From: Takakia lepidozioides
Taxonomy: Eukaryota > Plantae > Bryophyta
Direction: 5' to 3'
Assembly: GCA_030704615.1 (NCBI GenBank)
Contig: CM060731.1
Location: 87,172,001-87,236,000, forward strand
DNA length: 64,000 bases
A model generated the notes under the pieces. That model had not been told where the DNA came from. It did no database searches and saw only the letters and a program-made list of their open reading frames with translations. Positions 1 to 64,000 of the stretch are shown here, one piece after another. Within the stretch, counting starts at the first letter, position 1; the number at the start of each line of letters is the position of its first letter. A program made the position numbers and the translations under genes.

Positions 1-80
1 GGTTTTCCCTTCTGTGTACCTACTGTGTCAGTGCTGAATTTTAACCTTGAAGAAATTGGTATATTGGGTGTGATTGTCAG

Positions 81-1320
81 GTACATCTACCATGTCCTCA
101 TTCCGGGGAAGTATCTCAGCGATGATCCGGTTTTCATTTACATTTGGGCGGACCCCTCTAAGGATAAGACAATGTACACGGCTGGGATTGCGAAGGACTG
201 GAGCAGGGTGCACTTCAGAGACTGCGGGTGGTACCTCGACTTACCAAAACAAGACACACCATTCGAGGAGGTGGTCATGAGGAACATCAATGACAACCCA
301 GCAGCACTGGCACCACTCAGTGACAAAGACATTCAAGAGAGAATTATTCAGTCCCCCGCCGCAAAGGAGCCGGAAAAAAGTAGCACTCCCAAGCGGAAGG
401 GGAAGGGTGCAGGAGATGGGAAGGGGAAGGGGAAGACTGTAGCTGGGCAAGAACAGGCTGTGCAGGACACCACGGAACGTCAACCTTCTCCGACTCGGAA
501 GGACAAGAGAACTCCGAAAACTAAAGAACAGCCTTACAAGGCCAGAGAGCACCCTTCTCGGGTTTTGGGTCAATATCAAAGTGAGGTGGTTAACGAGAGC
601 TTCTTGGCAATGATGGAATCCAGAAAATCCACATTCAAAGGAGAGAAATTGAAGACTTGGGATGTCCTGGTTTCTTTCCTCACTAAGGTGCCCACACAAA
701 ACTCTACTTTGAATGTTTTTTATTTCCTTATGGATTTTGATTTCTTGCTAACTGGTCTATTGTTTTGGTTTTGTGGAACAGGTCACCAAAAGGCCCGAGT
801 GGGTGAATGGAAGCCAACAAGCGTACGCAACTGACCTGGTGGTACTGGACATTCCGGATGGTTTGTCTGTGCCGGATGTGCTCCCTTCCAATGCAACACC
901 AACATGGAACAAGTCAGATGCCCTTTTTTGGCAGTGGGTTTTTTCTTTCAGCAACAAATTCTTGTCTGATGCAAGTGCTCTTCTTCTGTTACAGGCAAAA
1001 GACATGCTGGCAGCGGGTGAGTTTAGGGTCATCAACTAGCTCTTATGCTAGTTTCATTCGGTTGTGTTTGTGCATGTTGAAAAAACTGAATTTTTCGGGT
1101 GTGTATGCAGACTCGGGTATTCGAGGCTTTGTGCTTGGTGAGGTTGCGTAAGGACACCCTCCCTCCTAGTGTTGCGGAGTTCCAATTGAGGGACCTTGCA
1201 GCACACATCGACCCCACCTGTGAGCCTGTGGAGGACGATGTCCTGTTCAACTACGTGGACTCAGGGCGGACCTTGAAAATGACGAATGGTGTCCCGTGGA
1301 GAGGTGCTCGGGAGAAATCT
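81..1320 (+). pseudogene. Truncated, spliced N4/N6 DNA amino-methyltransferase-like gene (bryophyte/fern-type family)
   Basis: Exons 81-687, 782-1016 and 1111-1320 have GT-AG boundaries. Translation includes DLVVLDIPDG (DPPY-like motif IV) and DDVLFN...GVPWRGAREKS. The exon2/exon3 phases disagree and the SAM-binding C-terminus after REKS is missing. Family assignment is from recalled motifs. Confidence 0.55.
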
Positions 1321-2453
1321 CTTGCTGCCGACAAGCTATGGTTTCTACGAAGCCACCAGACCTGCTGCCATGCTCTCTTGCGCTCTCACGGCCCACCAGA
1401 GGCGCCCCCAACTCAACAAGCAAGCTATATGTTGCCCAACAAGCTCCATTTCTTCATGAAGTTCACAAAAACAAATATGAAAATACACACCTTTACAAAC
1501 TTGGTGCACATGCACTTCTCATGCATATCCCCTGGCTCTAGGACGCCTCGCTGCTGCCCTTCCAGCCCCGCTCTTGCCACTCCAAGAGCCCTTACACTGC
1601 TGAGTTTCAGATTGAAACTCCAACTCAGCACATGCTTCACAAGTGCACTGATTTGCACACAAGAGGGACCAGCCCCCTCTCTTCACTCATACCTCTTCAT
1701 GAGCTTGGCGTTGAAGCTCCCAATAGGCTGCGATGCATCCCCTTGCAGCTCCTCTATTGGGCTGCTCCTCATCTACCCACAACAACTGATTTCGGGCAGA
1801 AATACCTGGAGCTGATCATATCATCTCCAACCTGCAACACGCTAGCTTCCCATGCGCAGCCCACATTCCTTCAGCTCGTTAACTCGGCCTGCAACTGAAG
1901 AAGACGACCACCAGTTCGCCCACTCGTGGCCAGCATCTCCTCCGCTTCATACTAGAAGCCCAAACTTGGTTGCCATAGCGTTGAGCTATGCAATGCTGAC
2001 CGCCTCTCTATCCATTGTAAACTTGCAACCTGTTCGCCTTCGCACTCTATCCGCTTTGGATAGGCTCATGCACGGATCCCTGCACTCTAGGCTGAACCGC
2101 TTTTCATGATCTGAAAACACAAGTGCTACAACTAACTCAAACCTGGCACTCACAGACTTGAGCTGATCTTTCTTGAGTGATAAGAAAGGAAGGATGCAAG
2201 CACACAAGCTCTCTCAAACTCACACACTTGCACATGAAAACATCATTCATATTAAGTCGAGCCAAGTGCACCCCACGCCATGGGGAATCCACACTACGGC
2301 GCCATAGCTAGACGCGGTGAGGCTCAACTCGAGAAAGATAAGCCCACCGCGATCTGCCGTGAAGATAACAGCGCCAGGTGCCCAAACATATATTGGCCCC
2401 TGGATTGAAAATGTCAATATATCAAAACTAACTATTTCCTAGCTAGTTTCACA

Positions 2454-5400
2454 TTAGTGGTAAAATAACTTGACATTTCGTAATCGTTTCTGGTTCATCC
2501 ATTCGTCGTCTTCCACCATTGTGGATAACGGAGTAAACGACTCCAGCCTAGCCTGTTCAGACTGGACCAACTCCACCATCTCATGTCGTAGTTTCTCCTC
2601 TTCTTCCCAATGGACTCTCTTCATCTGGGAGAGTCGCAAAACCTGCGGTTCTTTTTCCATAACATTCTTCCCCTTCTGCTTTTGGTTGCGGGTCACTGTG
2701 CACGACTCCGGCTCTTTCGGGGCTCCCATGTTGACTACCGGGAGCCGCAAATTTATGGTCTTGTACGAGTTTCTGCCTGATCGGGCAGTCTCATACGAAG
2801 TGACCTTCTTCACCACAAAGAAAACAAGTCACTCTATACGGGACATTGGGGTCGCCGGGATTACCTCGTCCTCGGCCTTGGCCCTTGCCCCTTCCTCGTC
2901 CACCGCCATGATAATACCCATCGTTCTGGCCGTAACGGCCTTGTCCGTAGGCTTGCCTGTATCCTTGCTGGCCTTCTTGGCGAGCAACCTGGGTGGCTCC
3001 CTCATCCACTTGACATGCGGCATTGGCCTGGCCAGCCCGGTCATTTCTCCTGGTATGAAGATTGTACCAACAATCCTCGGTTGGTTCACTTTAACCATAT
3101 ATGAGGTATTGCATTTTCAATATACGTGCTGATGGCTAGAATTGGCGGCAAGTATCTATATTTTCGAAACTAGCAGATTATAATTATCTTATGGTTGGTC
3201 ATATTCCAAATGTTGCAATAAACCTTTGACAAAGCGCACTCCAAGGCAGTATGGCCCAGGTTCTTGCAGGTGGTGCAGTAGGTGTTGGTGCCAACCTTTC
3301 AACCACCTTCATCTTCCCCTTTTTTCCTTTCTTGGGTTCGTCCTGAGAATCTGAGCTGGATTCTGATGATGATGAATCGGTGTCCTCGCTAGACGCTTTT
3401 CCCCTATTCTTCCTCCTCCGTGTATCAGACTCGTAGTCCTCCTCCACAATTTGGGCTGATCGGAAGGCTCTCTCCAAAATGTCCCGAGGCATTCCAGAGA
3501 TATGCTCCCGGAAAACCTTTCGTAGGCCAGTATGAAAGCAGTCCCGTAGACAAGAATCCTGAGCGCGGGGTGGTGGCAAGGCACTGTTGAGCTTCTGGAG
3601 ACGCTTGTACTGAGTCCTCGACACTTTCCCTCTTCTTTTGCTTAATGTAGCGCATTGTCCGGTAGATGTTTTCATCGTTTTTGACGACCCGAATCTTCTC
3701 CCAAACGCCTCTCCTACCTGTCTCCATGTCACATTGGGCTGTTCTTCGTGGAATCATGTCCACCAATCGAAGTGTCCCTTACACAACGAGCAAGGAAACA
3801 GGGCGAGTTTCACCATATCACCAACATCTCTATTTGCCTTACAGAGGCTTCGAAGAGCCGAACATGTGAGTTGGGGTCATCCCCTTCTTTTATACTTCGC
3901 CATTGCCATTTTTGAGGCATGACGCTGTGCTCCTCCCGGGTGTACTGCCATGCTGCCCCCTTATACAACGACAACTTAGCCGCGGTATTACCGTCGACCC
4001 TTTCCCAATTGTCGTGGTAATGTGGCTCCTGATCCTTCTCCAATATGGGTTGTCCTTATGGCCAATTCCTCCGTTTACTGGGGTGGCGTCGTGGCCTGCT
4101 CCCTCTTTGTAGCTCCGTATGGCTTCGTAGCCAATCCCTCCCTCGTTACTAGGGGCGGCCTCGTCGCCTGCTCCCTCTTCATTCCTCCTAATGGCTTCAT
4201 TGTCAATCCTTCCTTCGTACAGCTGGTTCTCCCTTCGTTGCTAGGGGCTGCTTCGTGGCCTGCTCCCTGTTTGTTCCTCCAGGCGGCTTCCGATTCCTAC
4301 TTCGTTGTTAGGGGCAGCCTTGTGGTCTACTCCCTCTTCGCTACTCCGAGCGGCTTAGGCAATTCCTCCTTCATTCCTTATGGCAGCTTCGTGTCTGTTT
4401 CCTCCTTTGTTGCTAAGGGCGGTCTTGTGGCCTGCTCCTTCTGGCTTTATCACCGATTTCTTCCTTGGCACTAGGGGCGACTTGGTGGCCTGCTCCCTCT
4501 TCGCTGCTCCGAGCGGTCTCGTAGGCAAACTCTTCCTCGTTGCCGGTACTCACTTCGTTGTCAGGGGCAACTTTGTGGTCTACTCCCTCTTCGCTTCTCC
4601 GAGCGGTTTCTCCTTGATTCCAGACTTCCTTGGATAATGCAGCCTCTCCTTCTGCTTCCCAATACGTATCATGCTCGTCTTCCTCTTCAATCACCGTCCT
4701 TAGGCCTTGCTAGTTGGCGAACGTCCGGGTGCAGATTGTCCACAAGTGGTCGCACTCTTCCTGGCGTCTCCTCGCTCTGGTTACTCGGTCTGCTATTTCA
4801 AACGGGGTCAGATCCTCCTGGCTTATGCAGCTTTGCAGTACAAGGTCGTGAGCTCGACTCTCGTCCTCCCCTTCGGCTTCCTCCTGAACTAGGCTTACTT
4901 AGATTCCTTCGTCTTGCTTGTCTCTACCTTCGCCTTCTTCGGCCATCTCTCCTTTCCTTCAGGTACCTGTGGTAAATATGAGCATGGGTGGGCACCATTC
5001 ATGTCCATTCATGTATTGCTGTATTTCACCGCAGTCGCGGAGTGCGACTCGCCCCGCCGAGGGCCGGGTAGAGCCCCTGGTCACAGCTCATAGCGGTTGA
5101 AGATTACAAAGAAACACAAAATATGAGAAATAGCATGCCTCCTCGTAGCCAGTCAAAATGCACTGTCAATGAGATCTTTCTCTCAGTGCATTACGTCTGC
5201 ATTATCTGTCAATTTGGTCTCGATGGCCAATTATGAAGCACCTATCAGCTACATAGCTGGGGACGAAAAAGAGCAAAATTGGCCTGCAAAATCCTTAACA
5301 TGCGAAACGGGTGGCCCTTCCGGGAGATAAGGTTGCCAGTAAACTCTAGGCCGCGAGCACGTTCCAAGATACGTAAATCGATTGAGGGGCCTACTATGCC

Positions 5401-5862
5401 ATTTTTAAGGTTGATTAGGTACTGGCATAATCTTCCATCCAGATGTAGGGGTTGACTACTAGACTTTGCGCAAAATTAGCAAGAGGTGCACCTGCAAAAT
5501 TCTTAACGGAAACGCAATGGCCCTCATTGCTTTGCTGTGTATATCCTTCACACTTCTCGTCCTCTTTGGGTGATTTTCCATTTGTATCGTTCAACCTCGG
5601 CTTGGTCCCTCACCATCAAACACACCTTCAGGGGTTTTTACCTTCTCCCCTCGTAATAAAGTTTTGAGGGCCTCTGTCCCCTCTTCTCAAAAACAATAGG
5701 TCCCACCACCCGACCTACCGTTGGTGCCGCCTCTAGCTCGTCTTTGCAGCAGTCCGTTACTTCGCGGGCAGCTGCCCGCTGAACCATCTTGGCCCGCTCC
5801 CTCTCTCTAACGTCCCTTTCGCGCACACTCCGATTCGGCGCCGCCGCTATGCCTCTATCCAT
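2454..5862 (-). mobile_element. Degenerate Ty3/Gypsy-type gag region (no pol or LTR pair found)
   Basis: Zn knuckle CFLCGEEGHFV*DC (~2775-2825) after an RG-rich tract. Gag-core-like segments (IKQKKRESVED, DCFHTGLRKVFR) are broken by stops and frameshifts. Confidence 0.6.
4077..4610 (-). repeat. ~7 imperfect coding tandem repeats (EEGAGHxxAPSNE-like)
   Basis: Recurring AGGGGC..GTGGCCTGCTCCCTCTT core every ~60-100 bp. Confidence 0.75.
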
Positions 5863-7011
5863 CTGTGTTATAAGCTTTTAATGCAAGTTCCTGTTACCTT
5901 GGCACTTTCAATGATCCCTCGGATTGGACATGCATTGATCGGCTTGCATTATTCCTGAGTAAAGCTTTATGTTGCAGCACAAGTCCTAGAGAGACAGAAC
6001 TAAAGAGAGACACCCAAAATCACCATGCCAGTAGATTAATCTTGTCCTCATTCTGAGAAGTTCCATTAGATCTTTCTGTAAGTGTTCTCCTCTTCCTAAC
6101 CCAGCTGCACCTACTGAACCTGATTGTCTCATTCTGGATTCAAATTTACGTGCACCATACTGTTCTTTGAGGCGTTCACGGTAAACTAAGACATCGGTGT
6201 TGTTTGTCTCCTCATTTATTGAAGTTCACAATACATTTGTTACAAGTTTGTTCACTTGAGGTGCACATCTGCTTTTCCTCCTTTAAGGATATCATCTGTG
6301 ATATCACGGAGCCGGTTGGCAGCAATTCCGGTGCAAGCCCAAGTGTTCTCTGGTTAATTATTCGAGATATCCTTGTTGGTCAGCGCTGATGAGCTGGTGG
6401 GACTGGCTAACGACAAGACTGAAGAGGTGTGGATGGGCCAATTCATACAGACATGCTATGAAAGGTGTGATCGACAGTCTCTTGACTTCCCAATGATTAC
6501 AGGCCATGCAACTACGTGAGAAACCTGAAAATCCCTGTAATGTGAGGCTTATATATTATCTGGTTCAAAGATAAATCGCTCGTGGCCACCGGAGTTCATT
6601 TAGTGATTCGAGAAGGAAATTCAGGTCTAGCTGGACGTTCAAAATTTATGGAGCGGCCTGCTAGCAGTAAGCAAGCGGACTCCGAAGACATTATAAGGCC
6701 ACCCTACGGCAAGGAGAACAGCATCGGACGGGCCGTTTTGAAAGGGTCTGAGATTCTTTGCCCGGTGTCCACAAGCAATGCTGTTGCTATAGGAGAACAG
6801 CCAGAGCTGAGGTACGACCTCGACCGCATCGGCAACCTTCTCCTATTGAAAACTGCAGTGTAGGGATTGACAATATCTGATTCTCGAATGCCATGTTTTT
6901 GCGCGTGAAAACGTTCCCGATCGGATGACACTAGTACACCAGTATAATATCCTCAATCTGACCCTATAGCTCCATTTCGAAAACCATGGTACCCAATGCA
7001 CCAAAATGTAA

Positions 7012-7509
7012 AGCTCGTTTCAGACTAGCGACCGGACAAAACGCCTTGAACAAGTGTTGATACCATGTCATCAATAATCACCGGGCAAACTGTTTGCCAT
7101 AACCAGCGTTTTCAGACTATGTAGCGGACAAGACGACAGAGAGTGGACCAAAACAGACCCCTCGCCACTGCTTGGACCTTACAGATGTTGCATGGTGCCC
7201 AAATTGGATACATGAAATTTGACTACCGTTAGAGACAGGGCCTTGAGGAGAAACAAGCAGATTGATTTGCGGTTCCTGTGAAATTTGGTCTTTGGATACC
7301 ATGGTTGCACACAGTGAAGCAAAAGCTTTCCTACTAGAAGTCTTGGAGGAAGGAAGAGAACGCAGGAGCCGACGGTAGTCTGATTCAGAATTTAGGTTTC
7401 GACGGTGATGAAGTTCGCATTCTTGTCCAGTGGACAAACCGTGTGTGACAACGTGTAGCGGCCAAGCCACGAAATTCAATCTTGTCCGGCCGCTAGTCTG
7501 AAATGGGCC
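7012..7509. mobile_element. MITE, PIF/Harbinger-like
   Basis: 28-bp imperfect TIRs: AGCTCGTTTCAGACTAGCGACCGGACAA (7012) vs reverse complement GGCCCATTTCAGACTAGCGGCCGGACAA (ending 7509). Flanks are TAA / TGA. Confidence 0.6.
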
Positions 7510-7761
7510 TGATCATGTTGTCCCGGGGCATTAGTGCTAGGCTGTCAGCAGGGAGTACAACTGCCTAGTAGGGGTGTATTTAAGCATAACAATGCAGGAA
7601 AATTTATCTCCTGCATGGATCTAATTTCAGATAACTCAAGAAGCTCGTACGGTTTTGGTTTTTCGTCTTGTCCAACGTGCACGGGTTCAGAATGTATAAA
7701 TCTAGCATCTCTTCAGAATTTGCTGTAAGGACTGTGATAACGGAAGCTTCCGTCTTACACG

Positions 7762-10700
7762 ATGCGCACATGCAGGGCTTACAAGCTCGGTAAGCAGAAG
7801 TGCTCCTACAATCAAGTAGAGCTTGTCATAAAAGATGTTGGTGGCGGGAAGATCTCAGAGCTGAAAGTCTCAGAGGCGATTGAGAGCTGTGTGGGAACAG
7901 AGGTGGACGAGAAACTGCGAGAAAGCTGTCTGAAGTTCAACGTGCGCTTTGTTAACAACAACCGCATGCATTTGTACATCTATGTGGTGTATGCAAGTCC
8001 CTATGGCACAACTCGAACTGACAGTCGTGTGATGTATCACTGGATGCCTGTTACACGTTCCAAATGTCGAAAGGGTTGCACTGGTTCGGTCATTAGAGGC
8101 CTTCAGCGGTTTGGGCGAATGCCACGAAGAGGGGCCGGTACATTGGTTCAAGGGGAAGACTCTTGGAAGGAACCCCGTCATTTATACATTGCAATCGATG
8201 AAGCCAGCACACATGTTTGTCCCCGCCATGAGACCTCCAAATTCAGGCTGCTTGTTGCAGCCTATGATGACAAGCAACAACTTCTGGGGACCACAGTCTC
8301 CAGCAGCATTCGTGTTCTTGCAAACAACGATGCGCCTCTGGGAGCTGCGTCGTTCAAGCTCCACTTCAATATTGAAGGTACTCAAACAGGAGTTCTTTGT
8401 ATGACACTTGCATTGTCGATATATCATACAAAAACAGGGGAACTGCACCTGAACACTTTGTTTCGTTATTTACGTACGAATGAATAGCATACGAATTCCC
8501 TGGCATTATAAGATGGAGCATTGTGCATGACCTTACATGGCCAGGAGTCTAGGATCGGAGAATGCTCCAGCTCGTCGCATTCAATTGCTGTGTGAAGTCT
8601 TCAGCATCATAGGTTCTAATTCATGCACATGACAAGTAGTATTTCAGAATTTCCAGTGCCTGAAGCTTGAAATCTATTTACTGAAGATATCGTAGCTGTT
8701 TCTGACTCTTAGACGTTTCCAGAAACTGGCTGTCCACTAATTAGCAGAGGTGAAGGAGAGTCCAGGGCCTTAAATGCTTATATCTGAAATCACTGCCCTT
8801 TCACTCTGGTCAAGAAACTCTCCGTTGTGCAGCGTAAATACTTTAAATTTCTGCTGATAGCAGAAGATGTTTCAGACTTCATAGTCTTTGAGATTGATGG
8901 ATTAGATTTGCAAGACAAATGTGAGAGAGACCACCTTACCACATGTGTCACTTCACCCCACTTGAGGATTTCATTGCTGCATCAAATTGTACATGAAGGA
9001 AAACCTAAACGTTCGATGAGATGCCTAAGTTAGACAAATTATGCACCACATACTTTTTGGTTCCAGATGTAGATCTCATCAATATTTATGTTAATCCTGT
9101 AGGTGGTTGGGGTACTGGAGCTGCTGCATCTCCTTCACCACTCAGAAGTAGCAGAATCCAATTAGGAGTACTTGAGAAGGCTGTCCTCCTCTGCAATCGA
9201 GTACCTCTTCAAGGTAAATTGTCTGTTCAGCTGTCAGAACTCAGCATTTTGTAGAATAACTGTCCTGTCTATCTATAGATCTTGTTCCATATTGACTCTT
9301 TTATAGATTCACCTCAAACGGTCTCAGATATATGAGAGTGAAAACAAGTTTTCAAGATTACACTCCATGCATTTCTCAAACTGCATCAAGCAAGTAAGAA
9401 CTGGAGGTTTTCGGTACCAGAATATAATCATGTTACAAAGTCTCAATTTTCTAATTTCAGTAGGGAAAACCAGATACTGTAGGCACTTGGACAGCAATTG
9501 CATGGAGGCTTCTTGAATGCGTTTCTATCATTCTGCTGCTTTCAACAAGCAAGGAGGTCAAGGACTGTATAATTCTCACTTGTTTAGTTCCTTATAAGCT
9601 AAAATGACACCACTGGACCTCCATGTGATTGCTACCAGTTATCCTCCAGAACAGTCTCAGACCTGCAACAACAGAGGATGGAGTCAAGGTTGATATCTCT
9701 CCATCAACTTACACTGTTCCACCACCGACACGGATGAATGAGCACCACCAAGCCTCTGGAAACAAGGTAGGAATGATAGTAGCTTCCCTGAATAGGACAT
9801 CTTTGAACCTACATATTCTGTCCAGACATTGCAACTACCTTTTTCTTGCCTGTCAGAATTACATTATTCATGGAAAATGTTTATGCAATTCCTACCAGCA
9901 GTTCTATCATTTGAAAGATTAGATAGCACTGCCAGGCAATTTTGTACCTCATAGTTGTGGTGTCTAAAATAGTACAGTCGAAAATATGGGTTGATGTCCA
10001 GCTAATCCACGTGTGCAAGTCCCTGGGTCCAACGAAGTGCTCGACATCCTGACCAATACTTCCAGTTGAACAATGCTAGATGTTAATTGAATATCGTCCA
10101 TCAGCTGTAACACATGGTATTTAGACAAATCCTTAAGCAAATGATAACATCAGACAGGAGTCGATGTATCTACAAAAGTTAATCCAACAATATTTAAACC
10201 AAGTGGTGAACTATTTTAATGGACCGGAGAGCTACAAATCTGGAGCTTGCATTGTTATATTGCTCTTAAATTGCTTGAGATAAGAGGGAAGCGTCCACGC
10301 CCGGGGGTGTCTGGAAAAAAAAACTGTAACAAGCTGATCTTCTCAAGTATCCAGGTCGACAACCAAATGTCATGCATAGACAACCTAACCATTAACTTGG
10401 CTCCTTCAAGAAAGGTAGCTTCCGACATCCAAAAGGAGCACTCTCTTACGCAGCTCTGTGAAAGGTAGGGTCAAAACTTCTCTTTGCACTTGAGGGGTTT
10501 TCTAAAGTTGGATCATATTACCATGATTATCTGGGCAACATAAAACTCTTAAAATCCCGTATACAGTTCCAGGTAGCAATATTGGTGTGGCTTGTTGTTA
10601 GATCTCAAGTCAGAAAGTATAAGTAGAGTTCTCGTGACTGATAACTTGGGAAAGGCTTGGGAAACTGTACTGCCTCATAAATGAAACATGAAGATATCTT

Positions 10701-13700
10701 GACATATTGCAACATAAGTGCAACAAAGCATCTGTTGCACACATAGAGGCAACCCATTCTCAAAAGGATAGGTATTGGCTGGATCAGTTCAGGGTTTATT
10801 TCATCAATTCTGGTAGTAAAGCCACAGCTGGAGGTGCTCAGGCACTTCAATTGCCATGTAGTCCCAGGATGTTATCATCCCAGAAAACATGTCAGTCGAT
10901 GCAATATCATTATCAATTGAGACTGCAATTAGAAACAATCAAGCACATAGTGCTGAGTCTGCACTTGCATTTACAAAATGAGGTGGTTTTAAACTTGCAG
11001 AATTCTGGAAGCATGTGCATTGAAACCAAATCAGGCAGTGGTGTCTTTACGGACTCTAGCAAATGTGGTAGGTGAGTATCTATCACCTCACCATACAGAT
11101 AATATACATAGCTTTGCTGCTGCTGAATCGGAGCCACAAAAGAGCCAGAAAGGATGATGTTTGCAATTATAATTAATCTCTGGCTTGCATCAAACAATCT
11201 GGATCCAAAATAGAATTGCTGTAGCCCTCCAAGACTGCAACAGTGCTCTTTATCTCTCAGGCACAAGAAGGCGGCGCATATCTGAAATTTTCAATGTTCT
11301 CGAGACTGTGCAAGTGGTGCAGCATAAGGGAAAGGAACACTTTATCTGGCTGGGTGGTTGTGAAATTTCGCGTGCACTTGCAAAGCTCTCCAAGGTACGT
11401 CGAGCAGTGAATGAGCAGACCGGTGCCACAGCTGTTCTGAAGTACTTTTTCTAACTGTCAAACAAGATCCACACTCACCTGTGCAGTAACGCAGATGTGA
11501 ATTGGTGAAACGAGAAGACCCCATGTGAGTCATTCATGCTAAGGCATTGCTGTACAATAGCACATGCAAGGGCATGCAAAAGAAACTTCATATGCATATC
11601 TATGCTTTACTTATAGTCTAGTAAATCCTGACCTTCTATATTCCTACCTTGAAGTTTTCATTGCACTTTCAGGAAAAGAGTCATGACATTGGCGATTCAA
11701 CTGTTCACGGTGAAGACATGGAACCTGGGAAAAGTTCAAAGATTAACAATTTAATTGAGCCCCTGGCTGGTCATGGTAAATCCTCACAATATCTTCTTCA
11801 CTCTGCAAAAAACCGTCACAATTCCTATCTAAGAGAATAAAACAATCAAACTTTCTTGCAGCCAAGACCCTTAAGTTGGGGAGCAGCATATTGCTCTTTG
11901 GAACTAGAATTGATGAGATTTGCTGATGTCTGAACTGATTTTGACATGTCACAGGTTCTGGGACATTTGACAATTCTATTGGTGTTCTTAGCAGAAAGCT
12001 TATACAGCTCTTTCTGGTTGATGTGGTAAGAGCCTTGCCACCAACGCAACACCTGTGGTCCAGACAGAGAGCATTTTTGCAAGTCTTCAACCTAGGTCTT
12101 CTGTTAAGGAATTGGTACCGCCTAATCCTAAATGTTTCTCTCATTATGCTATCGTGAATTTGTTGTCTGCTCTCATTCCTAACTCTCTGCATGTGGATGC
12201 AGCGATGCCCTGTGGCCTGGGATAATGTCATCACCACTCTCCTTAATAGCCACCAAAACGACCCTCAGGCTTTTCGATGTGAGTAAAATACTGAGATGGG
12301 ATGCACTGTCTGATGTAGGAGGACCAGTAAAGGCAGTCATACATTCTTTGGTTGGTTTCTGCCTTGGTGCAGGATGTGGGCCCTATGTGACCATGGTGTT
12401 TCTATGCTGCTAGTAACTGTTACCTGATTCCTTGGCAGCAAAAGGAAGGAGGCTATGTGAGATTGCAAGAATCTTCTCCGCCATGCACCTGGTGAAGAAA
12501 GTCACACACCATAAGTTCCCTGCATCCACCTTCTATGAGTGGCTTGGAGACAAAGGGGTCATGGAGCATCTTAATAGCTTGGCAGGCAAGTAGGCAGTAG
12601 ATTGCCTGACCCTGTGTGAGCTTCAAACTTGATATGTCCTGTCCAGAAACTTCTGCGGCTATGAAACTGTGACGATCCTTGTGTTCTGCTAACTAGTTTC
12701 TATTGGTAGCTCAATCTTAAAAAATATCGTCTTGTGAGTGAGAGTATTCTAGACAGAAGGATGAGAGGAGGAAGGCAGCTGACCACCATGGAGGACTTGG
12801 TAGCACCTGCAAATTAGTAGTGACAGTACGCTAGGAGTAATCTCTGTGTTGTGCAGTGATTCCACCTGTCTTCTGGATACATGAATAAATTTTGAAACAA
12901 AAAGACAGGTTTTGATAGCAATACTCATCGTCTTTTCACTTGCCTGTTCAGTTCCTGGAAAGCAGAATGGAGCCCGTCCAAGAACACACGTCTCAAGGTC
13001 AACGAAATCTCCAAATGCAGAAGGAGGACGAAACTCAATATCTGAGTCCAACACACACCATCGTGATGCCTCAACTAATGGCAATAGCTTGGTTTGCTGC
13101 TCCCTGCCAGTGAAAGTCCCGCGGCCTTCTGGTCATTCTGAAAGCCAGAACCTACTCCCAAGGCAATCCAGAAGAAAGTTCTCTGACCTTACAGGAGAGG
13201 ATGATGCACCTTTCTACGCAAAACTATATGGCTTGCACGGGGCTGGGCATACAGAGCACAGAGATAATCATGTGCCTAAACGGCCCCGGATGGCTCTAGG
13301 CAGCTCCATGGGCACAAACCTCTCCTACAAATTTCAAGACGGTTGCACAAATAGCGCAGTGATCAATGATGCTCATGCAATGTGCCATTTGTCATTATCT
13401 GATCATATGCGGGGCCAGATTTCATCCCAATTGGAAGTCTCCACTACACAAACCCCAGATTGGCAGAAAGCAGGCCCACAGAGAGAGAGCTCTCAAGGAA
13501 AGGAGACTAAAGTAGGTTCCTGTTCTACACCTAGAAGCCATGGCAACACCCTACCAGAAATCAATCTGTTTCCAGTCAACTCAGGGGCCATCCATTTGGC
13601 AGAATGGGGGAGCTCCAATCCAATGAGGAGGGATGTACATACAGCAGCAATTACTGTTGATGATCAGATTCAAGATACTCCAAAGGCTGCTGATGATTCA

Positions 13701-14980
13701 GAGGGAGGAGGGAAGTTGTCTGACTCGCCATTTGAGCAGTGTATGAGCTCACCAGCCACTACCAGTAATGGAGGGGGAGGGGCTCCAAGCGCTGAGCTGG
13801 CCCTGAACAGTATAAGCTCACAAACTGTTCAAACGGGTTCAGGCCCAACTGTATTCCAATTTCCATATAAGAAAAGACCACACAATTGGGATGCGTTTCT
13901 TCGACTAGCAGCTCCAGGGTGCCGCAACAACTCCCTTATGTCACAATGTGATACAAGACAGGACCTCATTGATGGAAACAATGGAAATCAGCTACCTTGT
14001 TTCAACCCTTTTTACTATCTCCAGCAGCTCTTCACGCCGCAGCAAGTGGAGCAATTTAAATCTCAGAATCCAGGTATATGAATCTAGAAACACAGCAAAG
14101 AAAGAAACTTTACTACGTCCATGAAAAGCCCACCCAAGAGAAAGAGAAGAAGGGAAGAATGCGAATGGAGATAGTGTCCACAGAAAAGAAAGGGAAGGAA
14201 AGGAATTTCACAGATAGTATACAGGACAAAATTGCAAACAGAGAGTGAGCGGAGGAAATGAAGAAAGGAAGGAGTTTATTACGTCCAAGAGAGAGAAATG
14301 AAATGAAATGAAACGGTATGTCCAAGAGATTTCTGAGTTAAGTCGATAGTGTGGAGGGCGGACAGCCAAAACCAGAAATAGAAACTGGCATGAAACCGAT
14401 GAGCCTGTTTATGTGGAAAACTGCTAACATCTGAGAGTGATGACCACTGTAGTTTGAAACTAGACGCCTGAAGAATTTCTTAAGAAGACGTCACTTTATG
14501 TTTTGTTTGCAGTACACACACATACTGGGCATTTTGATTTACTTTTGTTACCAGACTGATTCTGGTTTGAGTCTAACTAGAAAAGACTTGTGCATGGATG
14601 CAGCATTCCTGTTCCAGTATGTACACCATTCAAGGGTACTTTATCACGAATTATGCACACAAGCAGCAAACAAAGGTGGTAGCATTGACCGACCTGTGGT
14701 GCGTCCAGTAGCTACACATGGCTGTGTCAATCTGACCACAGACCATTGTCCCTATCTCCCTGACCAAGGCCCCTTGCCTTCATCCCCACTCTGTCCAGAT
14801 CCTCCAACACTTGACCAGCTCTTGAGTCCATTTTCACAAGGCGGGCTTTGGATGAGGAAACACTGCACACAGCAGAGGGAGCCTTCGGAGAGCTGCCCTA
14901 GCAGAGACCCCACCCGCTTGATTGAGTTGGAATCTGCAGGGGTTTTGGAAGGTGGTCACCAGTGTTGGGTGGTTATTTGA
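7762..14980 (+). CDS. Atypical E2F (DEL/E2F7-8-like) transcription factor: two winged-helix domains plus an extra uncharacterised N-terminal domain
   Basis: Phase-consistent, stop-free exon chain: 7762-8377, 9103-9213, 9639-9766, 10355-10464, 11001-11071, 11261-11394, 11673-11775, 11955-12025, 12203-12278, 12439-12585 (GC donor), 12952-14073, and probably 14604-14980 (otherwise stop at 14081). DBD1: KEHSLTQLCER-ILE...VVG-TRRRRISEIFNVLETV...FIWLG. DBD2: NSIGVLSRKLIQLFL...KGRRLCEIARIFSAMHLVKK...YEWLG. Both parallel DEL KSLGLL / RRIYDIVNVLE / RRLYDIANVL. Confidence 0.8.
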
Positions 14981-17900
14981 CTTCTTTCATAATCAGGGGT
15001 CCCAGTTACTAGCAAAAACCTTAAGTAATCGGCAGTTCTCTGGCAAGTTCTCTAGCCGGTTATTTCCGAACTACGTAACCAACGGTTATCTATTTTCCCT
15101 GGTTCTTTCTTGTTTTGAGAACTGCCGGTGAAGTGGATATAAGCCCGGGTTGGTAACCGCCGGCGGTCTGTTCCAGAATCAAAGAACTGCCCTACACTGG
15201 TGGTCACCTCGATTCCAGTTGGACCCGACCAGAGCTCAGCAGGACAAGACAGAAAAGAGAAAAACGCTTGACAAGCCCAATGAGCAGTTCCAAGTTTTAG
15301 AGAATTATACGATCTTTCTTCAATTTCAATTTCAGGTTTTGGTTTCAGTTCCAAGTTTTGGTTTTGGTTTTGGTTTTTAGTTCAGTTTACCATCCGCTAC
15401 CTGTACATATATGAGCCAGGTTTGTCACTATCTGTACTATTATTTCCTTGATAGGTAGCACCTTACGAGAAGAAATCTGCACTATTGCTCGCAGTAGCAT
15501 GATTGCAGGGCCAGCTAGCTCGCATAAGAGCTGCCAGTCATGAGGTACAGGTCTTGTATTCATCATCAAGTTGTCGTGATTTATGTAATATTTCCAACTC
15601 TCCAGCTGTTTTTGTATCCAGTCGTTGCTCTCCCTGTACCAAATGCAGGTTGCAGCTCAGAATGTCCATTTGATCACACTAAATTTCTTCTGCAAATGGA
15701 ACTTGGACGTTACTAACCTGTGTAAAGAAAGCTTTGGAGTAAGGAAGGCCCCTTGACACAGGTTTTCGGTGACGATTGTCATAGGTATTTGCAGAGAACA
15801 GATATTTACTGGAACTCTCTATGAATCTCTGTGCATTAAAACACTTATTTCTCTTTCTCTTTCCTTCTATCACATCAAGCAATTGTGAGAAAGAAAAGGA
15901 AAGACAAAGATAAAGTTTGATTAGCGTCCCACCATTTACAGACTACCAAGGGGCCAATGCACGGATCTGTGTTTACTGAGAGTAGAACCCAGGATAGCCT
16001 TCAGGGAAATGCTAACTCACCTGCACAAGGCACTTAGCAAAGGGTCGACCGTGGGAGGACCCTTGCCCCAGCGCGGTGGCCTATGTTACGACTTGAGCAG
16101 AAAAATACGAAGATTTTCTCGACCAATCTAGGGATCATAGTCTCTTGTGCAATACACTCATTCTCTATGTGACCTTCAAAGAAAAAACTGGCCTTGCCTT
16201 TCCAATAGTCCAAGAGATGCTTTGCTTCAAGTGTTCTTTCCATGGACCTGCTTGTTGTTCTTGCTCACGCAGCTCTCGCTTGGGTGAAAGACGAGGACAA
16301 ACTTTTGCCCATCTCAGCAGCCAGTTCGAATGTCTTTCGTAAGAGTGACTTGCTGCCCCGCCACTTAGTGCACGCAATTCAGTTAATGTGTGATCTGAAT
16401 GTGAATGACACCAAATGATTGCTCAGTGAAGGGCCTTCCACTCTCTGTCCTTACAATATCGGGTCATAGTAAGACAAAGCGTTGCCCAGTACCGACTTTA
16501 TCGCGCTCGGCTTTCTTCATTTGGGTGGTGAAGGCCTTAGTGGGAAGTATGTACAATAGTATGGTTGTATTTTTAATGGCCGACAATTACATTATATATT
16601 ACATGGTATTTTAAGTTAACTTCATGTTATTTTTACAGTGTCTTTGATATTCAGTGTGCCCACAAACCCCTGTTGTAATCGGTCCTTCATAATCGGTACA
16701 TGGTTATATTATGGTAATATCCAAGTTGTGATAGTTGGGATACATGATGCCAGCGGCTCAAATCACCATCCCTCCCTGCATAGGAAACACAACATGGCAA
16801 ACCCTAATGCCATAACTCCTACCCATCCCATCTCGAAACACCCCCCCTGAGTACTGTTTGCAATCATAGTATTGCTCCGCCAGCTACTGTGACTGGTATG
16901 GTTTCAGTCTCGGTACGTTCAGAACCCTAAACCCTAAGTTCTACACACACCCGGGGTATAGGCTAAACGACATACCAGCCGGGTTGGTTCTGGCATACCT
17001 TTACGTATACCCTTGCACATACCCCTGCCAACCGGGTACAACACTGCCCGAAACCCTATTTCAATTGTGCTAAGCTTTTATAATTTATTTTTAGGTGTGG
17101 GTTATACTATGTAGTACAATAGTATGAAATGAAAAGTTTGTACCATCACGTGGATACTAAAAAATTCCTAAATTATATTTACATTCTACTTACCCTGAAC
17201 CCCATCTCAATTGTACTAAGCTCTTAAGGGCTGCTCGGTGGAGGTGGAGCGGCGCTCCGCCTCCCCGCTAGATTCTCCGTTACCCGTTAGCCATGACTAA
17301 TTTTTAGGGTTTCCCCGTCTTCTTCCCCTCTATTTCGCCCCCTTTTTTAGCGCTCTCGCTATTTTACCCTCTCTACCTTCTTAGCTATGGCCGCCGCCAT
17401 CACTCGGCGAGGTGCTACGATATGGTTATGCTGCGTGGATCTCAAGCTATCATATGTTCTTCACCATCTCTTTACTGCGCTGCTTTTAAGCCTACTTCAG
17501 CTGGATTTCAAGACGTATTCCGCATTTTCGATCAACTACAGTCTTCCCGCAGTGTTCTTCTCTGGCCCCAATATGACTTGCAACTCGATCTACCGGCCTT
17601 CACAACATCTGCGTACTCTACAGCACACCAACTCCAGCACGCTGCATGCCCCCGGCGCAAGACTTTCTCCTGTTCTCCCTATGAGCTCACTATCGGCGGA
17701 TTCCAAGTCGTATTCCACTTTCCAGCTCAACGCTAGCTTCTTCGAGTGGAGGCCCCCTAGTCACGACGATGTATGCAATCTACTCCATCAGGCTCCGCAA
17801 CAGATACGTGCTACGCTATGTACTGCTACCAACACTCTAACCGCAAGCAGCAACAGTTGTCTCCTTCACTATCAGAATCATTTGCCGGCCCCTCTTTGTG

Positions 17901-18189
17901 ATTATGCTTCCAGTCAGCAACTTTATTACTTCCAGTTACGGAGACAAACCTCTCCAAGAGTTACACACAATGAACACGCAGCCCAACTATGGCAACCCAC
18001 TCATGTCCGCAACGGGCTCCACAACACCAAAGTCACCATGAGGCGCATCTACTTGCTCTCTGCCATCCAGGTGACGCTACACTGGGGACCCCCCCCCAGT
18101 ATCTGTCTAGCATCTACGCAAGAAACCAAACTTTTTAGCACTTCAACTTCGTTTCTGAAAATAAATTATAAAAACTTAGTACAATTGGA

Positions 18190-18840
18190 ATAGGGATTAG
18201 GATTTATCAGGATTACGATTATGAATTAGATTTTATGGTTTAGGGTTTCTCTTGCCCTAAACCTTAAAACAAGATAACAAATATTGAAGAAACTGGAAAA
18301 CCTAAAATTTTCAATTCAACATACCCATCCATATGGTGTAACCCAAGGCTGAATATACTAAATATGTTAGATTTAGGTTTTAGTGTTTAGGGCATAATGA
18401 TTAGGAACAGCCATTACGTTTAAAGAGGGTTTATGGCAAGAGAAACAGATATTGAAGAAACTTGAAGACCTATAGAATTTCCAATTCCCCATACCCCAAT
18501 TCCATATAGTGAATCAAGTTCTGCAATAAAATATGAAAAACTGAATATGGTAGATTTGGGTTTTAGGACTTAGGGTTTTTGTGATTAGGACCATGAATTA
18601 GGTTTTAGGGTTTATGACAAGAGAAACAAATATTGAAGAAACTTGAAAACCTATACAATTTCTACTTGGACATACCCATGGACATATAGTGTAGCCCAAG
18701 TTTAAGGAAAATATAAACAATTGAGTATGGTATATTTGTGTTTTAGGGATTAGATTTTATAGGGCGTAACATAAAGAAGATACAAATACTAAAAAACTTT
18801 AAGACCTATAGAATTTCCAATTCCCCATTCCCCAATTCCC
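18190..18840. repeat. ~170-180-bp tandem repeat (3-4 copies) with TTTAGGG-like motifs, probably TE-derived
   Basis: AAGAGAAACA(G/A)ATATTGAAGAAACTTGAA(G/A)ACCTATA recurs at ~18270, 18438, 18618 and 18775, interspersed with GGTTTTAGGG. Confidence 0.7.
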
Positions 18841-20669
18841 CAACAATGGTCAATGTCACTTAGTTACGTAGACATAATTTGCAGGTACATCAAGGACAAT
18901 GAATCAATTATAAAATAAAACCCGAAAAACAAAACAAAGCCAGTGTGTATGAAAAATCAGTCAAATGAGGAACACTACATTTCAATCGTAACCTCCACAT
19001 GGTGTGATTTAAGCACTGGCTACTGTTGGTATCGCGGTAGTTATGTATAGGGGAAGGCCTCTCGGGTTGGGGGTTCCTGGATTTTTGGGCAAGGCCTCGG
19101 GCGGTTCCATACCTGCAGCATGCATTCCCTTGGCACCTTAACCTCCATGTTTGTTACATAATGTTTTACAGAACTGACGCAGAAGAAGACCAGCAAAGCT
19201 TTACATGCAGTGAGAACAGTAACTGACATTGAAGCACACTGGCAGAGCTAGGAAACAAAAAAATAGAATCACAAATATGAATGGCTTGTCTGTTCTTGTC
19301 ACATACCAGGTGCCTCCCAGGCTTTCGGTAAGGTTGGACAACTGGAAGGCCCAAAGGAGTAGTCCATTTCACTGACTCCCCACTTGAGGCAACGAATCCA
19401 CACATCAAGCATTTCATCATTGGAGATGACAAGGGCATTCGAGGAGAAAGATTGTTGTGCCATTTCACCCCTCTATGATTCACGCCCCTACAGTTATAAT
19501 GGTTCTGTGGTTTGCTATTTACTTGTAAGATGGATTCTGTCCCATGATGGAAAAATACACTGGACATACTGGACCCAAGACACAATATGACTAAAAAGAG
19601 ATATTGCAGGAGCATGATTTAAGATGTACATACCTCACCAAGGAGAAGCCTGGCACTTTGCTGCACTTCGGCTTGTCAATGGGTCTTTCAAAGCATCCTT
19701 CTCCATGATGTCTCGCACTCTGCCCAAGACCAGATAATGATACTGAGCGAAGGGGGACTCAATTTTCCTATGCAGGCAATTTCATACGCCATGCCTATAT
19801 CGGCCCCCACCCAATATCTCTGAAGGCACTGGTTGCAGACACAAAAATCAGATAGTACTTGCTAGCATATAGAACTATGATGCTCAAACAACTGCTCCAA
19901 AAGTTGGACTGTACCTGGCTGCAATACCTGAGTAAACATCTGCAGGCTGGTCACCTGCAATCCAGTTCACTGATGCAGCTCCGTTCTACACCCCACATTT
20001 ATTTCCAGTTTCTCTTCAAATGTAAGTGCCCAATTGATACAATAAACTCAGGTCCTGACACAGCTGTCATGAATTTAGCCATAAATTTGTTTGACGTCTA
20101 GAGCAGTCTAAACAACTAAACCCTGCCCCACTGGTTAAAGCATGAAACTAGATGGCAAGGACGCCAGAATCCTTTCATTAATCAGAAAGATCTGTCATAA
20201 CCCACACATTTTCACAACCTAGAAAAAACCAATCAGGGTGGAGGCAGAAAGATCCAATCACAACCTAGAATTTTGGTATCCAGGTAGAGAACTCGCCCTT
20301 GAGACTAGCACAATTGAAAATCATTGAGACCAAAAAGGTGAAGAATCTCACTCTATCACGCCCTAGTGCTGCATAGTGTTGCAATCCATTGCAGGAACCA
20401 TCCTGCAGAAACAAGAAAGCCTTGACAATGAGCCATTCATACATCCTTGGTTATCGTGAAATTTCAACTAAAGCATACTACCAGAACCAACTTCAAACTG
20501 TTTGATCAGGATTTCACCATACAGTTCCGCTATCTCATAAGGAAAACATATGACCATGCACTGTCCTACCTCAAGGTGGAAAATGCGGGAAACTACAACT
20601 GAAGTTTTGTTCACCAACAACTTCTTCAACATGGTATTAACAGTAGATTCCCACACTGTCAACTTATTT

Positions 20670-20742
20670 CCCTTTTGTTCTGCCCAAACTGGGGGGTCTA
20701 TGGCCACAAGGCTACGACAAACAACATCTTATGAGTACATTC
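20670..20742 (+). mobile_element. 5'-truncated copy of the LINE 3' end (second, shorter copy at ~21538-21570)
   Basis: CAAACTGGG..TGGCCACAAGG.TACG.CAAACAAC.TCTTATGAGTACA matches 26954-27012. Confidence 0.7.
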
Positions 20743-22461
20743 TAGCAACCATTTTTACACCATTAGTCCAGCCAAGGCAGTTTACCTGGTGCACTGGTAA
20801 ATAAGATACACAAGTTTCAGGGCTCCCTGGTACAATGGCACGTCGAATTTCCATGCATGTTGCTAGGCACTGGAAAGGATCTTCAGCCTCAGCCACCACC
20901 GCTGCCCTTCCAGTGGTCGCTCAGCTGAATCAAAGATCTTATCCATGTGGGTGTCGACGTATGACACGACCTGCAAAAGACATCTTTCCCACTTTCCCGC
21001 CATACAAATTCGCTATCAACCAGCGCAGTCCATTGGGTCCCAGAGCCCGGCCTTCCGCAAACTCGAGAATACCACGCACATATCAGATCCCAAGTGGTTG
21101 AGGTTTGGGTGCATCGGATATGCCCGCCCCCGAAAATCCAAGTTGTGAAGGATAGTAAAAAGGCCTCTTCATCCTTGAACTTGTGTGCCACCTGAGCCGC
21201 AAGTTTCCAGATGGGAACATAATCAAACTTCGGCATATAGGTACTTCATTTGCATGTTAGGAAATGTGACCGCAACATCACAGTGTGATCAAGAAACACT
21301 AAAAGACTTGGCATGCGTGACATCAAATAGGTTGGAGACAATGTTCACCACCTCGTCATGACATAATTCATGTAGGAAATCCTAAATAGCGTGTCAGAAG
21401 GGACTGCCTTCTAGACATCAACAGTGCTGAATAAAGGACTTACATGAGTAGAGTGGAGTAGCAGACATAAGCAATCCCTAGTGCTATTTCATCTGACTAT
21501 ATTTCTACGACTACTACTCTGATTCTTTCAGGTTGAGAGGCTACAGCAAACAACGTTTTATGGGTACATTCTATGAGGTTGAGAACATGAACATATATTA
21601 GGGCAAGGGTGTCTGGGAAGTAGAGGTATGGGGAGTCACACAGCATGGAAGGAGCAGCCAAAGTCTTCTAAGCAAGCTTGAGCTCTATGTCACAGCACAT
21701 AGAATGACGCTCACTATTTATGCGCTTTGTCTTAGAAGTCTCCATCCTCCAGATTTTCAATATATCCTTGTCCTCTGTCTGAGGCTTCGTAGGTAGAGGA
21801 AGCTATCATCCATCCCAACACAGTGCAACTTGAGATGCATGCTACATAGACAAGTCTGGAGCTATAATGAATACACCTAGAATCTGAAGGTACTTGCACT
21901 GGTACAGTAAAAGCTCAATAAAATCCTCTGAAGAAAATACACAGAAACCTGCATTCTGGTTGGCGCAGATCAATGCGTATATGGGGCAAGCGTAAGAGAT
22001 GGGAGAAACCCAGTGCAGTGGACCCTTGGTCAGCCCCTGAACCTTCATCTACTCTAACTCTAGGCAGGCCAGATTGATTGGTTGGATGAACTTACACTAG
22101 TAGCATCGACTGCAATGTCGGCCAAGCATCCACCGTCTGACCATATCCTCTCCAGGACATTCAACACTGATCCATTGATTTTCCACCCTGTTTTGCACAG
22201 CGAATTAAGTGCCTGAGTCCATGGTCACACAACCATATCTCTATGTTATCTAAAGAAGTCATTAGCTTCAATAGAATCAGGTGGGAAAAATAGTAGTATC
22301 CTGAAAACAGATCACCTTATGTTGTTACCCAACCACACATGTTTAAGCATTAGACCCTGCTTGGGAATGTGTTCCATTGAACGAGAAGAGAAGAACAACA
22401 TGCAGGCATACCTGTATAACTGTCTTCATATTTTCTGGAGGGGTAACTCTCATGGTATCCT

Positions 22462-25400
22462 ATCTCCCTGTCCTCTAGGAAGCCTATTGACATTGGGTGG
22501 ACTTGAAACGGGAGTACATTAATGTCTCTGTGACTAAATGCCGGCCTTGTGACCCCGTGTCCTTGTTTGTTTCGACCTGAAGCGCTTTGCTTCAGGTAAG
22601 GTAGTGCATTGGATTTAGTTGGAAAGCTTGGGGCCTTTCCCTCTTTAGAATATGCCATTCCCTGCAACTCCCTGGAGTGTGATCTCTGAATGGTAACAAG
22701 CGGACTCCTACCGCTTGGGGGCAGCCCCTCCGCCCAAATTGGGCAGTCGTATGCTCTGTCTAGCATACTCGGCACTTGGGCTCGGGTTGGTTCCTGTGCT
22801 TAAACTTATGGCCTGCGAAAACAATCAAAAATTTAGCTCCTATCAACATCAACACTCCTCAGGGTGATCCCTGGGAATTGGTTACTTATGCCAAATCTAG
22901 GGCTTCATGTGTAGTTTTTGGGGTGAATCCCAGGATGGACGATGTGTCCTTTAAAACTACATGCTCTAGCTTAGGCTTGGATTTCATGGCTAATGGTACC
23001 ATCTCCAGACTTGATAACAGGGGTACGTTGAAGGTTGCAATGACCAAAAGTGCTTCTAATAGAGTCCCGCATCAATCTCAAAGAAGTTCGTCCCTTGACT
23101 GGCTGGAGAGCGGTCTTAGACATTGGTGATTCAATGGGGCGCTCTAGGAAGACAACCAAGGGCAACAACTTCAACTTGAGAGTTTCTAATCGGTTTGATG
23201 CTCTGGATGAGGTTGAATCCAAACAGCCAGAAGGACAAGATGCCCCTAAGTGTACGGAACCTGAACGTCCTGAATCTGAAGGATTTGGTACTCTGAATGG
23301 TTTACCAATCCTCAAGGTTTACACAAGACGAACAAATTCTATACACGGGGTAATTGTCCCCAAGCCGTCAGATGGACAATCTGTCCCTAAGTGCGTGTAA
23401 CTGAAGGATTTGGTACTCTAAATGGTTTACCAATCCTCAAAGTGTACACAAGACGAGCAAAATCTATACACGGGGTAATTGTCCCCAAGCAGTCTGACGG
23501 ACACTGCCCCTATGTGTGCGGAGCCTGTGCGTCGTGTAACTGAAAGATTTGGTACCCTGAATGGTTTACCAATTCTCAAAGTTTACACAAGACGAGCAAA
23601 CTCTACACATGGGGTAACTGTCCCCCCTTTGCAGAACGGTTGGCCGTCCAGGAGCAATCACAAGCTACCTAGACGACAAACAATTCACACGCAAAGGGCT
23701 GGCTTGCGGCTGGCCACTTTCAACTTCTCAGGGTTGACCAACCAAAGGAAACAACTTGAAGTCGGACAAGTTCTTCGGACTAATGATATTCATATCTGTG
23801 TTGGGCAAAAAACATGGGAAACGTCGGATAAACTGGTTGGAGATGTCATAGGTTATAAATGGGCAGGTAAGATGTGTACTCTCAAGGCAGCCTCTGCCAA
23901 ACGCGGTCAAAAAGGGGTCGGATTCTTTGTCCGTGATTTGTTTGACAATTGTGAAATTATCAACAAGGGTTTGAGGTACGAGCATAGTATCTGGCTAAAA
24001 CTGAATTTGAAGGGCGGCATGAGTAACAGTGGACTCGTGAGAAACCCCAAATTGGGGAACATTCCATTGTGGACTATATCATAATGGACAAAATTTTGTT
24101 CCCCCAGTGTGCCAATGTGTTGATCGACAGAACTGATATTGGTACCTCTGACCACTTCCTGGTTTGGACTGAGATCAAAAGGTGTTTTCCCACCACCAAG
24201 AGATCTGTGAAACGTTCGATTCGGAAGTGGCGCATAGAAAAATTCCACAATGAGGAGGTCAAGGCTGAGTACGTCCAGGCCTTGCAAGAGGCTCTCCCTC
24301 ATTTTGTCCAATCGCTCCAAGAACTTCAGTCACGCTCTGTTAACGCAAGAAATGAAGTCGAAAGAGCAGTGGACTCTTGGGAGAGTTTCATTTCCTCCGT
24401 GGCTAACAAGATCATTGGGAGGAAACTAGTTGTCTGCGGTAGAGCAGTTAATTGGTGGACTAATGAGATTAAACTCAAGATATAGCTGAGAGACGAGCCC
24501 TCTATAAAGAGTGCTGCAATTTGGAAACCAACAGAGAATTGTGGGCGAGGTACTACCAGCTCCGTAAAGATATCAATCAGCTTGTTAGGTCTCAGAAGAA
24601 ATTATACTGGGACAAGTTATACAGTGAAATAAACTCAAACCACCATGGTGGTAATGACAAGAAATTCTGGTTGGCCCTTCAACGTTTGTACAAGCCGAAA
24701 AACGGTCAGCAAGTACAAGCGCTGAAGACTACTAAAGGTGCAGTGGTGACTTCATCGATTGACATTGTCAAAACCTTTGAAACTCACTACAGTATCCTTG
24801 GCAGAACTTCTAGGTCTAACAGTGAGGGGTCTTCTGCTGAATGGAGGGACACAGTTGGAAAAACTGTTCCTATGATTCAAAACAGCCCTGATGAACTGGA
24901 GTATATTTCAATGGCTTATAATGCTCCCATTATTCTTCTGAGATTGTGGAAGCAATTGAACATTTAAATGGATATAAAGCTGGTGGACCTAATGGTATTG
25001 TCAACGAGCTTATCAAGCACGGTGGCGATCCCATGATAGAGGCCCTAGTTCTCCTCTTTAACCTTATCTGGAAGACTGAAATGATCCCCTTTCGTTGGCG
25101 ACAGGGGGTCATTGTCAATCTATACAAGAAGGGTGACAGAGAAGAACCGGGGAACTACCGTGGCATCACGCTCCTCAATGCTGTTGGCAAGACATTCTGC
25201 AGAGTTATAAGTACTCGTCTCGAGGTTGATCTGGAGTCTAGAGGTTGTTTCCACGAAGGCCAAGCTGGCTTTCGGCGAAACAGGGGCTGTGTGGATCATA
25301 TCTTCACTCTAAGCCAGATTATCCAGGGAAGGAAAAAAGAAGGGAAACCCACTTATGTCTTTTTCCTGGATGTCAAAAAGGCTTATGACACAGTGTGGAG

Positions 25401-27012
25401 AGATGGCCTATGGTTCCGCCTCTGGTCTTGTGGGATCAAGGGAAAGATGTGGAGAGTTGTCCACAACTTGTATGCTCACACCAAAAGTTGTGTCACTGTT
25501 AACGGACAGAAGTCCAACTTCTTTGACATAGACCAAGGTGTAGCTCAAGGATGTACTCTCTCCCCTCTGCTCTTCAATGTTTTCATTAATCAACTCCTCG
25601 AAGATGTGGAAAGTGAGGGATTTGGGTTAAGGGTGGGTGATACCACCATACCAGCCCTTATGTTTGCGGATGACTTCGCAGGCATAGGGGAGACTCCAAC
25701 CAATCTCCAGGAGTTGATTGATTGCGCGAAGAGATACTTTGATCTTTGGGGGCTAGAGGCTAAATGTCAGCAAATGTGCACTGGTAGCATTCAACGACAG
25801 AGGAGAGGGAGGAAGTGATCTTAAGTGGCAGTGGGGTAGCCAAGAGATCCCGGTCCTCCCTTCCTACACTTACCTAGGCGTTGAGTTCTCCTCCAATTGT
25901 AATTGGGATGCACATATCCGGAAAGTTGTTCAAACTGGCAAGGGCAAAGCTCTGGGGCTCACTAAATTTTTCCACTGCAGAGGGGTCAACTCTGAGGTTA
26001 AGAAAACCATGCTTTGTCGCGTTATTAGACCTGCCTTGGAGTACGGATCTGCTATATGGGTTGATAACTCCAACCAGGCTAAGTCTCTAGAATCCATTCA
26101 AGTGGGGGTGCTTAAGGAGTGTATGTCAGCATGCTCCAAAACAACCAATGTGGCTGTTCGGGGTGAGTTTGGCATTCCATCCTTAAGCTCCCGACGAGAT
26201 GAATTCAAGGTCAGATGGTGGGGTCAGCTGCAACATATGCCCAACACCAGATATCCTAAGTTAATCGACTCTATATCTTGGAAACAAGACCGCCCTGTCA
26301 AACAGGCTAAGTCCTGGCAGAAGAGAGTAGAAGAGATCCTCAAGGACCTGGACCTGGATCCGCAAGTCTTGACCCTGCTGGATAAATCTGACTTAGAGGC
26401 TGTAGTGTCCTCAGCCATGTCTGTTGCCATGAGATTGTCTGATGAAAATGAAGTTAGGCAGAAAACTTCCCTGAACTTGTTTCCAGTCTGTGACATGGGG
26501 GAGGACATCTTGGATGACCTCAAGGGTCTACCCACTCTCGGCACTAGACTGAAATTTAAACTCAGGGCAGGAAGCCTACCTTTGAACAGCAAACAGAAGC
26601 AGAGAGGAAAGGGAGAGTGCAATTGCCCGTTGTGTGGGCAATCTGAAGACAATATTCATTTTCTGATACACTGTCCGGGGTTCTCTCACCAAAGAGATGC
26701 TCTCTTCAAATCTATTAAGGGAATTGTGCCTGTACCCTTGTTTACCAACTTTGAAAGTCTCGAGGCTGAGCCAAAAGCCCAGGCCCTCCTGAGGCCTAGT
26801 TTTTGGGCAAATCACACACACCAGATTGATGCTTGTGTGAAGGGATTTCTAGAGGATATCTAGAAAACCCGGATTAATTCTTTATATGGAGATAAGTCTT
26901 ACTACCAACGTCAGCCCCTGACAGAGGTAGGTTCTGTCCCTTTTGTTCCCGCTCAAACTGGGCGCGGGGTCAATGGCCACAAGGTACGGCAAACAACGTC
27001 TTATGAGTACAA
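22462..27012 (+). mobile_element. LINE retrotransposon (APE endonuclease + RT + C-terminal CCHC; RTE/RTEX-like), degenerate
   Basis: EN: LRLATFNFSG...DYIIMD..SDHFLV. RT: FLDVKKAYDTVWR, GVAQGCTLSPLLF, MFADD. C-terminal CPLC..EDNIHFLIHC. 14-bp TSD TCTCATGGTATCCT at 22448-22461 and 27013-27026. Contains stops and frameshifts. Confidence 0.93.
23276..23625 (+). repeat. Three ~85-bp direct repeats in the LINE ORF1/ORF2 junction region
   Basis: GATTTGGTACYCTRAATGGTTTACCAATYCTCAA..TACACAAGACGA recurs at ~23280, 23405 and 23546 (encodes FGTLNGLPILKVYTRR). Confidence 0.85.
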
Positions 27013-27910
27013 TCTCATGGTATCCTGCTGCTCCTTGGCACCATGGGTCCTCATCATGGAGGCCTTGAGATGTAGGTAACCGCCATCAGAGAAACTGCCA
27101 ATTTCAACCACAAAAATGTCAAGGTAATGGACCTCCCTGGATCCTACATTGCAACCTATCTTTTGAACAACCTAACAACCCAAATAACTGAATCTGAGGT
27201 TCTAAGAGCAACACCCTACATCAAGCACATTTATTATTACATAAACAGCCACCACTGGTGTCCCTTGGCATCTAGCCCTCATTTCCCTGCCAATGCTAGT
27301 GTTTGGTCTATAGAACAGGACTACAGGGTGTATATCTTGCAAATGTTCGACATATTCAGAGGAAAAAGGCAGTAGCAAACCTCTCCCAAGGCCGGGGCTC
27401 CACCAACATTGGCATATATGGCATCACCATATGCTTCGCCTGCCAGGCACACCACCACACCATTATAAGCATCATACATTTATGCAATACCATCCTCCCC
27501 TACAAGCTTCAGGACAAAACCTAAGAGGACCAATCCACTTTCACCCTAGTATAGATTCACATGCATGCAGCTGAGAAAAATGTGGTACAGAACTTCAAGA
27601 AAACACCTTGCATACAAGTGATCACAACCCACAGGACAACTCAATCACAAGCCAGTCATTGACACACTGCAACACAGCTAGCTGGCTATGGGGATAGGAG
27701 CACTTACTGATTTGTCCACCTCTCTCATAACCAACGGATCAAATTCTATGACACCATATATCCGATTCACCTTGGACAAAAAAATCCACAGGCCTGATGG
27801 CACAACTCACACTCCAACATTCTCAGAAACAGAATATCACTTGGCAGTTAACAAAAATAAGATATTGATGAACAACAGCACACAGTCCAGATAGTAAAAT
27901 TCACTTAGAG

Positions 27911-30900
27911 TCAGCCGTTCCTCTGTGTCTTTGAATCAGAAATGTTGTGGCTGGTTACCTGTTCTTCAAGGGTACTGAGTGCTTTCAAAATGTACTCAAC
28001 ACACTTTAGGTGTTGCCTGCAAGCATAGCGGAATGTAAACCACTTTGAGGTAAACGGCTTTCCTCTCTCTCTAAGTCCTTTGCCACGATCGCCCTTCAAC
28101 CAGTCGTAGAACCCCTCGATAAAGGACATGACGTAAAAGCCACATTCCCAAGAGAATGGTTGCTGTGGCACTTCAGGGACATGAAAATTGAATCCAGTGG
28201 CCTCGTCCCACGACACAGTGTGCGGCTCCAAGCCGAGACATGCTCCATACACATTTCGAACCCATGGCAATATCTCCATGGGTTTGTGCATCTCCTTGAT
28301 TGAGTTCAGATGAGTGAACACGCGGAGCACCTGGTCAATAATCACCAAACTCCAATGAGACCTGCCACAACGCAGGGTGCATCAGCACAAGGGAACAGCT
28401 ACAAATCAAAATGGCAGACCCATTGAGCAGACTGGTAGACCTGGGCAGACCTGGGCAGACCAATGTTGCAGACCAGTGATGGTGGACCAATGATAAAGGG
28501 CAGAGAAACAGTGGTACGCACGAACGCAGAGCACTTACCCATCAACTATTGGTACCAGTATGTACCTGCAGGTCTTCAGGTCCTTCCCCATACGATGCAC
28601 TATCAATCCGTGCTCCACCTGCGAGCGAACCCGTTCGTGACCTGCACTCCAGTGAATCTTCACTACACTCCAAACCCACGTCGGCAAAATAGCAACATCA
28701 TTATATGTCTTGACATCCAGATCCTTCTGATAAAACCTACACCACAACTCAAGCAATCGGTCTGTAACCTCGGATTCTTGTTTCTCTAGCGATTTGAGGT
28801 CCTCGGTGGAAATACTGCACTCAAACTGTGGGTCATTTTCAAAAAAGTACAGCATTGCTTTTCCCTCAGAGATACGTGCGTTGAAAGTGGAGCCAAATCG
28901 GGCAGTGAACTTGCACAAACTCAGAAAAACCCTTTAAGAACTGGGCTGGCGGACCCAAAAGGACCAGACCTACAACGGATACGGTTCCAGACCCAAGGAC
29001 CAGACCAATGGAGCAGGCCAATGGAGCGGACGAACGGCAGCCACATCTAACCCAGCAGACCCATGAAGCAGACCCATACAACCTTTTTGCTGCAGACCCA
29101 TAGACTTGGTGTGTTCAGAGCATCGCAAGCAGACCAACGACACTTACTTTTGTTTGTTACGGAGCTCCGCAACTTCGCTCTCCACTTCCAAGCAGACCTT
29201 TCGGTCAACACTCATGTATACTCCGGACTTCGGTTTTTTTGCAACGCCTTTTTGGGGGGAAATTGCTTTTAGCCTCGGGTCTGCCACACCATCTGGTATG
29301 CGCTTCTTCCCAGCTCTATTTGGTGAAGCAGGTTCCTCCAACTTCTTTTCCAATGCAACAGCCGCCTCCTTCATACCCTCCCGGAGCTGGCTAGCTCGGC
29401 TTCGCAACAAAAAAAATTCCTGGGGTTTATTAACACTCTGTGGTCCCGTTCTAGACGCTTCCTGCACTCCATGGGTCGAAATGGTCCCTACGTTGGGGGT
29501 TATCACTACAGGTACATCCTTTGTGCTTGACCACAAGTTGAGCACCTACGACGGACCACGAGCTGAGACCTCAGACGCCATAACCTTCACACGAATATCA
29601 GACCACAAAACATCAGCAATGACCACCCAAATGCACTGGGAAAAAAAAATGGACTGCAAAAATACAATGGAATCAGACCTTTGTGGGCGCTGTGGGTGTC
29701 TGCAATTGCACCACTCTTGTGGCAGGTACATCTTTGACTATACTGACTGGTTCCAGAGAATGAGAAGGGACAGAAACATGTGCATGGGTTTCGACAAGGT
29801 CTGATGAATGGTCTGCAATGGGGTCGAACATGCGGAGCACCCTATCAACGGATTGGTCTATTGCCAGTAGTGGGTCTACAGACGAGTCGGGGTCCACAAA
29901 AGTAAGTGGCAAAACGGCCAAAGATGCATCCTCATCTGCAGTAGACCCTGCCTCTAAGAGATGGGGAAGGTCACCGACCAAACTGTCACAGTCATAGTCC
30001 ATTGTTGCAATTGCAGAATTGGTCTGTACTATGGATAAATGAGCACTGACGCCTTCCCGGTTCTGTTCAGGCAGTGCTATGTCAGAAGGTCTGGTGGCAA
30101 GGGTAAGGTCCACTACCATTCTTTGGTTCTCAGCAGATGTTGCAGTGGGGGGGAAAGGAATTGCTCCTCTCATTTTCGGCAACTCGTATGTGCCAGGGAG
30201 GATGGGCGTTGCTTCTTGGGTTATCGCCAGGTCTCCAGATGGTCTGATGTCCTGCACTAGCAAGGTCTGCTGATGTTGGAATTGTGAGGTGTCGGCGCCC
30301 ATACCTGCATCGCGATGCACTTCTGCGGTGTATTTGTCAAGCAATGTACCAGCCAGGGTGTCCTCCGGCAAGGTCTGATCTTCTCTCCTCTGCTCCAGCA
30401 AGGTCTGATCAGGTCTGCACTGGTCGGGAAATGTCTGCTCTGAGACGGTCTGGTGTGGTGTGGTGTGGTCTGGTATCCTCTGGTCTTTTGGGGTATGGTC
30501 TGTTGTGCACTCGGATCGTCTGGAGTTCTGCGCTCTGGTCTGGTTTGCTCTGGTCTGGTCTTCTGTGGTCTGCTCTTGTCTTGTCTGGTGTAGGGTGGTC
30601 TGGTCTGATTTGGTGTGGTCTGGTCTTGTCTGGTCTTGTCGGGTCTGCTGTGGTGTGCTCTAGTGTGCACTGGTCTGCTCAAGTCTGATTTCCACTGCAG
30701 CGGTATGCTTTGCCAAGGTGATGGGTGCCCGTTGATCTGGAAAGGTCTGCCCATGTCCGATCTGGGAGTTGTTATCTGCAAAGGTCTGCATAACCAAGGT
30801 CTCCCTGGTAATTTCGGGTAAGGTGTGCAATGCCTCCACGAAAGTCTGTTTTGGCAACGAAAAGTTTTTGTCACCCACATTCTCTGGCTTGGGATCACTG

Positions 30901-31260
30901 GCAATCCAGTCGGGGGTCTGCTGTTCCTTGTTCTCCGTAATCCAGTCGGGGGTCTGCTGGTTGGCATGTCAGTACTTGGGATTTGGCTGGGAAGGGTCTG
31001 CTCGCTCCACAGTCTGCTCGCTGCGGGTCTCCTGGGTCTCCATGAGAGTTGGGTTCTGTGTGTCTGCTGTTGTACGAACTCCAATGAGCCTACACTTAAC
31101 GGGTGACTTGACTCCAGTATGGCCACGGAGGGCTCGTAGAAGCTGCCTTGCGCCATTGGCGTATTGGTCAAGAGCATTCCGAACAAGCTCGTCCTCTGGA
31201 TCATACTCTGCAACATGTCACAAACACGTCAAAAACAAAGCACTCATCCCCAGTCTGCTA
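27911..31260 (-). CDS. Ulp1/C48 SUMO-protease-like gene, spliced, MULE-associated, 5'-truncated
   Basis: RYILVPIVDG|SHWSLVII...HLNS...VPQQPFSWECGFYVMSF (His, Gln, Cys of C48 present) with a long low-complexity N-terminus. AGACC-rich introns. Confidence 0.75.
30400..30680. repeat. (GGTCT/GGTGT)n pentamer array
   Basis: Dozens of TGGTC/TGGTG units; related GGTCTG arrays at ~28430-28470 and 31320-31420. Confidence 0.85.
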
Positions 31261-31419
31261 ACAAACGGAAGAATACATGGGGGTTTGATGCACATGGGGC
31301 TCTGTTGGTTGTCATGGTTCATAAAGTCTGCTAGAAGGTCTGCGTTTGTGGTCAACATCAAGGTCTGTTTAAAAGGTCTGTGTAAAAGGTCTGTTTACAA
31401 GGTCTGGTTAGAAGGTCTG

Positions 31420-32000
31420 TGTAAAAACATTTGGCATGAATCCAGTTTGGATAATGTGAGTGTTCACCTGCTTTCCAGCTTCAAGGCCTTTCATCTTGAT
31501 ACACTTATGCAAGAGACAGACATACGTATCTGAATCTGCTGAAATGCCTCCTTGGTTTAAAGTCAGTAGAGCCTCTTTTAGTCTGCCTGCCTCACAAAGC
31601 ATCTTCACATGCCCATAAGTGCCAGAAGAGGCATTGTGGACTCCCTCTCTTGATCCTCTTCCAGAAGCGGTGGTCATGGTTGAGGTGCCTGATTTTATCA
31701 ACTGTGCCGCTGTAGCTGCTGCCTTTGGCAATGCAACCATGCACCTCTTTGCATCTGGTAATCTGACATGCATTCACCTTTTTGCCTCGGTTGTCCCACC
31801 ATTGACTGGGGTCATAAAAGTAGTTATTCCACAACTTCTCCTCGTCTCTGTTACCTGTTTCTGGATACTTTCTTGTTGTCACATTGGCAGTATCATGTCA
31901 ATCACTCCAAACTATCAAAGGTTCACGCAACCAGCTAACTTGCAGAATTCAACATGAAAATTTAGGGCAGATTCTGATAAGATGGAAAAACAGGTGATGT
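31420..32000 (-). pseudogene. 5' fragment of PDF-motif + PPR gene
   Basis: EEKLWNNYFYDPSQWWDNRGKK followed by HVKMLCEAGRLKEAL...DTYVCLLHKC...GFMPNVF; homologous to 59836-60630. Confidence 0.85.
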
Positions 32001-32073
32001 GTTGTTCCAGAGCCAGAGGGTTGGTGCAAGCATTAAGGATGAAAATAAAAGTGTCCTTGTCAAGCACATGAAA

Positions 32074-32760
32074 CTACATTTCTCTTAAGTATCTTATCAA
32101 ACACTTGCAATACATGCTCAGAAGGGCATTCCTCACTTGGGTATCCGACTCGAATCCAACAGCGATGATGCATGCCTGGAGCCAATTGCCCTGCTCCAGA
32201 GCTGCTGGGAGAGAGCACGCATTTAGAATCCCAATAAATGTAACCTCGTCAGGTTTCACTTTATCAAACACTTGGAGCACATGAGCCACACTCCCACACT
32301 TGCAATACATGCTCAGAAGGGCATTCCCCACTTGGGTATCCGACTTGAATCCAGCAACGATGATGCAAGCTTGGAGCCAATTGCCTTGCTCCAGAGCTGC
32401 TGGGAGAGAGCACGCATTGAGAATCCCAATAAATGTAACCTCGTCAGGTTTCACTCCTTCTACATATACTGAAAGAGGTCGAATGCTTCTGCACCATGAC
32501 CTTGCTGAGCTAATCCTGCAATCATTGCTTTCCATGAGATCAAGACCAAGCTGACTCTTCCAAGAACATGCCTGGAGCCAATTGCCCTGCTCCAGAGCTG
32601 CTAGGAGGGAGCACGCATTGAGAATCCCAATAAATGTAACCTCGTCAGGTTTCACTCCTTCTACATATACCGAAAGAGGTCAAATGCTTCTGCACCATGA
32701 CCTTATTGAGCTAATCCTGCAATCATTGCATTCTATGAGATCAAGACCAAGCTGACTCTT
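32074..32760 (-). pseudogene. Triplicated PLS-PPR fragments
   Basis: KPDEVTFIGILNACSLxAALEQG occurs three times and NALLSMYCKC twice, with duplicated intervening DNA. Confidence 0.85.
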
Positions 32761-33639
32761 CCAAGAACCTTGTAAACATCAGGAAGAATACCAAATCATG
32801 GTACTAACAGGAGCCAAGAGCCTACATTTGCATTTGCGATCGGTGTGTGAAACCAATCCCTCCGCGCTCCACAAATCATGTATAAATCCTCGCCTTGCCT
32901 CGATTGTTCCACCATAGACTGGGGTCGGAAACATATTCATTCCATAGCTTCTCCTCGCCTTGTTATCTGTGGAAAACTTCTAAGATCGGTGTGTGAAACC
33001 CCTCCGCGTTCAAGGACGCAAGGGCATCGTCGTCCCTTCCAAGACAGTTACTTTTGGGCAGTCCGTGCAGATATAAATTTTTTGACTACGACGATGACGT
33101 GTCTATGAAACGTGGCGACGATGACATGGCGACAATGACATGGCGACGATGATGTGGCACTATGGCACCCTATTCCTGCTCTACGCTAAACTAGCTTCTG
33201 ACCTTTGCTCGTCGCTAGAATTAAGTGACTATGTAGTTTAAAAATTGTCTAACTAGATAATAGTGACTAGATAATTTGGTGAATTAAATTGAAATTTCAT
33301 GTGATAAATATTCATGAATTGTTTTGTTGTTGAAGATGTTGTTCTTGTTATTTGGCATTTACAAAGATTGTATAAGATAAACCATACACAATATTGAAGC
33401 ACTTAGCATGTTAACACAACAAAATAATTAATGGGTACAAAAAAGAATCTATGTATGTTGATGGGATTATGACATAAATGCTTTACATACAGATAAATAT
33501 AACACTTAAAAAATAAATATAAAATTTAGAAACAAAATATTTTGTGTTCTTCACCTCGTTAGAAAATCATAATAATAATTAAATACAAAGAACAATTGTG
33601 AAAGATAAAATTGAATGTGATGAAGTTGGAGGGATATAT

Positions 33640-33850
33640 TTGAAGAGAACTGAATAAAATGGAACTCATTGTGAAAAAATCGAGAGGAAGTGAAGGGATA
33701 AATGTGAGGGGACTGAATATAATGGAACCGAACGAATAAATGTGTAGGGAACTCAAGGGAGAAATGCGAGGGGAACTGAATATAATAGAACTGAAGGGAT
33801 AAATGTGAGGGGAACTGAAGGGATAAATGTGAAGGGAACTGAATGTATGG
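33640..33850. repeat. ~24-bp minisatellite (GGAACTGAAGGGATAAATGTGAGG-like)
   Basis: Repeated GGGATAAATGTGAGG / GGAACTGAA units in AT-rich DNA. Confidence 0.7.
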
Positions 33851-34182
33851 AAATTATAGCACTCAGCCCCCACATTTGCTCCAAGTTGGAGCAAATATCG
33901 CCTAAACCAGTGAATCCCCACAGAAATTCAACTTGTGGCCCCAACAATTAATATTACTCGGATGGCAAGAGATCAAGGAAGTCTAGAGCCAGGTTGGCAG
34001 ACTGCCACAACAAATACACAACACACATCATCATAGTAGTATATATAATGTTGAGGAATTCATCGAGTCGACTGTGACAAGCACACAGACCAATGTAGGT
34101 AGGTAAAAAAAGCACGCTCCGCCAAGATCTACCTCCAGAAATATCAAGGAAACAAATAACCGAGATCCTCTTGCACTAAACA

Positions 34183-34364
34183 AGGAAAAGTAAAAGTATG
34201 ACGCCTCCTGAAGGGAGCGTAACTTATGGTGTCTCTTGACCCCGAAGGGCTACTGCCTTCCAATAGGAAGGTGGATACCTTTGTGACACCAATCGGTGGA
34301 TTGAACCCACAACCACTTCCAAGGTGGTATGTGCCCATTACCACTGGGCTACAACTTGGTCGTC
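34183..34364 (-). mobile_element. tRNA-derived SINE inserted in a PPR pseudogene
   Basis: 13-bp TSD CTTGCACTAAACA at 34170-34182 and 34365-34377. Minus strand has A-box TAGCCCAGTGG, B-box GGTTCAATCC and a T-rich 3' end. Confidence 0.85.
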
Positions 34365-35450
34365 CTTGCACTAAACATACTTGTTGACAAGAGTTTTGTA
34401 GAAAAACGTTTTACTTGAATCCACTTTGGATAGTGTGCAGGGCACATCTGTTATCTGGCTTCTAGGCCTTGCATCTCTGATGCACTTATGCAAGAGACAG
34501 ACACCTGAATATCTTGAAATACCTCCATTGCTCAAATTCTGTAGAGCGCCTTTCAGTCTCTGCCTCACATAGCGTCCTTACATGCCAGAAGAGGTATTAT
34601 GGACCCCCTCTCTGGGTCCTGTTTCATCATGGTGGAGGTTCCTGAGTTTATCAAATGATGCCGTTGTTGCTTCTGCTTCCAGGTGACCATCTACCCATGC
34701 AGGTTTATTATACCTATTACTCGACAGGGAATCAGGGTACTCTTGTGCTTAAAATCTGCCCCCTCTCGGATGAATCTGGACCCACTCTCCATCCTGCTCC
34801 TTCAGCTATCCCTGCCTCGCCACCAATAATGCATAGATCCTCGCCTCGCTGCTAGCAGCTGACAATGTTAGCCTAAACTTTTACCTAGCAAACACCCCAA
34901 CCCGACTTATCACAAACATTTTTCCTATGCTATATTGCTGTCAAGACTCAAAATATGCTGGAGAGAGAGGGAGAATGACAATTTCCAAGAAAGTTTTGCA
35001 ATGCATCTTTTTTATTTTTTCTTGCTGTAATTTACCGGAAATCCATGTTTTTTTCGATTGTCCACCATTGACTGGGGGTCCAAAACAAATGCTTCTAAAA
35101 CTTCTCCTCGCTCGTTTTTTGTTTTTTCAAATGCCTTGCCACATTGGCAGTTTAACATGTCAAAATCACTTCAAACCATGGTAGATCTTGATGAGATCAC
35201 TTGCAAGAGTCAACATGAAAATTTAAGGACGACTCTGATAAGAGAGAAAAATGCCGACTTATATTGAAGAAGGAGGTGCCCTCACCACATTGTCCTTGAC
35301 CTTGTGTCCTTTAAGCAGCTAGCTTTTCTTTCACCCAAGGAGGATTCAACCAACCATCATCCCAAACGACCTCTTCTGTGCGTTGTTGGTGTCTGATCTC
35401 GGATTGGTCTGTGCAGCTGAACAGCCATAGAATTAAACGTAGCCTCCTAA
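34365..35450 (-). pseudogene. Highly decayed 5' copy of the 2xPDF + PPR gene
   Basis: VWDDGWLNPPWVKEKL, CCCCAGTCAATGGTGG (PSQWW), intron, DFKHK, KPAWVDG and CLLHKC segments are collinear with 58040-60660. Confidence 0.75.
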
Positions 35451-35861
35451 GCCGAAGCTGACCCTCGCAAGTACCTTTGAAACACCACGGAAAAGAACTA
35501 GATAAGAGAACGCGCCCCTATCATGACACAGCTGGCAGATTAAATGACCAGTGAGGAGTGCAGATCTCAGAAACAAAAAGGCTGAAGAAACCTCACAACG
35601 CAAATGACAACCAGAACAAGAGGAATATGGGAGGTAGAGTATGGAGCACGACGGACAATCATCTCCGCAAAGGAGAATAGGGCGTATGGACTGAAAAAAT
35701 TAAAGTGGAGAAGGAAAAAATTATCTAAACACTGCTACACAGATGGGATGTGGCTCGAGCAAGACCGGAAGGAGCCCCGCAGAGAAGCTAAAAATCGCGC
35801 GGGAAAGAAACAGTGCACAGCGGCCGGGCTTTTTGGTTTCTTAAACCTAAATTTCTCTTGC

Positions 35862-36030
35862 GGCTTGGTAGCTTAGTTGGATAAGTGCAAGTTCGGGGTT
35901 CAATTCCTGCTATGGCCTGGGTGTATTTGTTTCGTGACATGTCGATCTGGGGGTGACGTTTCCTCTTGTGTATGCCCAATTACTTATATGGAAAGGAGGT
36001 TAGACTTACCTCCTCCTCAAGGCCTGAATG
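35862..36030 (+). mobile_element. tRNA-headed SINE-like repeat, related to 59029-59210
   Basis: GGTAGCTTAGTTGG..GGTTCAATTCC head, and a GAAAGGAGGTTA..CCTCCTCAAG.GCCTGAAT tail shared with the 59-kb copy. Confidence 0.5.
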
Positions 36031-36899
36031 GATGCAGGGATAACAATGGGCAGATGAAAAGTCTATAGTCTATTGCAAATGGCTATTTATTGGGGAAGGT
36101 ATTATTTTGACAGGTACCTAGGTATTAAGTGGGGAATGTACATCAGGAGGAAAGAACCTCTGCGTAGTCTTTCCCTTAAGGGAGGAGCCAATAAAGAGGA
36201 ACCAACAAATGGTGTGTGATTATGGAAGCCTACGCTGCGCTGTATGGAATACTATTTGACGGGCACGGTGTCTCGGTGTCCGTCACCGTGGACGGTGACG
36301 GCTCACGACGTCCGTCACCATAGATGTGGGACGAGCCACAGAGCCCGTCACCATTAACGGCGACGGACTCCGTGAGCCATCTCCGCCACCGTGGCGGCCT
36401 CCGTGAACCGTCTCCGTGAATGTGGCACAACTACCAAGTAATGCCAAAAATAATTTACATGTAACTTATAGATTTTAAAGCAAGATTTTCCCCTGCCCAG
36501 GTACATGAGAATTGTTGCCCAGAGGGAACATGAGGAAAATAAAAAGGTTGTATAATCAAGGTGCAGATGCAGAGCGCGCAGACTCTTGCATTCCCTGTGA
36601 ATCGACAACAACAAGGAATCTGCGGGCAGATGTTCAATCATCAGTCTGGGAAACCGCATTGTGCGGCCACCTGCTAACCAAACTGCCCATGACATCTCTG
36701 AGCTACGACCTACATTCAAGCACAGTTTGGAAAACAATGTAGTTGTAGAAAGGCAGTTGTCATCTAGGAAGATGTCGGACGTGTCGGACTCTTCCGAAGT
36801 CCGGGTTATTTCATCTAGGCCTGGCAATAAATGAAAATTCACTCATGTGGTCTGTGGTGCAGATCTGTTCATTTTTATATATGATGTACACTTTTGTGG

Positions 36900-37850
36900 A
36901 TCATTTCATTAGTCTGCTGTCGTGGTCTACTGCTAAACATTTATGGTCGATGTTTTGTATTGAGTAGTGCTCCACGTGGTCTGCTTGTGAACCGATGTAT
37001 ACAGTACTCCTGGCCGTGGTCTGCTTCTGAACTGATGTTATTGGTCTGCTATCTCCACGGAGTGGACTTAGTTTGGACCACGGTTGTTGGTCTCCTCCAT
37101 GAGATAGTGGTATACTAAATTTGGTGGCACAGGTCAGTCCCATCGTTAGTCGAGTGTACTGTCTTGGGCTACCCCTGTACTGTATTGGTCTGCTTCATAT
37201 GGTCTGTGGAACATTTCATGAGTCTGCTGTCGTGGTCTACTGCTACTACTTCTGGTCGACGTTTTGTATTGAGTAGTGATCCACGTGGTCAGCTGGTCCG
37301 ATGTTATTGATCTGTCGATGTATGCAGTACTCCTCGACGTGGTCTGCTACTGAATTGATGTTATTGGTCTGCTACCTCCACGGAGTGGACTGAGTTTGGA
37401 CCACGGTTGTTGGTCTGCTCCATGAGATAGTGGTATACTAAATTCGGTTGTCGGCTAAATGTGGGGCACAAGTTAGTCCCATCGTTAGTCGAGTGTACTG
37501 TCTTTGGTCTACTTCATTGAACTATGCTTGCTTCATTACTCTACTACATTCGTTTACTGGTTCACTTTGGCTCATTTTTTGACTTCATTGGTTTCCTTCA
37601 TCAAACCTTTAAAAAGCACATTAAGGGAGTCGCAGATGCTCTGCTGCATTGGTCTATTACAAGTCAATGTTGGTCTACTGCAGGTGGTGTGCTATCATGG
37701 TCTGCCGAAATGGTCTACTTCAGGTGGTCTGCAATAACGGTCTGCCGATCTGGTCTACTGCAGGTGGTGTGCGATTATGGTCTGCCAAATTGGTCTACTT
37801 CAGGTGGTATGCGATAACGGTCTGCCGATCTGGTCTACTGCAGGTGAGAA
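36900..37850. repeat. GGTCT(G/A)C-rich tandem duplications downstream of the MULE transposase
   Basis: A ~300-bp block is duplicated (36900-37170 / 37200-37505); GGTCTACTKCAGGTGGT repeats at 37670-37845. Confidence 0.8.
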
Positions 37851-37913
37851 TTGATCTACCGCATTGGACAACTGCAGGTCCTTTCCTTAGTTAGATTGAT
37901 CCATCTTTCTCAG

Positions 37914-40900
37914 TTATGGACGATGAGACACCCGCCTCAGAGCCGAGTATATACGGCGGCTAACAGGGGGAAGGGCAGACACACATTCCCCCCCATTTAG
38001 TTTCATTTTCCGCCGAGCTTGAAAATGTTCCACAAAATCCTTTTTCCTCTTCAATGACATGTTGTTGTTGTCTTTTACACGATTGAACGCTCGTGCTGCA
38101 GCTGGGTGTAACATGCCGGAAGCTTTTTTGACGAGATGTCCTGCATCTGCCCTTGGCAAACATGCACCGCAGACAAGCAATGGTGTATAAGGTATGCGTC
38201 ATTGTGTACAAGGTCAAGCAGATCAGTTATCTCCCGTTTCAAAATAGCTTCCAACAGGTCTGCCGTGAGCAATGACTCTGCCGTGTTCGGTGTTGCGCTT
38301 GCACGCACGTTACCGCTTTCGAGGTCGCATGCTGCCATGTCGTCGTGTTCGTCCAAATTCTCCAGCCCACCGTGAACAGTACCGAAGTGGGAACCACATG
38401 TCCGGACAATGAGACCGTCTTGCAGGTCTGGTTTTAGCAACTTTATGACCCGAACCTGGTGCTTGCACAGATCCCACGGGCAGGTGCAGCAGGCCCACTG
38501 CGACTCTGGATTGAACACGATGTACGTTGTATTCGGATCGGAGGAGCTGATCACGTAAGCAGGCTGCCCAGGCGCTGCAGGCAAAGTCACACGTGAAAGA
38601 GGTATGTCACGGGCTGCACATATTGCACTGGAAATGTGCTTTTCCTGTTTATCATTGCGAATAAACCCATGTGTCTTCAGATGAATGCCGTACCAGTAGT
38701 GGACCAGTACACGCCCAGTCAACTCCCATATGAGCCAATCGGCTCTTCGACCGGTCATTTTGCCTTTGCCCATATTAAGCCTCGCCTTTAAGTTTCTGTG
38801 GTATGCCTCGATGCTCGCATCAGTATCTTGGCTTGCATGTGGAATGTTGCGGGCAGCAGTACACCACATAGCGATTTTGGGAACCCAGTACACATGAATG
38901 TAGTGGAGGAACAACTGACCAGACGGATATTTCTTTTTCATTGCCTTCAATTTTTTCTTAACCTATTTCACAGCTTCGTCTTCTTTCTGCGGTCCACCTC
39001 TGCAGTACATAAGGTCGCCCATATCTGCCAACGGTTTCGAGGATGTTCCCGGATCACTGATTTTCTGGCATGATTGCTTGACCCAGGCCTTCCATACATG
39101 CCAAAGGCAAAGGAAAATGCATACTCCTGTGAAAACAGACCTGCATGCGGCCACAAAGTCAGAAGTGCCTGAACTGGGCATTCGTATTCATCACTGCCAC
39201 AAGCATGAGATTAAACAAGGCAGACCATATAGGGCAGACCATATAGCAGACCCTGGAGCGGACCCTAGGGCAGACCATAGGGTAGAATGAGATGTGGCAT
39301 ACCAGACCAGACATGGCAGACCTTGCAACGGACCATACAGCAGACCATATGGCAGATTGAGATGTGGCATACCGGATTGCATTGATTTCTGCTTCAGCGT
39401 CATCGACAATGAAGGCATTTGGCCGCCAGTTGGGCTTTTCCTGAAGGAGGGCATCACGCAATGCTAGCATCCACGGGATAAGGTCTGATGTTCGATTGCG
39501 TGCTGACAATATGTATGCAACCGGAATTCCGTTCAACCATTGGTCGCACACCATCAACGTGTACAAGGGGAACTGCATGAAATGACAATTTGTAATTAGC
39601 AGACCAGTGAACACGCACAGGGTCTACTGTAACAGGGTGAACACGCAAAAGGGTCTACCCTAAAACAAAGTGCAGTCTCCAGGTCTGCTGGAACAGGGTG
39701 TACTAGTACATGGTCTACAACAGTTAGGTCTATCAGGATTGAGGACGAATAAGCAATGCATCACAAGAGTGGGAGACCATTGTAGTATGCTATCATGCTA
39801 GCAGAAGCCCGTGGAGAGGGTCCATGGCAGACCTTGTGATGGTTAGTTCCAAATGTAGCGTCGCAAGCTACAATGCGCGCATGGCCCAAGTCCAACATCT
39901 TCTGCCGCTGCCAAGGAGTCTGAATCCCAATGGTGAAGGTCAAATCTCCATCAAAATGTTGAAATGTGGGCGCCAATGATTCCACCTGGTAGAAGAAGAC
40001 CGAGTCCAGGTTTTGATCTTTCCACATACGCACGGATTGTGCGTCATCAGCGTGTTTTTTGAAGGTATGCCAGGCTCGTTTTTCAGCAAGATTTCGGACA
40101 TCTTGCTCGAGGAGAAAGTCGTCGTGTGTCCATACGTCTCCCAAGCCACTGTTCTGCATGACGTGCTCCTTGTGTTCAATCATGACTTGGGCGACACTCA
40201 AGCCTCGAGACAAGCATTCCATGATCCACTTTTTATGTGTGGAGCATAAGCATATCGGCTGAACTGGAACTCAACATATCCGCCATGAGAGGGTTTTCCG
40301 GACACATCTAGGTGTTGCATGTTGTTATAATATGTGATGACCCCAATGTCTGGAGCAAGATAACATTGCGAGACTTTGAAACAACAGAGACACCCATGCT
40401 TGTAAGACTCGCCGTATTGGCTTTTCTTTCGTCTTGGACCTTTGTGAGGATTACTGCTTCCAGCCCCACACATCCAGACCTCCTCGCTTCACTTTAGGAT
40501 CCGTGACAGACAAATTGTTGGTGCGCTTGTCCTCTGGTCTATAGCAACAGTGATACCTGGACAGGATCGTATGGCATCGACACCGGAGTATGTCATCGAC
40601 ACCCATGGAGTTCTGCAAGCATGTAAGACAGCCTAAACCCTATCTACATATCATGCATGTACATGTCCGGCAAGCACAAGCACAGGGCATGAACAAAGAG
40701 GCAGTGCGGGAATATGGTGCAGACATGACAGAGGTTAGATATGTGTTAGCTCTTGGAGCTCTTCGCGGTCCGGGCTTCGCGTTAACATACACATTTATGT
40801 AAAATTGGGTGGAACACCCGTCTCTACTCTCCTCTCCAAGTACAAAGTCGGGCACTCTCTGCCAGGGAATACAGGCCGTGCGGACCCGCACTTGAGAGCC

Positions 40901-41035
40901 CATGTATCCAAAGCGACTCTCGTTCTTCCAGTAAAGGTCTTTGCACGAAAATGGCCCATCTTTTGGTGTTTGAAGACATTGTCGCAGTGGACGTATAAGA
41001 AAGCTTTCTGGTTGGGCATCAACGGCCGCTGCCAT
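37914..41035 (-). mobile_element. MULE transposase with SWIM finger (At4g13970/At1g60560-like clade), spliced, frameshifted
   Basis: CIPWQRVPDFVLGEE, GCLCCF, IVACDATFGTN|FPLYTLMV, FIVDDAEAE, CLWHVWKAW, TDASIEAYH, and SWIM CTCP..CKHQ. Confidence 0.85.
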
Positions 41036-41994
41036 ATACACTGCAGTATCCCTTCGCGCACTCGAAAGCACCTGCATATGACTTGGAAAAGTGGAAGCGA
41101 AGGACGACAACACGCACGTTCTTGGCAAGACGGAAGTTGGCAGGAACAGACCAGAGGGAGGAAAAGATCGATGAAACAGTCTTCGCCCATGATTGGCGGC
41201 GGCTGTCATGCCCTAAATCTGGGCGGCTACGATAGCAGCGCGGCTCACAGTGAGATGGGCGGCACATCATCTGGGGTGCATTTGGGTCTGCCGGATCGGG
41301 CTGCTTGGCTGCAGACCGCGCAGACCGAGCTTGGGCAGACCCTAGCAAGGGCAGACCCATTGGGGACCCGATGGCGGGCAAGCGGGCGGGCGGGCGGGGG
41401 CCGCGGGCGGCTGCGGGGCTGCCGACCGCGCTGCACGGCTGGCAGGTAAGGGCGGGGGCGGGGGAGGGCGACCCTACGTCCGTGCGGGCGTGCGCGCCCT
41501 GTCCCACACGCGCGACATAAACTCCCAATTATTCAAAAATGAGAGGCATAAAAATCAGCGTTTTCTTTTGCTGAATTTTCGCCAAATGGCGACTTCAAAA
41601 AATAAAAAAGAATATTTTGTAGCAAATTCCTTGTTTTTTCGTGGATGAAATCGCCAAATTTCTCCAAATAGAAAACAAATTATGGATGAATTTGCCAAAT
41701 AAGGATGATATAGATGGATTAAATAACGGATGTGGACGATTCTATCCTAATTTAAATGGATGAACAGAATGTATGCCTATATTTTTGCAAAAGTCTGAAG
41801 CCACTCGTGCTATTTTCCAAATTCGAAATTTCAAAATTTCAAAATTTCCAATACCGGAAGAGACGTCTTGCAGCGCGGGATGCTTGAGCGCGGGGGGAGA
41901 CATTTGCAGATTGAGTGGGGATAGAGTGTGGGTCCAAGAGGGCCACATTTCAAGCAAAGAAGGAGCAGACTCCGTTTGCATACTGAGACAACCC

Positions 41995-42882
41995 TGTCGC
42001 GCGGCTTTTACTCACCCATCCCTTCGCTATTCGAGGCGGAAACTCCAAGATTGAAGAGTTGGAAATCTCTAAGTACTCAGCCCGCGCAGAACAATCAGTC
42101 ATGACCTACAGCTAGTGTATCATGGGGGTGTTTCCTATTTGTTTCCCTTTTGGTATTCATGTTAACTATCTTACCATTGATAATTAAGTATCAGTTTGCT
42201 TTATCAATCTATTGGATTCCATCAGCTCATCCATTCATTTCACAGCTTCACTCAGATCTCTCTACACAGTGTGATTGTATCGTAAAAGTATCCGATTATG
42301 ATTTATCAGGTATCAGGCCGAAGCCATTGTGTCTCTAATCTGCTCTACAATATCATCATCTCTCTATCTTCACTTCCGTTCTTCATCTCTGCCCGATCCC
42401 CTCTCCTCTATCACCAAGAAGTCCTCCTCCGAATGATGTTCCTCAATTCCCCGTTTCTCCCTTTATCTTCCTCTCCGCGGTTCTAACCGTTTCCCTCACT
42501 AACCGTCGTCTGTGAACTAACATGTTCCCTTCGCAGGTGTTGTTCCCCACAGTCGTTCCCTGTCCTACTCTTCGTTCCCTATGATCGTGACAGCTGTGTC
42601 AAGCTGTGACTGGCTGTGTGAAACTGTGACGGGCTGTGACTGGCTGTGCGACTGTGTTTGGCTGTGTCGGGCTGTGACTGGCTGTGTGGCTGTGTCGGGC
42701 TGTGTGGGCTGTGTGGGCTGTGTCGGCTGTGACGACTGTGACGACTGTGACGGGCTGTGTAACCCCCCTCTACAGTGCGCTGTTGTCACCCCTAAGGCTC
42801 CTGTTGGTCTCAGTCTGTGCAAAAATTAAGGGTACCCTACAGATCCCGTATAAGTGTCTAAGTCCCCGACAGTCCTCTAACA
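41995..42882 (-). repeat. 3' LTR, containing a (GGCTGTGAC)n tract
   Basis: Near-identical to 55947-56852. Confidence 0.93.
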
Positions 42883-42920
42883 TTACCCCTTCCCCCCTCA
42901 AAAAGCCGTGTCCTCACGGT

Positions 42921-45900
42921 TTACTGATTTCGACTAGCAAACCTTTGTGAGTGAGCACCTTCTTGACGTTGAGAATTTCTTGGCGGACTGTGTGTACGAG
43001 CCCGAGGTCTGTCTCTGGTTGACGGAGATGGTTGATCACTACCTGGATAAGTGAGCCCTTCTGGAGGCTGATATCGAGGTAACCTTTCCGGCATAGGAGA
43101 CCCCCGTCGCTTCTTCTTTGCCATCTGAATTGCATAGTCTTCTCCCATGTCAAAAGAATTCGGTGAAGAAACAGTTGTATCAGAATCCTCATCGCCTCTC
43201 AGGTGTTTTAATTTTCGAACTTTTTGTGTAATCATCTGGGGCATACAATGCTGTCCTACCATGTCTGGAAGTTTGTATTTTACAACATGGTGTAACCGTT
43301 GAACAGCAAAATTGGTGTAGACACTGAGCTCCTTGTCTGTCCAGGTGAGTGGGGTACCAATTACTGGTGCAGCGTGCAAGTACTTCCATGCCACATGTCC
43401 CTTATAGAAAATGTCATCAATGCCGAATTTCTGTGTTGACAAATGGTTGCAGGCCGCTTGAAACCATGAACGAATTTGAGAATCCTTTTGCATCATAACT
43501 TTTGGGTCATATAGGTACATATGAGGTGGCACCGAAGGTAATACCCAATGATCTCCACTGGAATAACTTTGAAAGCGTGTTTGCATCTTTTGTTGCTCAA
43601 TGTGGTATCGTACCAGAAAACAAGCAGCGTAATATAACCCGCACCCCATGACAATACTTGCTATCTCCTTGGTCTTGGTATAAATAAGTCCATGTACAAC
43701 CTGGAAAGCAATCAATTCCCTCAACATGGTACCTGCCTCGTGCCAGTATTGTGCAAAGTGATGATCTTCAATATGTCGATTGTTCGGAAGAACTTTGGTC
43801 CTAGTTGCCACTGGCAGCCATATACGCATGATTTGGTAGTAATGTGCGAATGACTGCGGAGGACTAAATTCTTTCCAAGCCAAATCCAACATGATGGGAA
43901 TTTGGTTGAAGGGCATAATCATAGCCCTACTGTACTCCCTTGCAGCTGGAGTTTTAGGTGGGTTAAAAGCGGCATTGCCCCATACCTCCGACTGTGGTGG
44001 CTGTGGTGTGGTTGTAGTAACCACAGGTTCAGCTACTGGTACAGTGACTTGTTGTGGTGGTGGTGGTACTGGCTCTTGTATCATTGGCATCTCCTGCACC
44101 TCCTGTGAAGACTGAAAAGCCAAAGTTCTGGCTTGTAAATAAGAAGCCATTAGCTGTTCCTGAGGGATATAGACTCTTTGGTCGATGTTTGAAGTGAGTT
44201 CTTCCACTTGAGTCTGGAGTCCGTCTACATCCTCTTGTAACTCTGCTATCCTACTATAGACATTGTCTATAGTAGTTGTGGCAATGTTTTGCACCTGCAG
44301 CCTGAGCTCATTCATCTCGCTTTGGGTGAGCTTCCGTGGTGCTTTGCCCTCTACTGGCCCTTGTGCTAACCAGACCTGCATAAGGCTGTTATCCACCAAG
44401 TTGCTTGTGGTTCCCCTTAGAGTTTGCTCCTCTCTTAGCTTGTACAATTCCAACTGCTGTTGTAAAGCCTCCATGCGCTTCGCCTGAGGTTCAACCAATT
44501 GCGCATAAGCAGCAAGTAGATTATTGGCTTCCTTCCAAACCTTGTTATTGACCGCGATTTCATTTCTATTGGCCATGATGGTTTGTTGCAACTCCACGAT
44601 GTGCTTCTCTTGATCAGCTTCAATCTGCCTGTATTGCTTGAAAGTATCTTCATTGCGACAGATTGTATTCTTCATATCGACAATGAGCTTCATTTGCTCA
44701 ACATTCTCTTCTTCTGCCTTCGTACATTTTTCCGCTTGACTGTTTATTTCTTTTGTTGATTGGTCAAGCATAGTTGTAAATGTAGCACATTATATCGTCA
44801 TCCTATTATGCACTGTCTGCAACTCCGTATGTAGTGCATTCAGTTCTTGCAACTTGCTTTCATGCTGCACCTGCATTTGGTATAGCTGTTGCTTATGTGC
44901 TTCTTGCAACTGGTCTTGCGCGAGGCCTGCCTCAATCAATTGTTGCTTGGCCAATTGCAAAGCCATTTCTGTATTTCCCAAGTCCTGCTTCATCTTGAGA
45001 GTGACCTCTTCATCGACCTTGTTTGCACACTCAGTGGCAAGTCGAGCCTCAAACTCCTTCCTGAGTTCCTCTTTCAAGGCTGTCAATTGGGTAATTGGAA
45101 CATGGGATTTGACATAAGTCCCCAACAAATTAAGTGTCCTGCCTATGGAACTCATCAGCATTGCCTGTTGAGGGTCATCATGGTGAGGTTGCTGCTGTTC
45201 CTCCTGATCTTCAACAGTGTGATGTCTCACTAATCATTCAGGCCATTGTCCCACCGGATTTTCTTCCTGAACTACTTCATCTATCACCGGTGCTACAGTG
45301 TCATGACCTTCCGCCTGTGGTACCTCCGACATAGGTGTGTATTATATGCACCTCAGGATTTCCCTTGGGCAACTGTTGCACCTCTGGGATTTCTGTCTCC
45401 TTGACCAGACCAGAATATTCATAGAGAAGGTCCCCCTTCTCTATTTCTGCCACTATCTGTTCTGTAGTTGGAATATCTAACCCTTCACTTTCCAAATCAA
45501 TTATTTCTGGTTGAGCTGCATGGATAACTTGTGACCTTGTGACAAGTCGTTCAAGTGGCTGTGATGGTTGTGATGCAGAAGTAACTTCCTCCTCCCTCTC
45601 TGAAGGTCCTGCTTCCAGTAATAGCATTTCTCTGTGCTGCTGTGCCCCTTCCTGGCCATGAGCTTGGGAAACATTATCATGCGGAATCCGTGAAGCCAGT
45701 GGATTCGCCACCACAGTCTTTCCCCGTCTCTGCTTCTTAGTCTCAAGTTGCCCTGCTAGTCCACCCTCACTGTGTGAAGAGCCTTGCTCTTCCATTGCAG
45801 TTGTTGCTGGCTCAAACACTCCCATTTCCTTTCTTTCTTGCGCATTAAGTATGCCAGAATCAAGGATTATTTGAGCAATGATTGGGCCAGACACTATTAT

Positions 45901-45960
45901 AGGAGACTTTGCGGTAGTACCTTGTAATCTTTTCATCTCCTCTACCAGTGCGTTGTACAT
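42921..45960 (-). CDS. Extra ~1000-aa coiled-coil ORF at the env position of the LTR element, with one frameshift and in-frame stops
   Basis: ORFs 45301-45960, 44790-45230 and 42921-44771 (last two in frame). Q/E/K-rich heptad-like region followed by an aromatic-rich globular domain; ends ~20 bp before the PPT. Confidence 0.65.
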
Positions 45961-45983
45961 TATGTCCGCCGAGGTTTACTATT

Positions 45984-46240
45984 TCATGAGCAGAAACCAT
46001 GAGCCATGAGCCATGAGCCGCATGAGCCGCATGAGCGGTGAGCCGAAGTCTAAGATACGCGGATTTCATGAGCGGACTCCTCCAAATTTGGAAATGCGGC
46101 AGATTAAACAAGTATTAAAATAATAGTTTTTTATTTGACCTTGCCATTTTTGGACGTTCCAGATCATGTAATGCGGCGAAGATATGTCGTCAGTAACAAG
46201 TCCGCTCATGGTTTTTTAGATCCGCTCATGGAAATAAGTG
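45984..46240. repeat. CATGAGC motif cluster, probable end of the nested DNA transposon
   Basis: (CCATGAG)n / CGCATGAGC tandem at 45998-46040 and inverted CCGCTCATG at ~46202 and 46222. Confidence 0.55.
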
Positions 46241-46821
46241 ACCGTGCAACGGGAAATCCAGTATACCACTGCAAAAGGACGTCGCATACTGGCCTGTATA
46301 GAGTATTCCGCGGTTTTACATGCCTTAACATTGGAATGAAGCTGACCCTTTTGCCGCGATTGAACCAATGGAGTCTGCACCAATACAGTCTGCAGTACTT
46401 CACAATTCTGTCTTCTTCGGGTATTCGGCGGGAAAGGTTTGCAACTGAACTGGGAAATAGGGTGCCGCATTAGGGTTCGCACGTGCGAAATTTCGGAGCG
46501 GTTTGGTGTTGGCGAAGGCCGCCTCTGGGGGTACCTACGACGATACTTGGAAATGCGGCGCCGCATTCCCTTGTCGGAGGTCGAATGAGGAAAGCAAGTT
46601 TTCGGAAAGCAGAAAAACATGAACCCTCCAACATACAAAAATACATGCACGTGGAAACAAGTGAACGATATAGTAATATCTTAGTTCGAGCAAAACAGGT
46701 TACTGGTAGGCAAGACATATGTCGGACCTTTGTGTGGCCAGAGTCTGAGGTACTGGCAGCAGTACAGTTCTACTATCCGAAAAGGATGGGCGTACCATTG
46801 TATGTGGACCGCAAGCCAAGC

Positions 46822-49800
46822 TCACTGGTCCCCTGGATCCATATTCAGAAGAGTGTCAACCTCCTGGGGGCTCAACCCTGGTGCATGTATGAAGTGATGA
46901 GTTGTGGAATTACAACGGAGTCTCTTTAGGTACACGTAGTACAAATGCTTGCAATGGCAGTATGATGCCCCCTTGTTCGCCATGATCTGGAAGTCGGTGC
47001 AATTGCAGGTGGGTAATTCTGAAATGGTGATGGTGTACACCTCATTGCGAACAGCTGAGCCCGCCGTGGCCATTTGATACACACGCCCGAATCCTGGTGG
47101 GGCACTTCTGTCGAGCTCTGGATTGTACAGTTCATCCGAAGTGCATTCCCCATCCTTGTCTCGTTCACTTTTGAGGGAGGTCGCCGCCTCTTCGGTTTCC
47201 CCCAACGGTGTGTAGGATGCTTAGAGCTGTCGTGTCCCATTGTTCTTGCTCTCACAGGGGTCGGTGGTGGAGGCTGTGGAAGCGGAAATGGTTCTCTGGG
47301 GACGTCAGTGCGCTGCACCATCCGAAATCCTGCGGCGGTAAGGGCGTCGGCCTCAACCTGACTCAGATCGCAGCCTGGTTCCACCGGCCACACCGGGGGA
47401 GCCTCTGGCATTGTTTGTATGCCGTACTTGGGCTTTCCATACACGCAAGTCATAATGTCGTGCTTGCAGAACCAGAACTGGGTGGTTGTCGCCTCCGCAA
47501 ACTTTGCATGGACAAATCTTCCTGTAAAAGTAGGAACAGGGACAGCCCCATCTGGATTCCTCCTTATCATCTCTAAACAACGTTGCCGTGTATCCACACG
47601 AATTGCGGAACACCTTCCTCGAAACGACGGCTTTGTGCGAGCAATTCTCCACTGTGATGCAGACACAGTCGTCTCCACAATGGCTTGGCCATACTGCATA
47701 ACAGCGGGCGGAATGTGGGGCAAGGGAGTGGTGGGAATTTGTTGCACGAAATCCCCGGTTGAAGGCGACGGCGATCTGGAATTTCTTGGGCTTCCACTGC
47801 TGGAAGACACATTGTGCGGCAACATGACGGGACCTCGAGGTGCTGTCTGAATGTTCCTGTCGGATCTCCAGGAATCCTCTTCGCACCCGGGTTCCTCTTC
47901 AATCCTCCGCCTGACAGGGCGAGTCCGGACGTCCCCCTCTAGGTGTTCACCTCTGCGGTGCAGAGGCGTCCCTTTGATCTTCTCTCGCAATGCTGTCGCC
48001 CATTTCACTGGATTCTTGGACCTCGAAGCTGTTCGTACCAACAATTCCTCCCTGTCCGGCCCAAAGCCCCATTGTTTGCCGCTCAGGAACTTGTAGTACG
48101 TGGCTTGCTGCATGATTGCTCTGTCGATGTCCTCCGTTGTGGCCGTCACTACGTCCACCAGATGTGCGGCAGAAGACGCTCGCCAGGAGGAGTGGACCGA
48201 TTCTGCCATATTCGTGTTCGGCATGTCCGTGTCGGAATCCAAGCACCGCTCCTAGAAGGACACAAACAATGGTGAGGGACCAATCGAAATGTCCGTAACA
48301 GAAAGACAAATGAACGAAATTGACAGCAGCCTACCTCCCGCATGTACTGTCCGAACTGTCGATACCGAAAATGCCACCACCCCAACCAGCTGTGCAATGC
48401 TCCCAGATTGGTTGTCTCCACTGCACCTGACGTGTTCCACCAAGCCTCGATGATAGCAAACTTAACCTCCGCGTCATCAAATGTGGGTGCATCCTTCCAC
48501 GCCGTACAAAGGACACGGTGTTCAGCCTGGAATGAGCTAGCAACAAATTTGGTAGTGTAGTGGGATAGACTCTGCATCCAATGGAATCCACAGGATCTCT
48601 CTTTCCCCTCCATTGGAACATTGGGGTCCTCACCGTACACACGCCGCACCGCTGCCCAGTTGGCCTGAGCGTTGTCTGCCATGAATCCCCTGAAATTGGG
48701 CTCTGGCAATCCCGCCCTTGCCATCTGCTCGTTTATGCCCTCCCACAGATGCATCTCGGACTGTGTGTCCTCCCCTTTCATCTCGCAGATTGCAATCGTC
48801 ATGAGCCTCTTGGAGTGATAGTCATAAACATGCGCACCCATAGTCACCCACTGATGGTTTGTAATTCGCTTGATGTGATCAAACATCACCCAAGCATTCG
48901 ACAAGTTTCCAGTTGTCATGCGAGTGACCAAGTCGACTCCACTCCCAGGCCCACACATCGACATTTTGAAAATGTAACAACGATCGGATTCGCTGCCTTG
49001 CCCTGGAAACCTGCTACCTTGGATGTAGTCATATCCAGTCATTTGTTTCACCTCCAGGATTGAGTACATGTCCGACCCCCTGCCGAACTCCTGCTTGCAA
49101 GATACGATGTGATTCCGCACATTCGGACTACAAACGTGCGAGACGGACTCCAAGAGGTCCCGCATCTCGTCTTCGGTCAAGGGCTCTCGGTCGGAACCAT
49201 CTTCAGACATGATTTTGCCAAGAGCAATCTTGTGAGCTGCCTTCAGCTGAATCTGCTTTGGTCTGGCTCCGGGGCTCAATTTCACCTCCTCTTTTATGAT
49301 GTCGTGTGCTTCCTGCACAGCCTCACGCATGTTGCCTCTCGCCAAGGGGTGGCAGTGGACCCCAACGTGTATGCAAGCTCTAGTCAAGTCCGGGAGCAAA
49401 TGGATAACGTAGTATTGCTTGGCTCTGCACATGGACATGCACGTTGGTGGTTCTTTGCAATGTGCACACTTGAAAGAACCCGCAGGAGCTTGGCTGGAGA
49501 CAATGAATGGATGATGCGTTGTGCCAGTCCAATCCGTCTCGTTTCTCCGCCCTCCTTTGGAGAGAAAGTGGAAGCAGGTGGGATTGAGGCACCTCAGCTT
49601 CCCCGCACAGAGGACATATCGTACACGAACACCATCAGCAATTTTCGTGCTACTGGTCTTCGTCACACACCAGGGGTGTCCGTCATGCTTTCGATCCATG
49701 TCTGTTAATATCCCGGAGGCTTTCTTTGACGAAGAAACAGGTGGAAACTCGAAGATGACATTGCCATCGACTTCGGGAGGCAGAAACGTTACCTTTCTGA

Positions 49801-50428
49801 CTGGGAATTTGGCATAGTCGAGAGCAGCCAGCTCGGAGCGAGAACCATCGAGGTGATGTTGTCGTAGGAGCTGCACAATGGACCGGGTTGGAGTTATGCT
49901 CGAGGGCACATTCGTAGCACCTACAGAGACGTCCATGCCGGATTTGAACGACCGTGTGGAGGACATGGGTACCTCAATGCAATCATCTTCCTCGTCGGAA
50001 ATGTCGAATACGTCCACACGAGAAGCTATGGAGGGTCTTGACGGTCCAGGTCGGGAATGATTATCGTTGCATACCTCTCTGTTGGCAGTGGCCGCCTCTC
50101 GGTTTCCGGACTCCTTTGTGGATGGTGTGGGCAGCGACTGATTCGGAAAGGGAATGGGCATTCCCACAGCTCGGTACAGGATGGTGTCTGACGGGGGAAC
50201 GTGCCATTCGATTCCACAACCTCCGTCGTTACCTAGCACGACAATGGTCTCGTCAACCTGTCCAAGAACATCCTTCCTTTCTTCTTCCAAATAAACTGTG
50301 CCCGGTTTGAGCTTGAATTTGGAACAAAGGTAAGTTTCAGTCACTCTGCAAAGTCCTCCCTCGTTTGGGATCCAGGCTCTCCCAAGTTGCGGAGGACAGC
50401 AAACTATAGCGTAGGAATTCGGAGCCAT
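46822..50428 (-). mobile_element. GCM-domain MULE-type DDE transposase with C-terminal SWIM
   Basis: GCM-like region HDGHPW...CAGKLRCLNPTC...CAHC...C...HVGVHCHP. Catalytic core WVMFDH, FMADNA, CGFHW. Intron 48252-48334, then TNMAESVH. Frameshift at ~47100 precedes SWIM CNC..CKHLYY. Confidence 0.85.
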
Positions 50429-50857
50429 CGAACACCGCACGGAGTTGGCAAGTGCGAGGTTCAGTATAGCGACAGACCAAGGCTCACAGGCACCATCTAA
50501 GTGGATCTGCGGAGTCCATCGACGATTGGAAGTTGCACATTGAAGTGGAAAGTATTGTTTCAAGCTACATGCATGAAGGTGGGAGGTTTGATTCCATAGC
50601 CAGTGAGTATGACAATGATGGCCGATTCGGCGACGAAATAACATCTCCTGACAGTTTCTCCTGAGGGTGGATCCAGCAGTATTCTCGGTGCAGACAGGAA
50701 CGTTCGCACTGACAAGTGCCAGGACTGCTGGTTAAAACTGTCAGACAACCAAGTTGTGCTCATCAAGACTGGCCGCAATTGTGTTGTTTCGGAACAATGC
50801 AACCCATTCAGGTTCCAGATTTCCCGTCCCGAGTGATTCTTTCGATTGCTGGTGGAC

Positions 50858-52640
50858 GAAAATACGGCGCCGCATTTCCGTATTGCATCTTGGTCATGCA
50901 CCAGAGCGACGGAAATGCGGCACCGAGTTTCCGTCCGGGGGAAACCTTTATACTCTCCAGAACGGAAATGCGGTAACGCATTTCCATCCAGCAAGCGCGG
51001 TATGTGAAGGTCGAACGGAAATGCGGTACCGCATTTCCGTTCTGATTGAGATTTATGAACAACGGGAACAGAAATGCGGCACCGCATTTCCGTCCGAGTC
51101 GCACTTTTCCGACATTTCAGAACGGAAAAGCGCCGCCGCATTTCCATTTTGTATCTGATGCATGGAGCTGAGGGATTGAAATGCTGCACACATTTCCGTC
51201 CTTAAAAGACATTCATACTCTCCAGAACGGAAATGCGGTACCGCATTTTCATTCCACAAGCACGGTATGTGAAGGTGGAACGTAAATGCGGTACCGCATT
51301 TCCGTTCTGATTGAGATTTACGAACAACGGGAACAGAAATGCGGCACCGCATTTCCGTCCGAGTCGCACTTTTCGACATTCCAGAACGGAAATGCGGCGC
51401 CGCATTTCCATTTTGTATCTGATGCATGGAGCCGAGTGCGATTCCGACAGCTTCATACAGCGCAATTCCGGCCGCTTGAGACATTCATACTATCCAGAAC
51501 GGAAATGCGGCAACGCATTTCCGTTCTGACTGAAAATCGTGAACCATCTGAACTAAAATGCGGCACCGTATTTCCATCCGAGTCGCACCTACCAACATTT
51601 CAGAACGGAAATGCGGTACCGCATTTCCGTTCTGACTGAAAATCGTGAACCGTCGGAACTGAAATGCGGCAACGCATTTCCATCCGAGTCGCACCTCCCA
51701 ACATTCCAGAACGGAATGTATTAGATTCAAAAGGGAAATGCGGCACCGCATTTCCGTTCTGATGAAATATCCTGAAACCTCGGAACTGAAATGCGGTACC
51801 GCATTTCCGTGGGAGTCGCACCTTCCGACATTCCAAACGGAAATGCGCGCCGCATTTCCGTTTTGTATGTGAGGCATGGAGCTGTGGAACGAAAATGCGG
51901 CACGGAATTCCGCCAGCGTCAGACGTTAATACTCTACAGAACGGAAATGCGGTACCGCATTTCCATTCTGACTGAAAATCATGCGCAACGGGAACAGAAA
52001 TCCGGCACCGCATTTCCGTTCGAGTCGCACCTTCCGACATTCTAGAACGGAAATGCGGCGCCGCATTTCCGTTTTGTATATTGGGCCTGGAGCTGTGCTA
52101 CGAAATGTGTACCCGCATTTCCATCCATGTGAGACCTTCAAACTTTCCGGACCGGAAATGCGGCACCGCATTTCTGTCCAGGTGATACCTCTATACTTTC
52201 CCGAACGGAAATGTGGCACGGCATTTCCATTCATCATCTAAAGGATGTGAAGTGGGAACGGAAATGCCCCGCACCGCATTTCCGTTCACATTGAAAATCA
52301 TGAACCACGGGAACTGAAATGTTGTGCCTCATTCCCGTCCCAATCGCACCTTTCGACATTCCAGAACGGAAATGCGGCGCCGCATTTCCCTTTTGAATCT
52401 CATACTTGGAGCTGTGGGACGGAAATGCGGCACCGTATTTCCGTTCAACAACTAAGGTATGTGAAGGTGGAACGGAAATGCGGTGCCGCATTTTCTTCCA
52501 ACAAGTACGGATGTGTAGCAGAGTGATCGTACTTAACGGAAATGCGGCGCCGCATTCGCATTTTCGCTCCAACTGATCAGACGCTGGGACGGAAATACCT
52601 TGAAATGTGAACACGTGAGCAACGGAATTGCTGCACATGT
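50858..52640. repeat. Array of ~33 palindromes GGAAATGCGG-NN-CCGCATTTCC at 53-bp period
   Basis: Starts at 51229, 51282, 51335, 51388, etc. About 5 recurring ~30-bp spacer types in higher-order arrangement. Confidence 0.95.
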
Positions 52641-52991
52641 CGGCACTCTATCTGACTGAAGGGGCATGAGGCGGCGCGGCCTGACCGTTCGATAATGATG
52701 TTTGTTTTCGGACGGCAGGCGTACCCTCAACGATTCGAATTTCGTAATGACGCAAACTCCCCGAGGAGACACTTTCGTCCAACCCTTCGAACCCAAGTGG
52801 TGCATCACCGCCGTTTCATCTACTTTTGTCGTGTCTCCTCAGTCACCCTCTCGCGCCCTTTCCATCTGCACTCTTTGGCCCTTTTCCCTCTCTCTGTTCT
52901 TCTTATGCTCGAACCTGAGAGGGGGGGAGTTCGTGCACCAGCCAGGAGACCTCGTCGCAAGCTCCGGAAATTATACTTCGGACGTAGGCCA

Positions 52992-54046
52992 ATGCCGAAG
53001 GGGAGGAAGCAGATGCGTCTACAGGAGGAGATTGCCACTCTCCGAGCAGCAGGCCACTCAGGCAACCCACCACCAGTGAGAGCTCCATGCGATCGGGCTG
53101 CGCGCAGCTGATCGAGCACCGAACCCCCCATTTTGCTTCTGTAATTCTTAGACTGAATGCTAGGAGACTTGAATGCAAACATGTTTGCATGCCTAACAGG
53201 AAAGGTGGACGTGCTGGAGGGATCGCAGGAATCCGAAAGCCGCAGGAAGAGTCCGAGGAGCTAGCTCAGCACGTACACCCACCCGATCCCCGAGCGCGGG
53301 TATTCCTGTTCCTGCCGGGCTAGCCCTCTGCGATTCAAGACGCGTCTTCGAAGGGCAAGTTCAAAGTCCCAGAGATCGACTCGCGTTCTTCGGTCATGGA
53401 GAATCGCCAGCAGGGGTCGGGCCCTTCTCCAGCAAAGTCGAAGAAGAAGCAGCCCGTCCCTCTACTACTGGCTTCTGAACCGGCTCAGGCCGATTCACCC
53501 CCCCCAAACGCGAATGAAGCAGCAGGGTAGAAGACAGATTCAATTGCAGCAGCAGACACCTTCACCTGCAAGGATTAGGAAGCAGAAGGCAATCAGGGCG
53601 ATGGGGACGAACAATCTCCCGCAAAACCGCTTCCACGAGCTGAAGCTCAGTTCCTGGAGGATTTCCCCGCCTGCAGATGTTGGGGCCGACTCTGCTGCAG
53701 CTCAGGCAATGGGGATCGACCGTTGATCTCGATTTGGTACCGGAGAGGGTGCTGCCGCTCAACTTTCGCAGCAGACCTCACCACCGATGAGCAAGCAGGG
53801 CCCGTAGGAGGCCTCTGCAATGGCAGAATTGCCCGCACAACAGGCCCCAGAGTGCCAGCTCCAGTTGAGGATGCGCTCCCGCTGCTCGCCACTACCACCC
53901 CCAGCCGGACCTACAACATACATGTCTCCGGAGGATTTCAAAAGTGCAGCGGATAAATGTTGGAGGAGACACACATTAGCATTGGCCGAGTTCTGGGCCA
54001 GGCGGGTATTCCAGCGGATCTCTCGAATCCCACTCTGTCGCATGGT
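52992..54046 (+). CDS. Unidentified, probably spliced/frameshifted gene divergent from the GCM transposase; runs into the gap
   Basis: MPKGRKQMRLQEEIATL... followed by GC-rich coding-like segments; no recognised domain. Confidence 0.3.
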
Positions 54047-54546
54047 NNNNNNNNNNNNNNNNNNNNNNNNNNNNNNNNNNNNNNNNNNNNNNNNNNNNNN
54101 NNNNNNNNNNNNNNNNNNNNNNNNNNNNNNNNNNNNNNNNNNNNNNNNNNNNNNNNNNNNNNNNNNNNNNNNNNNNNNNNNNNNNNNNNNNNNNNNNNNN
54201 NNNNNNNNNNNNNNNNNNNNNNNNNNNNNNNNNNNNNNNNNNNNNNNNNNNNNNNNNNNNNNNNNNNNNNNNNNNNNNNNNNNNNNNNNNNNNNNNNNNN
54301 NNNNNNNNNNNNNNNNNNNNNNNNNNNNNNNNNNNNNNNNNNNNNNNNNNNNNNNNNNNNNNNNNNNNNNNNNNNNNNNNNNNNNNNNNNNNNNNNNNNN
54401 NNNNNNNNNNNNNNNNNNNNNNNNNNNNNNNNNNNNNNNNNNNNNNNNNNNNNNNNNNNNNNNNNNNNNNNNNNNNNNNNNNNNNNNNNNNNNNNNNNNN
54501 NNNNNNNNNNNNNNNNNNNNNNNNNNNNNNNNNNNNNNNNNNNNNN
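54047..54546. other. Assembly gap (500 N)
   Basis: Run of N. Confidence 1.
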
Positions 54547-55946
54547 GACCTGTTGTTTTTTGTGGTGGATCTTCCCAAGTGGTGGCCCTGGAGCACTCCT
54601 TGCTTCTGGCCCCACGATATTCACAGTATTCCCCCCCAGCTTCATTGCAACTACTACTCACCCACACTCCCTGTCCCCCCAGAGCCAGATCCAGGCAGCC
54701 CGCCTGATCCCCCTGAGCCGACACCTTCGTTGGCTTGTGATCCAAGTGCTCCACTTGATCCAGGTCCAACGGGTTGGGATGTCCTGGTTGTAGTCTCAAC
54801 CTCAGCTGTTGGGTCTACTTCTTCATATTCTCCTCTTCTAATTTCTTCTCTCTGTTTTCATCTTCCAAGTTCTGCCCTTGGGTTTCTTCTTCACTCATGT
54901 AACTCAACTGTAATGGTGTTGGAGAGTCTGAAACTCTCCGTTGGCTCTGCCACATCCTCTTCTCCTTCTTCACCTTCATCTGCTTCAGAAACTGGAGTTC
55001 CTGCTTTTGGTGTTCCATGCCAACTCTTATCAAAGATTTCTGTCAAGTTTCTTTTATCCATGATGTACCTCAAATCTTTCACCTCGTGATTGATCTTCTT
55101 CCTGTACCAATTCCCTTAATCTTTCTTGCAAAGAAACAGAAGGAGTGGCATCCAACTCTAGTTCTTCCGGTATAGGTGATGCACTCTTTGATCTTAATGG
55201 TGTGAGAGGTCCAGATGATTCCCCCTATGTCTATCCTCTCTCCAAAGATATGGATAATTAGCTTTCAGATAGCTTTCTCTTTTTGCTGAATATCTCTGTC
55301 GTCTAGCTTCTCTTTCATCACTCATGTCCCATGTCTTTCATTCTTTAATGTGGCAATAACCAAAACTCTCTTCTGTAATATCTCTCGTATATGCCTGGGT
55401 TTCTTTCAAGCTTCAATGCACCCTTGGCTATACTTGAAGTCTCCGTTACCAATATACCATATGGCAAACACCTGAAAAGCTGTTCTTGGTGTGAGTTTGA
55501 TCCACAAAATATCCTTTGGAATCCAATTCTTTACCAGTACAAGCTCTTCATGCATATGAGTATAACACACCTTTCTTTCCTTTCTTCTTCCCAGCCTTCA
55601 AACTCTACTCGTTTAATGGATAGCAATGCTATCACATAAACCAATGTTGGTAACCCAACGTGCTCTTCCCTCCTCTACAGGCTACCTGATAAATCTCTTA
55701 TCACTCCTCCTTTCTCCAAGACCCCATTCTGGATCAGCATCATGCACTCGTTTAAGAATATTTCTTTACAAACCGTCTGGCAATTCCAAGAACCTTTGAA
55801 AGAATTGTTGGACAATCTTTCTTCCTTCGTTCCACAGGGAATTTGATTCACTTCAAATTCTTTAATGGTCCAACCACCATGATCCCACCAGATGCCTGTC
55901 ACATCTGGTTGTTTCATGTCCCAGTTCCCCAGTATGGTCCGCCAAA

Positions 55947-56852
55947 TGTCGCGCGGCTTTTACTCACCCATCCCTTCGCTATTCGAGGCGGAAACTCCAA
56001 GATTGAAGAGTTGGAAATCTCTAAGTACTCAGCCCGCGCAGAACAATCAGTCATGACCTACAACTAGTGTATCATGGGGGTGGTTCCTATTTGTTTCCCT
56101 TTTGGTATTCATGTTAACTATCTTACCATTGATAATTAAGTATCAGTTTTGCTTTATCAATCTATTGGATTCCATCAGCTCATCCATTCATTTCACAGCT
56201 TCACTCGGATCTCTCTACACAGTGTGATTGTATCGTAAAAGTATCCGATTATGATTTATCAGGTATCAGGCCGAAGCCATTGTGTCTCTAATCTGCTCTA
56301 CAATATCATCATCTCTCATCTTCACTTTCGTTCTCATCTCTCTCTGCCCGATCCCTTCTCCTCTATCACCAAGAAGTCCTCCTCCGAATGATGTTCCTCA
56401 TTCCCCGTTTCTCCCTTATCTTCCTCTCCGCAGTTCTAACCATTTCCCTCACTAACCGTCGTCTGTGAACTAACATGTTCCCTTCGCAGGTGTTGTTCCC
56501 ACAGTCGTTTCCCTGTCCTACTCTTCGTTCCCTATGATCGTGACAGCTGTGTCAAGCTGTGACTGGCTGTGTGAAAACTGTGACGGGCTGTGACTGGCTT
56601 GCGACTGTGTTTTGGCTGGGTCGGCTGTGACGGGCTGTGTGGCTGTGCCGGGCTGTGTTCAGCGCTGTTCTGCGTGACGACTGTGGAGGCTGTGTGGGCT
56701 GTGTCGGCTGTGACGACTGTGACGGGCTGTGTAACCCCCTCTACAGTGCGCTGCTATCACCCCTAAGGCTCCTGTTGGGTCTCAGTCTGTGCAAAATTAC
56801 GGTACCCTACAGATCCCGTATAAGTGTCTAAGTTCCCGACAGTCCTCTAACA
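55947..56852 (-). repeat. 5' LTR
   Basis: Matches 41995-42882; followed by TSD AACCC. Confidence 0.93.
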
Positions 56853-57054
56853 AACCCCTGTGGTCTCTGAAAGCTGGGATTGTCCAAATTGGGGAGTAAC
56901 ATGCTCTGGCTTGCATGCTCAACACTTGGGCTAGGGTATGCCTTTTGCTTAAACCTCTGAGTAATACAATGGCATTTGGTTTCTGTACAAAGTGAACTCA
57001 GTAATCTGCCCTAATCTAGTCCCCAGTCTAATGTTGTTACCTTGTTATTTGCAG

Positions 57055-57325
57055 ATAATCATTGCGGATGAGGCACACTACTTGAAGAATGCACAGGCAA
57101 AGCGCACAAATGCTTGTGTGCCGCTTCTGTAGGTAAGAGCTACGTGCTCCTTGAGACAGATTTCCTGGTGCATACATGTGGTCACTGCAAGAAGGGTTCA
57201 GTCTAGTTTTTTCATCCACAAAATTGTGACTCCTAGTGGGTGGTGGTGATTTGCAGAGAGCAAAGTATGCCTTGCTTCTCACTGGGACACCAACATTGTC
57301 TCGGCCTATTGAATTATTCAAACAG
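57055..57325 (+). pseudogene. SMARCAL1: Two-exon fragment of a SMARCAL1/ZRANB3-type SNF2 helicase
   Basis: IIIADEAHYLKNAQAKRTNACVPLL* (57055-57132) | RAKYALLLTGTPTLSRPIELFKQ (57257-57325); intron retained, premature stop. Confidence 0.8.
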
Positions 57326-58544
57326 GTATTGCTCTGTCCAAAGTTCCCCTGGAATTATGCATAGAATTCCAAAACTCAGAAGAGAAGTCAATAGCAATTT
57401 CATCTGACACATTATAAAGCTGAGATATGTTAAAAGAACAATCCTCCAAGAAAAATGGAGGGTGAGAGAGAAGGTCGAGCAAATCCTACACCCATGCAAT
57501 AGCGGTTGTCATATTCCTTCACACTCTTATAGACGCCCTATTGAAGTGCTTCAAGTTGCACAGAAAAAAAAACCTTGTGTAAGAGGAAATGTCCTTCTTA
57601 CAGACTGATCACAATTAAAGACCAACCTAACATTGGAACCCTACAAAATACCAATACATATTGTTGAGGGTAAAATTAGTCTATCACATACAAGAAGCAG
57701 ACCTAAGAATGGGTCTTATATTGGGAGATGTAAAGTCGCTCAGATTCATGCTTATCTAGAGATTGGTTGAAAAATAAACTCACTTACTATATGTCTTGCA
57801 ACTCACACTAGTGTGTAAGTTTGCTCAGGTTTTCTCCTTTCACACTACGGTCGCAAGGTGTGGCTTTTTCTTAATGTACAATGTGAAGAAGTTTGTCTAT
57901 CCTGCAAAGGTGGGCTCTTGGCTCCGTTAGTACCATGATTTGGTATTCTTCCTGATGTTTACAAGGTTTTTGGGAGAGTGAGCTTGGTCTTAGCACCTGC
58001 CGCACAAGCAGCAAATTGCATGGGCCCTTCCAGTGGATTCATCATAATGACATGGCTCAGTGCAATGCGTTTCAATCTCTGCTTGCTCAGCTGCACCGTG
58101 GTGGTTCTCAGACCAATCCGACATTACCTGACTACAGACACAAGCAGCACACACAAGAGGTCCTTTGGATTGATGGTCGGTCAAATCCTCCATGGGTTAT
58201 GACACAAGGTCAAGGACAATGTGGTGAGGGCACCTTCTTCTTTGACCTATTTTCAGCCTGTTTTGCTCTCTCATCAGACTCGGCCCTGAGATGCATATTG
58301 AATTCTGTAAGTTAGCTCGTTGGGTGGATCTGTGTGGTTGGGGAGTGACTTTGACAAGTTACTGCCGATGTGGCAGCAGGAAAGTATCCAAAAACAGATA
58401 ACAGAGATGAGGAGAAGCTTTGGAATGAACACTTTTCTGACCCCAGTCAATGGTGGGACAATGGAGACAAAAGGTGAATGCGAGGGCCGGATTTCAAGCT
58501 CAAGATTACCTACGATTCCCTGTGGAAGGATAGCTACAAGAAAC

Positions 58545-59290
58545 CAGTGTTGTGCGGGTATTGATTTCAATATACCCTTAGGGTATAAGTAATTAATTTT
58601 TGTCAAATCATTTACCCTCCGGGTATGGATAAATTGAAATCTCAAAAAATTATTTACCCTCCGGGTATGGATAAATTAACTTTTCAGATTTCTATATAAC
58701 CCCCGGGTATGGATATATATGCCAAAATATACCCTGAGGGTATGAATAGTTTCCGGGTATGGATAGTTATTTCCATTAATATATAATTTAATGGTTTTAA
58801 AGAATATATTTATTATTATTATTATTATTATTTTTCAGAAAGGAAACCTGGGAGCGACTGCTCACAAGATGTTCTTCAATATGTACAAAAACAGAAAACT
58901 ATAAACTATAAATTTCAAAAATATATATATCTATGGTAGAAGAGAAAATTGATAAGATATTGCATAATATTTGATGTTAATTTCCAATGCAAGATGGAGG
59001 AGGTTTGAGATTAAAAAAAAAGCACATCGGTTGGTAGCTCAGCTGGTAAGTGCACAGTGTGTCTCACTTAGGTGGTTCGGGGTTCGAACCCGCTGCCCTG
59101 CCCTGATTGTTCGTGTGACGGTATGTTTGGGCATTGATCGTCCTGTAGGTCTCATGGCCCATAAATGAAAGGGGGTTAATCTTTCCCCCTCCTCAAGAGC
59201 CTGAATTGTGGGCTGTCGCTCCCAGATTTCCTTAAATAAATAAATAAATAAAAACCCCTCAAGGACCTAAATTGTGGGCTGTCAGGTTTC

Positions 59291-59338
<48 letters not shown>

Positions 59339-59735
59339 AGATCTGAAGAGGTATTGTTTGGGTTATATGACATTTAAGGAATGATATATATGTAACATTT
59401 GTTTTAGCTGTGATTGGAGCTTTCTTATAGCTCAAGGCTCCCTAACAACACACAAAAAAGAGAAAAGACCTAGCACATAAAGGCTATGAAGGCACATCAA
59501 GGCCCTTATATACCCTGATTAGATATACCCTTCATTTTAACGTATACCCTTCAGGAAAGTAGGGTATATTGAGCGTCTTGATGCAGGGTAAATATAGGAT
59601 AAGGGTATATCATAAAAATATACCCTGATATACATCCGGGTACCTAAACTTGCCACACCAGGGTATATATATATCAATATACCCTGATATACCCGGCGGG
59701 TATATCAGGGTAATTCATATACCCGCCCAACACTG
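58545..59735. mobile_element. Non-autonomous hAT element
   Basis: TIR CAGTGTTG(T/G)GCGGGTAT (16/17 match), 8-bp TSD CAAGAAAC (58537-58544 / 59736-59743), many subterminal GGGTAT/ATACCC motifs, (TA)n at ~59295-59335. Confidence 0.92.
59029..59210 (+). mobile_element. tRNA-like head / SINE-like sequence inside the hAT element
   Basis: A-box TAGCTCAGCTGG and B-box GGTTCGAACCC; no clean acceptor stem. Confidence 0.5.
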
Positions 59736-59816
59736 CAAGAAACCTACATGGGTAGATGGTTAACTGGAAGCCGCAGCAGCGGCGGCACAATTGATAAAAT
59801 CAGGCACTGCTAATCA

Positions 59817-62256
59817 AGGCACCTTCATCAACACATTTCACCCTGTTTTTCCTCTTATCAGAATCGGCCCTAAATTTTCATGTTGAATTTTGCAAATTAG
59901 CTGGCTGAGTGAACCTTTGATAGTTTGGAGTGACTTTGATGTGATAATGCCAGTGTGACAACAGGAAAGTATCCCAAAACAGGTAACAGAGATGAGGAGA
60001 AGCTGTTGAATGAATACTTTTCTGACCCCAGTCAATGGTGGGACAAACGAGGCACAAAGTCGAATGCCTGTTAGATTACAGAGAGTAGCAGACGCAATTC
60101 AGCATAGGATTGGGTGTTTCCTAGAACAAATCTAGGCTGTCATTGTCAGCTGCTAGCAGAAAGGCAAGGATGAATGCATGACTTGTGCAGAGGCATGGAT
60201 AGCTAAAGGAGTAGGGATAGAGTGTGGGTCCAGATTCATCCAAGAGGGCCAAATTTCAAGCACCAGATTACCTATGATTCCCTGTGGATCAATAGCTACA
60301 AGAAACCTGCATGGGTAGATGGTCAACTAAAGGCAGCAATTGCAGTGGCACAGTTGATAGAATCAGGCACCTCAACCATGACCACAGCTTCTGGAAGAGG
60401 ATCAAGAGAGGGAGTCCACAATGCCTCTTCTGGCACTTCTGGGCATGTGAAGATGCTTTGTGAGGCAGGCAGACTAACATAGGCTCTACAGACTTTAAAC
60501 CAAAGAGGCATTTCAGCAAATTCAGATACGTATGTCTGTCTCTTGCATAAGTGCATCAAGATGAAAGGCCTTGAAGCTGGAAAGCAGGTGCACACTCACA
60601 TTATCCATAGTGGATTCACGCCAAATGTTTTTCTACTCAACACCCTTGTCAACATGTATATTTAGTGCGGGAGCATCATGGATGCTCACCAAGTATTCAA
60701 CAGAATGCCTCAACGATCTACGTGGAATATAATGTTGGCAGGATTTACCAAGCATAGATGTGGTACAAATGCTTTGGAGACCTATGAGCAAATGATGCGC
60801 GAAGGGGTGAAGCCCAACTACATCACATTTGTTTGTGTTTGCAATGCGTGTGCAAGCCTGGGAGCCCTGGAAAAGGGGAAAGAGGTCCATGGTGACATCG
60901 TGGGTGCATTAAGGATGCAAAGGCAATTTTCAAAATATGGCTGAACGAGATGTGGTGTCGTGCAGCGCGATGCTTACAGGGTATGCACAGCAGAGATGTG
61001 GGGTGGAGGCTTTGGAGACCTATGAGCAAATGATGGAGGAAGGCCGGGTGAAGCCCAACCAGATCACGTTTTGCGATGCATGTGCAAGCCTGGGAGCCCT
61101 GGAAAAGGGGAAAGAGGTCCATGGTGACATCGTCGAAGCTGGAATTGTACTAGATGTCATTCTGAGCACTGCCCTGGTCGACATATATGCCAAATGTGGG
61201 TGCATTAAGGATGCAAAGGCAGTTTTCAACAATATGGCTGAATGAGATGTGGTGTCGTGGAACGTGATGCTTGCAAGGTATGCACAGCAGGGGCGCGGGA
61301 TGGAGGCTTTGGAGACCTAATGGTGGAAGGGGTGAAGCCCGACCACATCACGTTTGTGTGCGTTTGCAGTGCGTGTGCAAGCCTGGCAGCCCTGGAAAAG
61401 GGCAAAGAGGTGCATGGTTGCATCGCCAAAGCTGGAATTGTACCAGATGTGATTCTGAACAATACCCTCGTGGACATGTATGCAAAATGTGGGTGCATCG
61501 AGGATGCGGAGGGGGTATTCGACAATATGGCTGAACGAAATGTGGTGTCGTGAAACGCAGGATATGCCCAACATGGTTGTCATATGGAGGTCCTGCAACT
61601 ATTTGAAGGAATGCAAGAGAACGGCTTGAAGCAACAGAACGGCTTGCATGCAGCCACAGTGGCCTATGGAATGAAGACGCTACTTTGATTCCCTGAGTCA
61701 AGATCATGGTGTCACCCCGACAGTAAAGCACTTTGGCTGTATGGTGGACCTTCTTGGACATGCAGGACAACTGGATGAGGCAGTGGATCTGATTAATAAG
61801 GTGCCAGTCAATCCAGATGTTGTGGTTGGAAGGCCTTGCTTAATGCCTGCAGAATCCATGGCAATGTGGAGATGTCTGAACTTGCGGCAACATCTATCCT
61901 TAAGTGGGATGAACATGATGCCACGACTTATGTGTTGCTATCAAACATCTATGTTGCAGCTGGCAGGTGGGATGATACTGCAAAAGTGAGAAGAATGATG
62001 AAGGTCAGAGGGTTAGAAAGGAGCCAGGTCGCTGCTACATTGAGGTTGGCAACAGGGTGCACACCTTCGTTGTAGATGACAAGTTGCATCCCAGAATTAA
62101 GGAAATCCATGCTGAGCTAAGAATTAGATTGTCTGGGCAGATGTCGAAGGAGGCGGGGTATATGTCTGACACGCGCTTTGTATTGCATGATGTGGGGGGA
62201 GGAGGAAAGGGAATTTTCTCTTTGCCACCACAGTGAGAAGCTGGCCATTGGTTTTG
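59817..62256 (+). pseudogene. PDF-motif + PLS-PPR + E/E+ + truncated DYW deaminase pseudogene
   Basis: DPSQWWD..|IHPRGPNFKHQITYDSLWI..PAWVDGQL, then PLS repeats (LVDMYAKCG), MVDLLGHAG, LLSNIYVAAGRW, HTFVVDD.LHP and CHHSEKLAIGF, after which homology ends. Many stops and frameshifts. Confidence 0.92.
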
Positions 62257-63335
62257 TGTCTCGAGACAAAGGTAGTGGATCTGCCAACATCCAATCCAAC
62301 CCCATTAAACAGGTGAAGTCCTGGTGGAACGGGACTAGGAGATTTTCAAGTACCTGAATATTAGGCAAGAGGAACTGACCCTGCTAAGATGAAGTTGACT
62401 TGGAAGCTGACGTGTCCAAGGCCATTTTGGAAGCCTGCAGTATGTCCGAACGAAAGTTAGGATAAAACCCTGAACTCGTTTCCAGTTTGTGACATGGATG
62501 AGTGAAGGGTAGCCTTGGCACTACTGTAATTTTAACTCAGGGTGGGGAGTCTACTTTTGAACAATAAGCGGATGCAGAGAGGAAATGGAGATTGTCAATG
62601 GCCGGTGTGCAGGACAATACCCATTTTCTGTTACAATGTCCTCTCTCTTATTTTTACCCATTTTGTCCCATAAGCTCTTTGAGCTTTCTGTGGACGTTAC
62701 AAGTTCCATTTCATTTCATTCTCTTTCTTTTCCTGCAACGGAGGACTGCCTTATGCCCAGCTTGCACCAGGCACAACCAGGAAATTGAAACTGAAGTGCC
62801 CTCTGTATTATGAGATCTATGGGAGATTCCACTGTCTATTCCGTGGAACTCAATCTCTCACAACGGAGGGCTTGTGCGAGCTCCTGCCTGGTCTACCCGG
62901 GCTTCCTATCACATTCCTCTATTGAACAGATCCATATAATTTTTTTTTAAAAAAAAAAAATTAAAAAAACAAAAAAAACAAAGATGCAGCTTGCCACCTT
63001 CCACTCTATTTCTCATGTTGTTACCCACCTATAAACTCAAGGGCATGGGATTGATGGATAGTTTATCTGCAACTGGCTTTGAGGAATTTAATTTACGAGT
63101 TCCTCCAATTGTCTAGTGTGGAAGTAGTTTTTTGATTGTCATAGCTCATTTCCGGCTGTCTGGACTGAATCTAGATCTGCCGAACATAACTTAATCTTGA
63201 ATTGCCTCTTTTGGATGCTTTTGTTTTGGCTGTCTATTGTGTGAGACTTCAGTATCTTAAAACTTGACTATAGTCCATCTATTTGGACGAAGTTCTCTGA
63301 AGTTGTCGCTAGTAGTGCGGAGCAACGCGAAGCCC

Positions 63336-63770
63336 TAGTTCTAGCGACGACCGAATTTCGGAAGCTAGTTTAGCGTAGAGCAGGAATAGGGTGCCATCGT
63401 CGCCACATCATCGTTGCCATGTCATCGTCACCACGTCATCATCGCCACGTTTCGTAGACACGTCGTCGCCGTCGTCAATTTCTTTGGAACCTGCCCGAAA
63501 TGCCCAAAAGTTACCGGAAGAAGAATCTTGCAGTGCGGGGTGCTTGAGCACGGAGGGAGACATTTGCAGATTATGAGTACACCGCATGAGAGCTGGAGTT
63601 TGCACGAAGGTGGGACAACCGCAATCGCAAGGTGTGGCTTTTCTTAATGTAAGATGTGAAGAAGTTTGTCCATCCTGCAAATGTGGGCTCTTGGCTCCTG
63701 TTAGTACCACGATTTGGTATTCTTCCTTATGTTTACAAGGTTCTTGGGAGAGTCAGCTTGGTCTTAGCAG
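63336..63770 (+). repeat. Shared leader block, also at 32735-33225 (-) and partly at 41852-41915 and 57850-57995
   Basis: CTAGCGACG..GAAGCTAGTTTAGCGTAGAGCAGGAATAGGGTGCC + (ATCGCCAYGTC)n + GGCTCTTGGCTCCTGTTAGTACCA..TTTACAAGG. Confidence 0.85.
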
Positions 63771-63777
63771 ACCGTGT

Positions 63778-64000
63778 TTCAAGCTCAGATCAAATCGCCG
63801 GGAGCAGAGATTGCTAAAGAGAGAGAGGGCACTGGAAAAGGCAGAGAGGGCTGCAGCTGCAAGAGCATCTGCAGCAGTCCCTCCTAGGACCAAAAGAGCT
63901 CAGCCAGCTTATGATCCTTCTGATCCAGTTCGCTCATACTTGCAAGATATTGGCAAGACCAAATTGTTGACGGCTGCTGAGGAGATAGAGCTCTCAACAG
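63778..64000 (+). pseudogene. Plastid sigma-70 factor fragment (region 1.2, SIG2/SIG6-like); continues beyond the window
   Basis: RSNRREQRLLKRERALEKAE...YDPSDPVRSYLQDIGKTKLLTAAEEIELSQ; the 5' part is replaced by the shared leader block. Confidence 0.75.

What the first reader, a model, noticed from the sequence alone, without database searches (positions are those of the whole stretch)
7762..14980. Chimeric transcription factor: unknown N-terminal domain fused to tandem atypical-E2F winged helices
Seen: a stop-free, phase-consistent 11-12-exon model that the ORF track does not show as one gene. Established: DEL/E2F7/8 proteins have two E2F DBDs and only a short N-terminus. Here exon 1 adds a ~205-aa globular domain with Cys/His clusters (KCRKGC, THVCPRH), ending KFRLLV...VSSSIRVLAN. 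Inference: that ending resembles the last strands of p53/NDT80/STAT/CudA/CBP60-type beta-sandwich DNA-binding folds, implying a three-DBD regulator that I do not recognise as described.
Basis: partly seen in the sequence, partly recalled or inferred. Interest (0 to 1): 0.82.

Follow-up and report, generated by a model that had tools for sequence, protein, structure and literature searches.

The report
Plant DEL-type E2F with extra beta-sandwich domain
This is a real 13-exon plant gene for an uncharacterised transcription factor that joins a beta-sandwich domain shaped like the EBF/p53 DNA-binding folds to the two winged helices of an atypical (DEL/E2F7/8-type) E2F. The combination is conserved from streptophyte algae to a conifer, but I found no paper that describes it.

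Summary
One stop-free, phase-consistent gene joins the N-terminal domain to two E2F winged helices. It has 13 exons and starts at ATG 6648, not at 7762.

Annotated models with the same architecture exist in Physcomitrium, Sphagnum, Calypogeia, Riccia, Diphasiastrum, Adiantum, Cryptomeria, Mesotaenium, Closterium and Chara. All are labelled hypothetical or uncharacterised. One 4.9-kb public contig carries all three domains in a single ORF.

With a 50-sequence alignment the N-domain folds well (pLDDT 86.8) as a beta-sandwich. Its best solved match is the EBF1 DNA-binding domain (Z 8.3). CP2/Grainyhead, p53 and Rel follow at Z 4-5. A language-model search places it beside Pfam DG1062_N. The domain also occurs without E2F in green algae.

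The winged helices match human E2F8 best, in the same order. Algal members keep the RRxYD DNA-reading motif. Land-plant members, this one included, have lost it (RRISE and RRLCE).

DNA binding by the N-domain is inferred, not shown. No RNA reads could be obtained, and the joined protein was never searched or folded. I rate it a new variant of a known kind, of moderate interest.

The parts
6648..6811 (+). ATG at 6648, 54 codons plus 2 nt, donor GTACGA. It carries a KEN motif (6711-6719) and the start of the conserved N-domain (LCPVSTS...EQPEL, from 6756).
   Evidence: tblastn of ten homologues ends at 6812 and continues at 7774. Sequence read. Phases checked. KEN conservation shown.
7776..8377 (+). 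Exon 2, the body of the N-terminal beta-sandwich domain (about 200 aa). Acceptor AG at 7774-7775, donor GTACTC. The invariant residues include C (8065-8067), C (8077-8079) and H (8212-8214), and the ending is IRVLANNDAPLGAA.
   Evidence: 85-89% identity to homologues. 357 profile hits. AlphaFold pLDDT 86.8. EBF1 DBD at Z 8.3. Invariant columns listed.
9103..9213 (+). Exon 3, linker (GGWG...PLQ). An in-phase alternative acceptor would start the exon at 9067.
   Evidence: Collinear tblastn block 9030-9224. The junction ...NIE/GGWG matches ...NIKGGWG and ...NLKGGWG in P0016 and P0017. Phases checked.
9639..9766 (+). Exon 4, a poorly conserved linker of 128 nt. It restores the reading phase between exons 3 and 5.
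   Evidence: It is the canonical AG/GT pair that I found to fit the phases. The junction PLQ/V-ILQNS matches PLQD-IMQNN in P0017. I did not enumerate alternative exon chains, and there was no tblastn hit, so this is the weakest exon.
10355..10464 (+). Exon 5, the end of the linker and the start of winged helix 1 (...EHSLTQLCE).
   Evidence: tblastn block 10352-10465. It matches the SLxxLCERL start of E2F_TDP in homologues. Phases checked.
11001..11071 (+). Exon 6, the middle of winged helix 1.
   Evidence: tblastn block 10996-11085. Phases checked.
11261..11394 (+). Exon 7, the recognition helix and wing of winged helix 1. The motif is RRRISE (11269-11286) where E2Fs have RRIYD.
   Evidence: Pfam E2F_TDP E 1.8e-8, 34.4 bits, above the cut-off of 25.7. 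Best PDB match is E2F8 4yo2 DBD1.
11673..11775 (+). Exon 8, the linker between the winged helices.
   Evidence: Canonical splice sites and phase. Not conserved in tblastn.
11955..12025 (+). Exon 9, the start of winged helix 2 (LSRKLIQLFLVDV, the SQKFxxLFLV motif of E2F7/8).
   Evidence: The equivalent stretch of P0017 aligns to E2F8 DBD2. Motif listed across members. Phases checked.
12203..12278 (+). Exon 10, the middle of winged helix 2. Donor GTGAGT.
   Evidence: tblastn block 12167-12283. Phases checked.
12439..12589 (+). Exon 11, the recognition helix and wing of winged helix 2. The motif is GRRLCE (12444-12461) where E2Fs have RRLYD. The exon ends either at 12585 (GC donor, CAG|GCAAGT) or at 12589 (GT donor).
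   Evidence: Pfam E2F_TDP E 0.009. The only PDB match is E2F8 DBD2, and it is weak. tblastn gives 64% identity. Both endings keep the frame.
12905..14073 (+). Exon 12, a long low-complexity region that ends in the conserved motif ...NPFYYLQQLFTPQQVEQFKSQNP. It starts at 12952 (strong acceptor, paired with the GC donor) or at 12905 (weak acceptor, paired with the GT donor).
   Evidence: tblastn E 5e-50, with similarity starting near 12957. The C-terminal motif is shared with P0017, P0019, P0025 and P0244.
14604..14980 (+). Exon 13, the conserved C-terminal region (AFLFQYVHHSRVLYHELC...). Stop TGA at 14978-14980.
   Evidence: tblastn E 9e-31. In the Physcomitrium models it follows exon 12 without a gap. 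The junction NP/A-F matches HNPAF in P0017.

Best explanation
Window 6648-14980 (+) is one 13-exon gene for a transcription factor of about 1071 aa. It belongs to a streptophyte subfamily of atypical (DEL/E2F7/8-type) E2Fs that carries an extra N-terminal beta-sandwich domain.

Shown here:
- The exon chain is stop-free and phase-consistent.
- The three-part architecture is conserved from streptophyte algae to a conifer.
- The two winged helices match E2F8 in the same order.
- The N-domain is an ancient module. Outside streptophytes it occurs without E2F domains.
- It is confidently predicted as a beta-sandwich, and its nearest solved structure is the EBF1 DNA-binding domain.

Inferred mechanism:
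- As in E2F8, the two winged helices probably pack into an intramolecular pseudo-heterodimer, so the protein binds DNA as a monomer without DP.
- It lacks the dimerisation, marked-box and pocket-binding parts, so it probably acts as an RB-independent regulator, most likely a repressor.
- The N-domain, with its invariant C-x3-C...H cluster and basic loops, most likely adds a further DNA contact.
- In land plants both recognition helices have lost the Y and D of RRxYD. Target choice has therefore probably shifted away from the classical E2F site, possibly towards the N-domain.
- The N-terminal KEN motif suggests APC/C-dependent turnover, as reported for E2F8.
For: Gene model:
- All 12 introns have AG acceptors. 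Eleven have GT donors, and the twelfth has either GT or a consensus GC donor. There are 3216 nt and no internal stop.
- The exon blocks are collinear in three related genomes.

Architecture:
- Pfam E2F_TDP is found in full-length homologues that also hold the N-domain.
- L006 is a 4930-nt contig with one 1427-aa ORF that holds all three domains.
- On the N-domain tree all nine fused members lie on one side of a branch with 97/96 support.

Fold:
- pLDDT 86.8 and pTM 0.84.
- EBF1 DBD scores Z 8.3 over 140 residues, against 5.7 for the next chain. CP2c, Cep-1/p53, Grhl2, VelB, RelA and TonEBP score Z 4-4.8. The first, poorer model gave the same ranking.
- The language-model neighbours are DG1062_N, LAG1, P53, SPT23_MGA2_DBD and COE1_DBD.

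E2F type:
- E2F8 (4yo2) is the best PDB match for both helices, in order.
- RRxYD is intact in the algal members and degenerate in the land-plant members.

KEN:
- The motif is conserved in moss, liverwort, lycophyte, fern and conifer members.
- E2F8 has a KEN box at position 5 that contributes to APC/C-Cdh1 degradation (PMC7185961).
Against: - There is no RNA evidence from this genome. Exons 4 and 8 rest on splice sites and phase only, and intron 11 has two possible solutions.
- The fold match is middling. Z 8.3 is about the typical best score the tool reports for models without a clear relative. Foldseek finds nothing at E<=1e-3 for either model. For the better model the EBF1 probability is only 0.69.
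- There is no sequence-level link to COE, p53 or any other DBD family.
- Beta-sandwiches also serve protein-protein contacts.
- With RRxYD degenerate, the winged helices may bind DNA weakly or not at all.
- KEN is only three residues. It is absent from the algal, Calypogeia and Sphagnum models.
Confidence: 0.72

Rival explanations
1. The gene and its architecture are as described, but the N-terminal beta-sandwich does not bind DNA. It would instead be a protein-protein, oligomerisation or ligand-binding module (Ig/TIG-like) that recruits partners to a DEL-type factor.
For: - Many non-DNA-binding sandwiches (pilotins, pilins, transthyretin-like domains, CBMs) score Z 4-5, next to p53 and Rel.
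- Foldseek gives no significant match.
- No sequence or profile hit to any DBD family.
Against: - The single match that stands out is a DNA-binding domain (EBF1, Z 8.3 to 8.9 against 5.4 to 5.7 for the next chain).
- The language-model neighbours that carry a Pfam family are DG1062_N followed by DNA-binding sandwiches (LAG1, P53, SPT23/MGA2, COE).
- The domain sits at the N-terminus of proteins with no other recognisable domain in chlorophytes. That fits a self-sufficient targeting module.
- It has invariant basic residues and a Cys/His cluster.
Confidence: 0.3
2. There are two neighbouring genes: one for a small N-domain protein (exons 1-2, perhaps 3-4) and one for a separate DEL gene. Automatic gene models would have fused them by mistake.
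For: - No RNA evidence from this genome.
- Many public gene calls stop after exon 2 (P0001-P0009).
- The Selaginella models hold the N-domain without E2F.
- The linker exons 4 and 8 are poorly conserved.
Against: - The short calls run on into intron sequence and then stop.
- The phases are consistent across all 12 introns, and there is no stop or new start between the parts.
- The order and strand are the same in every streptophyte examined. More than ten independent annotations include RefSeq isoforms of Physcomitrium and Cryptomeria.
- One uninterrupted 1427-aa ORF holds all parts on a 4.9-kb contig.
- The Selaginella protein also carries the C-terminal motif of the long gene. That points to internal loss or a skipped region, not to a separate gene.
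Confidence: 0.05
3. The locus is a decaying or transposon-derived chimera (pseudogene) rather than a working gene.
For: - The genome is rich in transposons, according to earlier notes near the window.
- The RRxYD motifs are degenerate.
Against: - There is no internal stop or frameshift over 3.2 kb of coding sequence.
- Identity in the N-domain is 85-89% with other bryophytes, while the introns are not conserved.
- The same RRxYD changes, including the conserved D-to-E change, are shared by all land-plant members. This points to a maintained, altered function rather than decay.
Confidence: 0.02

Closest known systems
Atypical E2Fs: plant DEL1-3 (E2Fd/e/f) and animal E2F7/E2F8
   Same: - Two E2F_TDP winged helices in tandem.
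- E2F8 (4yo2) is the best solved match for both, in the same order, including the SQKFxxLFLV lead-in of DBD2.
- No marked-box or dimerisation domain and no pocket-binding domain was detected.
- An N-terminal KEN motif, as in E2F8 (PMC7185961).
- Algal members keep RRxYD in both helices.
   Different: - It carries an N-terminal beta-sandwich domain of about 220 aa. From general knowledge, DEL and E2F7/8 lack this.
- In land-plant members, this one included, RRxYD is replaced by RRISE and RRLCE.
- It has a long C-terminal region with its own conserved motif.
- A word-based search with the E2F region of the Riccia member found only the query itself, so the region is strongly diverged.
EBF/COE DNA-binding domain (Pfam COE1_DBD; PDB 3mln, 3mlp)
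   Same: - It is the best structural match to the N-domain: Z 8.3, 140 residues aligned, rmsd 3.8, well above the next chain.
- COE1_DBD is among the language-model neighbours.
- Both are beta-sandwiches with a Cys/His cluster.
   Different: - Only 8% identity, and no Pfam or profile hit.
- From general knowledge, the COE zinc knuckle is H-x3-C-x2-C-x5-C. Here the invariant residues are C-x3-C and a distant H.
- No IPT/TIG or HLH domains follow.
Pfam DG1062_N (PF28397)
   Same: The nearest clusters by language-model features (0.91 and 0.90, sharing 187 and 185 of 256 features) carry this label. They are eukaryotic, from haptophytes and oomycetes.
   Different: - The local Pfam copy does not hold this model, so membership could not be scored.
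- No function is attached to the name, and no paper in the library mentions it.
- The labelled clusters are short proteins without E2F domains.
p53 / CP2-Grainyhead / Rel-type DNA-binding beta-sandwiches
   Same: The same general class of fold appears at Z 4-4.8 (Cep-1, p53, CP2c/LSF, Grhl2, RelA, TonEBP, VelB).
   Different: These scores are no higher than those of unrelated sandwiches. There is no sequence similarity.

Membership tests
Atypical E2F (DEL / E2F7 / E2F8) | Two E2F_TDP winged-helix domains in tandem in one polypeptide | tested here: met
   - DBD1 scores 34.4 bits against a cut-off of 25.7 on exon 7 alone. DBD2 scores 16.1 bits on exon 11 alone.
- Both domains of E2F8 4yo2 align in order to the homologue P0017 and to the window exons.
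- Pfam reports two stretches in P0019, P0021, P0022 and P0023.
Atypical E2F (DEL / E2F7 / E2F8) | RRxYD DNA-recognition motif in both winged helices | tested here: not met
   The window has RRISE (DBD1) and RRLCE (DBD2). All land-plant members are similarly degenerate. The algal members Mesotaenium, Chara (DBD2) and P0049 keep RRVYD and RRLYD.
Atypical E2F (DEL / E2F7 / E2F8) | No DP-dimerisation or marked-box domain and no pocket-protein binding domain | tested here: met
   No Pfam family other than E2F_TDP is found in the window ORFs or in ten full-length homologues. Absence by HMM is weak evidence for short motifs.
Atypical E2F (DEL / E2F7 / E2F8) | DP-independent binding to the E2F site (TTTSSCGC) and repression of E2F targets | not testable with these tools
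   This needs EMSA, DAP-seq and reporter assays.
Pfam DG1062_N (PF28397) | Score above the family's gathering threshold | tested here: inconclusive
   The model is not in the local Pfam copy (no hit). The only link is language-model proximity, at 0.91 and 0.90.
COE/EBF DNA-binding domain | Sequence match to COE1_DBD, including the H-x3-C-x2-C-x5-C zinc knuckle | tested here: not met
   None of 50 members hits COE1_DBD even at E<=10. A profile search of PDB does not find EBF1. The invariant residues are C-x3-C plus a distant H. The resemblance is structural only, at Z 8.3.
   No Pfam hit. p53 and Cep-1 reach only Z 4-4.7. NDT80, STAT and CBP60 are not among the 50 best chains.

The most novel reading that the evidence does not exclude
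The N-terminal domain would be a previously unrecognised class of sequence-specific DNA-binding domain. It would be a distant structural cousin of EBF/COE and would be spread through green algae, streptophytes and other protists. In land plants this DEL-type factor would have given up classical E2F-site reading (RRxYD lost in both helices) and handed target choice to that domain. That would create a cell-cycle-linked regulator with a new DNA code, one that seed-free plants and at least one conifer keep and that flowering plants appear to lack.
Probability: 0.3. Interest if true: 0.75.

Novelty: new variant of a known kind. Interest (0 to 1): 0.55.

Why it matters
E2F/DP/DEL factors sit at the core of cell-cycle and endocycle control, and plant work on them rests almost wholly on flowering plants.

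- This gene shows that bryophytes, lycophytes, ferns, a conifer and streptophyte algae keep a DEL-type protein with an extra, ancient beta-sandwich module.
- The land-plant copies have rewritten the residues that read the E2F site.
- Counts of 'DEL' genes made with the E2F Pfam model alone (for example the two DELs reported for Marchantia in PMC13237563) may include members of this subfamily without noticing the added domain. I did not check this.
- The N-domain is also the only recognisable part of a family of uncharacterised proteins in green algae. Showing that it binds DNA would define a new transcription-factor family.
- Orthologues exist in Physcomitrium, and probably in Marchantia, where knock-outs are routine.

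Tried and rejected
There is therefore no read-level test of splicing.
- Joined protein. Exons were searched by reference. In the script each exon was translated on its own and the split codons were handled one by one. The fold covers exon 2 only (window 7774-8376) and lacks the roughly 18 residues of exon 1.
- Local Pfam gives no family for the N-domain, even at E<=10 over 50 members.
- phmmer and a profile search against PDB sequences found no relative of the N-domain.
- Foldseek against PDB gave nothing at E<=1e-3 for either model.
- The Atlas shape search found only the family's own chlorophyte cluster at TM 0.51, and LAG1/CSL at TM 0.38.
- A word-based search with the E2F region of the Riccia member returned only the query. 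No canonical DEL sequences were obtained, so I could not build a tree placing this subfamily relative to DEL1-3 and E2F7/8.
- The C-terminal conserved motif has no Pfam hit and no usable Atlas hit.
- Literature. Searches for DG1062, PF28397, CudA, atypical E2F/DEL in bryophytes and related terms found no description of this architecture. One call failed on a term with a slash.
- E2F-site scan. TTTSSCGS occurs 9 times against 10.4 expected in the window, so there is no enrichment.
- Rejected: the ATG at 7762 as the start codon, because it lies in intron 1.
- Rejected: the acceptor giving an exon 3 start at 9067, because 9103 fits the homologues better.
- Rejected: acceptors at 12907-8, 12961-2 and 12964-5 for exon 12, because they are out of frame with both candidate donors.
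Full report
**What is in the sequence**

The ORF 7762-8487 on the + strand exists and holds the quoted Cys/His clusters and the IRVLANND ending. Downstream on the same strand, Pfam finds E2F_TDP in ORF 11185-11454 (E 1.8e-8, 34.4 bits, cut-off 25.7). It finds the family more weakly in ORF 12432-12593 (E 0.009). The region has the look of an intron-rich plant gene, with 39-49% G+C.

**Gene model**

I compared all stop-free + strand segments with three related genomic contigs (L001/L002, 87% identical in the N-domain; L003, 70%). Only discrete, collinear blocks matched, with E values from 1e-123 to 1e-4.

Residues of about 5-57 of ten proteins match 6648-6812 and continue without a gap at 7774. 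Reading the DNA gives these features:

- an ATG at 6648;
- a donor AG|GTACGA after 6811;
- an acceptor AG at 7774-7775.

The ATG at 7762 is therefore intronic. One public contig (L004) has exons 1 and 2 already joined.

The full chain has 13 exons:

| Exon | Coordinates |
|---|---|
| 1 | 6648-6811 |
| 2 | 7776-8377 |
| 3 | 9103-9213 |
| 4 | 9639-9766 |
| 5 | 10355-10464 |
| 6 | 11001-11071 |
| 7 | 11261-11394 |
| 8 | 11673-11775 |
| 9 | 11955-12025 |
| 10 | 12203-12278 |
| 11 | 12439-12585 |
| 12 | 12952-14073 |
| 13 | 14604-14980 |

The chain is 3216 nt, or 1071 codons plus the stop, with no internal stop. Eleven introns are GT-AG.

Intron 11 has two possible solutions. One is a consensus GC donor (CAG|GCAAGT) with a strong acceptor. 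The other is a GT donor at 12590 with a weak acceptor at 12904, which gives 1088 aa. Both keep the frame.

Exons 4 and 8 rest on splice sites, phase and short junction matches only.

Each exon was translated separately.

**One gene or two?**

The indirect evidence is strong.

A profile of the N-domain found 357 proteins in 1.8 billion representatives. Among the long ones, E2F_TDP is the only recurrent Pfam family. The proteins that carry both parts are independent annotations from:

- Physcomitrium patens (isoforms of 977 and 1000 aa);
- Sphagnum magellanicum;
- Calypogeia fissa;
- Riccia fluitans;
- Diphasiastrum complanatum;
- Adiantum nelumboides;
- Cryptomeria japonica (RefSeq);
- Mesotaenium;
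- Closterium;
- Chara braunii.

The Physcomitrium models cover exon 1 through exon 13 of the window. A 4930-nt public contig holds one 1427-aa ORF with the N-domain and both winged helices. The many short gene calls (P0001-P0009) simply read on into intron 2.

**The N-terminal domain**

The local Pfam copy, PDB sequences and a profile against PDB give nothing.

A language-model search puts the domain next to clusters labelled DG1062_N (PF28397; scores 0.91 and 0.90). After those come LAG1, P53, SPT23/MGA2 and COE DNA-binding domains.

With nine sequences the AlphaFold model was mediocre (pLDDT 70). With 50 diverse sequences it is good (pLDDT 86.8, pTM 0.84) and almost entirely beta strand.

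An exhaustive structural comparison gave the EBF1 DNA-binding domain as the one match that stands out. It scored Z 8.3 over 140 residues at rmsd 3.8, against Z 5.7 for the next chain. CP2c/LSF, Cep-1/p53, Grhl2, VelB, RelA and TonEBP follow at Z 4-4.8, mixed with unrelated sandwiches.

Foldseek is not significant for either model. The tool itself warns that Z near 8 can be a common arrangement.

The invariant positions include W, R, C-x3-C, K, DE, H, R, N, P and G. The Cys/Cys/His trio suggests a metal site. That is inference only, and I could not inspect the model's geometry.

**Distribution**

The domain occurs without detectable E2F domains in chlorophytes (Ostreococcus, Chlorella, Micractinium, Myrmecia, Trebouxia, Apatococcus, Botryococcus, Auxenochlorella, a pedinophyte) and in many unnamed marine sequences. 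The clusters nearest by language model are from haptophytes and oomycetes.

All E2F-bearing members are streptophytes, apart from the unidentified P0049. On a maximum-likelihood tree of the N-domain they all lie on one side of a branch with 97/96 support. This fits a single fusion. No angiosperm appeared among the named hits. That suggests loss but does not prove it.

**The E2F part**

Human E2F8 (4yo2) is the best solved match, ahead of E2F4. DBD1 aligns to DBD1 and DBD2 to DBD2, including the SQKFxxLFLV lead-in. No marked-box or pocket-binding domain is detected. This is the atypical, DP-independent layout.

The DNA-reading motif RRxYD is intact in the algal members: RRVYD and RRLYD in Mesotaenium and P0049, and RRLYD in Chara. 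It is degenerate in every land-plant member. The window has RRISE and RRLCE. D is replaced by E throughout, except in DBD2 of Riccia fluitans, and Y is variable. One defining feature of the family is therefore tested and not met here. The protein is laid out like a DEL but may not read the classical site.

**Other features**

- Exon 1 holds a KEN motif (6711-6719). It is conserved in moss, liverwort, lycophyte, fern and conifer members. E2F8 has an N-terminal KEN box that contributes to APC/C-Cdh1 degradation (PMC7185961). A similar role here is only a hypothesis.
- A C-terminal motif spanning exons 12 and 13 is conserved to Cryptomeria and Selaginella but matches nothing known.

**Known or new?**

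Orthologous sequences are public but labelled hypothetical or uncharacterised. The domain apparently has a Pfam name without a function. The library holds no paper on the architecture.

[quoted passage not shown] I rate this a new variant of a known kind, of moderate interest. The gene and its architecture are solid. DNA binding by the N-domain and the shift of specificity are testable inferences.

Noticed in passing
window 6711-6719 (exon 1): A KEN tripeptide within GKENSIG is conserved in the Physcomitrium, Diphasiastrum, Cryptomeria, Riccia fluitans and Adiantum members. It is absent from the algal, Calypogeia and Sphagnum models. It may be an APC/C degron like the KEN box at position 5 of human E2F8.
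   Followed up: partly
window 12586-12951 (intron 11): This may be a GC-AG intron. The donor CAG|GCAAGT at 12586 pairs in frame with the strong acceptor at 12950-12951. The GT donor four bases later fits only a weak acceptor at 12903-12904.
   Followed up: partly
window 13998-14073 and 14604-14660: A conserved C-terminal motif (NPFYYLQQLFTPQQ...NP/AF...Y..LC) is split by the last intron. It is shared with the Cryptomeria, Diphasiastrum, Physcomitrium and Selaginella proteins. It has no Pfam or Atlas match.
   Followed up: partly
P0025 / P0189 (Selaginella moellendorffii, 384 and 387 aa): These models hold the N-domain and the C-terminal motif but no E2F winged helices. Either the middle part was lost in this lineage or the annotation skipped it.
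   Followed up: no
window 5817-5824: A single E2F-type site, TTTCGCGC, lies about 830 bases upstream of the ATG at 6648. The motif is not enriched in the window (9 found, 10.4 expected), so this may be chance.
   Followed up: partly
window 14080-14330 (intron 12): A purine-rich stretch rich in GAA and GGA repeats, visible when reading the sequence. The 14000-14499 bin has AT skew 0.31 and GC skew 0.19.
   Followed up: no
window 11743-12237 (- strand): A 164-aa ORF on the opposite strand overlaps intron 8, exon 9, intron 9 and the start of exon 10. It was not examined and is probably a chance ORF.
   Followed up: no
L006 (Logan ERR12684112 contig, 4930 nt): An unidentified organism carries the longest family member (1427 aa) as one uninterrupted ORF, with canonical RRVYD and RRLYD motifs. 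On the N-domain tree it groups with the Closterium and Mesotaenium members, on a long branch.
   Followed up: partly
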